Shown: positions 1 to 64,000 of the stretch, piece after piece
Position numbering within the stretch: position 1 is the first letter of the stretch
Layout: each line of letters begins with the position of its first letter
Source: Candidatus Heimdallarchaeota archaeon
GTDB lineage: Archaea; Asgardarchaeota; Heimdallarchaeia; JABLTI01
Direction: 5' to 3'
DNA: 64,000 nucleotides
Assembly: GCA_019058275.1 (NCBI GenBank)
Contig: JAHLVW010000036.1
Location: 89,322 to 153,321, forward strand
Notes under the pieces: generated by a model
Seen by the model: the letters and a program-made list of their open reading frames with translations, nothing else
Databases searched by the model: none
Told to the model about the DNA's origin: nothing
Made by a program: the position numbers and the translations under genes

Positions 1-11
1 TTCATCAAGTC

Positions 12-467
12 TTATGGAAATAAATCTATTACAATTTTAACTGCATCAACAACAAATTTTGGGCAGATTGTACTAAAAATTCCTTCATCGTTTCCCTTCT
101 GGCGAGCATCAGGATTTGTCATATCGAATCCAACAAGTTCATTACAAATTGGCGTATCATGAATTTCACTGAATTTCTCAATTAACTCAGCAGTTGATTT
201 GTATGTTGCAGCTTTAAGTTCTGATCTGTCATCAATTGTTTGTTCATGTATAACTCCTATAGCCATAATTGCTCCAGTTAAGGTCCCACATATTTCACCT
301 CTACGACTAATACCTCCACCAAATCCTGCAGCAACCATAGGAGCTTCGTTAAAATATAATCCCTTGTGCTCAAGTACTGTTCTTAAAACTGCTTGTGCAC
401 AATTATATCCAGTAGCGAAGTAATCTTTAGCTATTTTTTCAATATCATCTGTCATCTTGTAACTCAA
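12..467 (-). CDS. C-GCAxxG-C-C family putative redox-active protein
   Basis: Motifs YNCAQAV, GFGGGI, ICGTLTGA, PICNEL, ICPKFV. The true start may be the ATG of MTDDIE. Confidence 0.85.
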   Translation of the reverse strand: MSYKMTDDIEKIAKDYFATGYNCAQAVLRTVLEHKGLYFNEAPMVAAGFGGGISRRGEICGTLTGAIMAIGVIHEQTIDDRSELKAATYKSTAELIEKFSEIHDTPICNELVGFDMTNPDARQKGNDEGIFSTICPKFVVDAVKIVIDLFP

Positions 468-514
468 ACCATAAATCTGTTGATAGTTTTATCACAAAAA
501 TGGTTATAAGTATT

Positions 515-1366
515 TCACTCAAGTGGATTATTTTCTTCCTTTTCAACTTTTTTTGGTTTGAGATACATGTAGTAATAGAGAATAGCAAATGCTAATAATC
601 CCATGCCTGTTGAAAAGAGAACATCTGAAGCAAAATGGGCTCCCACAACAACTCGAGAGCAAGCAACAAAAAAGCCCCAAAGGAAAACAAAACCAACAGT
701 AATTATTTTCATAGGATCCTTAGTTTCTTTTTCTCTGACAAGTACAAGTAATGGCAGTACCATCCATCCCATTGCAGTATGCCCTGATGGAAAACTCATA
801 TGACGTATAGTTGGTTCGGGTGGTAAATACCAAGGAGTATAAAATTCAAATCCCATGTCTACTAAATCTCTAAAACGAACACGCCCACAAAGCAATTTGG
901 TAATTTGAACAAAGCCTAATGGATTTATTATCGATAGTAGTAAAACTAACCATGCGAATTTTTTGTAATTATTCAAGTCTCTATTTAACTCTAAAAATGA
1001 AAAAATTAAAACTGAACCAGCAATAGATCCACAAATAGTGGCTGCTTTGGGAGTATAATCAAATAAGAAGTAAATCATCAAGGTAATTCCAATTGCACTT
1101 ATAACAAAAGCTGGTATTTTTTGCATTTTAGTTTTCTTAATAAAGCTACCAAAAAGCACTGCAATTGATATGCCAATTAATCCAAATCCTGGTGTTTCTC
1201 CATAATCCGCTCCAAAATTTCCCCACCATGATTCAAAATTAACAACTGCATTAGAAATTTGAAGATCATATATACCAAAAACAATAGCAAGAATAATCCA
1301 AGGAATGAATATTGCCAATAAGGCAATTAAAAGAAATTGCTGTCGCTTATTTTCCAAAACATTCAT
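515..1366 (-). CDS. PAP2 family membrane phosphatase
   Basis: K-x4-R-x-R (TKLLCGRVRF), SFPSGH and SR-x4-AHF-x-SD motifs, with multiple TM segments. Confidence 0.9.
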   Translation of the reverse strand: MNVLENKRQQFLLIALLAIFIPWIILAIVFGIYDLQISNAVVNFESWWGNFGADYGETPGFGLIGISIAVLFGSFIKKTKMQKIPAFVISAIGITLMIYFLFDYTPKAATICGSIAGSVLIFSFLELNRDLNNYKKFAWLVLLLSIINPLGFVQITKLLCGRVRFRDLVDMGFEFYTPWYLPPEPTIRHMSFPSGHTAMGWMVLPLLVLVREKETKDPMKIITVGFVFLWGFFVACSRVVVGAHFASDVLFSTGMGLLAFAILYYYMYLKPKKVEKEENNPLE

Positions 1367-1565
1367 TCTTATAATTCAGTAATATCTGACATATTTAGGT
1401 TTTGAAACAAGAAAAAAACTAGTAAATCTTAATCGTCTGATAAGTCAACAGCAATTCTAAGTTTAGCATGTTGTCAATTTTTTGGGAAATTCCCAAAGCA
1501 AATCAAGAGATAAATAAATATAGTGCACTGCTTTTTCATAAGACAGAAATTGCTGTACAAAGTGT

Positions 1566-2495
1566 GTGAACTCAGTGGGTAAGAAACAGGAAGAAAAACT
1601 CGAAGCTTTAAAGTCTAATTTTGAACGTAGTGCAACAGAACAATATATTCAGGTTAATGATGGAAATCAATTGAGGGTACTTTCCTTTATTAGGGAAGAA
1701 CAAACTGTAAATGAAATTGAAGTTATGTTTATACCAGGTTTATTAACGATTTTTCCTCGCTGGGAAAAGGTGGTCAAAGAGTTAAACAAACACTATACAG
1801 TTCATTATATTGAGAGCCGAGAGAAAATCTCTAGTAAACTCCTAAAAAGAGCATCTCTTGATCTGCGAAAAATTTGGAAGGATCTTTCAAACATCGAAAA
1901 AACTCTTGGTTTGGACAAGAAAAGATATATTACAATCTCAAGCTCAATGGGTGGATCTATGATTATTGAGAATTTAGCAACAAATGAGTTATCACCCATA
2001 GGTTCAATACTAATTGGTCCTGGTGTTAAGGTTCACTTTCCTAAATGGGTTCCCATATTTCTCCATGTCTTTCCAGCATTTGGCATGCGAATGTTAAAAC
2101 CACTCATTCGATGGTATCTTAGAACTTTTACAGTTGATGCTAAGAAAGAACCTAAACAAGCTAAACAATATACACGTTCTGTGAATGAAGCAGACATGCC
2201 TAAACTCAGAAAATGGATAATTAAGAATGCTAACAAATACAATGGATGGCATCTTTTACCTAAAATCGAAGATAGGATAATACTAATAGCTGCTTCAACT
2301 GATAAAGTTCACAAAAGTGACTTCTCAGCTAAAGTATCTGAAGCATTGTCTAATTGCACCTATGTTGATCTCGGAACCAATGAAGCAGCTCATGACACTC
2401 CTCTCGTTGAATTAGCAATAGAATTTACTAATGAACTTCAGGGTATAGGTCCAAAAGTTGTAGAACGTGATTTATTAAGTAGAGATAAGTATTAG
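1566..2495 (+). CDS. Alpha/beta-fold hydrolase
   Basis: FIPG oxyanion strand, SSSMGG nucleophile elbow, TDKVH Asp and AAHD His. Confidence 0.75.
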   Translation: MNSVGKKQEEKLEALKSNFERSATEQYIQVNDGNQLRVLSFIREEQTVNEIEVMFIPGLLTIFPRWEKVVKELNKHYTVHYIESREKISSKLLKRASLDLRKIWKDLSNIEKTLGLDKKRYITISSSMGGSMIIENLATNELSPIGSILIGPGVKVHFPKWVPIFLHVFPAFGMRMLKPLIRWYLRTFTVDAKKEPKQAKQYTRSVNEADMPKLRKWIIKNANKYNGWHLLPKIEDRIILIAASTDKVHKSDFSAKVSEALSNCTYVDLGTNEAAHDTPLVELAIEFTNELQGIGPKVVERDLLSRDKY

Positions 2496-2523
2496 GGTGC
2501 AGAAGATACAAAGTAAACGAAAT

Positions 2524-2631
2524 TTAAAAATCATATACACCAAAATCAATTGCCAGAACAATCCAAGGAATAAATATTGCCAATAAGCTAATCAATAGAA
2601 ACAGTTGTTGCTTATTTTCCAAAACATTCAT
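2524..2631 (-). pseudogene. Truncated duplicate of the 5' end of the PAP2 gene
   Basis: Translates MNVLENKQQLFLLISLLAIFIPWIVLAIDFGVYDF*, near-identical to the N-terminus of 515..1366. CAA has become TAA, and the upstream ~35 nt is duplicated too. Confidence 0.85.
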
Positions 2632-2693
2632 TCTTATAATTCAGCAATATCTTGCATATTTAGGATTTTTATTAAAAAAATGATTAATGTATC

Positions 2694-2924
2694 TTAATCT
2701 TCTGAAAGGTCAATAGGAACTCTAGGTTTAGCTGGACCAAACAAACGTAAAGCGTAACTAACTAGAATTAATAAAATCAATATACTAAGTGTTAAGTAAA
2801 TGTAGTTGTAGAGTTCTGAAGGATTAGCAAAAATTCGTATAATGCTGATAATTAAACCTGGAACGGTTACTACTGCGATTAATAACATCATGAGTAATAT
2901 TGATTTTAGTGTTGCTTGTACCAA
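2694..2924 (-). CDS. Small two-TM membrane protein, unknown function
   Basis: Two hydrophobic helices; GAGGA RBS-like sequence upstream of the TTG. Confidence 0.6.
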   Translation of the reverse strand: MVQATLKSILLMMLLIAVVTVPGLIISIIRIFANPSELYNYIYLTLSILILLILVSYALRLFGPAKPRVPIDLSED

Positions 2925-2979
2925 GTACTTCCTCTCAAATATATAATAAAGAAAACTTATCTTTAATATTATTGCCTAA

Positions 2980-3287
2980 TCAATCACTTGTTTTCTTATC
3001 CAGAATTTCTTGTAGCATAACAGCTAATTCTTGAGTGCAAGAGCTTGCTCTTCTGCAACCAGCTTCTTTTAGCTCATCAATAGGAATATCTTCTGCTTTC
3101 TTGTCTCTAATCAATATAGACATTGATTTATTATGACCTATACAACCTTTCTTACCTTCAATTGTAAGATTTCTTATGATAGTTTTTCCTACATCTTCTT
3201 CTATTTCAAAAATAAATTCTGTTTTACAGGTATCTGTTCCTTCTGCTGGTTTGAAGTATGAGTATAGATTTTACCCAATACATTCAT
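2980..3287 (-). pseudogene. TSCPD-domain (TIGR03905-like, NrdJ C-terminus-like) small protein with a 1-nt frameshift near the 5' end; absent from the ORF track
   Basis: Manual translation: MNVLGKIYTHT/FKPAEGTDTCKTEFIFEI...KKGCIGHNKSMSILI...LKEAGCRRASSCTQELA...*, with four Cys in TSCPD spacing. Span is 308 nt, one short of 309. Confidence 0.7.
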
Positions 3288-3495
3288 CTCTTTAATTTCT
3301 AGTTCTTTCAAATGATTTAATCTTTAAATAAATGGTTACTTAGATTGTAAAAGTGGTGATAAGTTTACATCAACTCTTACATGATTTTTTTCAATAATTT
3401 AGGGATTGTAATCTATCATTAAATGGTATGTGTTTGGCATTCTTGCTCCAATATTGATCAATGTTACCAATTTGAAATTAAGTGAAGGGTATATT

Positions 3496-3560
3496 TGTTC
3501 AGTAAAATTAGTACTATTATTCAACAAAACATTTAATAATGTTCAGCTTAAATAGGTATT
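3496..3560 (+). promoter_or_regulatory. Candidate operator repeats flanking a TATA-like box upstream of the ArsR-GyrI regulator
   Basis: TGTTCAGTAAAATTAGTA (3496) and TGTTCAGCTTAAATAGGTA (3540) lie 44 nt apart, on either side of TTTAATAA (3532-3539). Confidence 0.4.
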
Positions 3561-3574
3561 TGTGAGATGAAATA

Positions 3575-4441
3575 ATGATGGAAAATTTCGATGATAGAAA
3601 TGATATCGAACTAACAAAAGTTCCATTGGATGATTTAGCAAATATCTTAAGTGCTATTGCAAACAAAAGCAGACTGCAATTAATCGAAGCGTTATTTGAA
3701 GGTCCTAAGGAATTTAGTGAGTTGAAAGAAGTTGTCAAGCTGAGTAAAACAGCACTAGCTCATCATCTGGAGAAATTGGTTCAATTTGGGATAATCAAGA
3801 ATGTTGGTAGAGGGAAGTATAAGATAAATGATGATGGAAAAGAGCTTTTCATAACTGTGAAAGATGTTTACTTTAATTTAGAAGTAAGGAAAAAAATGAA
3901 TGCTAAAAGAAAAGCAGATCATATACAGCAAATGTATTCTTCACGTCATAAAGATGAATTGAAATTTGAATTCATACGTCTTTTACCTATGAGAGTCATT
4001 AGTTTTCATGCTGTAAGTGATACACCAGAAAATGATGCTTGGATAAAGCTTCGCTCTTGGGCTGAACCAAGGGGTTATTTTGAAGATTTAGATAATCATC
4101 CCATATATGGTTTTAATAATCCTAATCCACGACTAGGAGAAAAGGTATACGGTTATGAGTTCTGGCTTGTTGTAGAACCTGATTATGAAACAGATGATGT
4201 TACTGTTAAGGATGTTCCAGAATCATTTAACGTTGTGACTAGATGCCATGTAGAAGATCCAATGAAAGATATTCCAAAAGCATGGGGAAAATTGCTTGAT
4301 TGGATAAAAACCAATAATGTAAAATTTGCTGGAAAATGTGGTTTGGAGAAGGTCATCGATTCAAGTCATTCTAGTGGGGAGTTTATTCTTGATATCTATA
4401 TCCCTATTGTTGAGAGCAGTATCCCAAGAAATTTGAAGTGA
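3575..4441 (+). CDS. ArsR-family HTH regulator fused to a GyrI-like effector-binding domain
   Basis: N-terminal ArsR pattern (IANKSRLQLIEAL...LAHHLEKL); C-terminal GyrI-like pattern (PENDAW..L..W, YGFNNP, YGYEFW, IPKAW..L..W, LDIYIPI). Confidence 0.88.
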   Translation: MMENFDDRNDIELTKVPLDDLANILSAIANKSRLQLIEALFEGPKEFSELKEVVKLSKTALAHHLEKLVQFGIIKNVGRGKYKINDDGKELFITVKDVYFNLEVRKKMNAKRKADHIQQMYSSRHKDELKFEFIRLLPMRVISFHAVSDTPENDAWIKLRSWAEPRGYFEDLDNHPIYGFNNPNPRLGEKVYGYEFWLVVEPDYETDDVTVKDVPESFNVVTRCHVEDPMKDIPKAWGKLLDWIKTNNVKFAGKCGLEKVIDSSHSSGEFILDIYIPIVESSIPRNLK

Positions 4442-5385
4442 TTATTATGCCAGAAGATATTGTTGTTAGGAAACAATTCGAAGAAGCTCTTGAAGCTTTT
4501 ATTGAACAAGTAAAACAAGATGAGAGTATAACTGCTGCTTTATTATTCGGTAGTTTAGTAAAGGGTACAGTATGGAAGAAATCAGATATTGATTTAGTTT
4601 TAATAACTAAAGATCAGAAAACACCACTTCGAGATTTTTGGTTGATGGATGAAGACATAAACATTCAAGTTACAGTTTTTACAAGGAATTCATTCATTAG
4701 ACACCAGCAAAGGTCTTTACAGGGTTCTGGTACACACCATGTATTAACTACTAGCAAAGTCTTGTTTTCTAATGATGAAACCTTAGATGAGTTTATTGAG
4801 AGTATGAAGCAAGTAGGAAGGCGTGATTTTGAGATTGAGATACTTAGGATAATAAATATGGTAATTGGTGATTTAGAAAAAGCAGAAAAATATCTTACCG
4901 TTAATGATGATGTCCTCCAAAGCTACTTGTTTATCACTCGATTACTTGATAGATTTGCTTCAGTTATTGTTATGCTAAATGATGAAATACCTGGAAGAGA
5001 ATCTGTAGAACAAGCTATGAAATTTGAACCGGATTTGTTCAATGAAATATATTCACAAGTGATTATCTGTAAAACAGACAAAAAGACCATGTCTAAAATT
5101 ATTTCTAGAATAAGAAAGTATCTTGAAGATAAAACTCCCATCATTTTCAAGCCTATTATCGATTATATGAAAAAGGAAAGCACTTTTCGAAGTGTAACTG
5201 ATATTGCTAATTTTCTTGATGATAAAGTAAAAACATCTTGGTGGCAGATTGCTGCTATGGCACTAGGTAATTGGTTAGTCGAACTAGGTTACTTAGAGAG
5301 ATCTCCATGTCCTACTAGGTTAACATTAAGAAGTCATCATGAAGTAAACGAAATTGGTTATTATTTTATTGGAGATGAAATATAA
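4438..5385 (+). CDS. Nucleotidyltransferase-domain protein (Pol-beta/KNTase-like) with a helical C-terminal domain
   Basis: LFGSLVKG-x5-SDIDL (GS...DxD) motif. Start may be ATG 4447. The stop overlaps the uvrA start (TAATG). Confidence 0.8.
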   Translation: MIIMPEDIVVRKQFEEALEAFIEQVKQDESITAALLFGSLVKGTVWKKSDIDLVLITKDQKTPLRDFWLMDEDINIQVTVFTRNSFIRHQQRSLQGSGTHHVLTTSKVLFSNDETLDEFIESMKQVGRRDFEIEILRIINMVIGDLEKAEKYLTVNDDVLQSYLFITRLLDRFASVIVMLNDEIPGRESVEQAMKFEPDLFNEIYSQVIICKTDKKTMSKIISRIRKYLEDKTPIIFKPIIDYMKKESTFRSVTDIANFLDDKVKTSWWQIAAMALGNWLVELGYLERSPCPTRLTLRSHHEVNEIGYYFIGDEI

Positions 5386-8276
5386 TGAAAAATTACATAG
5401 AAATTATTGGTGCAAAAGAAAATAATCTAAAGAATGTCACTGTAAAGATTCCTCGAGATAAATTTACTGTGGTAACTGGTGTATCCAGATCTGGGAAATC
5501 CTCACTAGCATTTGATGTATTATATGCTGAAGGACAAAGAAGATTCTTAGAGACTCTTTCAGCTTATGCTAGATCTCGAGTTCCACAAATGAAAAGACCT
5601 GATGTTCAATTTATCAAAGGATTATCTCCAATTGTAAGTATAGATCAAAAACGAGGTATAAGTAATCCTAGATCAACAGTTGGTAGTTTAACAGATGTGG
5701 GAAGCTATGTTAGGTTACTATATTCAGTTATAGGAGATGCGTATTGTCCTTATTGCGATCATCAGATTAGTATCAAAACAGCTGGTCAATTAGCTGATGA
5801 AATTGGATCTTTACCAGAAGGAGCTATTATAGAGGTTCGTTCTATTCTCTTCAAAGTTTATGGAGAAGATTATCAGTATTTACTCGATCAAATAAGAAAT
5901 CATGGTTATAGACGCTTTAGGATTAATAATGAAGTATTTGACATAGGAAAAGAGATTGAATTAGATGCAGATAATGACTATCAAATAGAAGCGATTATTG
6001 ACAAATTTACTGTTAAGGGAGATATCTATAAGCAAATTATCGAAACAATCGAAAATGCATTTTTCATTGGTCAGAAATTAATTATTATAGAGGTATTAAA
6101 TTCAAAAGAGATTAAGGTTGATTTGAAGGATTTCTTTAGTTTCATGTGTCCGGAACATCATACTGTTTGTGGTGAATTATTACCTTGGTTTTTCACATCA
6201 AATGATCCTGAAAGTGCTTGTGTGACATGTGCTGGATTAGGCACTCAATTTAGAGCTTCTCCATTCTTAATTGTGAATGATGAAAATAAAACTATAAGAG
6301 ATGGAGCATTAGATACCAGAATCTTTAATTTTAGTCAGAAAACATACAAGCGATTCAATAATATGGATGGAGTTATGATGCATAGTTTAGCAGAACATTA
6401 TAACTTCAGCTGGGATGATACATTCAAGGATTTACCTGAAAAAATACGAAATATTCTTTTTTATGGTTCAGAAGGTGAGAAGATAGAAATAATCATTCCT
6501 CCTGATGCCCCTATTCAAGATGATAAAAATAAAGGTAAGCTAGTTGCTTGGGAAGGCTATATTTCTAGAATTGATCGTTGGTACAAAAGAGTCACTAATC
6601 AAAGAACTCCGAAGTCATACGAAGAGGATATGTACAAACGAGTAATGGTAGAACAAACATGCCCTGATTGTAAAGGGTTGAAATTACAAAAACATCGAAC
6701 GTTCATACGCATTAAGAACAAGAGTATATTTGAAGTAAATTCACTGCCTCTAGATGAACTGTTTGAATTTCTTGGGAAATTAGATATCTCTGAGGAAAAA
6801 AAACACCTAGCATTACCTGTTCTTGAGGAAATTAACAAACGACTTAAGGTTATGATTCGAATTGGTTTGGATTACATTAGCTTGAATAGAAGAACAGATA
6901 CACTATCTGGTGGGGAGCTACAAAGAACAAAACTGTCTACACAAATTGGTTCAGAACTAATGGGATTAATGTTTGTTCTTGATGAACCTTCGATTGGTCT
7001 ACATCCCAGAGATTCTCATAAACTGATTACTGTGCTAAAGGAAATGCGCGACCTTGGAAATACAGTCATTGTCATTGAGCATGACGTTGATACAATACAA
7101 GCTGCTGATCATTTAATTGAAATGGGACCTGGTCCAGGAATTTATGGTGGAGAATTGGTAGCTCAAGGCACTATTAATGAAATAATGAATCACAAAACCT
7201 CAATTACTGGTCAGTATTTATCTGGTGTGAAAAAGATAGCTACTCCATCAAAACGAAGAAAATCAAATGGTCATTCGCTGGTAATAAAAGGTGCTCGAGA
7301 AAATAATCTGAAAAATCTGAATGTAAAAATACCTTTAGGGAATTTTGTATGTATAACTGGAGTATCCGGATCTGGAAAAAGCAGTTTGATTCATGAAATC
7401 CTTTACAAGAAACTCTATTCAATATTCAGAGATAAAAGAATCTTACCTGGAAAGCATAATGCAGTTGAAGGAACAGAGTTTTTAGAAGATGTTAGAAATA
7501 TTGATCAAACTCCTATTGGTAGATCAGCCAGATCAAATCCTGCTACTTACATTGGTTTCTTTGATAAAATAAGACGAATATTTACTAATTTAGAAGAATC
7601 AAAAGCAAGAGGTTATAATGTAGGCCATTTTAGCTTCAATGCTAGTACTGGTGGAAGATGTCCAGAATGTAGAGGCTGGGGTAGGATTGTAACACCATTA
7701 CAATATATGGCTGATATTGAATCGATATGTCCTGTCTGCAAAGGAGCACGATTTAGAAAAGAGATTTTAGAAATAAAATACAAGAATAAGACAATTGCTG
7801 ATGTCCTAGATATGAGTGTTGAAGAAGCATTAGAATTTTTTAAAGATGATAACTACCTTGTAAATAAACTAAAAGTGATGAAAGATTTAGGATTAAGTTA
7901 TCTGAAAATCGGACAATCATCCTCAACTATTTCAGGTGGAGAAGCTCAACGAATAAAATTGGCTCAAGAACTAGGCAAAATGAAACGAAGAAAAAACAAT
8001 TTGTATATTTTGGATGAGCCTACTACAGGTTTACATCTAGCAGATATTCAATGTTTACTTGATATTATCAATCGTTTAGTGGATGAAGGAAACACTGTTC
8101 TAGTTGTTGAGCATAATCTTGACGTCATAAAAACGGCTGATCATGTTATTGATCTTGGACCTGAAGGAGGAAAACTAGGTGGCGAGCTTGTTGCACAAGG
8201 AACTCCCGAGGACAATGTAAAAATTTCTTCTTCATACACCGGTCAACATCTACAAAAATTTATTAATGCTTCATAG
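5385..8276 (+). CDS. uvrA: Excinuclease ABC subunit A (UvrA family)
   Basis: GAKENNLKNV, two ABC ATPase cassettes (LSGGE/ISGGE, LDEPS/LDEPT), Zn-finger CxxC pairs and a UvrB-interaction-like insert. First Walker A reads GVSRSGKS. Confidence 0.95.
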   Translation: MKNYIEIIGAKENNLKNVTVKIPRDKFTVVTGVSRSGKSSLAFDVLYAEGQRRFLETLSAYARSRVPQMKRPDVQFIKGLSPIVSIDQKRGISNPRSTVGSLTDVGSYVRLLYSVIGDAYCPYCDHQISIKTAGQLADEIGSLPEGAIIEVRSILFKVYGEDYQYLLDQIRNHGYRRFRINNEVFDIGKEIELDADNDYQIEAIIDKFTVKGDIYKQIIETIENAFFIGQKLIIIEVLNSKEIKVDLKDFFSFMCPEHHTVCGELLPWFFTSNDPESACVTCAGLGTQFRASPFLIVNDENKTIRDGALDTRIFNFSQKTYKRFNNMDGVMMHSLAEHYNFSWDDTFKDLPEKIRNILFYGSEGEKIEIIIPPDAPIQDDKNKGKLVAWEGYISRIDRWYKRVTNQRTPKSYEEDMYKRVMVEQTCPDCKGLKLQKHRTFIRIKNKSIFEVNSLPLDELFEFLGKLDISEEKKHLALPVLEEINKRLKVMIRIGLDYISLNRRTDTLSGGELQRTKLSTQIGSELMGLMFVLDEPSIGLHPRDSHKLITVLKEMRDLGNTVIVIEHDVDTIQAADHLIEMGPGPGIYGGELVAQGTINEIMNHKTSITGQYLSGVKKIATPSKRRKSNGHSLVIKGARENNLKNLNVKIPLGNFVCITGVSGSGKSSLIHEILYKKLYSIFRDKRILPGKHNAVEGTEFLEDVRNIDQTPIGRSARSNPATYIGFFDKIRRIFTNLEESKARGYNVGHFSFNASTGGRCPECRGWGRIVTPLQYMADIESICPVCKGARFRKEILEIKYKNKTIADVLDMSVEEALEFFKDDNYLVNKLKVMKDLGLSYLKIGQSSSTISGGEAQRIKLAQELGKMKRRKNNLYILDEPTTGLHLADIQCLLDIINRLVDEGNTVLVVEHNLDVIKTADHVIDLGPEGGKLGGELVAQGTPEDNVKISSSYTGQHLQKFINAS

Positions 8277-8361
8277 TGATTATTCAAAGAATCTCTTATC
8301 AACGTAATTCCATATAACTTAAAGACTTGAAGATTCAAATATAGTTAGAAGTCTGTTTGAT

Positions 8362-10455
8362 TTGAAAAAGGAGTTTTTTATCTCAACAGTAATGGAGTTA
8401 CTAATTATGAAAATACGTCAGAAAAATGCTTCTTTCTTACTATCATTTGTTGTAATCATGCTTTTTTTTACAATTTATATTGATGTTTATAGTAGAAATG
8501 TTAGTGAGATAAAGCCAATTGTTTCAGCTTTAGAGATTTGTGAACCTGACGTTCTTGAACCAATGGTTGAGCATTTTGATTGGTTAATTATGATCTATTT
8601 AGATGGTGACAATAATCTGGAAGAAGATGCAATTAATGATTTCAATGAATTAGAAGATGGAATTGAAGTAGGTTCATCAATAGCTATCATCGTTCTTTTT
8701 GATCGAATACCCGGCGAAGACAGTTTAAATGATGATTGGACTGGTACAAGATTATTTAATGTAACATCTGATTCAGATGCTACAAATATAAATTCTGAAC
8801 TACTAGAAGATTGGGGTGAGAAAAACATGGGAGAAAGCAATACTTTAGAACTTTTCATAAATTATTGTTTTGACAAATATACTGCTGATAATTACTGGCT
8901 GAACATTTGGGATCATGGTGGAGGAGTTGTTGGTCTCTGTACAGATGATACAGATTCTGATTTTCTAACTCTTGATGAAATGCAACAAGCAATTGATGCA
9001 AGTACCACACTATATGCACAGGACTTTGATCTGATTTCCCATGATGCATGCTATATGAATATGATAGAGGTTGCATATGAATTAGAAGAATATACAGATT
9101 ATTTTGTTGGTTCTGAAGAATCAGTACCACTTGATGGTTTTGATTACTTAACGATTATTTCACAACTCGAATCTGATACTTCTATGAATGAAACTACTCT
9201 AGCAGAGATAATTGTTGATTCTTATAATGCATCCTACGATTCAATTTACTATGATGTCGCTCTTTCATGTCTGAATCTAAGTGTGTTTGATACTCTAATT
9301 CCTAATGTAAATAATTTTGCTGGTTATCTTTCTCTGGTTATTGATGATGGACAGGGAGCAAGTATTGAGAATGCTTACTTTAACACATTAATCTTAATGT
9401 TTGATTATTCAATTGATTTCATAAATTTCGTTGAAGAAATTATGGCTGATACCACATTAATGGCGACTTATCCTGATCTTAATAGTGCTGCTCAAGATCT
9501 TTTATCTAATCTTACATCTCTTGTTTTGTTTAATTACCAAAATAGCTACTATTCAGGTGATGCAAATGGAGTTACTATTTTCATGCCACTCATGAATTTT
9601 ATTAATTCACCTGATATAGATGATTATATAAATTCAAGTGTTAATTATGCAAACATTGATTGGCAAACTGATACTTTCTGGGATGAATTCTTAGCTGACT
9701 TCTATTCGAATTGTTTTGGAGTATCTCTAGCTTACGAAGAACTTTTACTAGGTGTTTCAACAGGTACACAAACAATTTCTCTGGGAGAAGGACATCTCTA
9801 TGCATTTGAAGTAGTTGAAGAAGGTCCATATGATATTAGAGTTAATATTGTAGATGGTGACGTTGATCTTTATTTATTTAATGGCACAGATTTATCTGAC
9901 ATGGCTTATAGTAAGCTATATAATTCAATTGATGGCTCTATTGAGAGAATCCGAGGTTATTTCATACCAGGAATTTACATTGTAGATATAATTGGTTGGA
10001 TGTATTCTAGTTATAATTTAGTAGTGAATCAATACACTTTGCCAATTGTTGAACCTAGTGAATCAATTACTGTCAGTAGTGGAACAGCATTAGGAGATGA
10101 GTCGGGTCATTACCAGCAAATTGTATATCACTATTTTGAGGTACCAATTACTGAACTAGGAAACTATACGTTCAGTTTATCTTATAATTCACATGCAGTT
10201 AACTACGATCTCTTTCTTTTAAATAAAGCATATAACTTGCAATATTATTCTGAATCTACTTCTTCTTTAGATTCCATAACAGTGAGCTTTAGCGAATCAG
10301 CAACAGTAATTGTATGTATATTTGGATTAACAGGATATGGATCATTTACTTTAGAAATAATACATCTTACACCTACTTCAGAAACTTCTGGATTAACTTT
10401 TATCTTTAGCTTTATTGCTTTGCTAGGAATGGCTTTTTGGAAAACGAAAAATTAG
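8362..10455 (+). CDS. Clostripain (C11) family cysteine peptidase, secreted, with PPC-like beta domains and a C-terminal membrane anchor
   Basis: IYLDGDNNLE, WDHGGG (His), HDACYM (Cys), GSEE. Signal peptide (start likely ATG 8408) and a C-terminal TM followed by basic residues. Confidence 0.9.
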   Translation: MKKEFFISTVMELLIMKIRQKNASFLLSFVVIMLFFTIYIDVYSRNVSEIKPIVSALEICEPDVLEPMVEHFDWLIMIYLDGDNNLEEDAINDFNELEDGIEVGSSIAIIVLFDRIPGEDSLNDDWTGTRLFNVTSDSDATNINSELLEDWGEKNMGESNTLELFINYCFDKYTADNYWLNIWDHGGGVVGLCTDDTDSDFLTLDEMQQAIDASTTLYAQDFDLISHDACYMNMIEVAYELEEYTDYFVGSEESVPLDGFDYLTIISQLESDTSMNETTLAEIIVDSYNASYDSIYYDVALSCLNLSVFDTLIPNVNNFAGYLSLVIDDGQGASIENAYFNTLILMFDYSIDFINFVEEIMADTTLMATYPDLNSAAQDLLSNLTSLVLFNYQNSYYSGDANGVTIFMPLMNFINSPDIDDYINSSVNYANIDWQTDTFWDEFLADFYSNCFGVSLAYEELLLGVSTGTQTISLGEGHLYAFEVVEEGPYDIRVNIVDGDVDLYLFNGTDLSDMAYSKLYNSIDGSIERIRGYFIPGIYIVDIIGWMYSSYNLVVNQYTLPIVEPSESITVSSGTALGDESGHYQQIVYHYFEVPITELGNYTFSLSYNSHAVNYDLFLLNKAYNLQYYSESTSSLDSITVSFSESATVIVCIFGLTGYGSFTLEIIHLTPTSETSGLTFIFSFIALLGMAFWKTKN

Positions 10456-10551
10456 AAAATAGATTTTTAACAGATTTATTTTCTTTTAATTTTTTCTAAG
10501 TTTTACCTATCGTCAAAAATAAAACTGAAAATAAAATTTGATATCCAGCAA

Positions 10552-10965
10552 TCAATCTTCCCAATCAAGAGTTTTCCAGAAATTATAGAAGATGTCAGCT
10601 TCTTCTAGATATTCAAAACCAACTTTGTCTATAAATAACCAAATATAACGTTTACCTACAATAAACAAATCAGATAATTCATTCTCTTCTTGCGAATAAT
10701 GCACAAAGGAATTGATGCTTAGCATTTGTAGTACTTTCTGATAGATTTCCAATTTGGTATCGGATGCATGTTGTATGGATAAAATCATCTCTCCATTATC
10801 ATTAGTGAATACCAATCCTCTACTATCAAAAACCCCACGTAGATATGCGCTTAAATTTCCTTTCTTCCAGGTGAGCACATCTTCGGGATTTGTTTCAGAT
10901 TCATCAATTTTCTTACTATAACTTCGAAGATTATAAATTGGTTTATCTTCATTTTTATGACTCAC
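10552..10965 (-). CDS. Free-standing single LAGLIDADG-like domain protein
   Basis: AYLRGVFDSRG helix followed by the L...GI.S and F...VGF pattern of intein-type endonuclease domains; no splicing motifs. Confidence 0.65.
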   Translation of the reverse strand: MSHKNEDKPIYNLRSYSKKIDESETNPEDVLTWKKGNLSAYLRGVFDSRGLVFTNDNGEMILSIQHASDTKLEIYQKVLQMLSINSFVHYSQEENELSDLFIVGKRYIWLFIDKVGFEYLEEADIFYNFWKTLDWED

Positions 10966-11104
10966 AGCAATAACTCTCTTGGTATTTTTTGATTCAATTT
11001 GCTTTTATCAAATAATCCTCTGAAATTATATATAAAAACAACTAAAAAATCTAGCAATCACAAATTAGTTGGTTTTAAAAGAAAGAAAAATGATAAAGAT
11101 TATT

Positions 11105-11582
11105 CTAACTCTTTATCCATTTTGAAATTTCCTTACATTCCTTTTCGATTCTTTCTATAACTCCTTCTTTAAATGGTCCTTCAGCAGTTTTCACTTGGCC
11201 ATCTATCCATTCAGGGTAAACATTGGCAATTACATTTCCCTTTTTTAATGACTCATTAAATCTGTTACCTTTGTTCTTTATTTTATCAAAATCTAGCACA
11301 TGAGTAACAAAGGAAATACCATATTTTATGCTCTTTTTGTTTTTGTTCAATTGTCCTTTTAATTTTCGTAACCATTTCTTAGATACAGGACTTATCATAA
11401 AAATCCTAACAGCAGTACCAACAATAAGAACATCTGGGGAATCATTGGCAACCATTTCGGGGGCTGTATTTTTTATATAGACCAATATTAACATCCATTT
11501 TTTTACCCAAGACTTCTCCTAAAGTCTTCGCTAACTTCTCACCATTACCAAAAGTAGAATCATGAACTATCCATAGTTTCAC
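11105..11582 (-). pseudogene. Flavodoxin-domain protein with a 1-nt frameshift
   Basis: GTG at 11582 gives MKLWIVHDSTFGNGEKLAKTL (FMN P-loop), joining ORF 11105..11494 after one extra base near 11480. Span is 478 nt (3n+1). Confidence 0.75.
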
Positions 11583-11750
11583 AGATTATCACAATAATAT
11601 TAACAAAGATTTCTTGGTTGAAAGCTAATATAAACATTAGTTTTCAATTTCAATCATATTATTGTTTTTCTGTAAGTTAAATCAAAATAACTAAAAATGA
11701 AGACATCCCCAATAATAGTGGTTTGAAAAAATTCTGGGAAGAAGATACAA

Positions 11751-12785
11751 TTGAAGAAGAATAAGGTAATATCACTTTTAGTTCGATTCAGTATACTAAT
11801 GGTTGTGTCAGTTACATTAATTGTTAGTAGTGTTTTAATCGCTTATTACCCACCAGCTCAATATAACTATACTGATGAGAGTTTTAATTTTGAATTAAAA
11901 CCTGAATATAATGAAACTCAGTTCAACATAGTTTTTGATCATCATAGTCACACAAAGTACTCAGATGGCATTTTAACAGTTGAACATAACATACTATGGC
12001 ATATTGCTCATGGATTCAATGCTATGGCTTTATCTGATCATAATACTCTTGATAATGCAGATGAGCTTGCAATAATGGTTAATAAATATAAAGATCAGAT
12101 AGTAATAATTCAAGGATTTGAATGGACTACAAATCGTATTCATCTTAATTTTATTGGAATTTCTGAAGATATTCCTGTACCATCAAATAAATCCACTGAT
12201 GTAGAAATCCAAGAAGCTATTGATGCTGCTCATGATCAAGGTGGAATTGTTATTGTTAATCACATTCCCTGGAGTTTGCCAATTATGCCCGATCATCCTA
12301 CTCGAGCTCAATTACTCGCTTGGGAAGTTGATTATATAGAGATTGTCAATGAAAACATCTATGATGAAGAATCAGTACCATGGTGCAACAACACTGGAGG
12401 GTTTGGTATGATTACTGGCACTGATATGCATTATCCAATGAATGTTTACAGTTGGACTTTAATGAATACTACAAGCTTTACTGCAACAGCTGTTATGGAA
12501 CAATTATCAGCAAGAAATACAACTATTCTTTATGATAGAGCTAGTCAGGTTGATCAAACAACAGGTCCACCGAGTGTAAAATATAAACTAGTTAAACCTT
12601 TAATTTCCATTGGTAGGAATTTTAAACCAACAGATATTGCTGTTGGTTTAATTGACTGGCAAGCTTTTGGCATCGCAATTGCTTATATTATTGTTGGTTT
12701 TGTGGTTGTAGAATCGGTAACTATTGGAATAGCTGCCATAAGAAAACGAAAGAAAAAGGAAGATTACGATAAATACTATGATTAG
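11751..12785 (+). CDS. PHP-domain metallophosphoesterase with N- and C-terminal TM segments
   Basis: DHHSHTKYSDG, LSDHN, GFEWT...H, VNHIP and GTDMH motifs. Confidence 0.88.
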   Translation: MKKNKVISLLVRFSILMVVSVTLIVSSVLIAYYPPAQYNYTDESFNFELKPEYNETQFNIVFDHHSHTKYSDGILTVEHNILWHIAHGFNAMALSDHNTLDNADELAIMVNKYKDQIVIIQGFEWTTNRIHLNFIGISEDIPVPSNKSTDVEIQEAIDAAHDQGGIVIVNHIPWSLPIMPDHPTRAQLLAWEVDYIEIVNENIYDEESVPWCNNTGGFGMITGTDMHYPMNVYSWTLMNTTSFTATAVMEQLSARNTTILYDRASQVDQTTGPPSVKYKLVKPLISIGRNFKPTDIAVGLIDWQAFGIAIAYIIVGFVVVESVTIGIAAIRKRKKKEDYDKYYD

Positions 12786-12892
12786 AATGATGTTGGAGCA
12801 ATTACAATCAATTGTTTCAATTATTTCTTTGTTTTTTAACAAAATTTTCGATAGCAAAATATATCAGCATTAAACCTATTTGTTGCTTTAAT

Positions 12893-13972
12893 ATGGTCGA
12901 AAAATCCTTCTCTATAGATGCTCCTGGTAGAGTATTCCTTTTCGGAGAACATAGTGATTATCTAGGATTAGAAGTTATCTCAGCTGCTCTGAACAAGACA
13001 ATAACTATTGATGTGAAACCAAATGCTGAGAAACAGATTCATATTAAGTATACAGATCTTGCTGAAGTAGATAGTTTTGAAATATCTGATAATTTGATTT
13101 ATAGACATAAACGCGATTATGTGAGAAGCTCACTAAATGTTTTAAAAAATAATAATATCATTCCAAAGAATGGAGCTTCTTTGGAAATTTCTGGGAGCAT
13201 ACCAATTGCTGCTGGGTTATCAAGCTCATCAGCCCTTTCAGTTGCAAGTATATTGACCTTTTCAAAATTAGCTGATGTTGAATTAAATAAAGAAGAAGTC
13301 GCTCAATATGCATTTGAAGCTGAAGTGCTTGAGTTTGGCGAGAGTGGTGGAATGATGGATCATCTCGCATCAATTTTCGGAGGGATAATTCATGTGGACT
13401 TTGGTCATCAGTTTAAAATCACTCCATTATCAACCAAAATTACTGGATTAATCATTGGCGATTCTTTAGAAAAAAAGAAAGATACAGTAGGGGATTTGAG
13501 AATGATTAGAACCAACGTAGAAGCAGGTTATAATCAACTCAAGAATTATATTCAAGGTTTTGATCACAGATTAACTTCACTTGATGATGTATTGACTCAT
13601 ATTGGAAAAATATCCGATTCGACTAGTAGAATGATGACCGAAGCAACCATCCGCAACCGTGATTTAACGAGAGAAGCACTGCAATATCTTATAGAAGGAG
13701 CTAAAGAACCTAATACTTTTGGTAAGTTGATTGATAGACATCACATGTTAATGAAAGATGGACTTAGACGCTCTACAAAGAAAATTGAGAGGATGATTTT
13801 AGCAGCTAAGGATGCTGGAGCCTTAGGAGGTAAAATTAATGGTAGTGGTGGAGGAGGTACTATGCTTGCATATGCTCCTGGGAAGGAGGATGATGTAGCT
13901 AATGCTTTAGAGGATGTTGGTGGTAAACCTTACATTGTTAAAATTAGTGATGGGGCTTCTATTAGATATTAA
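12893..13972 (+). CDS. GHMP-family sugar kinase (galactokinase-like)
   Basis: APGRVFLFGEHSDY, PIAAGLSSSSA, GMMDH, GGKINGSGGGG. ATG 12893 chosen over the ORF-track start at 12812. Confidence 0.85.
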   Translation: MVEKSFSIDAPGRVFLFGEHSDYLGLEVISAALNKTITIDVKPNAEKQIHIKYTDLAEVDSFEISDNLIYRHKRDYVRSSLNVLKNNNIIPKNGASLEISGSIPIAAGLSSSSALSVASILTFSKLADVELNKEEVAQYAFEAEVLEFGESGGMMDHLASIFGGIIHVDFGHQFKITPLSTKITGLIIGDSLEKKKDTVGDLRMIRTNVEAGYNQLKNYIQGFDHRLTSLDDVLTHIGKISDSTSRMMTEATIRNRDLTREALQYLIEGAKEPNTFGKLIDRHHMLMKDGLRRSTKKIERMILAAKDAGALGGKINGSGGGGTMLAYAPGKEDDVANALEDVGGKPYIVKISDGASIRY

Positions 13973-14029
13973 GGAACTAATTCTATTTAGAGAGATAATT
14001 ATTGTAACAGTGTAAGTATATGCTGTTGT

Positions 14030-14596
14030 GTGATTTTGAATAAAGAGTCAACATTGGATGAGAGTAATGACAAAATAGATGGTAAAGGAATCATTTGTGA
14101 GGTTACTTTTCAGAATAAGATAGTAGCTATAATTTACAAACAACCAGGGACTCTGTCTAATTGGAACACAATTCGAGAAAAATTGTTTAAGCATATTGAA
14201 GAGAAATTGCTCAAAAAGATAGTTGATAGAGGTTTAAAGAAACCACATCATAAAGATCTAATCAAAAACAATTACAGCGATTTTAGTCGTTTCTTTGAAC
14301 GTAAAATTCGTTATCTAATTTCACACTATATTAAATTAGGAAAATTCGATGTTATATTTTCTGACTATAATTCAAAATTAGAAAAAGAAATAGAACTAAA
14401 TCTAAAAGAATCAATCCAATCAGAAAATAAACACGAAATGGAAACAAAAATTTCTGATGTAAATAAGCAAATTGACTTTATACAACAGAATGATTTAGTT
14501 GATATGCTACAAGAATCATTGTTAAAGGATAGAGATTTTCTTGATAATATTTTGAATTATACCTCTGAGTTCATTTATTACTTGGTTATGTTCTAA
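14030..14596 (+). CDS. Hypothetical protein
   Basis: 188-aa ORF with protein-like composition and no recognised motif. Confidence 0.55.
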   Translation: MILNKESTLDESNDKIDGKGIICEVTFQNKIVAIIYKQPGTLSNWNTIREKLFKHIEEKLLKKIVDRGLKKPHHKDLIKNNYSDFSRFFERKIRYLISHYIKLGKFDVIFSDYNSKLEKEIELNLKESIQSENKHEMETKISDVNKQIDFIQQNDLVDMLQESLLKDRDFLDNILNYTSEFIYYLVMF

Positions 14597-14646
14597 AGAT
14601 GATTTCATTCTGAATAAATCTTAAATTCATTGAATTACATTTTTGC

Positions 14647-15369
14647 TTAGCTGGTTGTGAGTGTTTTGATAAAAGTATCCTCCAACTGCTTCAATATCTC
14701 TGGTTTCTCTAATAACAAAATGAAAATTGCTGCATAAAGATTGATATAATTGATTTTATCAAGGCTTGTTTTACTATATAGATCAGATAGCTTTTCACTG
14801 TCCTTTGCTTTATCTAACAGATCCATAACGATTCTATTTTCTTCACCAGCAACTGCTTTAAATAACTCAAAAACTGCTTTTGATTCCGCTGGTTGTTTGC
14901 TAAAATATTCAGTTACAAGTATGTTCAGTTTTTCTGATATCATCTTACCTTTTTCTTTCTCCCACCACTTATAATCATCATCTTGTTTTTGGAAAAAGAT
15001 ACTTGCAGTTCGAGCATACAACTTTTCAGCTATTCGACTTCCTTCTGTCATTCTATGGCCTGCAACAGCGACTAAACCAGTTTTTTCCATCTTTTCTAAA
15101 TGACGATATATTGTCTTTATTGTAAATCGATGTTTGTTTGCTTCTTTCTCAAAGAATAGATTGTGAATCTCCTTTGCTGTCATGTACTTGTTTCGTAAAG
15201 CTCCTATAATTTCATATCTTTCATAGAGTATTTTTGATTCGTCAGCTTCAAGAAACTTCACTACTTTTGGTTTAAAAGAAATGTAATCTTTGTGTTTACG
15301 AGTTTTATTATTCTCGCTATTCTTTTCTTCCATGACGCTCACTACTTTAATTAAAAGTTTTACTGACAT
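14647..15369 (-). CDS. Winged-helix DNA-binding protein (ArsR-like), divergent from the aldo/keto reductase cluster
   Basis: MTAKEIH...TIKTIYRHLEKMEKTGLV...EKLYARTA. Start may be the ATG of MEEKNS. Confidence 0.75.
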   Translation of the reverse strand: MSVKLLIKVVSVMEEKNSENNKTRKHKDYISFKPKVVKFLEADESKILYERYEIIGALRNKYMTAKEIHNLFFEKEANKHRFTIKTIYRHLEKMEKTGLVAVAGHRMTEGSRIAEKLYARTASIFFQKQDDDYKWWEKEKGKMISEKLNILVTEYFSKQPAESKAVFELFKAVAGEENRIVMDLLDKAKDSEKLSDLYSKTSLDKINYINLYAAIFILLLEKPEILKQLEDTFIKTLTTS

Positions 15370-15494
15370 ATAAGGTTATCAGTGTGTATTGTTAAAGACA
15401 ATCAATAACACTCATGGAAATACTAATATACAAAAGAGACAATGAATGTTATAATATGTCACTTGTTATGGATTGTTTTAAGTGAGGAATTATA

Positions 15495-16655
15495 GTGGAA
15501 AAAAGAAAATTAGGAAACACAGGAATAGAAACTTCGATTTTAGGTTTTGGTTGTATGAGATTACCAACTATCAAAGTAGGTGAAAATGCAATAAAACATG
15601 ATGAAGCAATCAAAATTATTCGTAAGGGAATTGACGGTGGAATAAACTATGTTGATTCTGCGTATAATTATCATGCTGATGAAAGTGAAATTGTACTTGG
15701 TAAAGCTTTGAAAGATGGTTATAGAGAAAAAGTAACACTAGCAACAAAAGCACCAGTTTGGAAAGCTGAATACAATAAACCTGAGCATTTCGAAGAATAT
15801 CTTGATGAGCAATTAAAGAAATTGCAAGTAGATACCATTGATGTCTATTTGCTTCATGCATTAAATGAAGCTCGATGGAAAAAAATTCAAGATCTGAAAT
15901 TATATGAACGAGCAGAAGTTGCTAAGAAAGAAGGAAAGATCAAGCATCTAGCATTCTCTTTCCATGATAAACCAGAGATTCTAAAGGAAATAATCGATTC
16001 CAGTTATTTTGAGGTAATGCTAGTTCAGTACAATGCATTAGATACAGTTAATGAAGAAATGATAAAATATGCTCATGTTAAAGGAATTGGAGTAGTAATA
16101 ATGGGTCCTGTTGGTGGAGGAAGATTATCTGGAAATCCACCAAAAGATATGCAAAACCTTCTTACTGAGGGACGAACAAATTTCACAGATTTAGCATTGA
16201 AATTCGTTTGGACCAATCCTAATGTATCTGTAGCACTCTCAGGTATGGGTTCTGAGGAAATGGTTGATGATAATTTAGCAGTTACCTCAGGTGATTACAA
16301 ATTAACAGAGAAAGAGATGAAGAATGTCAAGATCATCACTGAGAAATTCAAAAAATTGACAGACAACATTTGTACAGGCTGTAATTATTGTATGCCTTGC
16401 CCTAATGAGGTTGAAATCTCCTTCATCTTTGAATCGCTTATCTATCATGATGTTTATGGTGATCTAGAACAAGCTAAAATTTACTACTCAAAGATTGGTG
16501 AGCCCGATTGGCCACCAGGGGAAAACGCAACTGCATGTATTGAATGTGGTGAATGTGAACCTAAGTGCCCACAGAAAATACCCATCATAGATCAACTAAA
16601 GAAGGCTCATAAAGTATTATCCCAATTAGGATCTTCTAGATCAAAAGATAACTGA
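15495..16655 (+). CDS. Aldo/keto reductase with a C-terminal 4Fe-4S dicluster
   Basis: LGFGCMRLP, NYVDSAYNY, ATK, LLHAL; CTGCNYCMPCP and CIECGECEPKCP. Confidence 0.92.
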   Translation: MEKRKLGNTGIETSILGFGCMRLPTIKVGENAIKHDEAIKIIRKGIDGGINYVDSAYNYHADESEIVLGKALKDGYREKVTLATKAPVWKAEYNKPEHFEEYLDEQLKKLQVDTIDVYLLHALNEARWKKIQDLKLYERAEVAKKEGKIKHLAFSFHDKPEILKEIIDSSYFEVMLVQYNALDTVNEEMIKYAHVKGIGVVIMGPVGGGRLSGNPPKDMQNLLTEGRTNFTDLALKFVWTNPNVSVALSGMGSEEMVDDNLAVTSGDYKLTEKEMKNVKIITEKFKKLTDNICTGCNYCMPCPNEVEISFIFESLIYHDVYGDLEQAKIYYSKIGEPDWPPGENATACIECGECEPKCPQKIPIIDQLKKAHKVLSQLGSSRSKDN

Positions 16656-16724
16656 GCTAATACTCGGTTATCTCAATTTATTAGACAATACATTAACTAA
16701 AATTAATATTATGAGGGTTGGAAT

Positions 16725-17747
16725 TTGGAACAAATTCGATTAGGTAGAACAAACTTAAAAGTTTCTCGAGTGGGCATTGGTGGTATACCTTTACAGCGTC
16801 CTTCAGAGAAGAAAGCTATAGAAGTAGTTCAATATGCTGTTGATAATGGAATCAGTATTATTGATACTTCAATTGGTTATGGTACTAGTGAGGAGAGAAT
16901 TGGTAAAGCACTCGTTGGACGAAGAGATGAAGTTATATTAATTACCAGAACTGGTGTGATAGATAAACAACGTGCAACTGAGCATTTAGAGAAAAGCCTA
17001 AGGCAATTACAAACTGATTTTATTGATATTTATGAATTGCATAATATTAGTACTGCTGTAAGGTATCAAGCAGCTACTAGTGAAGGTGGTTCATTAGAAG
17101 CAATTTATGAAGCACAAGATAAAGGTAAGATTGGGTATATTGGAATAACAAGTCACTGTATGAAAACAATCAAAACTGCTGTTAAATCAGAATTATTTGA
17201 TATCATACTTTTTCCATTTAATTTTGTAAACAATGAATCTGCTAGTGAGTTAGTTCCTTTAACAAAAAAATATGATATTGGGTTTACTGCGATGAAACCT
17301 TTCGCTGGTGGAAGACTAAATGATGCTAATCTAGCAATAAAGTATCTTTTACAATTCGATAATGTTGTTCCAGTACCTGGTGTAGAAAAGAAACAAGAAA
17401 TTGATGAAATTTTGGATGTTGTTAATGGTTCCTGGGTAATGACTGGTGAAGAAAGTCGTAAAATAGAAAATATCCGAAAGGAATTAGGTAATCCATTTTG
17501 TCAATGGTGTGGTTATTGTGAACCAGGATGCCCACAAGAAATCTCTATTCCCATGATTATTAATGCTGAAGGCATGTGGAAACTTTGGCCCCATGAAAGG
17601 ATTGTAAATAATTACAAAGAGCTTCTAGTAACTGCAAAAACCTGTATTGATTGTGGGGAATGCGAAGAAAATTGCCCTTATAATCTACCAATCAGAGAAA
17701 TGATGGCTGAAAGTATTGAATATATCGAAAGAAAAATTGAGATTTAG
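16725..17747 (+). CDS. Aldo/keto reductase with a C-terminal 4Fe-4S dicluster
   Basis: GIGGIP, DTSIGYG, MKPFAGG; CQWCGYCEPGCP and CIDCGECEENCP. Confidence 0.92.
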   Translation: MEQIRLGRTNLKVSRVGIGGIPLQRPSEKKAIEVVQYAVDNGISIIDTSIGYGTSEERIGKALVGRRDEVILITRTGVIDKQRATEHLEKSLRQLQTDFIDIYELHNISTAVRYQAATSEGGSLEAIYEAQDKGKIGYIGITSHCMKTIKTAVKSELFDIILFPFNFVNNESASELVPLTKKYDIGFTAMKPFAGGRLNDANLAIKYLLQFDNVVPVPGVEKKQEIDEILDVVNGSWVMTGEESRKIENIRKELGNPFCQWCGYCEPGCPQEISIPMIINAEGMWKLWPHERIVNNYKELLVTAKTCIDCGECEENCPYNLPIREMMAESIEYIERKIEI

Positions 17748-17762
17748 ATAAGGTGATTAAGA

Positions 17763-18326
17763 ATGAATGAAAAAAAAGAAAGAATATTAGGTATTGTTGA
17801 CAGTCCTCGTAAGGGAGGAAATACTGAGACATTGGTTGATGAAGTTTTAGCAGGAGCTAAAGAAGCTGGTGCTGAAATATCAAAAATCATCCTCAATGAT
17901 TTAAATATTGGATATTGTCAAGCGTGTAATTCATGTGCAAATAATGGTAAATGCAGATATGATGATGATATGACTAAAATCAATAAGGAAATGAGTGAGA
18001 GTACTATTTTTGTTTTCGGAACCCCAGTTTACTATTGGGGTCCAACGGGTATATTCAAAACATTTCATGATCGTTTACTAGCTACTTCAAGACAAGGAAT
18101 AATCAAAGGCAAAAAAGCAATACTTGTTGTTCCGTTGGGTGGTCCTGCATCAGTAGCACGACATACAGTAGGAATGCTAGAAGATGCATTGAATTATCAA
18201 ATAGCAGATCTAGTTGCTCAAATAGTCTCTCCTTCAACGATGGAAATTGAGGATTTAAAACAGAAAAAAGACATCCTAAAACAAGCGTATAAAGTTCGTT
18301 ATGATGCTGTTAAGAAAACAACCTAA
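17763..18326 (+). CDS. Iron-sulfur flavoprotein / NADPH-dependent FMN reductase family
   Basis: SPRKGGNT, CQACNSC-x5-C, GTPVYY, KTFHDR. Confidence 0.88.
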   Translation: MNEKKERILGIVDSPRKGGNTETLVDEVLAGAKEAGAEISKIILNDLNIGYCQACNSCANNGKCRYDDDMTKINKEMSESTIFVFGTPVYYWGPTGIFKTFHDRLLATSRQGIIKGKKAILVVPLGGPASVARHTVGMLEDALNYQIADLVAQIVSPSTMEIEDLKQKKDILKQAYKVRYDAVKKTT

Positions 18327-18363
18327 TAATGAAGAATGATCAGAAGAAGTGAGGAATGAATAA

Positions 18364-19575
18364 ATGAAATACCGTAAATTTGGTAAACTAGATTGGAAAG
18401 CATCTGTATTGGGATTTGGTTGTATGCGATTGCCATTAATTGATGATGATTATTCCAAAATTGATGAACCTGAAGCAACAAAAATGATACATTATGCAAT
18501 AGATAATGGTATCAATTATCTGGATACAGCCTATAATTACCACCAAGGGAATAGCGAGGTTTTCCTTGGAAAAGCATTGCAAAATGGTTATCGTGAAAAA
18601 GTCAAGCTTGCAACCAAACTCTTACCTATAGAAGTAAAGCAGTATGAGGATTTTGATAAGTTGCTCAACGAGCAGCTAGAAAAACTACAAACTGATTATG
18701 TTGATTTTTATCTTCTTCATGGAATAAATAGACGATGGTTTCCAAAACTGCGTGATCTAGGTGTACTAAAATGGGCTGAAGGAGCTATTGAAGATGGTCG
18801 AATAAAGCATTTAGGCTTTTCATTTCATGATGAATTGGACATTTTCAAAAAAATAGTAGATTCCTATGAAAACTGGACATTCTGTCAAATTCTCTATAAT
18901 TATATGAGTTCAGAGTATCAAGCTGGAACATTAGGATTGAAGTATGCTGCTGCAAAAGGATTGGCAGTTGTGATTATGAGTCCATTACTTGGCAGTTGGT
19001 TAGCTAAAGCACCCCAAGCTGTTCAAGATATATGGGATACTGCTCCAGTAAAACGAACTTCTGCAGAATGGGGTTTACAGTGGTTGTGGAATCAACCAGA
19101 AGTATCTGTTGTCTTAAGTGGTATGAGTACAATGGAAGTAGTTCAGGAGAACATTAATAGTGCAAAAACTTCTGCAATTGGTAAATTAACAAAGGAAGAA
19201 TTAGCTATTATAAATAAGGCAAGAGAAGTCTACCATAGGCTAAGAGAAATACCATGTAATAGTTGTGGTTATTGTATGGATTGTCCAAATGGAGTCGATA
19301 TTCCTTATAATTTTAAGTTATTCAATGAAGGTTCAATGTATGAAAATGTACAACGTGCAAGAGGTTGGTACAGATTTATGGTGGATGGTTATGAGGGTGA
19401 TTACCACCGAGAAAAAGGACAAGCTGTCAAATGTACACAATGTCGGGAATGCGAATTAAAATGCCCACAAAATATAGCAATAAGTGAATGGATGCCTATT
19501 GTTCATCAAGTTCTGGGCGAAAGAAAATCATATGATGACTTTCCAAAACCTAAGCAACTAGTGCCTAAAAGATAA
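18364..19575 (+). CDS. Aldo/keto reductase with a C-terminal 4Fe-4S dicluster
   Basis: LGFGCMRLP, YLDTAYNY, LSGMS; CNSCGYCMDCP and CTQCRECELKCP. Confidence 0.92.
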   Translation: MKYRKFGKLDWKASVLGFGCMRLPLIDDDYSKIDEPEATKMIHYAIDNGINYLDTAYNYHQGNSEVFLGKALQNGYREKVKLATKLLPIEVKQYEDFDKLLNEQLEKLQTDYVDFYLLHGINRRWFPKLRDLGVLKWAEGAIEDGRIKHLGFSFHDELDIFKKIVDSYENWTFCQILYNYMSSEYQAGTLGLKYAAAKGLAVVIMSPLLGSWLAKAPQAVQDIWDTAPVKRTSAEWGLQWLWNQPEVSVVLSGMSTMEVVQENINSAKTSAIGKLTKEELAIINKAREVYHRLREIPCNSCGYCMDCPNGVDIPYNFKLFNEGSMYENVQRARGWYRFMVDGYEGDYHREKGQAVKCTQCRECELKCPQNIAISEWMPIVHQVLGERKSYDDFPKPKQLVPKR

Positions 19576-19697
19576 TTTACTCAATTAAAAACCCCTAAAT
19601 CAAGAGAAAGAGCAATTGAATACAGGTTTTCTTAAACATAATAAAATCTCAAGATACGAAAAGGAGATTTAATATACAATTTGATGAGGACTGATGA

Positions 19698-20066
19698 ATG
19701 TTAGAAATAGCAATAAACCAAATAAATGTTCCAGATTTGGATAAAGCAATAGAGTGGTATACAGAGAAATTAGGATTCAAAGTATCAAAAGAACACTACT
19801 ATCCTCCCCAAGCAGTTGATTTATTGCAAAAAAGTGGTATAAGATTACTTCTCTATAAAGTAGAGAAAAGTGTGAAAATTGATTATCCGAATGTTAATCA
19901 ATCAGTTATTATTTTTAAAACTGATGATTTGAAAAAAACCATGAAGACGATGAAAGATAACGGTGTTGAACTAATATATCCTGATGCTATTGAATTCCCT
20001 GCAGGTCTTTTTAACGCTTTCAAGGATCCCTTTGGAAACGTCCATGAACTCGTACAATTTAGTTAA
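19698..20066 (+). CDS. VOC (glyoxalase/bleomycin-resistance) family protein
   Basis: VPDLDKAIEWY...LGF and FKDPFGNVHEL. Confidence 0.88.
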   Translation: MLEIAINQINVPDLDKAIEWYTEKLGFKVSKEHYYPPQAVDLLQKSGIRLLLYKVEKSVKIDYPNVNQSVIIFKTDDLKKTMKTMKDNGVELIYPDAIEFPAGLFNAFKDPFGNVHELVQFS

Positions 20067-20151
20067 TTATCTCTTCGAACTATTATTTGTTTTTTCTTTT
20101 CATTTTTTCGTCTATTTATTTTACTTTTTTCTCTTTTTTTATCTATGAAAA

Positions 20152-20198
20152 CCTTTATATTCTAGAACATCTATAGACCATCTGTAGAGATGTTCTAG
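20152..20198 (+). promoter_or_regulatory. TATA box with an adjacent inverted repeat, candidate operator of the RHH regulator
   Basis: TTTATA near 20154, followed by CTAGAACATCT (20162-20172) N15 AGATGTTCTAG (20188-20198), a perfect 11-bp inverted repeat. Confidence 0.6.
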
Positions 20199-20225
20199 GG
20201 AATCTCTCTAAGGAGTAGAAAAACG

Positions 20226-20684
20226 ATGTATGAAGAAGCAAAAATGGAAAAACTGACGATCAATCTTCCCCCTGTAGAGATTGGACGAGTAGACATTTTA
20301 GTTGAAGCTGGGTATTATCCAAGTAGAACTGAATTCATAAGAGCTGCTATAAGGAAAACTTTGGATTCACATCAAGCATTCATAGATTCAAAAATCGATG
20401 AGCAAAGAGAGGAAATTAAAGTTGCGGAAGCAGATCATAAGAAGTATAGTTCTACGCTTTTTGGTATGGGTGTTATAAGTATTAACAAAAAAACATTCGA
20501 AAGAGCACTTTCCCAAAGTAAGAAAGTGAAAATTCATGTTATTGGAATGCTTAATCTTGAGAGAGATATTACCCCTGAATTGATTGAAGAAACGGTTGAT
20601 ACTATTAAGGTCTACGGTGTTTTAAGAGCCTCTAAAGAGGTAAAAGATGCATTGCAAAAGATTAAGAGGAAGGATAAGGTGTGA
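20226..20684 (+). CDS. Ribbon-helix-helix (CopG-like) transcriptional regulator
   Basis: EKLTINL...VDILVEAGYYPSRTEFIRAAIR; AAGGAG RBS. Confidence 0.85.
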   Translation: MYEEAKMEKLTINLPPVEIGRVDILVEAGYYPSRTEFIRAAIRKTLDSHQAFIDSKIDEQREEIKVAEADHKKYSSTLFGMGVISINKKTFERALSQSKKVKIHVIGMLNLERDITPELIEETVDTIKVYGVLRASKEVKDALQKIKRKDKV

Positions 20685-20687
20685 AAA

Positions 20688-20801
20688 ATGAAAGTAAATA
20701 CTGAAATTCATCTACCAAATATACAAATTAATTTACCATTAATGAAAATCAAAATTAATTTGACTGAAAAGAAAATCCTATTAATTGTAGGAATTTTATA
20801 A
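20688..20801 (+). CDS. Possible 37-aa peptide co-transcribed with the RHH regulator
   Basis: ATG 3 nt after the RHH stop, preceded by AAGGTG; MKVNTEIHLPNIQINLPLMKIKINLTEKKILLIVGIL*. Confidence 0.3.
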   Translation: MKVNTEIHLPNIQINLPLMKIKINLTEKKILLIVGIL

Positions 20802-20940
20802 CATCTAAAAGGTAAAGAATTATTTCTATGCCTTTTCTCTTCTGTGTCTGTTATTTCATTTTTAGATATCTGTTTCTTTTCTACAAAAAGTATTAATTAA
20901 CCAAAATCAATTGTCAATTTAATAATAGATTATTTGAGTT

Positions 20941-23298
20941 ATGTTTGTTGGAGGGTTTATTCCAATGGAAGAAAATACTTCTATTGAAACAAGAACAGTA
21001 GAATCAGTTAAGGGAATATCAAATTTTTCTAACAGACTTTTATTATCTATTCTTTGCTCTGTTGTTGGTTTGGGATTACTATCTTTATTAATATATAAGA
21101 TACCAAATGTTGACTTTGCTAACGGTTACACTCCTTATCCATATAATTTCTTTTATGATATTTATAATGACAGTCGTGTAGGTGTTGGTCTTGGATATTA
21201 TATTTTGATGCCAGTAGCAATTTGTCTTATCATGGTTTCAGGAACTACAATTTTGATTAAAAATAATAGGGAAAAGGTAATTCTCATCTTAACGAATCTG
21301 TTTCTTTATATAGCACCCATTGTGATGGGTTTAATCAAATATTATCAAAATGACATTTATTATGATAGAAATATTGAACAACCTTTAGGATTCTTCCCAC
21401 TTTACCTTAATATCTTCCTTTATGTAGCTCTATTGATAGATCAAACTACTTTTCTCGAATGGATTGGAGCTAAATCAAGTGATTTGCCAAAAGAGGACAG
21501 ATTCACTAGAATCTATAGAATAATTAATGCATCAATCTTTGCAGTCATTTATCTATATACTGCTTCTATACCTTTAGTTGGGATTGTTACCCAGAGAAAC
21601 CTTTCCTATTATTATATGATGAATCATATGTGGACAATAATCGGAGTTTTTCCTGCTTGGTTCTTTTTTGGTGAATTAATTCGTTTATTGGTTACACATT
21701 CAGGAGGAAGAAGACTTGTATTAAATACAATTGCTTCTGGAGAATTATCTTTACTAAATATCTCCTTTCAATTGGGCTTGAAATTGGTACGAGTTCAGAG
21801 AATTGTTAGAAGCTATATCGAAAGTGGAGCCATTTTAGGAATACTTTCAGATGACGAGCTATATATCATTCCAAAAAGACCTGATGAGCTTTATGCTGAA
21901 CCTAAAATTGAAGTTGCTGAAAAGGAAGATGAAATAGCTAAAGAAGTTCTTGAAACAAAAATGGAAGCTAAAGCAATTGCTAGTAACAAATTCTGGATTT
22001 CAGTAGCTTTACAAATTATTGCTACTGGATTACTAACACTTCTGATTTGTATGACACCAACCACTATTTTAAGTAGAATTATGGGTGGTACTGATCCTAG
22101 TGGTAATAATTTCTTTTATCGATGGGATTATACTTTTGATATACCAAATTGGGAAATTACTAGGTTTTCTCCTTATATCGGATTCTATATTTTGATGCCA
22201 ATTGCTATTGTTGCATTAGTAGTTTCTGGATTTACTATATTAACTACTGATAAAGAACAATCAAAAAAACTCTCTCTTATAAACCTTGGATTATTCCTTA
22301 TACCTATAATTGTTGGATATGTTTTTGGTACATTGATTTCAATTTATAATATTGATGTATATCAATATTGGAGGAACTTTCATGGTATAGAATTTACGTT
22401 CTTATTAGGTATTATCTACCTTTCACCTTTTATTTTCATTTTAGGCTCTATGTTTATTGAAGAAGAGACATTTATTGATTGGTCTGGCTTTCACAAAAAG
22501 AAATCACCATTAAATCGTTTAGCTATTGGAAGAATTATTAATGCAATATTATTCTTTTTGTGTTTCATTGGTATGTGGATTTATCCAATACTTCTTTGTT
22601 TACCTATGAGATTTGCTTCCTACTCAGCTGTTATATTTCTAATGTCATTTTATATTGCTGTGCTAGTTTGGTGGGTATTTGGAGAACTTGTAAAAATAAT
22701 CGTTTTTAGAAATCGTCGTAGAAGAATAATCATTGGAATAATTAATCAAGGAATTTACGATTTGAAAACAATATCAAGAAGATTGAATATTCAGCTAAAC
22801 GAAGTACAAGATGTTACTTATAGATTAATAGCAGAAGGTAAAATTGAAGGAACATTATCAGATAGCGAAACAAAAATAATTCCAATTGAAAAAGAAGATA
22901 CTATTTTATGCGAAAAGTGTAAAAAATACAATGATAAAGATGCAAAATTCTGTTCTCATTGCGGAGCAACAATTGATAGAGTAGCTGGTATTTCGAGTTC
23001 TACTTCAACTGAACCAACCAAATCGATGAAAAATGATAACGAATACATGCCCAGGAATAAATTGTATGGAATAATTTCATTAATAATCGCTTTATTGACA
23101 ATTCCAATTTATTCCTATATGATGTCATTCGATGCTGACTATTACTTTGTTCAATATCCAATTTTGATTTTCATGTATATAGGTTTAATATTAGGAACTA
23201 AATCATCTTATTACTGTATAGGAAAAGCTGGATACGCACTTAATGCTGTTGGTATCTTTCCAGTTGCCATTTACATCTTTGTAATGCTTTTCTGGTAA
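20941..23298 (+). CDS. Polytopic membrane protein with two internally duplicated TM plus PCI-like winged-helix modules and a zinc ribbon
   Basis: Repeated GxYILMPxAI..., FGEL, and V..L/YI..G.I.G.LSD segments; CEKC-x10-CSHC. Confidence 0.7.
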   Translation: MFVGGFIPMEENTSIETRTVESVKGISNFSNRLLLSILCSVVGLGLLSLLIYKIPNVDFANGYTPYPYNFFYDIYNDSRVGVGLGYYILMPVAICLIMVSGTTILIKNNREKVILILTNLFLYIAPIVMGLIKYYQNDIYYDRNIEQPLGFFPLYLNIFLYVALLIDQTTFLEWIGAKSSDLPKEDRFTRIYRIINASIFAVIYLYTASIPLVGIVTQRNLSYYYMMNHMWTIIGVFPAWFFFGELIRLLVTHSGGRRLVLNTIASGELSLLNISFQLGLKLVRVQRIVRSYIESGAILGILSDDELYIIPKRPDELYAEPKIEVAEKEDEIAKEVLETKMEAKAIASNKFWISVALQIIATGLLTLLICMTPTTILSRIMGGTDPSGNNFFYRWDYTFDIPNWEITRFSPYIGFYILMPIAIVALVVSGFTILTTDKEQSKKLSLINLGLFLIPIIVGYVFGTLISIYNIDVYQYWRNFHGIEFTFLLGIIYLSPFIFILGSMFIEEETFIDWSGFHKKKSPLNRLAIGRIINAILFFLCFIGMWIYPILLCLPMRFASYSAVIFLMSFYIAVLVWWVFGELVKIIVFRNRRRRIIIGIINQGIYDLKTISRRLNIQLNEVQDVTYRLIAEGKIEGTLSDSETKIIPIEKEDTILCEKCKKYNDKDAKFCSHCGATIDRVAGISSSTSTEPTKSMKNDNEYMPRNKLYGIISLIIALLTIPIYSYMMSFDADYYFVQYPILIFMYIGLILGTKSSYYCIGKAGYALNAVGIFPVAIYIFVMLFW

Positions 23299-23350
23299 AA
23301 TACTACAAATCCAAATATCTATGTTAATTGGAATTGGCTAAGCAAAAATC

Positions 23351-24304
23351 TCATATGGGATATTGTAAAGGATAGATATCAAAGATATGTATAGACCCCT
23401 CCATTTCATATATAGCTTCTTCTGTCCAGTTTAAATTTGACCAATAATTTCCCTCTTGTAATGTTGCATCATACCAACGATTATTATACGAAGTATAGCT
23501 TTTGCGCTTTTCATAACCTTGTGATCTATTATTATTATTCAAAATATAGTGATTATCTATGAAATTATTATGATATATATGATTATAGTCACAATAGTAA
23601 AGACTAACACCATAATCAGAATTATATTTAAGGGTATTATGATAAATGACACAAGAATCTGATCTTATAATTATTCCCCTATCATTAAATTGACAAAGGT
23701 TATTTTCAATTGTTGAAAAATCTGAACCAGAAGTTACTTCTATTCCGATAAGAAATCCAAAACAAGTATTGTTTGCAATGATTGAATTACGAGAATCGTA
23801 AATAGTTATACCATAACCAGAAGTATATATTTCATTATCAAAGCTGCAAGTATTGTTACAAATAACAATATCGGACGCAAAATAAACAACAATTGATTGA
23901 AGATTAGAATAATAATAGGCTTGTTTATATTCCATTATATTATTTTCAATTTTCGCTGTTCCTCTTTTTATATTGTTTAAGTATATTCCTATTTGATTGA
24001 AGATTATTTCACAATTACGAATGACAAAAAAGCTTGTAGTGTCACCAATAAAGATTGCATATCTTTTTTGTGTACTTAAAATCAAATTTTCAATAATATA
24101 AGGATCATTTTCGGTTCCTGAACCTGGAAAGTTGTATCTATTAACAAAGTCACTATTTTTATGAATTACAATTTCACCATAGCTGTATTTGCTATGATAG
24201 TTTTCCCATATGATGAATCCTGTTGGTGAACCAATCAATATTACAAATGCAGTAGCTAAAGCAAAAATAAGAGTATTTTTGCTGACATACATTGACTGTG
24301 GCAA
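23351..24304 (-). CDS. Membrane-anchored right-handed beta-helix (NosD/PbH1-repeat) protein, paralog 1
   Basis: GSGTENDPYIIENL, repeated I.NN.C...GI turns, GNYWS, YPL C-terminus. Confidence 0.85.
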   Translation of the reverse strand: MPQSMYVSKNTLIFALATAFVILIGSPTGFIIWENYHSKYSYGEIVIHKNSDFVNRYNFPGSGTENDPYIIENLILSTQKRYAIFIGDTTSFFVIRNCEIIFNQIGIYLNNIKRGTAKIENNIMEYKQAYYYSNLQSIVVYFASDIVICNNTCSFDNEIYTSGYGITIYDSRNSIIANNTCFGFLIGIEVTSGSDFSTIENNLCQFNDRGIIIRSDSCVIYHNTLKYNSDYGVSLYYCDYNHIYHNNFIDNHYILNNNNRSQGYEKRKSYTSYNNRWYDATLQEGNYWSNLNWTEEAIYEMEGSIHIFDIYPLQYPI

Positions 24305-25535
24305 TTTAATCCATCCCTTTACCTAATTGAAAATCTAGTTCACATTTATCACTATAATTAAATAACTTTTAGTTTACAAGATTTTCCAAATAAATACGAT
24401 AGCTAATTTTTTACGGAAATTTTCAAAAGCAATCATCAATCTTAATGCATCAGTCCTATATTAGTATGGGATATTGTAAAGGATAAGGATCAGATACCTT
24501 TGCGTGACCTTCAATTTCGTATATAGCTTCCTCTGTCCAATTTAAATCTGACCAATAATTCCCCTCGAGTAAAGTTGAATTAAACCATCTATCACCATTC
24601 CAATCATAAGCTTGAGACCGATTAGGATTGTTTAACATGTTATATAGAAAATTATTATGAAATATGGTATTAGTACTAAGATATTCTTCGCAATAATTAA
24701 TGTTCATACCATAAATAATGTTATAAATTAACGTGTTTTGATATATAACACAATAATATGATCTAGCAACATCAATTCCAAAATAATTTGATCCGCAATA
24801 ATTCTTTTTAATTTCTATAAAATCAGAGATTCCGATATCTATACCAGAAAAAAATCCAGTACAAGTATTGTTTACAATTTTTGAATAAGGAGATTTATAA
24901 ATAGATATTCCGCAACCTTCATTGTTTATCTCATCAAGAATACATATATTATTGTAAATTTTAATTTCTGGTGAAGACTCAACATCTATAGCTCGGAGAA
25001 AACTCGAAATTGAACCTCCCCGATATTTAATCATATTATTTTCAATTTTTGCAGTTCCATCTTTTATATTTTCTAAATAAATTCCTATCTGACTGAAACT
25101 TATTTCACAATTTCGTATTTCAAAAAAGCTTGTTGTTTGATCAATATAAATGACATATCTCAATTCTGTACTAATATCTAGATTTTCAATTAGATAAGGA
25201 TCGTTTTCAGTTCCTGAACCTGGAAAGTTATATTTTTTAAAATCCCTGTCTTTATGAATTACAATTTCACCATAGCTGTATTTACTATGATAATTTTCCC
25301 AAATACTGAACCCTATTGGTGAAGCAATTATTATTACTAATGTTGAAACTAGAACAATTATTAATACATTTTTGCTCACAAACATAGACCTTGACAATTA
25401 ATCCCCATACCTTTGCTTATTTGAATAACTAGTACATATAGATCTTCTAAATTAAAGAATTTATAGTTCACGAGTAATCTAGCTTAAACACCATAGATAT
25501 TTTCTTATGGAAATTTTCAAAAGGAATCATTAATG
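23355..25535. repeat. Tandem duplication of a ~1.1 kb unit carrying the beta-helix gene and its upstream region
   Basis: Shared DNA at both gene ends and upstream: GGAAATTTTCAAAAGCAATCAT (~24416) vs GGAAATTTTCAAAAGGAATCAT (~25509). Confidence 0.8.
24456..25397 (-). CDS. Membrane-anchored right-handed beta-helix (NosD/PbH1-repeat) protein, paralog 2
   Basis: Same motifs as paralog 1; the N- and C-termini are near-identical. Confidence 0.85.
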   Translation of the reverse strand: MSRSMFVSKNVLIIVLVSTLVIIIASPIGFSIWENYHSKYSYGEIVIHKDRDFKKYNFPGSGTENDPYLIENLDISTELRYVIYIDQTTSFFEIRNCEISFSQIGIYLENIKDGTAKIENNMIKYRGGSISSFLRAIDVESSPEIKIYNNICILDEINNEGCGISIYKSPYSKIVNNTCTGFFSGIDIGISDFIEIKKNYCGSNYFGIDVARSYYCVIYQNTLIYNIIYGMNINYCEEYLSTNTIFHNNFLYNMLNNPNRSQAYDWNGDRWFNSTLLEGNYWSDLNWTEEAIYEIEGHAKVSDPYPLQYPILI

Positions 25536-25545
25536 TTTGTTATTT

Positions 25546-26268
25546 ATGAAAGAACAAGATCTATATAAGAAACTAGCAAAATACTATGATTATCTTTATG
25601 CTTGGAAAGATTACAAAAAGGAAGCAGAGCAGATAAAAGAAGAGATTGTAAAATACAAAAAATCAACTGGTAATAAGTTGCTTGATATGGCTTGTGGGAC
25701 TGGCAGTCATCTTGAGCATTTTACTGATGACTATGAATGTACAGGAATTGATATTAATTCTGAAATATTGGAGGTTGCAAAGAGCAAAGGCCTTAAAGCA
25801 TCTTTTATTCTGGGTGACATGACTGATTTTGACCTCGGAACAGAATTCGACATTATATTATGCTTATTTAGCTCAATTGGTTATGTTAAAACAAAGGAAA
25901 ATCTAACAAAAACTATAGAGTGTTTTACTAAACATCTAAAGAAAGGAGGGGTGTTAATTATAGAACCTTGGTTAACAAAGGAGATCTACAGAGCTGGTTC
26001 CCCACATATGACAACATTTGATGGTGAAAAGCTAAAAATCGCTCGAGTAAATATCTCTGAACTAAAAGGTGATATATCATATTTTGAAATGCACTATCTG
26101 ATAGCTGAAGAAAATAAGCATGTAATTCATTTTGTTGATCAGCATGAGCTTGCTTTGTTTCCTATTGAGCTAATGGTTTCTCTTTGTCAGAATAATGGGT
26201 TAATTACTCATCATAATAAAGAAGGATTATTCGACAATCGTGGACTGTTGATTGGTGTTAAGGAATAA
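25546..26268 (+). CDS. Class I SAM-dependent methyltransferase (TylM1/DesVI-like N-methyltransferase family)
   Basis: YDYLY..KDY..EA, LLDMACGTGSH, CLFSSIGY, IEPW. ATG 25546 used. Confidence 0.85.
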   Translation: MKEQDLYKKLAKYYDYLYAWKDYKKEAEQIKEEIVKYKKSTGNKLLDMACGTGSHLEHFTDDYECTGIDINSEILEVAKSKGLKASFILGDMTDFDLGTEFDIILCLFSSIGYVKTKENLTKTIECFTKHLKKGGVLIIEPWLTKEIYRAGSPHMTTFDGEKLKIARVNISELKGDISYFEMHYLIAEENKHVIHFVDQHELALFPIELMVSLCQNNGLITHHNKEGLFDNRGLLIGVKE

Positions 26269-26351
26269 ATTGACCCATTATTATTAGTATCAAGGATATT
26301 CCTGCACAAATATATGATGATAATAAAGACCAGATGCATGATTTATTTGTT

Positions 26352-28475
26352 TCATTTTATTCCTTTGTAGATAGCTTCACTGAAATTAATTCTCCTCATT
26401 TGTGATTGAGAAATAATCTCCTCGAAATAATGAGCAGACATTCCTGCAACTCTACCAAAAATAAAGACTGCTTTAGCTATTTTTGGGTCGAGATTCAAAT
26501 CTGCAATAATGGCACCAATAACTCCATCAACATTTATTGGAAGTTCAATACCTCTTACTTGTTTGAAGATATCAGTAATTACTTTAGAAATTTCTATGCT
26601 TTCAGCTGCTATGTTAGCATTATCTGCTTTCTTCCATAAAACATCACGTCTAGGATCCTTAGTATGAATTCTGTGACCTAATCCTTGCACTCTTTTTCCA
26701 TCTTTGATATACTCAGTAATAACTACCTGAGTAGCTTCAGCAAGACCTATGTTTTTTTCTTTGGCTAGTTGAATGCATTTCTTATAGAATAGAGTAGCTT
26801 TTGTTCCTGCACCTCCATGAACATCAGTTATCGCACCAATTCCTTGTGCAATTGCTACTTCATATGGAGCTCTAACAGATGCAGCGATTCTTGCAGCTTG
26901 TGTAGAAGGTGGTGTGACTCCATGGTCAACACTAGCAACTATCATAGCTTCGATTAGCTCAGCTTTTTTGTTTTGTGTTGACGCTTCACCTGTTATTACT
27001 GAATAAATAACTTGAGTAAAAGTATGTTTGTTTTCAACGTTATCAATTATCTTCTCATAACCTAGTATGGATGCTAAATATCTTGTAATCCTTCCAAGTC
27101 CAAAAACAGCTATTTCCAATGATGATTTAATACCCTTTTTAGAGTACTCTGCAAGTTCTTCATCTAGTAAAAGATATTTGCTAAGCGTTTTTGCTATATC
27201 CTCATCCTTAATTGGTTTTACTTTTGGAACAGGTAATTTTACAGCTTCAATTGCAATTTTGTTTAATTCATTACTAATTTCTTTTGTTGGAAGTTTTCCT
27301 TTCAAAAGTAAATGAGTTGTCTCGAGTAGATTATTGTTCTTAATTATCTCTTGTAATGGTTTTCCAGAGACAATAATATTATTGGGTTCAATTTTCGTGA
27401 TTAATGTTGCCCATTCTGGTTTTTTCGGAGGTTCTTCCCAATTTTTCCTAAGTTTTTCTTGATAGCTTTCAACAGAGAAATATTGTTTGTCATGCAATTT
27501 CTTTTTGACTTCTTTTATCAAATTATGTTGACCATTTACTACAGGAATACCTACCTTTTCAAAAGCTTCCTTTTTTGTTATGAAGGTACCATATTCTTGT
27601 CCAGGAGTAACTATAGCTCCCGCGTGTCCCATGGTTTTTCCTTCAGGAGCATTTGCTCCAGAAATCAAAGCTACCATTGGTTTTGGGTATTTCTCTGGAT
27701 GCTTTTCAACATCCTCTGCTAAAATCTCTTCTTGGCATCCTCCAATTTCTCCTGCAATAACAATAAGATCTGTATTGAAATATTTCTGTACTAGTGGAAC
27801 AATGTCCAAGAATCTTGTTCCGATGGCTCCATCTCCACCTATTCCTAATACTGCATTTTGTGCTATGCCTACACTTGCTAATGCATCTGACATGTGATAG
27901 AGAATTGCTCCACTTCTCGAGACAATTGTAACTCCTTTTGGTCCAAATTCAGTTGATGTTTTTTCTTCTGGATAGAAGATATCAGGTAACATACCTACCT
28001 TGATTCCTTCTGGTGGAAAGATTATTCCCGGAGTATTTCCACCAAATAATATCGTTTTATGTTTTTTTGCAGCAACAATAATATCTCTTACATCTTTGAG
28101 AGGTATAAATTCACTAATTAGAACTACTATTGGTATTCCTGCTTCTATTACTTCAATTGCTAAATCCTTTACTGCTGAATAATGTTTCCAGATGCTAGCA
28201 ATTGCTACATTAGGATTTTCTTTTAGACATTCTGTGATTGTATCATATACGGGAATAACTTCATGAATTCTAGTTCCACCTCGTCCTATTGATACTCCAG
28301 CAGTAATTTTAGTACCAAAATCTTTCATTAATCCAGCATGTTTCATTCCTTGTCTGCCTAATCCAATGATTACTGTGTCAACTGTACCAGTTTTTTCAAT
28401 ATGTGCAGCTAGATCTGGTCTTACTTGATTAATTAGAAAATATAACATACCATCTTTTACTGGTATTCTTTTCAT
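26352..28475 (-). CDS. Acyl-CoA ligase alpha subunit (SucD-like) fused to a citryl-CoA lyase/citrate synthase-like domain; ATP-citrate lyase A-like
   Basis: GGNTPG, SRSGA, GIGGD, GEIGG, MGHAGA (phospho-His); then WATLITKI...G, VDHG, HGGAG, GLGHR, NVDG. Confidence 0.85.
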   Translation of the reverse strand: MKRIPVKDGMLYFLINQVRPDLAAHIEKTGTVDTVIIGLGRQGMKHAGLMKDFGTKITAGVSIGRGGTRIHEVIPVYDTITECLKENPNVAIASIWKHYSAVKDLAIEVIEAGIPIVVLISEFIPLKDVRDIIVAAKKHKTILFGGNTPGIIFPPEGIKVGMLPDIFYPEEKTSTEFGPKGVTIVSRSGAILYHMSDALASVGIAQNAVLGIGGDGAIGTRFLDIVPLVQKYFNTDLIVIAGEIGGCQEEILAEDVEKHPEKYPKPMVALISGANAPEGKTMGHAGAIVTPGQEYGTFITKKEAFEKVGIPVVNGQHNLIKEVKKKLHDKQYFSVESYQEKLRKNWEEPPKKPEWATLITKIEPNNIIVSGKPLQEIIKNNNLLETTHLLLKGKLPTKEISNELNKIAIEAVKLPVPKVKPIKDEDIAKTLSKYLLLDEELAEYSKKGIKSSLEIAVFGLGRITRYLASILGYEKIIDNVENKHTFTQVIYSVITGEASTQNKKAELIEAMIVASVDHGVTPPSTQAARIAASVRAPYEVAIAQGIGAITDVHGGAGTKATLFYKKCIQLAKEKNIGLAEATQVVITEYIKDGKRVQGLGHRIHTKDPRRDVLWKKADNANIAAESIEISKVITDIFKQVRGIELPINVDGVIGAIIADLNLDPKIAKAVFIFGRVAGMSAHYFEEIISQSQMRRINFSEAIYKGIK

Positions 28476-29758
28476 GCTGCTTCCTCCTTAAGAATTTCAA
28501 AGCCTTTTTTCAGAGCATCTTTGATGACATCTGCCATAATCCTTTCATTTCCAACCTCTATTTGCATTAAAAACAATGCATCAGGTGTTTCAATGATCGC
28601 TTTCTCAAGATATTTCTTTGCAGAGGGTAAATCAGTTCCCACCATTCTACCAATAACTGGAATCATTCTTTGCTCGTTTTTATAACGATCTCTGAACGCC
28701 TTTACAACACCTCGTATGAATATATCACAGCTCGAGATACCTCCAAATCTTGAAGTGACAATGAGGTCAACAAGTGGATAATCCATTAAAAGATGAAACA
28801 TTTCTGCTACTCTAGCAACTGGAGGTCCTCCTCCGCTATCCATAAAGTTTATTGGAATAACCTTTCCATCAAAGAATTTCTTTCCAATATTTGCTACTTC
28901 ATCTATTGATAAAATTCCATAACCTGCTCCACCGGGAACTAATCCAACATACAGAATACCCTTTTCTTTTTTATCATTGAAAGGCAATAAATCAACATAA
29001 GGAAATTCATTGTCATATGATCGAATTTCATTTGCTGTTGGTTCCGCAACATCATGTCTCTTGTGTGTCAAATCAACACTTTCAAGGAGTTTACTTTGTC
29101 TGTATAATCCATTATCGTCTAATACAACCTTAGCATCTGCAGCTAAAACATCAGTTGGAGTGATTATTAATGGATTTATCTCGCACAATTTGGCATCTAT
29201 TTTTTGATAAAGGTTGTAAAGATTGCTTATTATTGTTGCCAATATCTTGACCTTTTCTTTTGTAAGTTTAAGAGTCTGATTAAGTTTTTCAGCGAGTTCA
29301 TTAGCAATTTTTCTTGGGAGTTCTTTTTCATTTTTTGTTAATTCTTTTCTGAAAATCAGCTCAGGATTTGTCTTTGCAACCTCTTCAATATCCACACCAC
29401 CAGAAGGACTGACAATTATTACATTGTTGTATGATTTAGGTTCCATTGTAACTCCTAAATAGCAAGCTTTAACCTCTCCTACTGCTTCCTCAAAAAAGAC
29501 AATTTCAACAGGATAATCCTTAATCACAAGGTTGAGTAAATCTTCTGTTACCTTTTTTGCTTCCTTTAGAGAATTTACTTTTTTTACTCCACCAGCTTTC
29601 CCACGACCACCAATTAAAACAGACGCTTTAACCATAGCTGGGAATTTAATTTTAAGTTGTTCGATCTCTGAAACATTGGTCACAACACCATATTGTTTTG
29701 GGATTGGTATGTCATTTTCTGCGAAAATCTTCTTGGCTTCATGTTCATAAAGTCTCAA
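28472..29758 (-). CDS. ATP-grasp acyl-CoA ligase beta subunit (SucC/AclB-like)
   Basis: MRLYEHEAK, GGRGKAGG, GGVDIEE, EINPL, DAKV.LDDN, GGAG, DSGGG, FGGISSCD. ATGA overlap with the alpha gene. Confidence 0.88.
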   Translation of the reverse strand: MRLYEHEAKKIFAENDIPIPKQYGVVTNVSEIEQLKIKFPAMVKASVLIGGRGKAGGVKKVNSLKEAKKVTEDLLNLVIKDYPVEIVFFEEAVGEVKACYLGVTMEPKSYNNVIIVSPSGGVDIEEVAKTNPELIFRKELTKNEKELPRKIANELAEKLNQTLKLTKEKVKILATIISNLYNLYQKIDAKLCEINPLIITPTDVLAADAKVVLDDNGLYRQSKLLESVDLTHKRHDVAEPTANEIRSYDNEFPYVDLLPFNDKKEKGILYVGLVPGGAGYGILSIDEVANIGKKFFDGKVIPINFMDSGGGPPVARVAEMFHLLMDYPLVDLIVTSRFGGISSCDIFIRGVVKAFRDRYKNEQRMIPVIGRMVGTDLPSAKKYLEKAIIETPDALFLMQIEVGNERIMADVIKDALKKGFEILKEEAA

Positions 29759-29848
29759 CTTTTGGTCCTCCCAAGATGATCATTTTACGAATTTAATATA
29801 CAATAATACTTCATAAATTATATGTAGTGCTTTATTTATAGTTATCAT

Positions 29849-30413
29849 ATGAAATTGGTTGTTATTTTTGGTCCACCTGCTGTAGGAAAAATGGCTGTTG
29901 GTAGAGAGTTAGCAAAATTGACAGGATTCAAATTATTCCATAATCATATGACAATAGAATTAGTGATAGAATTTTTTGATTATGGTACACCAAAGTTCAA
30001 TATTCTTAATCAAGAGTTTCGACGTAGAATCTTTGAAGAAGTAGCATCAAGCGATTTGCCTGGTTATGATTTTTACCTATGTTTGGGCACTTGATGAAGA
30101 ATCTGACACAAAGTATGTTGACGGATTTACTCAATTATTCAAAGAAAAAGGCGGAGAGGTTTTTTTTGTTGAATTAGAGGCTACTTTAGAGGAACGGTTA
30201 AAGAGAAATGTTTCTGAATTACGTTTACAAAAAAACCCTATAAAAGAGATACAGAACTAAGTCAAAAACGAATGTTAAGAACTGAAAAAAAAATACAAAA
30301 TGAATACAGATAATGATTTCTTTTATCAAGAGAATTATGTCAAGATAAATAATACAAAACTTAGTGCTGAAGAAACTGCCCAACAAATCAAAAAGGAATT
30401 TAGTTTTTTGTGA
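29849..30413 (+). pseudogene. P-loop kinase (AAA/shikimate-kinase-like) broken by about three frameshifts
   Basis: GPPAVGKM Walker A, FHNH, IFTYVWA, ERLKRN, then KRD... and INNTKLSAEETA in successive frames; one shift lies in an A9 run. Confidence 0.75.
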
Positions 30414-30496
30414 TTTTACATCAATCTAGAATTTATCTGAGATAAAAAGTATCTTAAGAACAAGAAGTAATAATATAATCATTTAATTTCGTTATG

Positions 30497-30805
30497 TTAT
30501 GCTGATTTGTTACTTCTTTTAGTTGACAATTCTAAATCTAGTTGTAAGGCTATATTATTTTTTTCTGAATAGAGCTTTGCTTCTCGCTTAGTTTTGAAAG
30601 TCTTGATAACATAGCATTCGTAAAAATTTGTTTTATCATTTATTGTGAATTCCATAACACAACTTGCTTGTTCTCGAGGTTCTGTGTAGACTTTTAGAAG
30701 ACAAATTTGCTTTTCTTTAGCAAATTCCTTACATTTCTAGCAATGTTTTGGTCCTCTTGCACAATGGCTGGGTATAATTTCTCTTATAAAAAGAAGTTCT
30801 TTAAT
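30497..30805 (-). pseudogene. Cys-containing hypothetical protein interrupted by an in-frame TAG; absent from the ORF track
   Basis: Manual translation: IKELLFIREIIPSHCARGPKHC*KCKEFAKEKQICLLKVY...NKSA* (103 codons), TAG at 30737-30739. GAGGT upstream of an ATT. Confidence 0.5.
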
Positions 30806-30994
30806 TGCTTTCTACCTCATATTTCATCTAATAGCATATTATAATCATTTTGTCACTTAAAAAATTATATAACAAATATCTGTAAATACTTTCGATGAAG
30901 TCTTACAATAACAAATATCTTACTTTATGAATCATAGTTTTTAATTGATTGTAATACATAAACAACTTGTAAATATACAAAGGAGAATTATGTT

Positions 30995-31381
30995 TTGAAA
31001 AATCCAATGAAAATTAGAAGAGTCTATTTTCAAGTAAAAGTAGATGATTTAATTAGAGCTAAAGATTTTTACAATGATGTTTTTAGTTTCGATGTTGCCT
31101 ATTTCGAGGGAGCTGCAATTGGTTGGTGCGAAATGCAATTGCCTGGTGACTCAAGATTAGGATTAAATCTAAGACGACCAGATGAAGAAAAGAAACCTCC
31201 AAGTTGGGGCGTTCTTACTCTTGAAGTTGAAAACCTTGAAGAAACAAGAGAGTATTTAGTGAAGAAAGAATTAGAAGCAAGTGAGATTTTTGATAATCCT
31301 AATTACGTCTCATTCTTTAACGTAAAAGATTCAGAAGGTAATACAATACAAATAGTTGGTGATCCTCGAATAAAGGATTAG
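30995..31381 (+). CDS. VOC family protein
   Basis: VDDLIRAKDFY..VF and KDSEGNTIQI. Confidence 0.85.
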   Translation: MKNPMKIRRVYFQVKVDDLIRAKDFYNDVFSFDVAYFEGAAIGWCEMQLPGDSRLGLNLRRPDEEKKPPSWGVLTLEVENLEETREYLVKKELEASEIFDNPNYVSFFNVKDSEGNTIQIVGDPRIKD

Positions 31382-31387
31382 AGATTA

Positions 31388-32206
31388 TTACATATAATCC
31401 TCTAATCCATAAGCTTCATTTAATAGTTCATATAACCTGGCAACACATCGAACAGCTGGTGCTCCGTCGACTACATCATGATTGAACTCGACTACAACAT
31501 GTAGAATATCTCTTATAACTATCTTATCATCCCTAACAACAGGCTTCTTAACGATACCCGCTATTGCAAAAGTTGTTGAGTGCATAGTTTTAGGAATTGC
31601 CCAACCAGTAATACCTTTGCCCATCATACCCATAGAAGTACAACCTACTGTTCCAAAATGTTTCCTTATCTTAAATGGATTAGTCATAATTGAACCCCAG
31701 ACAACTTTCCTACGTATGAATTGTGGTACTTTCATCAAGAGTTTTTGTGTGTTCTTTACCTTACGTTCCTTCTCTCTTTGATCATCATCATACTTTTGGG
31801 CAGATCGAATTTCATCATTGATTTCTTTAAAGCTCTTCTTATCTGCTTTTCTGATTATATAAACAATAGGAACTTTCCTATCTTTGATTTGCTTTTCAAC
31901 TAAGCACTTAATATCTACATCATGAAAGACAATCATCTTTCTTCGACCTTTTCTAAAAGTCTGAACAACTTTATTCTCTGAAACTGCTTGTCCAATGCAT
32001 TTCATTACCCAAGAAGTAAATGACAATCTCTCTCCAGTTTTCTCTCTATGTTTGGCGATAATTTCTACACCCTTTGTTACATCGTATTCTATTAAGCCAA
32101 TAATATGATTATAATATTTACTCATGTTTACTGCATCTGTAATCATTTCACGTGCTTTTGTAAACCGCTCAACGTGATAATCTTCTGTTCTGGTCATTCT
32201 TATCAC
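31388..32206 (-). CDS. Stand-alone 2-oxoacid dehydrogenase E2 acyltransferase catalytic domain
   Basis: FNHDVVDGAPA (HxxxDG); no lipoyl or E3-binding domain. Confidence 0.85.
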   Translation of the reverse strand: MIRMTRTEDYHVERFTKAREMITDAVNMSKYYNHIIGLIEYDVTKGVEIIAKHREKTGERLSFTSWVMKCIGQAVSENKVVQTFRKGRRKMIVFHDVDIKCLVEKQIKDRKVPIVYIIRKADKKSFKEINDEIRSAQKYDDDQREKERKVKNTQKLLMKVPQFIRRKVVWGSIMTNPFKIRKHFGTVGCTSMGMMGKGITGWAIPKTMHSTTFAIAGIVKKPVVRDDKIVIRDILHVVVEFNHDVVDGAPAVRCVARLYELLNEAYGLEDYM

Positions 32207-32411
32207 ATCAATCTTTTAGGAAATACACATTAAAAAATTTTATCAGTTGTTATTGTAAAATTTGTCTATGTTTATATCAAAATTATTTATCTCAGTAATA
32301 AATTTTCATTACTTTATTTTTTAATAGGAAAGACTAAAACACAACGTTACTACTAGAATTACTGATGATAAATTCACCTCTAGATAATCTATGTAAGGAA
32401 ATAAATTTGGA

Positions 32412-32987
32412 TTGAGTAAAATGAACATATTCTCTAAGGTAGCACATAAATATGATAAAATCGTCGGAACATTTGATCTTAACAGCATAATAGATTACAT
32501 GCCACTTGATGACAAAACATTATTGGTTGATCTAGGAGGAGGGACTGGTAGAGTAGCAAAAGATCTTCAAAACTATGTTAATGATTGTCTTGTTTTTGAT
32601 TTGTCCTATGAAATGCTACAACAAGCTAAATCTAAAACAAATGCGTTTATTTTACTTCAAGGAAGTAGTGATGAATTACCAATAAAATCAAATTCTATTA
32701 ATCAAATTTTCTTGAATGATTCATTGCATCATATTAGAAAATATAGAGAAACTTTAGATGAATGCTATAGGTCTTTGAAACCAAATGGTAAATTAATCAT
32801 TCGCGAATTTGACAAAAAATACATAGGAAATATTTTCTTAAGATTTTTTGAGTTCATCTTTGGCTTTAAGAGTAAATTCTTTTCTGTTAAAGAGATTTCA
32901 ACTTTGTGCCAGGAAATTGGTTTTTCAGTTACTGTTAATAAACCAAATAAAAGCACCTTTATCTTAGTTGCTGAAAAGAAAGCATAG
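32412..32987 (+). CDS. Class I SAM-dependent methyltransferase (UbiE-like)
   Basis: VDLGGGTG, DLSYEML, LHH, LKPNG. Confidence 0.85.
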   Translation: MSKMNIFSKVAHKYDKIVGTFDLNSIIDYMPLDDKTLLVDLGGGTGRVAKDLQNYVNDCLVFDLSYEMLQQAKSKTNAFILLQGSSDELPIKSNSINQIFLNDSLHHIRKYRETLDECYRSLKPNGKLIIREFDKKYIGNIFLRFFEFIFGFKSKFFSVKEISTLCQEIGFSVTVNKPNKSTFILVAEKKA

Positions 32988-33006
32988 AATTTCTCATCTA
33001 TAAATT

Positions 33007-33972
33007 TCAGTGTGTATTAATGATTTCATAAAATAAATCATCCTCAATATTGCCACCTGAAATTATACAAACAATTTTCTTTCCAACAAATTTTTCTGTT
33101 GTTTCAATTAAAGGAGCAATTGCTGCAGCTGCTGAACCTTCTGTTATGAGCTTCTCTTTTCTCCAGAGTAATGCTAATGCATCTTTTATCGTTTCTTCTT
33201 CAACTACCACAACTTCATCTACAAATTCCTTAATAATATCAAAAGTCATTGAATCCTTCTCAATTCCCCCGTACATGCCATCAGCAATTGATTCTTTCAT
33301 ATCAACGTTAACGATTTTGCCTGCTTTGAGTGATTCATACATAGCAGGACAAGCAGCAGTTTGTATGCCTGTTATCCGTTTTTTCTTATCACTATTTTTT
33401 ATAGCAATTGCTATTCCTGATATTAATCCTCCCCCACCAACAGGAACAAGTACTTCATCAACTTCAGGTAATTCATCAAGTATTTCTAATCCGATTGTAC
33501 CTTGACCAGCAATAATCCATTTGTCATTATAAGCTGAAACGTAGGTTCTTCCTTCTGAATAGGCTAAAAGTAAAGCTTCTTTTTCAGCTTCATCATAATT
33601 TTCTCCATGAAGAACAAGTTCAACTTCAAATTTCTTAATTTTATCAAGTTTAATTTTTGGAGTAGTTTTTGGTACAATTATTTTTGCAGATATATTTAGC
33701 ACTTTAGCACTAATTGCAATTGCTTGTGCATGGTTCCCAGAAGATGCAGTTATGATCCCTTTTATAGACTCCTCTTTCGTTAAATTCAGTAATTTGGAAA
33801 AAGCTCCTCTAATTTTGAATGAATTAGTTAATTGCTTATTTTCTAATTTGAGGTAAATCTCATTGTTAAATAATGTACTTAAGAACTCTGATTTAATTAG
33901 TGGAGTTTTCTTGATATAAGGATCTATTAATTCTTTGGCTCGAATAATTTCTTTGATATCTATCATCATCAA
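33007..33972 (-). CDS. PLP-dependent threonine/serine ammonia-lyase (short form without an ACT domain)
   Basis: SFKIRGA (PLP Lys), SSGNHAQ, PVGGGGL, SGGN. Confidence 0.9.
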   Translation of the reverse strand: MMMIDIKEIIRAKELIDPYIKKTPLIKSEFLSTLFNNEIYLKLENKQLTNSFKIRGAFSKLLNLTKEESIKGIITASSGNHAQAIAISAKVLNISAKIIVPKTTPKIKLDKIKKFEVELVLHGENYDEAEKEALLLAYSEGRTYVSAYNDKWIIAGQGTIGLEILDELPEVDEVLVPVGGGGLISGIAIAIKNSDKKKRITGIQTAACPAMYESLKAGKIVNVDMKESIADGMYGGIEKDSMTFDIIKEFVDEVVVVEEETIKDALALLWRKEKLITEGSAAAAIAPLIETTEKFVGKKIVCIISGGNIEDDLFYEIINTH

Positions 33973-34048
33973 ATAATATTAGTGCTCGTAGATTTAAGCT
34001 TTACACAAAAAACGATGAAAGTTTAAAAATTTAGATGCGATTATAATA

Positions 34049-34669
34049 TTGATTGTAATGTTAATAAACGAAATGATTAGCTGCAAAGATTTTTCTTGTT
34101 ATGATCTAAATAAAAGTGGCTATCTTGTTCCTGATGTATCCATTAATCCTGAGAAAATTAAGATATTAATGATTGCTGAAGCTATGCCTGAAAATCCTAA
34201 TGATTATTTTTATTCCAAGAAAGATCCTGTTTTTATGGAAACAACTTTACAAGCATTTAGAGATGCAAATCTAGAAGTTAATACAATTGATGATATTGTG
34301 GACCTAGGATTTTACCTAACAATTGCTGTGAAATGCGCAAAGATAGGGTATTCTGTACCAACTAATGCAATCAAGAATTGTTCTTTTATTCTCGAGAAAG
34401 AAATTAATCTTTTTCTGAATTATAAGGTAATAATGCTTATGGGTGATGTAGCAATAAAAGCAATGAACTATATAGCTAGAAGAAATTCTGGAAAACGAGC
34501 AATTCCCAGTGGTTCGACATATAAGATTAGAAAGGATGAGTTTTATTATAAAAATATTCGATTGTTCCCTTCCTATCTTATAACAGGCAAAAATTATCTT
34601 ATAGAAAAATCAAAAAGAAGAATGATAGCTGAAGATATTACAAATGCTATGGATTATATTAAGAAATAA
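34049..34669 (+). CDS. Uracil-DNA glycosylase superfamily protein
   Basis: MIAEAMP, AVKCAK, LMGDVA and an N-terminal CxxxxC. Confidence 0.7.
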   Translation: MIVMLINEMISCKDFSCYDLNKSGYLVPDVSINPEKIKILMIAEAMPENPNDYFYSKKDPVFMETTLQAFRDANLEVNTIDDIVDLGFYLTIAVKCAKIGYSVPTNAIKNCSFILEKEINLFLNYKVIMLMGDVAIKAMNYIARRNSGKRAIPSGSTYKIRKDEFYYKNIRLFPSYLITGKNYLIEKSKRRMIAEDITNAMDYIKK

Positions 34670-34759
34670 TATCTTAATCATCCATCACTTTAATATATTA
34701 GAAACAGTGAATAACATTAAAAAAGGGTAGTTAACAAATTTCAAACGAGGAAAAATATT

Positions 34760-34906
34760 ATGACAAAATATGTTTGTCACCGTTGTGGTAAAATAATTAC
34801 TCCAGAAGCATTAAACTTAATGCCTGGATCAAAATGCCCTGATTGTGGTCACAGAATACTATTAAAAACTAGACCACCAATTATCAAGAAATTAAAAGCA
34901 AGATAA
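34760..34906 (+). CDS. rpoP: DNA-directed RNA polymerase subunit P (Rpo12/RPB12 homolog); absent from the ORF track
   Basis: MTKYVCHRCGK...KCPDCGHRILLKTRPPIIKKLKAR*, the Rpo12 signature; GAGG RBS. Confidence 0.92.
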   Translation: MTKYVCHRCGKIITPEALNLMPGSKCPDCGHRILLKTRPPIIKKLKAR

Positions 34907-34945
34907 TCATCCTTTTTTTAAATAAAGAAATTAGAATAAATGAGA

Positions 34946-36505
34946 TTAGCTCTCATTTTTTTCTTTTAAAATCTTATCCATTTCTGTAAAGGAATATTCG
35001 CCTGATAGTAACAAAACTAAAGCTTCTGTTAATTCATCTAAGTGAATTCTTACTTGTTCCATTGAATCTCTGTCTCTTATAGTAACTGTTTCATCTTGCA
35101 AAGTGTCATAATCAATAGTCACACAATAGGGTGTTCCTATTTCATCAGAACGAGCATAACGCTTTCCTATTTTTCCACTACTATCAAAGATTGCTTCTAA
35201 TCCTTCAGCTTTCAAATCATCAAATATCTCAAGAGCTTTCTCTTCTAAGCCATCCTTTTTCATTAATGGACAAACCTGAACATCATAAGGTGAAATTGTG
35301 GATGGAAATTGAAACCATGTCCAATCTCTATCATCTGTTTCTTTATAGCAACTCTCGAGTATACAATACATTGTTCTACCAACACCAATAGATGGTTCTA
35401 CAACATAAGGTATGACATTTCCAGCAATGTGTTGAATTCCCATTTTTGTTTTGCTTGCTTTCTCATGACTTGTTAAATCATGTTGTTGTCTGAAAGCATT
35501 ACCAACAACTTCTGTCCAACCAATTGAAAGTTTTACCTCAAGATCAAAATTTCCTCCACTATAATGAGGAGTTTCTTTTGGAAGCATGTGTCTGAATCGT
35601 ATTAGCTCTGGTTTTATTCCAGCTTCCTCAAAGAATATTTTTTCTTTTACAAGATAATATGCTATGGCAGCGTTTGGTAATATGCCTTTTTTAACTGCAT
35701 CATCAGCAGTCACTAGCAGTGGTTCTTCTTCAGTTTTGTCTTGTTGTTCTCGAGTTAAAATTGGTAGAACTTCATCAGCTAGCTCTTCAAATCTTGGAGG
35801 ATCATTTAGTTGCTCTTCTGCAAAGAAAACTTCTAGCTCCATCTGTGTGAATTCCCTAACTCGAATAATGAATTGTCTTGGAGAAATCTCGTTTCTAAAC
35901 ACTTTACCAACTTGTGCAATACCAAAAGGTAATTTAGCTCTCATTGCATGAGAGACTCGTTTGAAACTTGTGAAGATATTCTGAGCTGTTTCGGGACGTA
36001 AGTACGATACATTACCCTTTAATGAACCAACTTCTGTTTTAAGCATTAAATTAAACTCTCTTGCATCCATGAACTCTCCTTGACATTGAGGACATGTGAG
36101 TTTATTTTTTACAATAATCTTATCAAGTTCATCAAGTGCTAAGCCATCTGTATTTTGATTCAGATTATCTTCAATAACCTTGTCTGCTCGAAACATTGAC
36201 TTACATTTTTTGCACTGAACTAGTGGATCATTGAATTTATCAACATGTCCTGAAGCCTTGAAGACCTTTTCAGGAAGAATGATTGCACCTGAAATTTCAA
36301 AATGATTCTCTTCTTTTACAAAGTATTCTCGCCAGAAATTAATCAATTTATGTCTCATCAATGTTCCTAGTGGTCCATAGTCAAATGTACCCGATAACCC
36401 ACCATAAATTTCACCTGTAGGGTAAGCAAACCCTCTTCTAAGTGAAACTTCTTGGATCTTATCTAAGAGTGTTTGTTCTTTCTTTGAAATACTCACTTCC
36501 TCCAA
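34946..36505 (-). CDS. glyS: Glycine--tRNA ligase (alpha2, archaeal/eukaryotic type)
   Basis: DYGPLG, LRPETAQ, FRNEISPR, REFTQME, VVEPSIG and the anticodon domain IGKRYARSDEIG. Confidence 0.96.
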   Translation of the reverse strand: MEEVSISKKEQTLLDKIQEVSLRRGFAYPTGEIYGGLSGTFDYGPLGTLMRHKLINFWREYFVKEENHFEISGAIILPEKVFKASGHVDKFNDPLVQCKKCKSMFRADKVIEDNLNQNTDGLALDELDKIIVKNKLTCPQCQGEFMDAREFNLMLKTEVGSLKGNVSYLRPETAQNIFTSFKRVSHAMRAKLPFGIAQVGKVFRNEISPRQFIIRVREFTQMELEVFFAEEQLNDPPRFEELADEVLPILTREQQDKTEEEPLLVTADDAVKKGILPNAAIAYYLVKEKIFFEEAGIKPELIRFRHMLPKETPHYSGGNFDLEVKLSIGWTEVVGNAFRQQHDLTSHEKASKTKMGIQHIAGNVIPYVVEPSIGVGRTMYCILESCYKETDDRDWTWFQFPSTISPYDVQVCPLMKKDGLEEKALEIFDDLKAEGLEAIFDSSGKIGKRYARSDEIGTPYCVTIDYDTLQDETVTIRDRDSMEQVRIHLDELTEALVLLLSGEYSFTEMDKILKEKNES

Positions 36506-36685
36506 ATTGGTTAATTATTTACAGATTTTTTAATATGTATATGGATTTTTTGCTTTTGTTTTAGATTAAAAGCATTTTCTTTTCAACGGTCTTTTTTTCA
36601 AAAGAGATATCTGTTTTTCAACAAAGTAGTAAATTTTATGTAATCAAGGTATCAGAATTAACTAAAAATAACTCGAGGAATTATC

Positions 36686-37384
36686 TTGCCTAAAGAAAAG
36701 AAAAAAACGATTACTAAAGAAACGACTAAAGAAAAGAAAGAAACAACTGCTAAAGAAACTAAAGAAGAAAAGGGTGAAGCAAGTAAAGAAAAACCATCAA
36801 AATTCAAATTTGAATGTACAAGATGTGGCACTTGTTGTCAAAACCAGGACTCCATACCAGTAACTTTTACTGATTTAGCAAGATGGACAAAACAAGGAAG
36901 TTTTATGTCTATTATATTACCACACCTTGAGCTTGGGAGTATAAGTGAGGACGATGAGTTAGGCAAGCTTGCGTTAGTTCCATATATAGCTGTGAAAGAT
37001 AAAGATGATAATGGCAAAGGAACATGTCCCTTCTATGATGAAGAAAATAAGATGTGCAATATCTACTTTACTCTACCAGTTTTTTGTAAAACCTTTCCAC
37101 TATCGTATAATGGTGAAAAATACTATATTTCTGATCCCTCTTGCCCGGGAATAGGTCAAGGTTCAATGACTAAAGAAAAACTTCTTGAAATACGTAATGT
37201 TGCTATGAGAGACTTTAATGAAAGAGCAGATACAACTATTGCTATGGTTCCACTACAAGGATTATTTATTAGACATTTCATGAAACAATCTCAAGAAACA
37301 GTTGATCGTTTATCTGATGAAGAAAAAACAAAACTTGATGAATTAATCAAAAAGTCACAAGAACAAGCATCTGATGGATCTTAA
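36686..37384 (+). CDS. YkgJ-family cysteine-cluster (CxxCxxCC) protein with a K/E/T-rich repetitive N-terminus
   Basis: CTRCGTCC, CPFY, CNIY, CKTFP, CPG; CTAAAGAA repeated about five times at 36690-36770. Confidence 0.85.
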   Translation: MPKEKKKTITKETTKEKKETTAKETKEEKGEASKEKPSKFKFECTRCGTCCQNQDSIPVTFTDLARWTKQGSFMSIILPHLELGSISEDDELGKLALVPYIAVKDKDDNGKGTCPFYDEENKMCNIYFTLPVFCKTFPLSYNGEKYYISDPSCPGIGQGSMTKEKLLEIRNVAMRDFNERADTTIAMVPLQGLFIRHFMKQSQETVDRLSDEEKTKLDELIKKSQEQASDGS

Positions 37385-37442
37385 ATTTAAAGAAACAATT
37401 TTCCCATTTCTAAATTTCTAGCTGGAACATATTTCCAGCATT

Positions 37443-38417
37443 TTATTCCAACATTTCTACCGAATCTATAGTTCCGTCTCCGTCTAAGTCATACCCTTTG
37501 ACAACTGTTCTAAAGGAACCTTTCTTGTAATTCTTCAGTATAGTTTCCCAATTATTCGTTAGAGCTATGATTGCAGCTTTGGTTCCTCTTCTTCCTTGTC
37601 CTGCAAAAGCAATGACAGTTTTCTCGGGGTTGAATGGGTTTGGAACTTTGAAGATTATACCAGCATTATTTTGTGAGTAAAATGTTTTGGGATCCTTAGA
37701 GGTAATACCTCTACCGAATCTCGCATCAGGTGCAATACCTTGCATATGATTATCAAAAGCTGGATTCTTTAATCGTGTATTAATATCATGAGTTACTAAA
37801 TTAACTGCTGGGCCACCAACTAAGATAAGATTTTGATCTAATGCTTTTTCTGCTCTAACTTCAACATCTAATTTAACAAAAAGTTCATCTGATGGATGTA
37901 AAAATTGTCCCATGAACATTGCCAGATATATTGCATAATGACCATCTCTTGCCCATGTTTTGTGTGGACCATGAGCATCAGGAGCACCTACAACAATTAA
38001 ACCATTAAATTTCGAATTACGATAAAATTCTTGGAAAAATTTCAATAATTTATCATTCACTGGTGTATTTGCATTAAAATGCATGCCGACATCTTTTGAG
38101 TCAATTTCTATTCCAAATGCTTTTTCTGTTGTTTTATAATAACGTGCTTTTGCTCCTCTTATCTCCTTTTCAAAAACTACTTCTACTAATCCAACATTGA
38201 TTAATTGTCTAATATGATAGTAGACTTTCTGTTCATGTAGTCTCATCTCTCTTGCAAGGTCTGCTGGATATCTAGCTTCTTTCGATAGTTTCTTCAATAT
38301 TGTCCAGCGGATGTCATTGAGTATTGTTTTCATTTTATTTGGATCATCAAACATTTTAATCTCTTTTGCAGCTATTCCCTTATCTGTTTCTGAGATTAAT
38401 CTTTTCTTCATTTTCAT
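37443..38417 (-). CDS. ArsR-like HTH regulator fused to an S-layer-C-like alpha/beta domain
   Basis: RWTILKKL...YPADLA...EQKVYYHIRQL; NLILVGGPAVN; GTKAA; DLDGDG C-terminus. Confidence 0.75.
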   Translation of the reverse strand: MKMKKRLISETDKGIAAKEIKMFDDPNKMKTILNDIRWTILKKLSKEARYPADLAREMRLHEQKVYYHIRQLINVGLVEVVFEKEIRGAKARYYKTTEKAFGIEIDSKDVGMHFNANTPVNDKLLKFFQEFYRNSKFNGLIVVGAPDAHGPHKTWARDGHYAIYLAMFMGQFLHPSDELFVKLDVEVRAEKALDQNLILVGGPAVNLVTHDINTRLKNPAFDNHMQGIAPDARFGRGITSKDPKTFYSQNNAGIIFKVPNPFNPEKTVIAFAGQGRRGTKAAIIALTNNWETILKNYKKGSFRTVVKGYDLDGDGTIDSVEMLE

Positions 38418-38509
38418 TCATCACAGTTATGCTGGCTCAATAATAATTCGCAATTGTTGTCCAATTTTGAAATCAATTCAAATAAATCTTTAATGCATAG
38501 AATCACCTA

Positions 38510-38548
38510 ACTACTATAAATTTTTTTATAATAGTTTACAATTGTAAA
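38510..38548. promoter_or_regulatory. Adjacent palindromes in the divergent promoter region between the regulator and glmS
   Basis: ACTACTATAAA-N4-TTTATAATAGT (10/11) and the perfect 14-bp TTTACAATTGTAAA (38535-38548). Confidence 0.4.
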
Positions 38549-38703
38549 ATATCTAATCACCAAAATTCAAACACCTACCACTAACATTTTTTTATTAATG
38601 GTTCAAGCACAATATTAGAATTACTTTTAATAAATGGATGCGACTTTATATTTCAGTGAAATGGATTTAAACATTCTCGAACAAAAAATCAGAGAAGATA
38701 GCT

Positions 38704-40476
38704 ATGTGTGGAATTATTGGTTACGTTGGAAAAAAAACAGCTTCTCCAATCTTATATGACTCATTAAAGAAATTAGAATATCGTGGATACGATTCATGTG
38801 GGGTGGCAACTGTTAATGGGGATGGAGAGATTGAGCTTAAGAAGGGTGTAGGAAGGATAGAATCTGTTGATAAGAAAGTAGACTTTAAATCATTAACAGG
38901 GAAAATTGGGATTGCTCATACAAGATGGGCAACTCATGGTAAGGTTGAAACCAGAAATGCTCACCCCTTCACCTCATGTAATCGTCATTATGCTTTAGTT
39001 CATAATGGTATTTTAGAGAACTATGTTGAATTAAAAAAAGAATTAGTGAAGAAAGGTCACACTTTTACCTCATCCACAGATACTGAGGTATTAGTTCATC
39101 TTATTGAAGAGAAAATGGCTCATGATGATAATAGCAATCTAATTAAGATTATTACAGAAGTGTCTCAAGAAGCAAAAGGAGCTTTCACATTTCTACTATT
39201 AGATAAAGTAAGAAAAGAAATCTATGCTTTCAGAAAAGATTCACCGCTTATCATCGGTCTTGGTGATAACGAGTTCTTCGCATCATCTGACATAACTTCC
39301 TTTTTAGAGTACACAAATAAAGCTATAATTCTTGAGAATTATCAATTAGCAGTGTTAAATGAAGATTGTATTGTATATGATGTATCAACTGGTTTGAAGA
39401 TAAAGCCAAAAGTAAGCACAATTGATTGGACTGCAGAACAAGCAAGTAAAAGTGGTTATCCTCATTTCATGTTAAAAGAGATTTTTGAAGAAGTTGAGAT
39501 ATCAAAGCATTCATTGGAACAAGATCCTGTGAAGCTAAAAGCTATGATTGAGGTTCTTAAGAAATCTAAGAAGGTATTCATTTTAGGTTCAGGAACATCT
39601 TATAGAGCTTGTTTACTTGCATCTATCTATTTTGCTCAAATTGCTGGAAAACAAATAACACCTGTTTTAGGTTCAGAGTACAAAACTTATCAAAATCTTG
39701 TGGATAAGGACACCGTTATTTTTGCAATCAGTCAGAGTGGTGAAACAGCTGATGTATTAGAAGGCATTTATCTGGCAAAAGAAAAAGGTGCAAGAGTAGT
39801 TTCATTGGTTAATGTTATGGGAAGTACAATCATGCGAGAATCAGATCAGTATTTAACATTAAATGCTGGACCTGAGATAGCTGTAGCCTCAACGAAAGCT
39901 TTTACCTCACAAGTTTTGATTTTAACTTTACTTGCATATGGTTTGGCTGATAAACTCAACGAAGGGAAGGACAATCTTAATGAAATTGTTAGTGTTCTCG
40001 ATCAAGTGATGAATCTTTCTGAAACTTTAGTAAAACTAGCAAAAGATGTTTTGAATAAAGATGATTTATATCTAATCGGTCGTGGTTCTTCATATCCTGT
40101 TGCTATGGAAGGTGAGTTGAAAATCAAAGAAATCGCTTATATCCATGCTGATGCACTGGCTGGTGGAGAACTTAAACATCATACACTTGCGCTTATTGTA
40201 CCTGGTGTTACTTGTTTAGCACTTGTACCAAATGACCAAACAAAAGATGATATGATTAACAATATCATGCAAATAAAGGCTCGTGGTGGAGAGATAATAG
40301 GTATATCATCTGAAAATCTTGATGTGTTCGATTACTATATTCCTATTCCACAAGTTCATCTTGAATCTATACTTATGATTCCTGTTTTGCAAATGATATC
40401 CTATTACCTATCAGTTATTCGAGGAAATGATCCTGACTTTCCAAGGAATTTGGCAAAATCAGTTACAGTTTTGTAG
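38704..40476 (+). CDS. glmS: Glutamine--fructose-6-phosphate transaminase (isomerizing)
   Basis: MCGIIG, EYRGYDS, HTRWATHG, SQSGET, VASTK and the C-terminal PRNLAKSVTV. Confidence 0.97.
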   Translation: MCGIIGYVGKKTASPILYDSLKKLEYRGYDSCGVATVNGDGEIELKKGVGRIESVDKKVDFKSLTGKIGIAHTRWATHGKVETRNAHPFTSCNRHYALVHNGILENYVELKKELVKKGHTFTSSTDTEVLVHLIEEKMAHDDNSNLIKIITEVSQEAKGAFTFLLLDKVRKEIYAFRKDSPLIIGLGDNEFFASSDITSFLEYTNKAIILENYQLAVLNEDCIVYDVSTGLKIKPKVSTIDWTAEQASKSGYPHFMLKEIFEEVEISKHSLEQDPVKLKAMIEVLKKSKKVFILGSGTSYRACLLASIYFAQIAGKQITPVLGSEYKTYQNLVDKDTVIFAISQSGETADVLEGIYLAKEKGARVVSLVNVMGSTIMRESDQYLTLNAGPEIAVASTKAFTSQVLILTLLAYGLADKLNEGKDNLNEIVSVLDQVMNLSETLVKLAKDVLNKDDLYLIGRGSSYPVAMEGELKIKEIAYIHADALAGGELKHHTLALIVPGVTCLALVPNDQTKDDMINNIMQIKARGGEIIGISSENLDVFDYYIPIPQVHLESILMIPVLQMISYYLSVIRGNDPDFPRNLAKSVTVL

Positions 40477-40617
40477 ATTCACTTTTTTTTCTCATTTTTT
40501 TATTTTATTATGCTCAGGGATAAATTATAAGAAAAATAATCAAAGGAAAAACCTTAACCATTCATTATTTTAAATAATTAATTATTTTATCTTTTAAATA
40601 ATTTATTCGACGATATG

Positions 40618-40667
40618 TTTATATATAAAATGTTCTGAACTATCTATTGATATACAATATGTTGTGG
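40618..40667 (+). promoter_or_regulatory. Promoter of the nrd operon: TATA box plus an NrdR-box-like operator
   Basis: TTTATATA at 40618. ATACAATATGTTGTGG at 40652-40667 fits the NrdR consensus acaCwAtATaTwGtg; weaker look-alikes at 40637 and 40683. Confidence 0.7.
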
Positions 40668-40794
40668 TTAGGGGAATAAAAAACACAAGGACTGGTATGC
40701 TTGGGTTAGTACACAAAACCAAACATTTCCCTCTAGTAAGAACTCTAAACAGGTAAAATAACTAAAATAAGTAAAAAAAGCCGGAGAAAAAGCG

Positions 40795-43215
40795 ATGAAG
40801 TGTCCATACTGTCAATCACCAAACACAAGAGTGGTTGACAAACGACTGTCAGACGATATGAAACAGAATCGTAGAAGACGAGAATGTCTACAATGCAATA
40901 AACGTTTTACCACTTATGAGCGCGTAGATGATGTTAAGTTAACAATTGTAAAGAAAGATAAAAGACGAGAACCCTTCAATCGTGATAAAATTAAAGCAGG
41001 AATTGTCAGGGCTTGTGAAAAAAGACCAATTAGTCTCGAGGAAATTGAAGAAATAATTGATGAAATCGAAAGTGAACTTCGTCAACATGATGATCTGGAA
41101 ATTGAATCACAATATGTTGGCGAAAAAGTAATGGAAAAACTACGAGAACTAGACGAAGTTGCTTTCATTAGGTTTGCTTCTGTTTATAGACGATTCACTG
41201 ACATTGCTTCTTTTGAAAGAGAACTTGAAAAATTAAAAGTCGTAAAAGAAATACAAATTCCGAGTCAAGATTCTACTGAGTTACTATTGTTGGTAGCAGG
41301 TGACACCAAAGAGGAAATATCAAGCTGGGATCGTGATAAAATAACTGCTGCACTTGTAAAAGAAGCTGGCTTGCCCAAAATTGATGCTGAAGATATTGCT
41401 GCTGAAGTTGAGAGAAAGATTTTCGCATCTGGCATTGATGTTATATCAGTTGATCTCATCAGAAGTTTAGTTGATAATGAACTCTTTATCAAAGGTCACA
41501 GTACAAAACTAGCCCAACAAAGAATTGTTGGTATACCAACTTATGATTTGAACCAACTTATCCTTTCAAAAAGCAAAGAAAACAGTAATGTTGTAGCTAA
41601 TAATCCAGAAGCTGTAAATTTGGCTATTGCTGAAACAATTTTGAAGAAATTTGCTTTACAAGAGTTATTTACACCTGAAGTATCAAATGCACATCGTAAA
41701 GGAATGATCTATCTTCATGATTTGGGATTTCCTGTACGTGTTTATTGTTCAGCACACAGTTTAGAGTATATCAAGAAATATGGCTTGAATTTATTGAATC
41801 TCTCTACTGTTTCCTGCCCTGCGAAACATGCTGACACATTAACAGGTCATCTTAATACTTATCTTGCATCAATGCAAGCATATTATGCTGGAGCTTTAGG
41901 CTTAGCTTATTTGAATATCTTCTATGCACCATTTTTTGTGGGAGTTCCTTATAAACAAATCAAACAAGAAGCTCAACGATTAATTTACTCTTGTAGTCAA
42001 AATGCTTTCTCTCGTGGAGGACAAACATTATTCGTTGATTTCAACATTCATCTTGGCATACCTAATTATCTCAAAGATATTCCCGCAATTGGTCCTGGAG
42101 GAAAGTATACCGGTAAAAATTATGGTGACTATGAAAAAGAAACGCAATTGTTTGCTAAAGCATTAATGGATGTATGGTTAGAAGGCGATTCTCAAGGTAA
42201 GGTCTTTCCATTTCCAAAATTCGATCTTCATGTAGATCAAAGTTCATTCGATGATCCAAAACAATACAAATTGCTACAACACGCTTGTAAAATTGCTTCA
42301 GATAATGGATCAACTTACTTTATCTTTGATCGTAACGATATTAATCTTTCAATGTGTTGCAGATTAAAAACAACTATTAAAGACATGTATATGATCGAAC
42401 ATCCAGAGAGCATGCGTTATTGTGGATTCCAAAATGTAAGCATCAATTTACCACAAGCAGCTTATCGTGCAGGTAAAGGAAACACCAAAGAATGTATCGA
42501 AGAAATAAAACGAGCAATGGACATCGCAATGAAAGCTCACTTAGAAAAGAAGGATTTTGTTTACAAATTAATGACTCAAGAAAATGGAACGTTATGGCAA
42601 ATTGGTAAGTTAGCTGAAGATGGAAGACCTTATGTTGATCTAGAAAAAGCCACCTACATTATTGGTGTAATAGGTCTTAATGAGTGTGTTCAATATTTAA
42701 TCGACGAACAAATGCATGAAAGCGAAAAAGCTTACAAACTAGGATTAAGGCTTATTGCAGGAATGAATCTTAAAGCAAAGAGCCTCCAAGAAGAAAATGG
42801 TCTTACCGTAGCATTAGAAGAAACTCCTGGAGAAAGTGCTCCATTCAAATTTGCTAGAACTGATATTCAAGAGTATCCTAATAGTATCCACTATGTTAAG
42901 GGTGACGTAGAAGAAGGATCTATCTATTATACGAATAGTGCACACTTTGCAGCTGATGCACCTATTGATATAATTGACCGTATTTCAAAACAAGGGAAAT
43001 TCAATACCTTAATTGAAAGTGGTTCTATCACTCATGTATTTATTGGTGAACAAAAAATCTCACCAGAATCTATCATGAACTTGGTTAAGAAAACATGGGA
43101 GAATACCCAGAGCGCTCAAATTGTTTTCTCACCAGAATTCACAGTCTGCAATGACTGTGGAAAAGTTAGTAGGGGTTATGGTCGAGCTATGAGTTCATCT
43201 GCTCACAGCCCATAA
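40795..43215 (+). CDS. nrdD: NrdR-NrdD fusion: NrdR (Zn ribbon plus ATP-cone), a second ATP-cone, and the class III RNR core lacking the glycyl-radical tail
   Basis: MKCPYC...RRRRECLQCNKRFTTYE...AFIRFASVY (NrdR); YLHDL, YCSAH, RGGQT, FPFPK, SMCCRL, EETPGES, YYTNS; ends FTVCNDCGK with no RxxGY. Confidence 0.93.
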   Translation: MKCPYCQSPNTRVVDKRLSDDMKQNRRRRECLQCNKRFTTYERVDDVKLTIVKKDKRREPFNRDKIKAGIVRACEKRPISLEEIEEIIDEIESELRQHDDLEIESQYVGEKVMEKLRELDEVAFIRFASVYRRFTDIASFERELEKLKVVKEIQIPSQDSTELLLLVAGDTKEEISSWDRDKITAALVKEAGLPKIDAEDIAAEVERKIFASGIDVISVDLIRSLVDNELFIKGHSTKLAQQRIVGIPTYDLNQLILSKSKENSNVVANNPEAVNLAIAETILKKFALQELFTPEVSNAHRKGMIYLHDLGFPVRVYCSAHSLEYIKKYGLNLLNLSTVSCPAKHADTLTGHLNTYLASMQAYYAGALGLAYLNIFYAPFFVGVPYKQIKQEAQRLIYSCSQNAFSRGGQTLFVDFNIHLGIPNYLKDIPAIGPGGKYTGKNYGDYEKETQLFAKALMDVWLEGDSQGKVFPFPKFDLHVDQSSFDDPKQYKLLQHACKIASDNGSTYFIFDRNDINLSMCCRLKTTIKDMYMIEHPESMRYCGFQNVSINLPQAAYRAGKGNTKECIEEIKRAMDIAMKAHLEKKDFVYKLMTQENGTLWQIGKLAEDGRPYVDLEKATYIIGVIGLNECVQYLIDEQMHESEKAYKLGLRLIAGMNLKAKSLQEENGLTVALEETPGESAPFKFARTDIQEYPNSIHYVKGDVEEGSIYYTNSAHFAADAPIDIIDRISKQGKFNTLIESGSITHVFIGEQKISPESIMNLVKKTWENTQSAQIVFSPEFTVCNDCGKVSRGYGRAMSSSAHSP

Positions 43216-43267
43216 TTTGAGGAAAGAGTAATAACTCAACGAAAAACCATTCGAGGATAAACAGGCC

Positions 43268-43513
43268 ATGGAACAGGCAAATATTCAGAACAAAATGACT
43301 AAAGTAACAGAAATAGCTACTACTTTAGAACACGAGAATAATATTGAAGCGGGTGTTACATGCTCTCCTAACTGCCCACACTGTAAAAGTGATAATGTTT
43401 ATGGTATGAGCAGAGTAGTTGGTTATTTCAGTGTAATTGAAAACTGGAATAATTCCAAAAAATCAGAGCTAAAGAGAAGGCAGAACGGTAACTACTGGTC
43501 TGATGAAGTCTAA
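43268..43513 (+). CDS. Separately encoded C-terminal glycyl-radical domain of the class III RNR
   Basis: CPHCKSDNVYGMSRVVGYFSVIENWNNSKKSELKRR; GAGGA RBS; two in-frame stops upstream. Confidence 0.88.
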   Translation: MEQANIQNKMTKVTEIATTLEHENNIEAGVTCSPNCPHCKSDNVYGMSRVVGYFSVIENWNNSKKSELKRRQNGNYWSDEV

Positions 43514-43624
43514 TTAGAAGACCTTCACCAACAGGAACCAAATTCCCTTCTCTCCTCTTATCTTTTTTAAGGTAAAAATCAAACTAAAAGATAATAGTAT
43601 TAATAAAAATGAGGTAATATAAAT

Positions 43625-43885
43625 ATGAAATTAAAAATATTCATAAAAACAGATTGTCCAAATTGCCCAGCAGCAAAAGAAGTTGGGAAACAACTTGAAA
43701 GCAAAGGTGCAAACATAGAGTGGTTTGACCTTGATAATGAAGATGGATTGTCTGAAGCAGCTTATTTTGATGTGCTCTCAACACCATCATTGATTGTTAT
43801 TGATGAAGATGATAATGAAGTAAAGGCATGGCGTGGAGATATGCCAGAAATAGAGATATTACAAAAAGAATTACAAATAAAATAA
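43625..43885 (+). CDS. Thioredoxin/glutaredoxin-like (NrdH-like) redoxin
   Basis: CPNC active site and VLSTP cis-Pro loop, within the nrd operon. Confidence 0.85.
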   Translation: MKLKIFIKTDCPNCPAAKEVGKQLESKGANIEWFDLDNEDGLSEAAYFDVLSTPSLIVIDEDDNEVKAWRGDMPEIEILQKELQIK

Positions 43886-43902
43886 AGAGATGAGTTTACG
43901 AA

Positions 43903-44607
43903 TTGCCCAAATTAGAAATTAAGGGATATAAGCAAGGATCACTAATTGAATGGTCAGGATTAGTAGTTGATAGTATTTTCTTAGCGGGATGTGATTTTCG
44001 ATGTCCATATTGTCACAATCCTGATTTAGTTTTTACAGATAAAGTCGAAAGTTATGATGTTAACGAAGTCTTAGCTGAGATTGTTAAAAGGGCAAAAAGC
44101 AAATGGCTTGATGGCGTTTCAATAACTGGAGGGGAACCAACCCTTAGTAAGAGATTACCTGATTTCCTAAGAATAATAAAAAACATGGGATTAAAAACTA
44201 AATTTGATACAAATGGAAATCATCCAGATGTAGTGAAAAAAATGATCGAAGAAAATCTAGTAGATTATATTGCTATGGATGTAAAAGCAACACCAGAGAA
44301 ATATCATTTAGCTACAGGGAAAAAAGTGGATATGAAACCAATAAAAGAGACGATTAAAATAATAATTAATTCTGGATTGGATCATGAATTTAGAACAACA
44401 GTTGCACCAACAATTGTGGATCCCATAAAAGATATCCCAAAAATAGCTACAATGATTAAAGGTGCAAAAAGATTTTACATACAGCAATTTAGACCACTTA
44501 GATGTTTAGATAAAAAATTCGAAAAAATGGAACCTTATACCTTAGCAGTTCTTGAGAAAGCTTGGAATAAAGTAAAGGATAAATTCGAGGTTTGTGAAAT
44601 CAGATAA
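43903..44607 (+). CDS. nrdG: Anaerobic ribonucleotide reductase activating protein (radical SAM)
   Basis: GCDFRCPYCHN, ITGGEPT, DTNG, IAMDVKA, EFRTT. Confidence 0.93.
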   Translation: MPKLEIKGYKQGSLIEWSGLVVDSIFLAGCDFRCPYCHNPDLVFTDKVESYDVNEVLAEIVKRAKSKWLDGVSITGGEPTLSKRLPDFLRIIKNMGLKTKFDTNGNHPDVVKKMIEENLVDYIAMDVKATPEKYHLATGKKVDMKPIKETIKIIINSGLDHEFRTTVAPTIVDPIKDIPKIATMIKGAKRFYIQQFRPLRCLDKKFEKMEPYTLAVLEKAWNKVKDKFEVCEIR

Positions 44608-44708
44608 GATAATTTAAATAAATGAAATCTATTTTTCACTATAAAATTGAACAATTAGGTAGCCTTTAAAATTAAACAAATTTCAACATGTTAGTGAGGT
44701 AGTGACCT

Positions 44709-46550
44709 TTGGCAAAGATTCAAACATTAGTACATAAAGGAGTTCTCGTAAACGAAATACTACATATAGGGTTGGGTATTGAAATTGACGGTAAATCACA
44801 TAAACTTACACCAAAACAAGAACAAATGGCAATTGCTTGGGTAAAGAAACTTTCAACAGTTTATGTTGAGGATCCAATTTTTTGTAAGAACTTCTTCAAA
44901 GATTTTAGTAAAGAACTAGGGCAACCAAGTTTAACGGATGAAAATATAGACTTCTCTGAAGTAATTACACATATTGAAGCTGAACGAACAGCTAGAGAAG
45001 CAATGACGAAAGAAGAAAAGAAAGCAGCAAGAGAAGATAGAAAAGTAATTCGTGAAGACCTAAAGAAAGAATATGGAACCGCTTTATTAGATGGTGTAGA
45101 GGTCGAAATATCAAATTATATTGCTGAACCAAGTAGCATATTCATGGGGAGAGGAGAACACCCAATGAGGGGAAAATGGAAAGAGGGTCCTGAAAAAAGT
45201 GACATTATTTTGAATCATAGCTCAAAAGATCAGCTAAATGAAAGTGATTGGAAAGTAATCGTTTGGGAACCAGAATGTTTATGGATTGCAAAATGGGAAG
45301 ATAAACTCTCAGGTAAAACAAAATATGTTTGGTTATCTGATAATACTCCTATTAAGCAAGATAGAGAAATTGAGAAATATGATAAAGCTAGGTTGGTTGG
45401 TGACAATCTAGGGAAAATCAGATCTAAAACAATGAACGCAATAAGAAGTGAAGACAAAGCAAAAAGAAAAATCGCAACAGCATGTTATTTAATTGATTAT
45501 TTAACCATGCGTGTTGGTGATGAAAAAGATGAAGATGAAGCTGACACAGTTGGTGCAACAACCTTACGACCAGAACATATAACAATAAATGGTAATATTG
45601 TGAAATTCAATTTTCTAGGAAAAGACTCTGTTGAATGGAATAAGAAGGAAGAATTTCCAGATGAAGCTATTAAAGTTCTGAAAGAACTAATAGAAGAGGC
45701 TAATAATTCAGGGGAAGATAAACCTCAGATTTTTGGAAATATTGGCAGTCGTCATGTCAATGCTTTTCTGGGTGAAATTGTTGATGGGTTGACAGCTAAA
45801 GTCTTTAGAACATATCATGCTACTAGCATAGTTGAAAAACATATTGAAGAAGCAGACGTAGATTCAAATGATCCTGATTTTGTAAAGAAAGAAGCAGCAG
45901 TTATGGCTAATAGAGAAGCAGCAATTAATTGTACTCATATGAAGCAAGAACCAAAGAATTGGGAAAATAGGATTCAACGATTCAGAGAGCGAAAAATAAA
46001 AGCTAATGTACGACTAGATAAAGCAAAAGCTAACCAAGAGAATAGAGAAATGAGATTGGAAGATCTCAAAGAGAATTTAAAACTAAGAAGAAAAGCAGCG
46101 AAAGAACAACAGAAAATACTTGAGCAAACAAAAGCTGATTTAGAAGAAATAAAAAGCATGGAAGTGAATCCAGAGGACAAAAAGGAAAAAGAACGACATA
46201 AGAAAGCAATAGAGAAAGCCAAGAAAAAAGTTGAGACAAAGAAAAAACGAATGATAACAGCTGAGAAAAGAATTGATACAGCTAAAGGACAAATAGAGAG
46301 AGGAAAGAATAGTCTAGGAACAGCAAAGGAACGAATATACAAAGCTAAACTAGCGTTAAAGAAAATTGAATCACAAGAAAGAATCTCAAAGAAAACTAAG
46401 ACATGGAACTTAGGAACAAGTTTGAAATCATATATTGATCCAAGAGTCTATTACAATTGGGGTAAAGAAGTAGATTATGATTGGCGAAATTACTATTCAA
46501 ATACTTTACAAAAGAAGTTTTCTTGGGTTGAAAGAGAAGAAAATGACTAA
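44709..46550 (+). CDS. top1: DNA topoisomerase IB, eukaryote-like large type
   Basis: GRGEHPMRGKWK, RVGDEK, DTVGATTL, FLGKDS, AKVFRTY, CTH, a coiled-coil linker, and GTSLKSYIDPR (catalytic Tyr). Confidence 0.93.
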   Translation: MAKIQTLVHKGVLVNEILHIGLGIEIDGKSHKLTPKQEQMAIAWVKKLSTVYVEDPIFCKNFFKDFSKELGQPSLTDENIDFSEVITHIEAERTAREAMTKEEKKAAREDRKVIREDLKKEYGTALLDGVEVEISNYIAEPSSIFMGRGEHPMRGKWKEGPEKSDIILNHSSKDQLNESDWKVIVWEPECLWIAKWEDKLSGKTKYVWLSDNTPIKQDREIEKYDKARLVGDNLGKIRSKTMNAIRSEDKAKRKIATACYLIDYLTMRVGDEKDEDEADTVGATTLRPEHITINGNIVKFNFLGKDSVEWNKKEEFPDEAIKVLKELIEEANNSGEDKPQIFGNIGSRHVNAFLGEIVDGLTAKVFRTYHATSIVEKHIEEADVDSNDPDFVKKEAAVMANREAAINCTHMKQEPKNWENRIQRFRERKIKANVRLDKAKANQENREMRLEDLKENLKLRRKAAKEQQKILEQTKADLEEIKSMEVNPEDKKEKERHKKAIEKAKKKVETKKKRMITAEKRIDTAKGQIERGKNSLGTAKERIYKAKLALKKIESQERISKKTKTWNLGTSLKSYIDPRVYYNWGKEVDYDWRNYYSNTLQKKFSWVEREEND

Positions 46551-46704
46551 AAATCATATTTTATAGTCGTTAAACAAGATTTAAAATAGTGAATGACTCA
46601 AGAAACTAAATAGAAACACTTTGAAAAGGCGAACAATAAACGTTAATTTTGAACTAATAACTAATTTGTAAAATTTTAATGAATTTTAATCGGTTGGTTA
46701 AATC

Positions 46705-47499
46705 GTGGCAGAATTAAAGGTCAATCTTGAAGAAGGAAATGGCTGTTATTATGCGCATACAGCTGATTTACTAGGATGTTTTTCAAAAGCAGAAAGCCGA
46801 AGTGAAGCTATAGATGCTTTACTCAAAGATGTTAAGAAATATAGTGAATGGCTACTTTCGATTGGAGTAGACAATGAATTCAAAACAATGTCAAAGGATT
46901 TTCTCTCAGGGATTAATGAACTTGTAATCATAGAAGAAGTTACAGGCATAGAAAAGCTAAGAGAATCACATGGAACATCTGCACTTTTTAAAACAGATAA
47001 AGAGTTAATATCCGAGGAAATGTTTGAGTTTTATCTAATGATAATAAATAAACTTCCTGAAGAACTCTTGAGAATAGTCTTCCAATATTCAGATGAAGAT
47101 AGGAATAAAAAAATAATTCCAGAAAAACCAACTATTAATGAAGAACTAATTGATATCTACAATACAGAGCTTTTTTACATTTCTAGATTTGGTGAGGAAG
47201 TTGAACACAAATTCTATGTAGCAATTAATATGACAAAAGATGAATTGGATTCACTTACACTGCTAGAACGAGTAGTAAAAGTTCGACAAGGGGCAGTAAC
47301 AGTTCTAAAAATCTACTATCCAAAACAACATGAAAAAGTTTTCAAAAATAAAAAAGATACCGCTTTTCCTGATGAACTGTGGACAATAAAGAAGATAATA
47401 AGGAAATTTATTGAGTACGAAAGAGAAAAAATCAATGCAATACGTGCACTAGTAGAAGTTCTGGAATCAAGTAAAACAACAAATGAAGAAAGTAGGTAA
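46705..47499 (+). CDS. HicB-like N-terminal domain plus DinB-like helical domain protein
   Basis: YYAHTADLLGCFSKAESRSEAI (HicB-like) and ELWTIKKIIRKFIEYEREK (DinB-like tail without the His residues). Confidence 0.55.
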   Translation: MAELKVNLEEGNGCYYAHTADLLGCFSKAESRSEAIDALLKDVKKYSEWLLSIGVDNEFKTMSKDFLSGINELVIIEEVTGIEKLRESHGTSALFKTDKELISEEMFEFYLMIINKLPEELLRIVFQYSDEDRNKKIIPEKPTINEELIDIYNTELFYISRFGEEVEHKFYVAINMTKDELDSLTLLERVVKVRQGAVTVLKIYYPKQHEKVFKNKKDTAFPDELWTIKKIIRKFIEYEREKINAIRALVEVLESSKTTNEESR

Positions 47500-47989
47500 A
47501 GAAAATTTCCATTGGAATAGTTTTCTGTTTTCAATTTCTCTGATTTTTATTTTACATTTACTAGTTCTATTTGAAAAAAAACTGGTCACTAATATTCAGA
47601 GTGGATATATAGAGTGACCAGATATAGCATAAATTAGAACAAAGATGTGGTGATAAAAAATGATTGGAGTTATACATAAAAAGAGAAAAAGACACACAAA
47701 AAAAATAGATGTATCAGAAATTAAGAAAACAATTAACACATTCAGAATAGAATTTCGTTAGATAATGCTAAATTCGGTTACAGCGAAAGCAAACCGAAAA
47801 AAATTCACTCAAATAAGAAAATATAAGGTGATCAGAAACAACTGCCTTCAAGAGAAGAACGGTCTTTAGTATCGTTCTTCTCTCTGATTCTTATACAATT
47901 TATTAGTAACAAAGAAATTAGTTTGAAATTATATTTTTTCTGAGAAAAGAAAATTATGTTTTTTTTTAATTTATCAAAAAAAGAGTAAA

Positions 47990-48009
47990 AAAGACGCAAA
48001 AGCGTCTTT
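47990..48009 (-). terminator. Hairpin plus T-tract downstream of the LVIVD gene
   Basis: AAAGACGC-TTTT-GCGTCTTT followed by T runs on the minus strand, ~10 nt after the stop. Confidence 0.55.
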
Positions 48010-48018
48010 CTAGATTTT

Positions 48019-50783
48019 TTAACGTGCAGGTATGGCTTTCCGTTTTCTTACCATAACTACGACAACGATGATGACTATAATAAGTACTAAACCACCACCA
48101 ACAATGACATAAGCCCACCATGGTATATTAGTTGCTGGGATTTCAACTTTAATATCGACAACATCGCTCCAATCGCTAGCAAGGTCATAATTGTCTACAG
48201 CCAGTACTCGGAAGTAATAGGTTCCATTTGTCAAACCTGAAACGACATGAGATAAGTCAGTAACATTGTAACTATTGATTGGTGTTGCAAAACCTATTTC
48301 TCTATCTACTTGTAATTCATAGTGATCAATTCCAGTATCATCTGTACTAGCATTCCAAGTAACTTCAACATTGCTTACCTCACTTACATCTCCAGGATCA
48401 TTAATATGAGGGTCAGTTGGTGGATCGTTGTAGAAGTAATCTATAGTTAATTCATACAAATGAGGACTTCGGTCACTTGCTCCAGTTATTTCTGCACGCC
48501 AACGTAGATCACTGCCTGGATTTGCGAAAATATGCTCTACACCTGGAGTAACAACATCCCAATTTGTTCCTCCATCTGCAGACATGAAGTAATCAATATC
48601 TGAACCTTCTGGAGTAAAATCTTCAGCATTAAGTGTTGCACTGTAAATAATACGACTTACTGAATCAACAGACAAGGATTGTGCAAAAGTTGTTCCAGCT
48701 ACATAAGTATCTGCTGCACTTTCAAAGTGACGGAGAATAACAAGGGAGGATTTGTTAGCAACGTAAGTAAAGTCACCATGTGTAGTAATTTGTATTGCAC
48801 CAGTTGCATCAGCATAATTGCTTTCTTCAACGATATTTATTGTATTTGTGGCATTTATAATTGAAACACCGTCAGTTAATGCAGCACTTAAAACATATGG
48901 ACCGAAATTCCAAACACCCATTGAATCATGAATAATCCAATCCGGGTATGTGAAAGCGAAAGGATCAGAAACATTGTATTCCGACATCCAACGACCCGCT
49001 CCAAGATAAGCTAACCCCCCATCAACTTTGATATCCCAAATTGTAGGAACTCTATTTTTTGATAAAATGATTCTAGTATTTGTTAAATCTCGGATATCAT
49101 GAACATGGAAACAAGGATCTGCACTTGAATGCCATTCAACAGTGTACAAATGTGGTCCCTGCACCCAGAGAGCTGTGACGTTTGTTCCAAAGTGGGGTTC
49201 GCTAAATTGATCTGGTAGAAAATTGAAGTTTGTTGGTTGTGAAACATTCTCTATAGCTACTCCTCCTTGTCCCCAAGATATATACACTACTTCTCCATGT
49301 ACAAATACATCTATGCATTGATTAAGCCAATTATAATGCACTTGTTTAATATCTGATGGATCTCGAATGTCAAAAATATAGTATCCATTGTAGCTTATGA
49401 CATGAGCGAATGATCCTTTAATATCTAATTTTCGTGCGTTACCTGCTATTGGGATATGGTCAAGAAGAGTAGGATTTGAAGGATCACTTACATCCAATGT
49501 ATAGAAACCATCAGGTCCTCCAGCACAATATGCTATATTGCCATCCACACGTACATCCCAACATTGAAGATCATCAAAAGCATTTGGATAAGCGGATTTT
49601 GAGAAATCAGTAATCCCTCCACCAAAAGCAGCAATTTCATAAGTGTAGATTCCAAGATCCGCTCCTACAACAAGAATTCCGCCATATATATCAACGTCCC
49701 AAGCGTCACCAAATGGAAGTGGGTATTGTTCAGTAGCTAAAATAGGATTTTCTGGATCTCTAACATCAAGAACTTTTACACCACCACTGCCATCAGCAAC
49801 AAAAAGGGTGTTTCCTTGTTTAACCAATCGTCTTGCATTACCGTTTGTATCGTAGCTTCCAATAATCTCAGGATTTGAAGGATCTCGAATGTCAATAACA
49901 TGAACTCCTCCTGGACCATCTGCTAAATACGCATAATATCCATCAATAATTACATCCGTGGCGTTTCCCGGTGTATCAACATGACCATACTCAATTACAT
50001 GATTTTTATTTGATACATTAAGAATATACATTCCCATATCGCTTTCGGCTAGATATGCAAAATGTCCTTCAACTTCCAAACCTAAAGTTTTACTGGAACT
50101 CCAATCACAAAGGTGTATCAATTATATTATTGAGATTCATTACATCAACAATGTTTAATGAACTGTCAATAGTGCTTCCATATGATGTATAATACGCAAA
50201 AGGTCCTTCAATATCAATATCTGTTACAGAACCAGTAGCACCTTCATAGTCTCTAAGTAGCTGAAATACCCAATTCATATGGTGATGTATTGTTATAAGA
50301 AGAAATCCTGGGTGCACTACCTGCTCTTCCAGTTAAAAGCAAATGTCCTTCGACAGCAATGGAGATTAAGTCTCCCCATGAATTTCTAGTACTATCTAAA
50401 ACTAAATTCGAAGGTTCTCTTAGGCTTACTGCTTGAAGGTCTCTATCTGCTAAACCAGAGGGATTATAATTAACGTAATAAACATGACGTCCATCAACAT
50501 CGATTTCACGTACAGGGTGTGGTGTCATATAGAGATCTAACCAATCCCAAGTGAAATTTCTGGGATTTGTTACAGTTCCATCACCCCATCCTTCAGCAGT
50601 TGTAGAGACATCCATAAAGGTAGTGGTATCAAAGTTTTCATTATAAAGTGCATATGTATTAGGAATAAAACTATCAGAAGGATTAGAGGTTTTTGAACTA
50701 ACATTAATTAAAATCATACTTGCGTTCATAAGTAAAATTAAAATTGCAAAATATGAAAATAAATTTCTAGATTCAATTCTCAT
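48019..50783 (-). pseudogene. Large surface protein (signal peptide, LVIVD beta-propeller repeats, fibronectin III domain, C-terminal TM) split by two +1 frameshifts
   Basis: ORFs 50253..50783, 50105..50317 and 48019..50121 join into ~920 aa; YAYLAD...G.HVIDIRDPSNP repeats; YYFRVLAVD FN3. Span is 2765 nt (3n+2). Confidence 0.8.
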
Positions 50784-50968
50784 AGGAATTTAACTCCAAC
50801 AAATACTATAAATAAAAAATAGCAGAGATTTAATAAAAGGATATCTTACTTTTTTAATCCAATAAGGCAAGAATTTGAATACATTTCTTGTTTTAATATT
50901 ATTTATCCATTATTTTTAACAACAACAAAAGGTTTATTTTTGAACAGATTTAATCTCAGAAGAAGAAA

Positions 50969-51670
50969 ATGTTAAAGCAAAAGAAATCATATTTAATGAT
51001 TTTTAGTATATTATTACTTACAATTAGCTTAGGGATTAGTGTAACATTAGTAAGAAGCTATAGTGTATTGATTATAGAAGATGAAGTGGAACAACTTGTT
51101 ATTGAAGATCTAGTAGCTGATGTCAATTATGATATTACAGTAGAACCATATTCTTCATATTTTAGTTATGACATTGGATTTACAATTCATACTAATGATG
51201 ATTTTGACAATAATTCTAAACTCATTACTGTTGATAATCCTGGATTAGGAATTGAGAATATAGTTTTTGTAGTTGAAAATGATGGAGACTATTACTTAGA
51301 GACTTGGATTACTGATGATGATGGTCTCTTGGAAATAACAGTTAAAGAAAATGATACTGGTATAGAAATGGATATCAGTACCTATTATACAACATATGAA
51401 CCTCCAAATCTAACTTGGTTATGGATTGTAATTGGAGTTATTCCATTTCTATTAATAATGATAGTAGTAGTATTAGTCATAGTATTTGCTTCTCGAGCTG
51501 GAAAGAAGCTTTTAGATGAAGCCAGATCGATTGATTACACTCAAATTGAACAACCACTTACAGTAATAAAGAAAAGAGGAAAAAGAATCTGTCCATATTG
51601 TAAAATTAAACTGTCTGTTGATGCAGAAATTAAATGTCCTTATTGTGGAGCTCCTATAACTGAGGAGTAA
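50969..51670 (+). CDS. Single-pass membrane protein with a cytoplasmic zinc ribbon
   Basis: Signal peptide, acidic beta-rich ectodomain, TM helix, CPYC-x11-CPYC. Confidence 0.7.
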   Translation: MLKQKKSYLMIFSILLLTISLGISVTLVRSYSVLIIEDEVEQLVIEDLVADVNYDITVEPYSSYFSYDIGFTIHTNDDFDNNSKLITVDNPGLGIENIVFVVENDGDYYLETWITDDDGLLEITVKENDTGIEMDISTYYTTYEPPNLTWLWIVIGVIPFLLIMIVVVLVIVFASRAGKKLLDEARSIDYTQIEQPLTVIKKRGKRICPYCKIKLSVDAEIKCPYCGAPITEE

Positions 51671-52039
51671 CATCTTCAGATATTCATTTCTTTTTGCATA
51701 AAAAAAACAAATATCCTTGAGCTTTAATATTTCAAATATAACACTTTAATTGTTGTTATTTATGACAGCTATAGATATTCTTTGCTTGGATCATCGTACA
51801 ATTTACAAATCTGGTTTCTCTTTTGATGAGACAAGTGATATGCTTGTTGCTTTCTCTTGGACTATAAGAAATGCAAACAGATACATGTCTGAACCATTTA
51901 TACATTTCTATAAAAAATAAAACCAATAAAGAAATGATTTTCTTTTTATGTTTTATGTAGTTTATAATTTGATTTGTCTTAAGAAAATTTTTTATAATCA
52001 TAAAAGATTACTATATCGAATTTAAAGGAAGGAAGAGAT

Positions 52040-53203
52040 TTGTTCTCTTTAAAACCTAAAAGATTGAAATTACTATTTTCGATAATTCTTATGTTCTCAA
52101 TTAGTTGGTCGAGTATGTTAATTTTGGGTACATACTGCTTCAATCATAATGATAATTTTATTCAAAATGATGCTGATATAACAGTTAATATAACAGTAGC
52201 TGATGGACCATTAGTTGTGCAAAATGATTTTGTTTTTTTGAAGCAATGGGAAAGTACAATTATTAAAATTGATATTTCTGATATTAATAATCCTAGCTCA
52301 CCAACAAATGTTACTGACGGAGAACTTAGAACTGGTGACTATGTTGTTTATGAAAATAAGCTCTTTGTATCCACGCCAGAAAATATGTTGGTATATGATG
52401 TAACCAATCCAGGTTCAATAGGTGATCCAATCTACAATTGGTCAAATCCAGATTTTGGTAATATAATAACTAGTGCTGATTATTTCGCTATTGTAAATGA
52501 TATTGCTTACATGACTGAAAATCGAATTCTATATATTTTTGACTTCTCAGATTTATCAAATTTAACATATCTAAATTCATCAAATTTAGATATATGTTCA
52601 AATGATTTTACTTACAATAATGGTTATCTTTACTTTCCGTTAGAGCAAGAGAATCCAATTGATGAAAGCAGTTGTTACTATTTTGGTTTAGTAGATGTAT
52701 CAAATCCTTCAGTTTTGAATCCAATGATTACTTTGGAGAATGATTCAATTAGTGGCAGTTGTGATGTAGAAGTAAAAGGAAACTATGCTTATTTAACAGT
52801 AAATGATTTTGATAATCATCGATGCTTTCTAACAGTAGTTGATGTTTCTAATAAAACTCAACCTGAAAAAGTTACTTCTGTAGAACTTGGTGCAGATTAT
52901 GTACATCACATAACCATCAATGAAAATACTATCTATATTGGTTTAGACGATGAGGGATTAGCTGTAATAGATATTTCTGATCCTGATAACCCTAGTGAAC
53001 CTATCTATAATAGATTTAATAGATTTCCTTGTGATGTTCGTTATGTTTTAGTTCACAACGATTATCTACTTTTTACTTATAATCCTGGTTTAGGAATAAT
53101 CGCTCTAAGTGAAGCTTCGAAATCTAACTTAGCAACTATATTTTATCCATTAATAATAATAACAGGATTGATCTTTCCAGTTGTTATTAAAAGGAAAAGA
53201 TAG
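52040..53203 (+). CDS. LVIVD-repeat secreted protein with a C-terminal anchor
   Basis: IDISDINNP, VDVSNP, LAVIDISDPDNP repeats; TM followed by KRKR. Confidence 0.8.
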   Translation: MFSLKPKRLKLLFSIILMFSISWSSMLILGTYCFNHNDNFIQNDADITVNITVADGPLVVQNDFVFLKQWESTIIKIDISDINNPSSPTNVTDGELRTGDYVVYENKLFVSTPENMLVYDVTNPGSIGDPIYNWSNPDFGNIITSADYFAIVNDIAYMTENRILYIFDFSDLSNLTYLNSSNLDICSNDFTYNNGYLYFPLEQENPIDESSCYYFGLVDVSNPSVLNPMITLENDSISGSCDVEVKGNYAYLTVNDFDNHRCFLTVVDVSNKTQPEKVTSVELGADYVHHITINENTIYIGLDDEGLAVIDISDPDNPSEPIYNRFNRFPCDVRYVLVHNDYLLFTYNPGLGIIALSEASKSNLATIFYPLIIITGLIFPVVIKRKR

Positions 53204-53215
53204 ATTCCTTTTCTT

Positions 53216-53776
53216 TCATCTTATTTTTTGAATCATTTCATATTCTCTTTTTTCGTCCTCTTTGCTTGAAAAGATGCCTAATTGTTTTCCAATAGTAACA
53301 GCAAATTTAGCTACTGCGACACCTTTTGCAGTTATAACATTTCCATCAACAACTACATCCTCTTTTACATAGTTACCTTCTGTGAAATTTTTTTGCCACG
53401 ATTCAGGAAGCTCACCACCACATGCAGTAAAATTTTTATTTTCTAAAATATCTGTGTTTGCAAGTAAAACTGGTCCACCACATATAGCAGCAATCAGCTT
53501 CTTTTTGGAATGTAATTGTTCAAGAAGAGTTTGAATTGCAGATCCCTTTTTTAGGTGTTGATGAGTATTTCCACCAGGTATAACTAGAACATCAACTTTA
53601 TCCACATCAATCTCATTGATTGACATGTCAGGAGTAAAATTTAATGTCTCCTCACTTACAATTCGTTCCTTTTTCTCACTAACAGTAATTACATTAGTTT
53701 TTCTAAGAATAAATGCTGGGAAAATCATTTCATAACCAGAGAAATCTTTAAACAATAAGAAGTATGAATTGATCAT
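53216..53776 (-). CDS. DJ-1/PfpI family protein
   Basis: FSGYE, VIPGG, AAICGGP, VVDGNVITAKG. Confidence 0.9.
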   Translation of the reverse strand: MINSYFLLFKDFSGYEMIFPAFILRKTNVITVSEKKERIVSEETLNFTPDMSINEIDVDKVDVLVIPGGNTHQHLKKGSAIQTLLEQLHSKKKLIAAICGGPVLLANTDILENKNFTACGGELPESWQKNFTEGNYVKEDVVVDGNVITAKGVAVAKFAVTIGKQLGIFSSKEDEKREYEMIQKIR

Positions 53777-53860
53777 GATAAATCAATTAAAAAGGTACTA
53801 GTCAATGTATATGTTTTATTCTAACTCTGAAAAGAAAAAAAAGAAAGATGATGAATGAAT

Positions 53861-54676
53861 TCATCGCTTTCTCATATAACCTACTGCTAATCCTAACGTA
53901 AGTAAAGCTATAAAACCTGTTGCCCAATGAATTGATGCTTTTTGAGTACTATTCTCATTAAGTAGAATAAGATGTACCTCAGAAACTTCGCCTTCGATCT
54001 TTATATACGCATAGACATCTACTTTGTCCAATATTCCCCATTCAGTATTGTAGCTAATTTCCATACTCTGTCTAATTGTCACAAATCCTCCAACAAAGAA
54101 AAGCACATATTGATCTTCAAATTCATATCTCTGTGTAAATAAGTCGTCTGTGAGTGTTACATCAAAAACATGGGTATCATTATCGACTATATATGGTTCC
54201 ATTTCATCGTATAAGTAATCAAATGAACTTTCATTTCCAGTTGCAAATTCAAATACCGTAGGTATTACAAATAACCATGCAACAAGTATTTCATCTGTCG
54301 CATCTAGTAACAAATTCAATGATGATAGATTATCTGTTACATAGACATCATTGAGATAAAATTCTGCCCAATCTACATCAGTGAAGAATAAATCAGTGAA
54401 ACTGCTAATGTTAGCTTCATCAGGATCCTTTGTAATTTTTAATTTAAGTTGATCTCCTTCTTCTACTTGATGACCAGTTTTTAAAATCCATTCAGCTTCT
54501 TGTCCTTTTGTATCGAATTTGGCAACATCCCATACAAGTTCTTCATCTGGAACTAAATGGTCGGAATAGTAAAAATCAGTGATAACATCATTTGCTACTA
54601 AATTTCCACTACTATATGAAAATGTTAGAAATGAAATGATGAGTATACCAAAAATAATTTTGTTTTTAATTCGCAT
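53861..54676 (-). CDS. Secreted acidic protein with a C-terminal membrane anchor, unknown function
   Basis: Signal peptide, D/E-rich body, TM followed by MRKR. Confidence 0.7.
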   Translation of the reverse strand: MRIKNKIIFGILIISFLTFSYSSGNLVANDVITDFYYSDHLVPDEELVWDVAKFDTKGQEAEWILKTGHQVEEGDQLKLKITKDPDEANISSFTDLFFTDVDWAEFYLNDVYVTDNLSSLNLLLDATDEILVAWLFVIPTVFEFATGNESSFDYLYDEMEPYIVDNDTHVFDVTLTDDLFTQRYEFEDQYVLFFVGGFVTIRQSMEISYNTEWGILDKVDVYAYIKIEGEVSEVHLILLNENSTQKASIHWATGFIALLTLGLAVGYMRKR

Positions 54677-54878
54677 ATATCCTACTCCTCGTAAAAAATA
54701 TTGTTGCTAAAGTAATCTTTTAGTCTTTAATAAATTATTCTCGAAAAAAAGATAATAATGATAAAAAAGACATACAATAATTAGTTGTACACTCATTTAT
54801 TGAACTCACTTCAATTTGGAAAATATAATTTTTGAATAAAAATCCAAGAAAAGGATTTTTACACCCTTTCTTTGCAAT

Positions 54879-55979
54879 TTATACTATTCTGATGTGGGTT
54901 TGTTCAATTGGACTTTTTATTGGTTCACCATATGGCAGGTATTTATCAATCAATGCTGAAACATCATTATAGTTCATATCTGCGTTATAATTTTCCATCA
55001 CTCTTTTCAAACCAAGATGGATTTGCTCTGTAGGGTACTTGCATGCAATAAAACCTGCAAATTTACCTTCTTTATTAAGAATAAGCGAATATTCGCCCAA
55101 ATCAATTTCTCGTGGAAAGACCTCCTCTCCAACTATTTCTGTTGCGAATGCTGCTATTGCTGTAGCAACTCCAGAAATTAGATGCTAATTCATTTTGTGT
55201 GTTGTTGAGAAGATACCTTGGTAGAGGTTTAATCCATGTTCATTATAGATGTTTATTGAAATTACTTGTGAAGAACCATAAAGAGAAGTTTTACCTCCTA
55301 ATAACATCCCTATAGCAAGTAAACCTGCCCCAATGCTAGTAGATACAAGTTCAGCATGAAGAAAGGCTTTCTGGAATAATACTATGAATCTTAATACATA
55401 AATTCCGATGCTCACAAAGAAAGCAATTATCACTCCAGCAATCAAGAAGTTAGTACTCTTCTTGTATTTTTCATCAATTATTGAAAGCTATCGAATGAGA
55501 TGCGTTAGAAAGTAAGTTCCTGATAGAATCACGCTGCTTGCTAAGCAGATTATCCATACAATGTTAGCTGATGCTTTTGTAAGATCCAAATCAGCGTCAT
55601 AAACAACTGAAAAAACATCAGGAGAGAGTGTTAATGCAAATACCCCGCCAATAACTAGGAAAACGACATATAATGTAACTCGTTTCAAAGGTATTTGACC
55701 ACTTAAAGAGCTAGCAAAAAGAACATTACATATCATTGCCAAACCGTTAGCAATAACTCCAATAACAATAAAATAATAAGAAATCTTGACATCAATAGGA
55801 TTACTAAAAATTGTCTGGAACAAACCAGCAAGAATCCATAAACCAATTAGTACTTCTAAACCTAGGAAATAATATAACGGAGTTGATTTTAGACTCCATT
55901 GTTTTACAATAATTATAATTATACTTACAATGATTATTACTAAAGAGATAGAACTGTAAATAATAGATAAGTAATTCAT
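54879..55979 (-). pseudogene. 7TM membrane protein with a C-terminal longin/roadblock-like domain, interrupted by two in-frame TAG codons
   Basis: ORFs 55488..55979, 55185..55445 and 54879..55100 share one frame (1101 nt). Read-through gives HLIR*LSIIDEK and KMN*HLISGVATAIAAFATE. Confidence 0.7.
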
Positions 55980-56127
55980 AACTCTTATAGGATTAAAGGA
56001 ATTAAATAAGTTACTTTCTTTGCAAACGACAAAATTTTAGTTTGAAGATTTCATTTATCTTTTTAAGGTAAAAAAATAAACGAAAAGAAGTCCTGTTCAG
56101 ATAAAAGAAAAATAGCGATAAGCTAAA

Positions 56128-57837
56128 TTATGCTTTTTTTAGATCATTATTTTTCTGTAAAAATTCTTCAGCTAAACGCCATTGAGTAATGTCTTCACCA
56201 GAACAAATCGTTGCTTCTACTACTCCTTCATCATTTTTTATGATACTATTATGCCAGGAAATAAGTCTTTCATCATAATCTTTAGTTAAAATATAATTTT
56301 CAAAATAATCTTCTGGAGAAATCTCCCCATTAATTGCTTTATTGAAAGTGTCTCTCACTCCAGCTTTTACTCGTTCAGGAAGACAATAATCAATCCAATT
56401 TTTGCCAATAAGCTCATTTTTAGTATAACCAAAGATTTCACATCCACGTTTATTTATTTGAACTATGTTGGCGTTCCTATCAAGAACAACTAAAAGGGCA
56501 CCAGCCATTTCAAAATACTTTTGGGCAATATTACGTTCTTTCAGTAGTTTTTGTTCAAGTTCAGCTCTTTTTGTTACCTCAACGATTATTAGTGCAATTG
56601 CAGAACTATCTTCAGAAGAAAATTTCTTTAATTGAGTGGAAACCCAGATTGTTCTTTTATCTTGAGTAATTATTCTGCAATAAAATTCAGGAACTTCACC
56701 TTCTTCTTCAACGATTTTGAATTGCTCCATGACATTATCTACATCTTCAGGATGAATGATATTTCTGAGATGAGCTAATTCCATAGAAGAAATTTTAGTA
56801 TGAGTATAACCAGAATGTTTGATTATAACATCATTTGCAAAAATTACTTTACAATCCTTTATGATCATTATCCCCGCTACAGATTGTTCAATTAATGAAC
56901 GGAACTTATCCTCACTTTGCACTAATTTCCTTTCAGTGTTTTTACGATTGGTAATGTCAATAATTATTCCCTCACAATTGCCTTCTTTTGGATAATAGCT
57001 AGCTGAATGACTGCCCCAAACAGTTGAACCATCCCTGCGCTTTAATTGAACTTCATAATCAGTAATTTTACCTTGAGTTTTCAAAACTTCAATAATATGT
57101 TTTCGATCCTCAAGATTCAAGTAAAAATCAAAAACCTTAGATTTTTCTTTTAATTCCTTTACAGATGAATAGCCTGCAGCAAGAGCAAGTTTCAAATTTG
57201 CTTCTAATATTTCACCAGTTTCAATATCTGTTCGAAATACTCCTGCATTTAGATTTTCAAATAAATTGCTATACTTAATTTCAGTCTCTTTATATTCTGT
57301 ATTATCTATTATAACTGATGAAATGGATACAAGTTTACCTTCGATATTATAAGCGCCAATGTTGAATTGAAGACACCATCGTTCTGCTCCATCTTTCTTA
57401 ATTATTTTATAATCCATCAATTTTGGAACAATTCCACTTTCCATTTCATTATAGAATCTCATGTAATATTCACGAAAATCTGGATGAACTATAGAAGATA
57501 TAAAATTAGGGATTTTCTTCCATTCAGTTATCGAATATCCACTTAATTCAGCAAGAAATTTATCAATTAAAGTCATTTTTCCAGAAGGAATATCCATCTT
57601 GATAAAACCTCTTACTCTTTTAGTAAGCTGTTGATAGAGATTATCAAGTTCAGAAATCTGTTGTTCTAATTGAGCTACTTGAAATTCTAATTTTTTCTCA
57701 GCAATTAATTTGTCTGTTTCAGACAAATTATTTATTTTAACTGTAGAACATTCAAATCCATTTTCATTTAGTAATGTTATTGCTTCATCTATTTTTTTTG
57801 CTTCTAATTGTATCACTTTCAAATTAATTTCTCCCAC
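56128..57837 (-). CDS. Multi-PAS-domain sensor protein (about four PAS/PAC) with no output domain
   Basis: VHPDFR, IHPED, DITNRK, EDITQW repeats; no HisKA or HATPase motifs. Confidence 0.85.
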   Translation of the reverse strand: MGEINLKVIQLEAKKIDEAITLLNENGFECSTVKINNLSETDKLIAEKKLEFQVAQLEQQISELDNLYQQLTKRVRGFIKMDIPSGKMTLIDKFLAELSGYSITEWKKIPNFISSIVHPDFREYYMRFYNEMESGIVPKLMDYKIIKKDGAERWCLQFNIGAYNIEGKLVSISSVIIDNTEYKETEIKYSNLFENLNAGVFRTDIETGEILEANLKLALAAGYSSVKELKEKSKVFDFYLNLEDRKHIIEVLKTQGKITDYEVQLKRRDGSTVWGSHSASYYPKEGNCEGIIIDITNRKNTERKLVQSEDKFRSLIEQSVAGIMIIKDCKVIFANDVIIKHSGYTHTKISSMELAHLRNIIHPEDVDNVMEQFKIVEEEGEVPEFYCRIITQDKRTIWVSTQLKKFSSEDSSAIALIIVEVTKRAELEQKLLKERNIAQKYFEMAGALLVVLDRNANIVQINKRGCEIFGYTKNELIGKNWIDYCLPERVKAGVRDTFNKAINGEISPEDYFENYILTKDYDERLISWHNSIIKNDEGVVEATICSGEDITQWRLAEEFLQKNNDLKKA

Positions 57838-58034
57838 AATACAAATGAGAAAGGTTGGCGTGATTAAAAATTAACAGTTTTAAGACACTATTTCTGAAAC
57901 GATACAATCAGCTATTTAAACCTAATATCTAATTTGATTTTGAAACAATAATTGAAAATTCTCGATGAAAGCTATATTTGTTGTTTTAAAGATCATTAAT
58001 GTTATCTTGAAGCAGCCCTGTAATATCATTTAAT

Positions 58035-58165
58035 AGAAATAAAATAGGACAGGAGCAAAGAAAGCCCCTGTCACAGGAAAAGGGAGTTATTTTATAGGGG
58101 AGAGAGGTTTATGGGATTCGGAGAGCAAAATCTTACAAGAAAATGTATTACTTCGCTCTCCACAT
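58035..58165 (-). ncRNA. Candidate structured small RNA or 5' leader
   Basis: TATA-like TTTATAA at 58190-58184; hairpins at 58120-58161 and 58048-58072 pair better on the minus strand (G-U); T-rich tail. Confidence 0.3.
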
Positions 58166-58266
58166 CATCTTATACTCATTTAGTTATAAATAGTTATTAG
58201 TTTAGAAACAAAGGTTCTCTCTTTTTTCTCTTTCTAAAGTTTTTCCAGAGAAATAGTTGTTGAGTA

Positions 58267-58899
58267 TTAAATTTCTTTAAGGACAACTTCTCCTTTGGGT
58301 TCCAATTCTTTGTAGATTATCCCCGAGAAGAAGTGAATCTCAGTCTTTGGATTTTTCCAAGCATCTGTTGGTAACCAAGCCTTATTGCAGGTGTGTTCCA
58401 GAAATTCCTCTACATTCCATTTCCACTCGACTGGCACTTGTGGAAGTAGTAAACCACTTTGTCCTCCTCTCTTGACTATTAATCCATCTCTTCCAATCTT
58501 TATTTTCTTGAGATATTCCTTTGGATCTTTTACCTTAAGCAATTTTGGTGGTGTTAAAATTGTTACTTCTATCAAGATTTCATTCATTTCATCTATTTCT
58601 ACGGCTGGAAATCTAGGATCTCCGACAGCAGCGCTTTTTGCTGCTTCAATTGTTGCTTTTATTAAAGGATAAATTGGAGTTGGAAATCCAATGCATCCAC
58701 GAAGCCTTTTCTTTCCCTCTTCATCTGGTTTGTTTAAAGTAACGAATATTCCTGAATCTTCAAGAAATTTTTCAGGAGTATCTTCTGGTTGTGGAAGTAA
58801 TTTTCCAAAAGTTAGAAAGTTTAAGATTGATTTTCTTGCAATGGAAACTAGATATCTCCCATCTTCTATTGTATATTCAGGATCACTTTTTTGACTCAT
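58267..58899 (-). CDS. AMMECR1 family protein (TIGR00296-like)
   Basis: GIFVTL, LRGCIG, DPRFP, GLLLPQV, CNKA. Confidence 0.93.
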   Translation of the reverse strand: MSQKSDPEYTIEDGRYLVSIARKSILNFLTFGKLLPQPEDTPEKFLEDSGIFVTLNKPDEEGKKRLRGCIGFPTPIYPLIKATIEAAKSAAVGDPRFPAVEIDEMNEILIEVTILTPPKLLKVKDPKEYLKKIKIGRDGLIVKRGGQSGLLLPQVPVEWKWNVEEFLEHTCNKAWLPTDAWKNPKTEIHFFSGIIYKELEPKGEVVLKEI

Positions 58900-58936
58900 T
58901 CTCTATCTCTCTTTCATTTTTAATTTATAAAGACTA

Positions 58937-59443
58937 TTAATTCTTATTTTGTTTTTCATTATCTAACTTTATCATCTCATTGCAATCATTCAATGTTTCT
59001 TCCATTTTTGTCCAATGAGATCCTTTCCAATATATCTGGTCGCATTCTGCATTCTTGCATATCCAAAATTCATTGTAATGTAACTGTGTTAATTCTGATA
59101 TTTTATCCAAAATTTCATCCATTTCAATTTTTCTTATTTCCGAATTGCAAACAGAACACCTTGATAAAGTAGACTCAGAAAATGCTAATTCTAATCCAAC
59201 TTCTTTATGTAATTTTATTAGTCTCTCCTCAATTGTTGGTGCATCTAATGTTACAACTCTTATTCCGAGTTTTTCTGCTCTCCTCTTCAAATCTTCATCT
59301 CTAGTGATAAGAATCCTATTATCCTTTTTTGCTAATTGGATGTAATCTTGATCTACAAAATCCTCGTTGAGAATTGTATCGTAACCTAGCATTCTCAACC
59401 ATCGCGCGATTCGATTATACATTCTATCAACGATAAATTTCAT
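58937..59443 (-). CDS. Mut7-C RNase (PIN-fold) domain protein
   Basis: FIVDRM..RIARWLRMLGYD, LITRD, RCSVCN, YWKGSH. Confidence 0.9.
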   Translation of the reverse strand: MKFIVDRMYNRIARWLRMLGYDTILNEDFVDQDYIQLAKKDNRILITRDEDLKRRAEKLGIRVVTLDAPTIEERLIKLHKEVGLELAFSESTLSRCSVCNSEIRKIEMDEILDKISELTQLHYNEFWICKNAECDQIYWKGSHWTKMEETLNDCNEMIKLDNEKQNKN

Positions 59444-59493
59444 TTTCCTTTTTTTATCAGGTGTGATGATTCATCACTCCCCAAATTTTTATT

Positions 59494-60852
59494 TTAATCT
59501 TCATCAGCAAGAGTTTCTTTTGGGATTTTGTTTTTCTTTTGCAATATTTTTCCTGCTCTTGCTTTTGTTACAACATAGTCTTCTTCCTTTGACATAAATC
59601 CATTTACAAATACATACTTTGGAGTATAGAGTATTTCATTTCCGTCAAAGGGAGTCCATTTTGCTTTTGATTCAAAATTTACTGCGTTAATTTTTCCTTT
59701 TTCTTTAGCTACAATAACTATGTCTGCAAAATAACCTTCTTTTAATTCTCCACGTTTTTCGATTTTCATCAATTTCGCAGGATTTGTTGTTAATGTTGGT
59801 ATTAATTTTTCAAAAGTTATTTTTCCTTTTGCTGCTGCTGTAAACATCAGTGGTAAAAGCGTTTCTAGTCCATGTATACCTGCTGCTGCTGATTCAAATT
59901 CGCAATGTTTCTCATTATAAGAGTGTGGTGCATGATCCGTAGCAACGATTTTGATGATTTCTTCATTAAGTGCTTTCCATAGATATGCTTGGTCGTCACC
60001 TGTTCGCACTGGAGGTAAGCATTTTGCTTGTGCTTTTAATTTCTTTAAATCATCAGTTGTAAGTAGTAAATGGTGAGCACAGACTTCGCTTGAAAGATTA
60101 TTTTGATTCTTATTTTTTTGTAAAACCTCTATTGTTTCTTTTGCAGTTACATGTGCACAATGCAAGTGTGCATTTGTTTGTTTATTTAAATCTATGAAAT
60201 CGTTTAGTGCTTTACCTTCATCTACCTGATTATGTGCTTTTAGAAATGCTTCAATGTATGGCCTGTCATTTTCTATAAGTCGTTTTTCATTCTCTGCTGC
60301 ATATCCATTATCAGGATGAATTACTAATGGCAATTCAACCTCAGCTATCTGTCGCAAAAATAGTTGTAATTTTTCGTTGTTTTTTGGTGGATAGATTAGT
60401 GATGCAGGATAAATTTTGTATCCAAAAATACCTTCCTTTGCAATTGGAATTATTTCATCAACTTTTTCTGGAACTAGTGAATGAAACCCAATATTTGCTG
60501 CTGCTTTCCCTTGGATAATCTTTCTTTTATTTTGTAAGCGAATAGCAGTATTTGTTGGTGGTTTATTATTTGGCATATCAAGTACAGTTGTTACTCCACC
60601 AGAAATAGCTGATCTGGAACCTGTCTCCATGGTCTCTTTGTACTTTTGTTCTAGATCTCTAAAATGAACATGAATGTCTATAAGTCCCGGTATAATCAGT
60701 GCACCTTTAGCGTTAATTTTCAAAGAAGCTTTAGGCAGGGAGGGTTCTTTGCCGATTTTGACAATTTTATTACCATCAATGGAAATCCCCCCATAACGGA
60801 AACCGTCTGAGGTAAACAGATTACCATTTATTATATTGACATCGATTGTCAA
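59494..60852 (-). CDS. pyrC: Dihydroorotase family (amidohydrolase, multifunctional-complex type)
   Basis: PGLIDIHVHFR, GGVTTVLDMPN, EVCAHHL, ATDHAPH, SKAKWTPF. A related cyclic amidohydrolase is not excluded. Confidence 0.8.
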   Translation of the reverse strand: MTIDVNIINGNLFTSDGFRYGGISIDGNKIVKIGKEPSLPKASLKINAKGALIIPGLIDIHVHFRDLEQKYKETMETGSRSAISGGVTTVLDMPNNKPPTNTAIRLQNKRKIIQGKAAANIGFHSLVPEKVDEIIPIAKEGIFGYKIYPASLIYPPKNNEKLQLFLRQIAEVELPLVIHPDNGYAAENEKRLIENDRPYIEAFLKAHNQVDEGKALNDFIDLNKQTNAHLHCAHVTAKETIEVLQKNKNQNNLSSEVCAHHLLLTTDDLKKLKAQAKCLPPVRTGDDQAYLWKALNEEIIKIVATDHAPHSYNEKHCEFESAAAGIHGLETLLPLMFTAAAKGKITFEKLIPTLTTNPAKLMKIEKRGELKEGYFADIVIVAKEKGKINAVNFESKAKWTPFDGNEILYTPKYVFVNGFMSKEEDYVVTKARAGKILQKKNKIPKETLADED

Positions 60853-60876
60853 CTAACGAACTCCTCTTCTAGAACT

Positions 60877-61677
60877 CTATTTCTTACCTTCAACAATTGC
60901 TTTAGTGATATCAGTTAAAGTTACAATACCTACAAGTTTATCGGTATTATCTAATACAAAAACACCTTTGTAGTTTGTGTCTTGGAATACCTGTATTAAG
61001 TCACATAGGGGAGCCCTCTCATTTATTGTAGGAGGATCAGATTTCATTACTTGACCAACAAAGAATTCATGTAATCTGCTCTTTTGGTGTTTTGCTGGAA
61101 ATTGTTCTCTAAATCTTGCTAATGCATCTGCTAATGTCTCATCATCAATTATACCTATTATTGTTCCTTCATCCATAACAGGTAAAATGCTGAATTTCTT
61201 CTCTAGCATTGTATTTCTTGCTGAGAGAATTCTTTCACTTTCGGTTATTGTCACAGGATCATGTGTCATTAGATCATTTACTTTAATTTTCTTGCAAGTG
61301 TCATAGACTTTCAATAGATCAAATTTTCTTAGTAGACCCTTTAATTCCTCGTTTTCCATGACAAGTAGGCTTGAGATGCCTTTCTCTATCATTAGTTCTG
61401 CAGCGTTTTTTACATCCTCATTTGGATTTACAGATAATAATGGATAAGACATTGCACCTGACACTCGTAAACTTTTAGCAGAAATTCCCTCAGTTTTATG
61501 GGTTCCTAATTTATTTGCCACATCTCTGAAAGAAATTATACCGACTGGTTTTTCATTATGAATAACAATCAGTCGTGAGATGTCTTTTTTCTTTCTCATT
61601 AAGCCTAAGGCTTTAGCTAAATTAAGGTCTTTCTCTATAGTTTCAAAATCAGTTGTCATTACTTCAGAAACTTTCAT
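60877..61677 (-). CDS. CBS-domain protein (four CBS repeats)
   Basis: MKVSEVMT, GIIS.RD, VNDLMT, GIVTLTDI. Start at ATG 61677, preceded by GGAGG. Confidence 0.88.
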   Translation of the reverse strand: MKVSEVMTTDFETIEKDLNLAKALGLMRKKKDISRLIVIHNEKPVGIISFRDVANKLGTHKTEGISAKSLRVSGAMSYPLLSVNPNEDVKNAAELMIEKGISSLLVMENEELKGLLRKFDLLKVYDTCKKIKVNDLMTHDPVTITESERILSARNTMLEKKFSILPVMDEGTIIGIIDDETLADALARFREQFPAKHQKSRLHEFFVGQVMKSDPPTINERAPLCDLIQVFQDTNYKGVFVLDNTDKLVGIVTLTDITKAIVEGKK

Positions 61678-61769
61678 TAGATTTCCTCCTGGAAATAATA
61701 ATTCTCCTAATCTCCTGATTTTTTTCTTTTCTGTTTTTACGTGAAACAATCGTTTTTTATTAGTTATTA

Positions 61770-62423
61770 TCATTCAATATTCTGATCTATATTTATACAG
61801 TCACCACATAATGGAGCATCAATTTCATCGTTAGAAGGTGATCCTTCACACCATTGTCCACATTCTGAACAATAGAAACCTAAGGATAGGTCTTTTTGGT
61901 TTAACTCCGAATCTTCATCATAGTCTCCAAAAGCATAATCGATAATCATATCTGTTTCTCTTTGATTTCCGAAACCAATCCTTTCATATTCTAAAGCAAT
62001 TTCAAGTAAACTTGGAGTAACTCTTAGCAAGTCTCTATATGTAACAATTCCTGCAACAATATTCTCCTCTACAATAATTAATCTCCGGATATTCATTTTT
62101 GCCATTAATGACATTGCTTTAGCTACATCTAATGTTGGTGAAGCTGTAATTACTGGTTTTGTTGCGATTTCATCTACTGTTATTTTTGCTGGATTCTTAC
62201 CTATTGCAACCACTCGAGTAACAATATCTCTTTCAGTAATTATCCCTAAGGGTTTCTTTTCACCCTTCTTTGGTTGAATCATTATACTTCCAACACAGTT
62301 ATCTAGCATGAGCTTTGCTGCATCAGCTACAGATTGATCTGGATAGATAGAATGTACTGTAGAAGTCATTACTTCTGATATATCCATCTTGATTTTTGAT
62401 TCGTAGAAATTGTTGTTACTCAT
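61770..62423 (-). CDS. CBS-pair protein with a C-terminal Cys4 zinc finger
   Basis: GIITERDI, GIVTYRDL; CSECG...CGDC. Confidence 0.85.
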   Translation of the reverse strand: MSNNNFYESKIKMDISEVMTSTVHSIYPDQSVADAAKLMLDNCVGSIMIQPKKGEKKPLGIITERDIVTRVVAIGKNPAKITVDEIATKPVITASPTLDVAKAMSLMAKMNIRRLIIVEENIVAGIVTYRDLLRVTPSLLEIALEYERIGFGNQRETDMIIDYAFGDYDEDSELNQKDLSLGFYCSECGQWCEGSPSNDEIDAPLCGDCINIDQNIE

Positions 62424-62770
62424 TGAGATGACTCAGCTCCCAAAAAGTTCTAAGGAATATTATCTGTTTCATTTATTATAAATTGTTGTGAATAAACTTA
62501 AGAAATTTACAACGAAAAGTTCATAGTTTAAACAATTGAGGAGTAATTGTTAATTTTTAATCTTGAATTTTTTCTAATCATCTTGGAAAAATTTTTGATT
62601 ATAAACAGTTGATATTTATTTGTGTCAATGAAGAAACCTGACAAGTTGAATCAGGATCAATGCTTGGCTAGCACCTGGTAAGGACAAATCATAGTTACAC
62701 CGAGACACACATCTTACTTGTAAAGGGTTGTAAACTTGCAAAAGTATTCAAGTAATATGATGAGCTTGAA

Positions 62771-62980
62771 TTGGGTTCTCTCTATTGTTATGTTGATCCA
62801 GCAAAAAGCATGACTTCTAATGAAAAACAAAAAATCATTCCTAAATCATGTAAAGCTATTGGGTATGACAAATGTACTCTAGTTATAGTACCTACTACAA
62901 CTGAAGCGGATAGAGAGCATTTCGCAAAAATGGATGATAAATTACTTTCTCTTAATCCATATTTAGTTAGAGATTTTTAA
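62771..62980 (+). CDS. Hypothetical protein, possibly the remnant of a longer decayed ORF from ~62660
   Basis: The frame extends upstream to ATG 62660 across a TAG and a TAA; no recognised motif. Confidence 0.3.
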   Translation: MGSLYCYVDPAKSMTSNEKQKIIPKSCKAIGYDKCTLVIVPTTTEADREHFAKMDDKLLSLNPYLVRDF

Positions 62981-63020
62981 AGAAATAAATGAAGTGGTAG
63001 ATCTTGAAATCAAAAAATAA

Positions 63021-63977
63021 ATGGTGTCGAGGGCAAGTGTAGACCTCGCTTCAGCTCCCTTCAAAGAGACAGTTGAACGAAAATATTATCCAATTATTGA
63101 TGTTTTTCACGGTGTTAATCATTCTCCAAAGTACTTTGATTTTCATCTCTATTGTGATCAAATTCTAATTCCATTCAATCTTGTTTTTGAAGGTAAAATA
63201 AAACTTGATTATGTTCAATTCCTAAAAGAGCTAAATAAAACAATAGTTATTGATAGTGGTGCTGCAGCATTCCATATTGATGCTGAAAAGAAACGAGCAA
63301 AAGGAAAACAAGTAGGTTATCCTGAAGGATATCTTGAAAAGTATCTTGATTTCATAGAAGAAGTTCAGCCAGCATTTGCTTTTGCTTTAGATACTTGTTT
63401 TGAAGAGAAGGAATTTCAAACAATTCCTCAATTTGCCAGGAATATTATAAGACAGAAAGAAACAATAGAAGCTGCTCAAGAAAGAGGTTTATCAGTAAAA
63501 ATCTATCCTGTTGTCCAAGGCTGGGAAAGGATCTCTTATAGTTTCTCTGCTAGATTAACAGAAATTTTGATGAAAGAACATAAGTTAGATAGATTTGGCA
63601 TTGGTAGTATTTGCCGAGCCTTATCTGAAAGAGTATATGAAGTCTTATCCTGGATTGATCCAATTCTAGATTTATCTCAAGCTCATGCTTTTGGACAGAC
63701 TCAAAGAACAGCAGTTATTCTGAAAGAATTCGGAGTTAAATCACTAGATTCAGCTAATGCTACTAGTAATGCTGGACGTCTTTCCTATTGTGATCTTGAA
63801 GGAACCTGGTTCTATTCTAGAAAAAGTAAACAGGGTAGTAGAAAACATGATCTTGATCAAGGATTTCTTATTAATAGAGACAAATACCTCTATTTATTTT
63901 TCTTGAATGTTGAAAGTCTTGATTTTTCTTGTTTTAATATGGTTCCTGATTGGTGGGAACATCCAGTTTCTGGATAA
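63021..63977 (+). CDS. TGT-fold transglycosylase-like protein (DpdA / queuine-tRNA-ribosyltransferase-like)
   Basis: VIDSGA, LDTCFE, PVVQGW, FGIGSICR, HAFG and SLDSA motifs in TGT-barrel order. Confidence 0.65.
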   Translation: MVSRASVDLASAPFKETVERKYYPIIDVFHGVNHSPKYFDFHLYCDQILIPFNLVFEGKIKLDYVQFLKELNKTIVIDSGAAAFHIDAEKKRAKGKQVGYPEGYLEKYLDFIEEVQPAFAFALDTCFEEKEFQTIPQFARNIIRQKETIEAAQERGLSVKIYPVVQGWERISYSFSARLTEILMKEHKLDRFGIGSICRALSERVYEVLSWIDPILDLSQAHAFGQTQRTAVILKEFGVKSLDSANATSNAGRLSYCDLEGTWFYSRKSKQGSRKHDLDQGFLINRDKYLYLFFLNVESLDFSCFNMVPDWWEHPVSG

Positions 63978-64000
63978 TTTTGTTGAAAAATAAAAATGAA

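Follow-up and report, generated by a model that had tools for sequence, protein, structure and literature searches.

A class III ribonucleotide reductase of a Heimdallarchaeal genome that is fused to the nucleotide-sensing repressor NrdR and lies behind NrdR boxes

Organization of the nrd locus

The DNA examined, referred to here as the window, is a stretch of 64,000 nucleotides from Candidatus Heimdallarchaeota archaeon (assembly GCA_019058275.1, contig JAHLVW010000036.1, positions 89,322 to 153,321 of the forward strand). An open reading frame (ORF) at 40795-43215 encodes, without an intervening stop codon, a complete NrdR (zinc ribbon plus ATP-cone) followed by the large part of a class III ribonucleotide reductase (RNR), NrdD. 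It is preceded by an archaeal TATA box and a pair of NrdR boxes, and is followed by genes for a small NrdD subunit, a thioredoxin/glutaredoxin-like protein, and the activase NrdG. The features of the locus, in the numbering of the window, are as follows.

40606-40617 (+): conserved block directly upstream of the TATA box (TTCGACGATATG), in the BRE position; its role as a TFB-recognition element is inferred from position only
40618-40625 (+): archaeal TATA box TTTATATA, with a predicted (inferred) transcription start near 40648-40651
40652-40667 (no strand assigned): NrdR box 1, ATACAATATGTTGTGG
40683-40698 (no strand assigned): NrdR box 2, ACACAAGGACTGGTAT (weak), 31 bp from box 1
40703-40712 (+): conserved GGGTTAGTAC just after box 2, function unknown
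40795-43215 (+): fused gene nrdR-nrdD (large subunit), 806 aa, with a Shine-Dalgarno-like GGAG at 40783-40786
40795-40920 (+): NrdR zinc ribbon (aa 1-42) with C3, C6, C31 and C34 and the DNA-contact residues R12, D15, R17, R26-R29 and R37
40942-41202 (+): NrdR-type ATP-cone (aa 50-136), the only canonical cone of the protein
41230-41241 (+): fusion junction KLKV (aa 146-149), the end of NrdR homology and the start of NrdD homology
41314-41511 (+): degenerate second ATP-cone (aa 174-239), lacking the N-terminal nucleotide-binding hairpin
41578-43173 (+): NrdD catalytic core (aa 262-793), including the CCRL finger loop (C521, C522) and the first CxxC of the C-terminal zinc site (43147-43158)
43268-43513 (+): small subunit of the split NrdD, 81 aa, with its own ATG, a Shine-Dalgarno-like GAGGA at 43253-43257, the second CxxC at 43373-43384, and the glycyl-radical motif RVVGY at 43412-43426
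43625-43885 (+): thioredoxin/glutaredoxin-like protein, 86 aa (PF13192, PF00462), a candidate reductant of the enzyme by inference from position only
43903-44607 (+): NrdG, the radical-SAM activase (TIGR02495 NrdG2, 197 bits against a cut-off of 131)

An earlier note made from the sequence alone had claimed a complete NrdR running without a stop or obvious internal start into a second ATP-cone and a class III RNR core, together with an NrdR box just downstream of a TATA box. Each of these statements was confirmed, but three amendments are required: the ATP-cone of NrdR replaces that of NrdD rather than adding to it, the operator has two boxes of which the second (not listed in the note) is weak in this genome, and the ORF lacks the glycyl-radical domain, which is a separate small gene.

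The NrdR-NrdD fusion and its distribution

Profile searches identified the N-terminal module as NrdR at full length. PF22811 (Zn_ribbon_NrdR) covers aa 1-42 with 64.8 bits, PF03477 (ATP-cone) covers aa 50-136, and the NrdR equivalog TIGR00244 matches aa 1-147 over all 147 profile positions with 197.5 bits against a cut-off of 124.65. Solved E. coli NrdR structures (9FVR/9FXK) align over aa 1-147 with E = 3e-42. All of the DNA-contact residues named from the S. coelicolor structures (7P37/7P3F; PMC9110341) are present in the window protein, as are K53, E59, F61, and K65 of the nucleotide site. The core was recognized by PF13597 (374.9 bits) and by TIGR02487 (354.1 bits against a cut-off of 326.35), and C318, C521, C522, R523, and L524 are invariant in 13 diverse fused proteins; these include residues that by their motifs appear to belong to the active site.

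The fusion is not peculiar to this assembly, and the possibility that an assembly or sequencing error had joined two genes is remote. Of the best 120 protein clusters, 100 carry PF22811, PF03477, and PF13597, with a constant 220-239 aa from the zinc ribbon to the NNPE motif, and these clusters come from NCBI, JGI, ENA, and Logan assemblies. Twenty-five independent genome loci, in addition to the window, hold NrdR and NrdD in the same frame; the clusters and loci, from Heimdall, DPANN, and Bathyarchaeia archaea, share the same junction. A syntenic relative at 86% identity has the same 806-aa frame, and 9 of 11 other genomes of the same family have the fusion. Nothing was found in favor of an artifact. 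In DPANN lineages and one Heimdall family, the fused form is the usual NrdD. NrdR was described as rare or absent in archaea in the papers consulted, a picture which is corrected by these results, and no paper describing the fusion was found, although the design is common in uncultured archaea.

Comparison with unfused loci points to the origin of the gene. The nearest relatives of the NrdD core, at 53-64% identity, are encoded in nrdR-nrdD operons of Planctomycetota (Brocadia), Omnitrophota, Nitrospirota, and some Woesearchaeota (loci L029-L082 of those compared). In the sister bacterial clade and in some Woesearchaeota, nrdR is a separate ORF directly upstream, NrdR box pairs precede it, and NrdD has its own canonical cone at aa 5-93. 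A BLASTP alignment placed aa 146 onward of the window protein against aa 98 onward of the unfused NrdD of one such locus (L048). The second cone of the window protein is weak (PF03477, 30.8 bits, profile positions 9-76 of 88) and is also present in unfused relatives, while the canonical NrdD cone is absent. The favored explanation is that an in-frame deletion within an nrdR-nrdD operon removed both the NrdR stop codon and the N-terminal ATP-cone of NrdD, leaving one working cone of NrdR type. A single origin of the fusion was not rejected (p-AU 0.138).

The region around the junction (aa 148-170) is poorly conserved and resembles a linker, which would be compatible with the fusion being split by proteolysis or internal initiation, such that free NrdR and a cone-less NrdD act separately as in bacteria. 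This is considered very unlikely. No ATG, GTG, or TTG with a ribosome-binding site occurs at the junction in the window (the KVV codons are aaa gtc gta), the released NrdD would have no functional activity cone, and the junction is uniform in 100 clusters.

An N-terminal ATP-cone preceding the NrdD core is known from Prevotella copri NrdD (8P23), where binding of dATP to the cone inhibits the enzyme and favors tetramers (PMC11226230). The two cores are only distantly related (E = 2e-14), and in the present protein the cone is that of NrdR, which in S. coelicolor binds ATP and dATP together (PMC9110341), and it carries a DNA-binding ribbon.

The separately encoded glycyl-radical subunit

The match of the large ORF to PF13597 stops at profile position 518 of 562, after the first CxxC of the zinc site. 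The remainder lies in the next ORF, 43268-43513, which matches PF13597 positions 519-560 and TIGR02487 positions 541-579. The existence of an intron or of recoding at the break (43174-43372) was considered and rejected: the two ORFs are in different frames, and in other loci a homologous small ORF follows the large gene in all three frame offsets, at gaps from -43 to +518 nt, always with its own ATG and often overlapping the upstream stop. The N-terminal extension of the small protein is conserved as protein among Heimdall relatives, and 66 clusters of stand-alone small proteins were found. The split is genuine and widespread, whereas in most of the bacterial nrdR-nrdD loci the glycyl-radical domain is on the main chain. 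As the main chain has no radical domain at all, the small protein is inferred to be an obligate subunit, and it contributes two of the four cysteines of the zinc site; activity would require NrdG as well. A second, orphan copy of the small protein is present in this genome. No paper on the split was found, and it adds a new subunit arrangement to the glycyl-radical enzymes.

Paired NrdR boxes and the proposed self-repression

Box 1 matches 13 of 16 consensus positions and scores 18.0 bits on a weight matrix built from 80 boxes of other, non-close loci, making it the third best single site in the 4.12-Mb genome. The TATA box ends 26 nt upstream of it. Box 2 is weaker, with 10 of 16 positions and 4.5 bits; it keeps C4 and G13 but not the central A-T step, which is about 95% conserved in the matrix. 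The pair is nonetheless the top-scoring pair in the whole genome (22.5 bits; the next is 17.2). Simple consensus counting was too weak on its own, as 13 pairs in the genome scored equally well, and only the weighted matrix singled out the nrd site. Pairs at 31-33 bp precede 81% of fused genes in other archaea, from several phyla, and 69% of unfused loci, against 0.2% of shuffles, with the spacing histogram peaking at 31-32 bp. However, four (L018, L020, L024, and L028) of the 26 fused loci examined, that of the window included, show no box pair reaching the 22-point level.

Alignments with Heimdall relatives showed the TATA box, box 1, and box 2 to be the conserved islands in an otherwise diverged upstream region; the block in the BRE position is also conserved. 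The TATA box is conserved in the window and in loci L002, L005, and L025, and appears as TTTAAATA in L003, and the same distance from TATA to box 1 is seen in Nanohaloarchaeota (L006-L009) and in L016. Relatives have better boxes at the position of box 2 (12 of 16 in each of L002 and L025).

The fused gene contains the only NrdR zinc ribbon found in this genome and in five other genomes with the fusion. Likewise, no class I/II RNR and no other NrdD core were found in this genome, which is 92.8% complete with 6.8% contamination, such that other copies are not proven absent. Taken with conservation of the repressor module, these observations support, by inference and without binding or transcription data, the proposal of the earlier note that the enzyme represses its own operon, and this is considered the probable explanation. 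In the proposed mechanism, the cone would load ATP plus dATP when dATP rises, the NrdR modules of two enzyme dimers would pair as in free NrdR tetramers, and their zinc ribbons would bind the two boxes. Since these lie just downstream of the TATA box, over and after the predicted start site, binding would block recruitment of RNA polymerase. The same cone is placed to switch off catalysis, as NrdD cones do, and probably serves both repression and allostery. It should be noted that free NrdR needs both boxes, and that a zinc ribbon carrying a roughly 90-kDa enzyme may not be able to form the compact NrdR tetramer.

Alternatively, the NrdR part may have been co-opted purely as the allosteric ATP-cone and oligomerization domain of the enzyme, with a zinc ribbon that no longer binds DNA and boxes that are relics of the ancestral operon. 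An allosteric role is expected in any case, as the cone of NrdR sits exactly where that of NrdD used to be, and both the degenerate box 2 and the four loci without a qualifying pair would be consistent with such a loss. This alternative is nevertheless thought unlikely. Among 100 fused clusters that share only 55-60% identity, the zinc cysteines, R17, R27-R29, R37, and K53 are kept in 100 of 100 and D15 in 91, and box pairs with the canonical spacing persist as described above. Less likely still is that the ribbon binds the boxes for a purpose other than repression, such as activation or tethering of the enzyme to DNA. Nothing specific favors this, although the direction of regulation has not been measured in any archaeon. 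The boxes lie from about +4 to +50 of the predicted start, the usual position of archaeal and bacterial repressors, and NrdR is a repressor wherever tested (PMC9110341). Moreover, the operator is the only intergenic paired site in the genome, so the enzyme is not spread along the DNA.

Free-standing NrdR shares with the fused module the zinc ribbon, the DNA-contact and nucleotide-binding residues, the C-terminal RFASVY region, the 16-bp palindromic boxes in pairs 31-32 bp apart at an RNR promoter, and autoregulation of its own gene, the last being inferred in the present case. It differs in being a separate protein of 150-200 aa (about 140-220 aa as a family criterion) rather than the N-terminus of the enzyme it regulates, and the host here is an archaeon with a TATA/TFB promoter. 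The two levels of RNR control, transcription through NrdR and allostery through the ATP-cone, appear to be merged into one protein with one sensor domain, providing a natural experiment on how the cone couples nucleotide pools to oligomer state and a directly testable case of a bacterial-type repressor module working on an archaeal TBP/TFB promoter. As free NrdR is reported to be notoriously unstable in vitro, the fusion may also offer a stable natural form for structural work. More tentatively, it is possible that the ATP/dATP-loaded cone both shuts down catalysis and assembles two enzyme dimers into an NrdR-like tetramer on the promoter, and that in addition the radical-bearing tip is a detachable mini-subunit clamped on through a zinc site shared between the two chains, allowing an oxygen-damaged radical domain to be swapped, with the orphan copy serving as a spare.

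A wider NrdR regulon in this genome was not supported: the other high-scoring single sites lie inside coding sequences, and the one inside the topoisomerase gene is not conserved in L002. The best candidate for a third box after box 2, counted by eye, matches only 9 of 16 positions. No riboswitch or structured leader was found between the operator and the ATG, with no Rfam match and no significant RNA structure in the leader 40648-40800 (z = +1.2). The conserved GGGTTAGTAC that follows box 2 is shared by the window and L002, has one change in L025 (TGGTTAGTAC), and is diverged in L003 and L005.

Architecture and distribution of the NrdR-NrdD fusion

A single open reading frame of 806 aa extends from 40795 to 43215 on the + strand. 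Searches against Pfam and NCBIfam divided its product as follows:

aa 1-42, NrdR zinc ribbon
aa 50-136, ATP-cone
aa 174-239, weak second ATP-cone
aa 262-793, NrdD core

The NrdR equivalog model TIGR00244 was matched over all of its 147 positions, at 197.5 bits against a cut-off of 124.65, and the NrdD equivalog TIGR02487 was also above its cut-off. The first 147 residues align end to end with the solved E. coli NrdR structures (E = 3e-42). The earlier note's description of a complete NrdR continuing into a class III ribonucleotide reductase, with a 16-mer matching the NrdR box at 40652-40667 downstream of a TATA box, is thus correct.

The fusion is real and common. A search of 5.8 billion proteins returned the same three-domain architecture in 100 of the best 120 clusters, which their sources label as Heimdallarchaeota, Asgard group, Bathyarchaeia, Aenigmatarchaeota and Micrarchaeota. 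In all 100, the distance from the zinc ribbon to the NNPE motif of the core is 220-239 aa, so the junction is uniform. A scan of species-representative genomes gave 534 related loci; among the 80 that were fetched, 24 have NrdR and NrdD in one frame, as does one further locus, the syntenic metagenome contig L002, and all 25 are archaeal. A syntenic relative at 86% identity has the same 806-aa frame and the same neighbours. The NrdR papers that were read describe NrdR as bacterial and "rare in archaea", or as having no archaeal orthologues; none of them mentions a fusion to NrdD, and no paper was found that combined NrdR with Asgard or DPANN names, although the architecture is visible in public annotation and so may be known to specialists. 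Within the host's class (83 genomes), the fused gene was found only in the host's own family, in 9 of 11 other genomes. The only other NrdR hit in the class is a stand-alone 159-aa NrdR at 33% identity (genome G009, contig C650, 381-830), which lies on a very small contig of a genome from another family and may be contamination. On a tree of the NrdD core, this Heimdall group nests among DPANN sequences, a pattern that fits acquisition by transfer.

The sister clade of the core tree is bacterial, comprising Planctomycetota including Brocadia, Omnitrophota and Nitrospirota. There, and in one Woesearchaeota subgroup, nrdR is a separate ORF immediately upstream of nrdD, and those unfused NrdD proteins start with their own canonical ATP-cone (aa 5-93 in the unfused locus L048). 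The window protein aligns to such an NrdD only from its residue 146 (KLKV) onward, which corresponds to residue 98 (KLKV) of the unfused protein. The fusion is therefore not NrdR added in front of a complete NrdD; rather, NrdR, cone included, has replaced NrdD's own cone. What the earlier note had called a second ATP-cone is a degenerate domain that lacks the nucleotide-binding hairpin (profile positions 9-76 only, 30.8 bits) and is present in fused and unfused relatives alike. The protein thus has one working sensor domain, of NrdR type. On the tree the fused state needs at least four changes, but a single origin is not rejected (p-AU 0.138).

The operator and its candidate binder

Alignment of the upstream regions of the Heimdall relatives left a few conserved islands in otherwise diverged DNA. 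These islands, in order, are:

a conserved block plus the TATA box TTTATATA, the latter at 40618-40625
40652-40667, NrdR box 1, 26 nt later
40683-40698, NrdR box 2, 31 bp after the first
40703-40712, GGGTTAGTAC, five bases after box 2, of unknown function

Box 2, which the earlier note did not list, is weak here (10 of 16 positions) but is better in relatives at the same position. The leader shows no RNA structure. Box pairs with a summed match of at least 23 of 32 and a spacing of 31-33 bp occur in 81% of fused loci and 69% of unfused loci, against 0.2% of Markov shuffles, and the spacing histogram peaks at 31-32 bp, the canonical three helical turns. A weight matrix built from 80 boxes, leaving out this window and its close kin, ranked the window's pair first in the whole 4.12-Mb genome (22.5 bits; the next is 17.2), with box 1 third among single sites. 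The other top single sites lie inside coding sequences. One of these, a strong site at 44757-44772 (ATACTACATATAGGGT, 17.3 bits, fifth best in the genome), lies 48 nt inside the topoisomerase gene just downstream of the nrd operon; P. aeruginosa has an NrdR box at topA, but the site found here is not conserved in L002 and is probably due to chance. The same archaeal geometry, with a TATA box roughly 25 nt before box 1, recurs in Nanohaloarchaeota loci and in the locus L016. With a TATA box centred near 40622, the start site is inferred to lie near 40648-40651, which would put the boxes at about +4 to +50.

According to the cryo-EM study of the S. coelicolor protein, DNA is held by R12, R26-R29 and R37 and read by D15 and R17, while K50, E56 and K62 are needed for nucleotide binding (PMC9110341). 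The window protein has all of these, and conservation was examined across 100 fused clusters that share only 55-60% identity with it.

Table. Conservation of NrdR residues in fused clusters.
Residue(s): kept in fused clusters
Four zinc cysteines, R17, R27-R29, R37, K53: 100 of 100
K65: 99 of 100
D15: 91 of 100

The fused gene is the only NrdR zinc ribbon found in this genome and in five other genomes that carry the fusion. Conserved operators, conserved DNA-contact residues and the lack of an alternative NrdR together make the fused enzyme the only candidate binder. No class I or II RNR and no second NrdD core were found in this 92.8%-complete genome, and the regulator and its only known target therefore appear to be the same gene.

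Given what is established for free NrdR and for ATP-cone NrdDs, a mechanism can be proposed by inference. Free NrdR loaded with ATP and dATP forms a tetramer whose two zinc-ribbon pairs bind two boxes (PMC9110341), and dATP bound to the cone of P. copri NrdD inhibits the enzyme and favours tetramers (PMC11226230). In the fusion, both responses would come from one cone and point the same way; high dATP would stop catalysis and, provided that a zinc ribbon tethered to a 90-kDa enzyme can form the NrdR tetramer, bring two enzyme dimers together on the promoter, blocking RNA polymerase recruitment. The proposal of the earlier note that the enzyme may repress its own operon is thus supported by comparative evidence, but it remains unproven. 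The arrangement differs from free NrdR in being joined to the enzyme, and it extends a bacterial regulator into archaea in a fused, apparently self-targeting form.

A split glycyl-radical subunit and neighbouring genes

The NrdD models stop at position 518 of 562 (Pfam) or 537 of 581 (TIGR) in the large ORF and resume at 519 or 541, respectively, in the next ORF, 43268-43513, which is in another frame. The break falls between the two CxxC pairs of the C-terminal zinc site, and the small protein carries the second pair and the RVVGY radical loop. An intron or recoding was considered, but both were rejected. In 24 of the 29 other split archaeal-clade loci, a small ORF with CxxC and RVxGY follows; it occurs in all three frame offsets, at gaps from -43 to +518 nt, with its own ATG and often overlapping the upstream stop. 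In the window, the small ORF has a GAGGA ribosome-binding site, and its N-terminal extension is conserved as protein in relatives. Moreover, 75 of the 100 fused clusters end at the same point, and 66 clusters of such small stand-alone proteins exist. The split is therefore a genuine two-gene arrangement, with the zinc site presumably shared between the chains; literature searches for a split NrdD found nothing relevant.

A second, orphan copy of the small glycyl-radical subunit (protein P0175, 80 aa) lies far from the nrd operon, between a uvrA-like gene and an amidohydrolase-like gene (genome G000, contig C52, 16971-17102; locus L084, about 1417-1659). It has no ATG, GTG or TTG before its CxxC, so the called start would be ATT. 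Other Heimdall genomes also carry a second paralogue of about 70 aa; the proteins P0128 and P0177 come from one MAG. An independent split of NrdD at a different point was observed in the bacterial relatives L037, L044 and L056, where the main chain keeps both CxxC pairs but has no glycyl loop, and a downstream ORF of about 100 aa ends in the RIVGY radical motif. In L057, L071, L079 and L060 (Brocadiales and relatives), NrdD-like genes next to nrdR have a degenerate glycyl-radical motif (for example, IQRLDSY) with no small radical ORF nearby, and these may be non-radical paralogues.

Within the window, a run of six T at 43563-43568 follows the small-subunit gene and is itself followed by an AT-rich stretch before the thioredoxin-like gene; it may represent a partial terminator and internal promoter, so the operon may have two transcripts. 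Directly following nrdG in this Asgard archaeon is a eukaryote-type topoisomerase IB gene at 44709-46550 (Topoisom_I_N, Topoisom_I and Topo_C_assoc in the syntenic L002).

What the first reader, a model, noticed from the sequence alone, without database searches (positions are those of the whole stretch)
43130..43513. Split class III RNR: the glycyl-radical domain is a separate 81-aa protein sharing a Zn site with the large subunit
Seen: the large ORF ends after one CxxC (CNDC). The second CxxC (CPHC) and the radical motif SRVVGYF (Gly codon 43421-43423) lie in the next ORF. That ORF is in a different frame, has a GAGGA RBS and its own N-terminal extension. Two stops occur in each of the two relevant frames, so a single sequencing error cannot rejoin them. 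Known: in NrdD the four Cys form one Zn site, O2 cleaves the backbone at the glycyl radical, and GrcA/YfiD is a spare-part radical domain for pyruvate formate-lyase. Inference: an intermolecular Zn clasp holds an exchangeable radical cartridge, so oxygen damage would sacrifice only the small subunit and spare the NrdR-fused large one.
Basis: partly seen in the sequence, partly recalled or inferred. Interest (0 to 1): 0.8.

Follow-up and report, generated by a model that had tools for sequence, protein, structure and literature searches.

The report
Two-piece anaerobic ribonucleotide reductase, spare radical subunits
This Asgard archaeon encodes the only DNA-precursor enzyme found in its genome (the oxygen-sensitive class III ribonucleotide reductase) as a large catalytic body plus a separate 81-residue protein that carries the radical glycine and half of a zinc site, and it keeps two more unlinked copies of that small protein; I found no published description of this layout.

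Summary
nrdD is two genes. An 806-aa body (40795-43215) ends after the first CxxC. An 81-aa protein (43268-43513) carries the second CxxC and the glycyl-radical motif. No single indel can join them.

The split is conserved in all 9 nrdD loci recovered from the family. The spacer is 46-80 nt and unalignable, the frame offset is 0, 1 or 2, and a GAGGA/GAGGT ribosome-binding site always precedes the ATG. Both sides are under purifying selection.

The same cassette (large, small, thioredoxin-like, nrdG) occurs in DPANN archaea and other uncultured lineages. There the small gene can overlap the large one by 4-8 nt, which excludes an intron.

A two-chain model with Zn scored ipSAE 0.91 (best control 0.13) and pairs the Cys across chains. 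This may partly reflect likeness to solved one-chain NrdD.

No other RNR was found in the genome (93% complete).

New here: each genome of the family keeps 2-3 small-subunit genes. The extra copies sit at conserved unlinked loci, are under purifying selection, and lack the NrdR boxes of the operon.

The "exchangeable cartridge" idea is plausible but not shown. This scan has already found split NrdD on other DNA, including a related Asgard genome. I found no paper describing it.

The parts
40617..40698 (+). Promoter region of the operon. It holds a TATA-like gtttatatata (about 40617-40627) followed by two NrdR-box-like palindromes, ATACAATATGTTGTGG (40652-40667) and ACACAAGGACTGGTAT (40683-40698), 31 nt apart.
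   Evidence: sequence; the first box is present in all 8 related loci with 1-4 mismatches to the bacterial NrdR-box consensus, which I recalled from memory. The scan flagged a second box 31 nt downstream in 2 loci (L003, L005), and similar sequence is visible by eye in others. Whether NrdR binds here is an inference.
40795..43215 (+). nrdD large subunit, 806 aa. It comprises an NrdR-type zinc ribbon (residues 1-42), ATP-cone(s), and the class III RNR barrel (residues 262-793). It ends 18 residues after the first CxxC and has no glycyl-radical motif.
   Evidence: It is 806 aa in 6 of 8 related loci (804 and 808 aa in the other two). One search lists the invariant residues, including C521, C522, R523, C785 and C788.
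43147..43182 (+). First zinc knuckle CNDC (C785-C788, 43147-43158) plus the conserved tail motif GKVSRGYGR.
   Evidence: C785 and C788 are invariant in 120 homologues. KVSRGYGR has pN/pS 0.15 against 0.53 for the rest of the tail. K790, S792, Y795 and G796 lie in the predicted interface.
43216..43267 (+). A 52-nt A-rich spacer containing the Shine-Dalgarno-like GAGGA (43253-43257).
   Evidence: Across 9 loci the spacer is 46-80 nt and unalignable, except for GAGGA/GAGGT 8-11 nt before the ATG. Stops occur in all frames.
43268..43513 (+). nrdD small subunit, 81 aa. It has a weakly constrained N-terminal extension (residues 1-33), the second zinc knuckle CPHC (C36/C39, 43373-43384), the glycyl-radical loop SRVVGYF (Gly52, 43421-43423), and the C-terminal WN..SK..ELKRRQ.GNYW segment.
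   Evidence: Invariant residues: C36, C39, S41, S48, R49, V51, G52, Y53, S55, N59, W60, K64, E67, R71. Core pN/pS is 0.11-0.14. Predicted interface residues are 34-78.
43625..43885 (+). Thioredoxin/glutaredoxin-like protein of 86 aa with a CPNC motif. It is the likely reductant of the enzyme.
   Evidence: Thioredoxin_3, 28.5 bits. A gene of the same size holds the same position in distant cassettes. The reductant role is inferred from thioredoxin-dependent NrdD subtypes (my own knowledge).
43903..44607 (+). nrdG, the radical-SAM activating enzyme, 234 aa.
   Evidence: Radical_SAM 83.5 bits, Fer4_12 46.9 bits. It is the only homologue at E<=1e-5 in the genome. It holds the same position in distant cassettes.

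Best explanation
This is a working class III (glycyl-radical) ribonucleotide reductase built from two polypeptides.

The large chain supplies the NrdR-like and ATP-cone regulatory modules, the ten-stranded barrel with the finger-loop cysteines, and the first CxxC. The small chain supplies the second CxxC, the loop bearing the radical glycine (Gly52), and the C-terminal helix.

The small chain docks as the C-terminal domain of one-piece NrdD does. Its strand (residues 43-49) pairs with the last strand of the large chain (779-788). The four cysteines close one zinc site across the chain boundary. The Gly loop reaches into the barrel next to C522. NrdG, encoded two genes downstream, installs the radical, and the 86-aa thioredoxin-like protein is the probable reductant.

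The cassette belongs to a widespread clade of split NrdD found mainly in uncultured archaea (DPANN). This Asgard family probably acquired it horizontally. The family also maintains two further, unlinked, separately promoted genes for the small chain. I read these as alternative or reserve radical subunits for the same large chain.

Shown: the gene anatomy, its conservation, selection, distribution and paralogy. Inferred: assembly, shared zinc, activation, and the role of the extra copies.
For: Split and conservation:
1. Pfam NRDD is split cleanly at profile position 518/519 between the two ORFs.
2. The split is conserved in 9 of 9 nrdD loci recovered from the family. The spacer is 46-80 nt, the frame offset is 0, 1 or 2, and the SD and the MEQA start are conserved.
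3. Selection is purifying where synonymous sites are near saturation. pN/pS is 0.11-0.14 for the small core and 0.15 for SRGYGR, against 0.11 for the upstream 100 codons of the large gene.
4. Only one large NRDD gene was found, and no class I/II RNR (PF02867, TIGR02504), in a 92.8% complete genome. The split enzyme is therefore the only RNR found.

Distribution:
5. Three distant loci carry the same cassette, nrdR (separate or fused), large, small (59-79 aa), thioredoxin-like, nrdG. In two of them the small gene overlaps the large one by 4 or 8 nt.
6. Of the 120 nearest large-subunit clusters, 78 lack the Gly motif. In a FastTree they share one side of a 100-supported branch with only 3 fused forms.
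7. The linkers of fused relatives are homologous to the tails of split ones: AADGGE is shared by P0272 and by P0305/P0308.

Assembly:
8. C785 and C788 are invariant in 120 sequences, and C36 and C39 in 80.
9. The two-chain model with Zn scored ipSAE 0.91 in three runs. The best of 3 controls scored 0.13. That mark was reached by 58 of 80 solved complexes and 2 of 110 mismatched pairs. Runs agreed in at least 80% of contacts, and the partner pLDDT was at least 62. Contacts include C785-C36, C788-C39, strand 779-788 with 43-49, and 522-523 with the Gly loop.

Extra copies:
10. Each of the 12 family genomes has 1-3 short-frame copies (2-3 in all but the 64%-complete one). No other Asgard family among the 400 genomes searched has this.
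11. The orphan copies are syntenic across genomes, keep all 14 invariant residues, and have pN/pS of 0.13-0.20.
Against: - There is no transcript, peptide or biochemical evidence; everything is inferred from metagenome-assembled sequence.
- The complex model is of two halves of a fold solved as one chain (4COI/4U3E, 1H78, 8P23). Its pass may come from likeness to those structures. My own alignments and a riding zinc also differ from the tool's calibration.
- Genome completeness is 92.8%, so a second RNR could be unassembled.
- The role of the extra copies is untested. One group has no ATG/GTG/TTG start (ATA instead), and one copy in a relative is cut short by a TAA.
- The tree is a FastTree with local supports only.
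Confidence: 0.85

Rival explanations
1. Spare-part or cartridge reading. The small chain is designed to be exchanged. After oxygen cleaves it at Gly52, the fragments leave and a fresh small chain, from the operon gene or from the two orphan genes, restores the undamaged 806-aa body, as GrcA/YfiD does for pyruvate formate-lyase. This adds to the best explanation rather than excluding it.
For: - Two extra small-subunit genes per genome sit at conserved unlinked loci. They keep every invariant and interface residue and are under purifying selection.
- They have their own TATA-like promoters and lack the NrdR boxes of the operon, so their supply is decoupled from that of the large chain.
- Only one large chain and one NrdG were found for them to serve.
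- The variable, probably disordered N-terminal extension, absent from the confident interface, recalls the disordered N-terminus of YfiD that aids activation (review).
Against: - Nothing shows exchange.
- A zinc site shared by both chains and about 150 confident contacts argue for a tight complex, not a loose one. The N-terminal cleavage fragment would keep both zinc ligands and the paired strand.
- Extra copies can be explained by dosage or by differential expression without any repair role.
- No haem-copper oxidase was found, so the organism may seldom meet oxygen.
Confidence: 0.3
2. The two ORFs are rejoined into one polypeptide by an intron (group I or archaeal bulge-helix-bulge), a programmed frameshift or readthrough, or protein trans-splicing.
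For: The phage T4 nrdD gene carries a group I intron (my own knowledge). The two ORFs are adjacent, in order, and split exactly within a loop.
Against: - No Rfam family is matched at 42800-43900; the best hit has E 4.1 and is far below gathering score.
- The spacer is unalignable and of variable length. The frame offset is 0, 1 or 2 among close relatives, and stops occur in every frame.
- A conserved SD and ATG precede the small ORF.
- In distant lineages the small gene overlaps the large one by 4-8 nt, which leaves no room for an intron.
- The tail (18 aa) plus the extension (about 33 aa) is far too short for a split intein, and there is no His-Asn/Cys junction.
- Unlinked orphan copies are free-standing genes.
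Confidence: 0.03
3. It is a decaying pseudogene or an assembly or binning artefact.
For: The sequence comes from a metagenome-assembled genome with 6.8% estimated contamination.
Against: - The architecture is identical in 9 independent assemblies of two genera and in many public contigs from four sources.
- Purifying selection acts on both parts.
- It is the only RNR found in the genome.
- The downstream thioredoxin-like and nrdG genes are conserved.
Confidence: 0.02
4. The orphan small proteins are regulators rather than parts. They would compete with the operon copy for the large chain or for NrdG, or hold the radical in reserve, to tune dNTP synthesis.
For: They have independent promoters without NrdR boxes. 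One orthologue group has a conserved weak ATA start. The N-terminal extensions differ between paralogues.
Against: They keep the radical glycine, both zinc cysteines and all interface residues. That is what a working part needs and more than a decoy needs. No paralogue-specific change in the core suggests an inactive form.
Confidence: 0.1

Closest known systems
One-piece class III ribonucleotide reductase NrdD with activase NrdG (Thermotoga maritima 4COI/4U3E, phage T4 1H78/1HK8, Prevotella copri 8P23)
   Same: It has the same barrel family (Pfam NRDD 374.9 bits) and matches solved chains by sequence. It shares the four-Cys zinc ribbon followed by the RVxGY radical loop, an adjacent radical-SAM activase, and N-terminal ATP-cone regulation.
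   Different: The chain is cut inside the zinc ribbon, between the two CxxC knuckles. The radical glycine therefore sits on a separate 81-aa protein, and the zinc site would be intermolecular. There are extra unlinked genes for the small part, and an NrdR zinc ribbon is fused to the N-terminus.
GrcA/YfiD of E. coli and Y06I of phage T4 (autonomous glycyl-radical cofactors for pyruvate formate-lyase)
   Same: It is a small free-standing protein made of a variable or disordered N-terminus plus a glycyl-radical domain. Unlinked copies exist beside the main enzyme. A shared activase is presumed.
   Different: It has an NrdD-type rather than a PFL-type radical domain, and a zinc half-site that GrcA lacks. 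The partner enzyme has no radical domain of its own, so the small protein is an obligate subunit and not only a replacement. Rescue is untested. The 2026 review states that spare parts are known only for formate lyases.
Split class II RNR NrdJa/NrdJb of Pseudomonas aeruginosa (PMC4520616; discussed in PMC9669993)
   Same: It is a ribonucleotide reductase naturally encoded as two consecutive genes, with the C-terminal Cys-rich/zinc-finger part on the second chain.
   Different: It belongs to a different RNR class and uses a different cofactor (B12). The cut point differs, and the second chain carries reducing cysteines rather than the radical site.
Class I RNR alpha/beta
   Same: In concept, the catalytic barrel and the radical-storing unit are separate polypeptides.
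   Different: The radical subunit is unrelated (a ferritin-like metallo-protein), and the radical is transferred over a long range rather than by insertion of the radical loop into the barrel.

Membership tests
Class III RNR catalytic subunit NrdD (Pfam PF13597) | Ten-stranded barrel domain matching the NRDD profile | tested here: met
   374.9 bits, residues 262-793 against profile 1-518 of 562; matches 4COI/4U3E, 8P23, 9D3X and 1H78.
Class III RNR catalytic subunit NrdD (Pfam PF13597) | C-terminal glycyl-radical motif RVxGY on the same polypeptide as the barrel | tested here: not met
   The motif SRVVGYF lies in the next ORF, in another frame, after stops in all frames. The same is true in 9 related loci.
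Class III RNR catalytic subunit NrdD (Pfam PF13597) | Four-cysteine zinc site preceding the radical loop | tested here: inconclusive
   All four Cys are present and invariant, but split 2+2 between the chains. The model brings C785/C36 and C788/C39 together. Metal binding itself cannot be tested here.
Class III RNR catalytic subunit NrdD (Pfam PF13597) | Finger-loop cysteine next to the radical glycine | tested here: inconclusive
   C521 and C522 are invariant. Residues 522-523 are in the confident interface with the Gly-loop region of the small chain. This is a model only.
Class III RNR system | Dedicated radical-SAM activase NrdG encoded nearby | tested here: met
   (Radical_SAM and Fer4_12, 234 aa, at 43903-44607). 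It is a single copy in the genome. Its position is conserved in distant cassettes.
GrcA/YfiD-type spare-part protein | Small autonomous protein consisting of a glycyl-radical domain | tested here: met
   59-114-aa free-standing genes, including unlinked copies.
GrcA/YfiD-type spare-part protein | Homology to the PFL C-terminal radical domain (Pfam Gly_radical PF01228) | tested here: not met
   the only significant Pfam family above its cut-off is NRDD (positions 519-560).
GrcA/YfiD-type spare-part protein | Partner enzyme has its own radical domain, which the small protein replaces after oxygen cleavage | tested here: not met
   the only large NrdD found ends before the radical domain.
GrcA/YfiD-type spare-part protein | Restores activity to oxygen-damaged enzyme | not testable with these tools
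   This needs anaerobic biochemistry.
NrdR (N-terminal module of the large chain) | Zinc ribbon plus ATP-cone, with NrdR boxes in nrd promoters | tested here: met
   (Zn_ribbon_NrdR 64.8 bits, ATP-cone 96.6 bits). (E about 1e-40 to solved NrdR). (NrdR-box-like palindrome upstream in all 8 loci). DNA binding is not tested.

The most novel reading that the evidence does not exclude
The small proteins form a renewable pool of diffusible radical carriers. NrdG activates them free in solution, so no radical domain needs to flip out of the barrel. They then dock on the large chain through the shared zinc site. After oxygen cleavage they are replaced, with three differently controlled genes feeding the pool: the NrdR-box operon copy, and two orphans with their own promoters, one using an ATA start. 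This would be the first spare-part or exchangeable-cofactor system for a glycyl-radical enzyme outside pyruvate formate-lyase. It would also be a class III counterpart of the class I alpha/beta division of labour.
Probability: 0.25. Interest if true: 0.85.

Novelty: new variant of a known kind. Interest (0 to 1): 0.7.

Why it matters
All characterised glycyl-radical enzymes carry the radical glycine on the catalytic chain. The one known free-standing radical domain, GrcA/YfiD, serves pyruvate formate-lyase only. A June 2026 review states that it is yet to be determined whether spare parts exist for other glycyl-radical enzymes.

A natural class III RNR whose radical domain is a separate 9-kDa protein gives a direct experimental handle on three questions:
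- How the activase reaches the glycine.
- Whether the radical domain can be exchanged after oxygen damage.
- Whether a zinc site can clasp two chains together.

The enzyme is multi-copy in this lineage and is the only RNR found in the genome. It also shows that many "truncated" NrdD entries in DPANN, Asgard and other uncultured lineages are complete enzymes, which matters for annotation and for RNR phylogenies that filter on the C-terminal domain.

Tried and rejected
- Intron or RNA element at the junction: the Rfam scan of 42800-43900 at E<=10 gave only chance-level snoRNA/miRNA hits.
- Frameshift, readthrough or split intein: rejected on the variable frame offsets, the stops in all frames, the conserved SD and ATG, the overlapping genes in DPANN, and the short length of the flanking peptides.
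- Pseudogene or artefact: rejected on conservation and selection.
- A second large NrdD or a PFL-type partner for the orphans: only one NRDD barrel was found. The one PFL-like enzyme sits in a 791-aa open frame, long enough to include its own radical domain; I did not check the motif.
- A shared promoter motif between orphans and operon: TCTCTNGAGTTT occurs at the chance rate in the window, and no NrdR-box-like site lies within 350 nt upstream of any of 20 orphan genes.
- Short-frame matches in other Asgard families as further split or spare genes: on inspection, those in L083, L085 and L086 are 3'-terminal fragments of one-piece NrdD that carry both CxxC pairs, near an intact nrdD or at contig ends. 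They are not the same thing.
- Literature: four full-text searches and five papers read gave split class II RNR and GrcA/YfiD, but no split class III RNR.
- A co-occurrence rule between the split and the NrdR fusion: not supported.
Full report
**What is in the sequence**

- The large ORF (40795-43215, 806 aa) ends ...FSPEFTVCNDCGKVSRGYGRAMSSSAHSP-TAA.
- A 52-nt A-rich spacer follows, with GAGGA at 43253-43257.
- An 81-aa ORF (43268-43513), in another frame, holds CPHC and SRVVGYF. Gly52 is encoded at 43421-43423.
- Stops in both relevant frames overlap, so no single indel can fuse the ORFs.
- Pfam NRDD is divided exactly between them: profile 1-518 on the large protein and 519-560 on the small one.
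- Downstream lie an 86-aa thioredoxin-like gene and a 234-aa radical-SAM nrdG.
- The first 148 residues of the large protein are a bona fide NrdR module, with E about 1e-40 to solved NrdR chains.

**Is it a real two-gene enzyme?**

The window lies in a 4.1-Mb, 32% GC genome (92.8% complete). Near-identical proteins in public records are labelled Heimdallarchaeota or Asgard.

All 9 nrdD loci recovered from 8 other genomes of its family (two genera) show the same split:
- The large ORF is 804-808 aa.
- The spacer is 46-80 nt and cannot be aligned.
- The frame offset is 0, 1 or 2.
- GAGGA or GAGGT lies 8-11 nt before an ATG that opens MEQA... in 8 of the 9 loci.

Synonymous sites are near saturation (pS 0.65-0.78). 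Against that background:
- pN/pS is 0.11-0.14 for the small-protein core.
- pN/pS is 0.15 for the KVSRGYGR motif that follows the first CxxC.
- pN/pS is 0.11 for the preceding 100 codons of the large gene.
- The rest of the tail (0.53) and the N-terminal extension of the small protein (0.64) are only weakly constrained.

The genome has a single NRDD barrel. No class I/II RNR was found with PF02867 or TIGR02504; the controls rang in 12 and 13 of 14 genomes. The split enzyme is therefore the only RNR found.

**Rejoining is excluded as far as sequence can show**

- Rfam finds nothing at the junction.
- Three distant loci were examined: one labelled Woesearchaeota, one labelled "archaeon", and one from an unnamed metagenome bin. 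All carry the same cassette: nrdR (separate or fused), large chain, small chain of 59-79 aa, thioredoxin-like gene, nrdG.
- In two of them the small gene overlaps the large one by 8 or 4 nt, leaving no room for an intron.

**Distribution and origin**

- Among 400 genomes of the phylum, only this family (12 of 12 genomes) has the small protein in short open frames. Other families have one-piece NrdD in 600-2,400-aa frames. Those proteins share only about 30% identity with ours.
- The nearest large-chain relatives outside the family (61-68% identity) come from DPANN archaea and assorted uncultured bacteria.
- Of the 120 best clusters, 78 lack the Gly motif. Of these, 64 are plain split forms and 14 have an extra Cys-rich C-terminal domain. 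The other 42 are fused.
- I built a FastTree on barrel columns only, leaving out the trait's own columns. All 78 split forms lie on one side of a branch with local support 100, together with just 3 fused forms. The tree needs at least 4 changes of state.
- The linkers of those fused forms are homologous to the tails of their split sisters. P0272 has ...LAADGGERMAKCGYC, and P0305 and P0308 have ...IAADGGESN-stop. Fission and fusion have therefore toggled at this loop.
- I infer that the Asgard family acquired an already split cassette horizontally. The direction of transfer is not tested.

**How the pieces would fit**

- C785 and C788 are invariant in 120 large chains, and C36 and C39 in 80 small chains. 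R49, G52 and Y53 are also invariant.
- The two-chain prediction used large-chain residues 240-806, the small chain and Zn. It scored ipSAE 0.91, 0.91 and 0.90.
- The three controls scored 0.00, 0.00 and 0.13. That mark was reached by 58 of 80 solved complexes and 2 of 110 mismatched pairs.
- The runs agree in at least 80% of contacts, and the partner pLDDT is at least 62.
- Confident contacts pair strand 779-788 with small-chain residues 43-49, C785 with C36, C788 with C39, and residues 522-523 (the invariant CCR) with the Gly-loop region. They also include K790, S792, Y795 and G796 of the conserved tail motif.
- Small-chain residues 1-33 and large-chain residues 797-806 are not in the confident interface.
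- Caveat: these are halves of a fold solved as a single chain. The pass shows likeness to one-piece NrdD rather than independent proof of binding. My alignments and the riding zinc also differ from the tool's calibration.

**Extra small-subunit genes**

The own genome has two further copies:
- One lies on contig 79 (73-aa ORF, L022 1432-1653).
- One lies on contig 52 (81-codon open frame, L021 1411-1656).

Family genomes carry 1-3 copies each, 2-3 in all but the 64%-complete one. The orphans fall into syntenic sets:
- One set lies between a 306-aa protein with no Pfam match, a lysine-rich protein and two Roadblock/LC7 genes. It is found in 12 genomes, including the second genus.
- One set lies between uvrA and an amidohydrolase, in 6-7 genomes.
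- One set lies beside an HD-domain gene, in 2 genomes.

Their cores keep all 14 family-invariant residues, with pN/pS of 0.13-0.20 at pS of 0.42-0.69.

In five genomes the uvrA-locus copy has a conserved TATA-like box, the SD GAGGGA, and ATA exactly where the G009 orthologue has ATG.

The operon promoter carries NrdR-box-like palindromes downstream of its TATA box. One box is present in all 8 loci. A second was flagged 31 nt downstream in 2 loci and is visible at 40683-40698 in the window. None of 20 orphan upstream regions has such a site. Only one NrdG homologue was found.

**Interpretation**

The best-supported reading is a functional two-chain class III RNR (confidence 0.85).

It remains unproven, and a tight, zinc-clasped interface weighs against it to some degree (0.3).

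**Comparison with what is known**

- Split class II NrdJa/NrdJb is published.
- GrcA/YfiD is the only known spare part. The 2026 review says it is undetermined whether others exist.
- I found no description of a split class III RNR.
- This scan has reported the same phenomenon on other DNA, including a related Asgard genome with three small subunits. I re-derived each point independently here.

Noticed in passing
window 40617-40698 and 40795-41240: The large chain begins with a complete NrdR module (zinc ribbon plus ATP-cone) fused to NrdD. Its promoter carries NrdR-box-like palindromes just downstream of a TATA box: ATACAATATGTTGTGG at 40652-40667, and a second at 40683-40698, 31 nt on. The first box is conserved in all 8 related loci. 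In DPANN cassettes nrdR is a separate gene immediately upstream. The enzyme may repress its own operon.
   Followed up: partly
L021 1409-1425 (= G000 contig 52); L073, L067, L062, L064, L065: In five genomes the uvrA-adjacent orphan small-subunit gene has no ATG/GTG/TTG start. A conserved ATA, 5 nt after the SD GAGGGA, aligns exactly with the ATG of the G009 orthologue. This suggests a conserved non-canonical, probably weak, start codon.
   Followed up: partly
L072 (G006 contig 57, 32289-32495): The uvrA-locus copy in one relative is cut short by a TAA after ...AEFSKR, losing the last 10 or so interface residues. It may be a decaying copy.
   Followed up: no
P0244-P0249, P0253, P0257, P0258 and others; L077 3001-5391: A third architecture is seen in 14 clusters. 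These are split large chains that carry an extra Cys-rich C-terminal domain (W-Y-x-C-P-x-C-G ... I-C-G-D ... G-G-C) after the first CxxC. They still have a separate 79-aa radical subunit.
   Followed up: partly
L083 (G198 contig 6, 3000-13000), L085, L086: In another Asgard family, short frames matching the small protein are 3'-terminal fragments of one-piece NrdD that hold both CxxC pairs. Two such fragments lie within 7 kb of an intact nrdD. They may be target-site duplications left by integrating elements; a 2025 preprint reports Tn7-like elements that use nrdD as an attachment site in Asgard archaea.
   Followed up: partly
L087 1329-1658 (G336 contig 152): A 110-aa frame ends in MSRVVGYFSKIENWN...RQKGDYQLKD but has no CxxC before the radical loop and an unrelated N-terminal half. 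This is a different kind of free-standing NrdD-type radical domain.
   Followed up: no
window 44709-46550: A eukaryote-type topoisomerase IB (Topoisom_I_N, Topoisom_I and Topo_C_assoc domains, 613 aa) lies immediately downstream of nrdG.
   Followed up: no
L012-L014 (G035, G021, G023); P0278: One-piece NrdD genes of a sister family sit in open frames of 1,242-2,466 aa, which suggests inteins. A Micrarchaeota split large chain (P0278) has intein/LAGLIDADG Pfam domains.
   Followed up: no
G000 contig 34, 2995-4935 (L081): The genome also encodes a PFL-like glycyl-radical enzyme in a 791-aa open frame.
   Followed up: no
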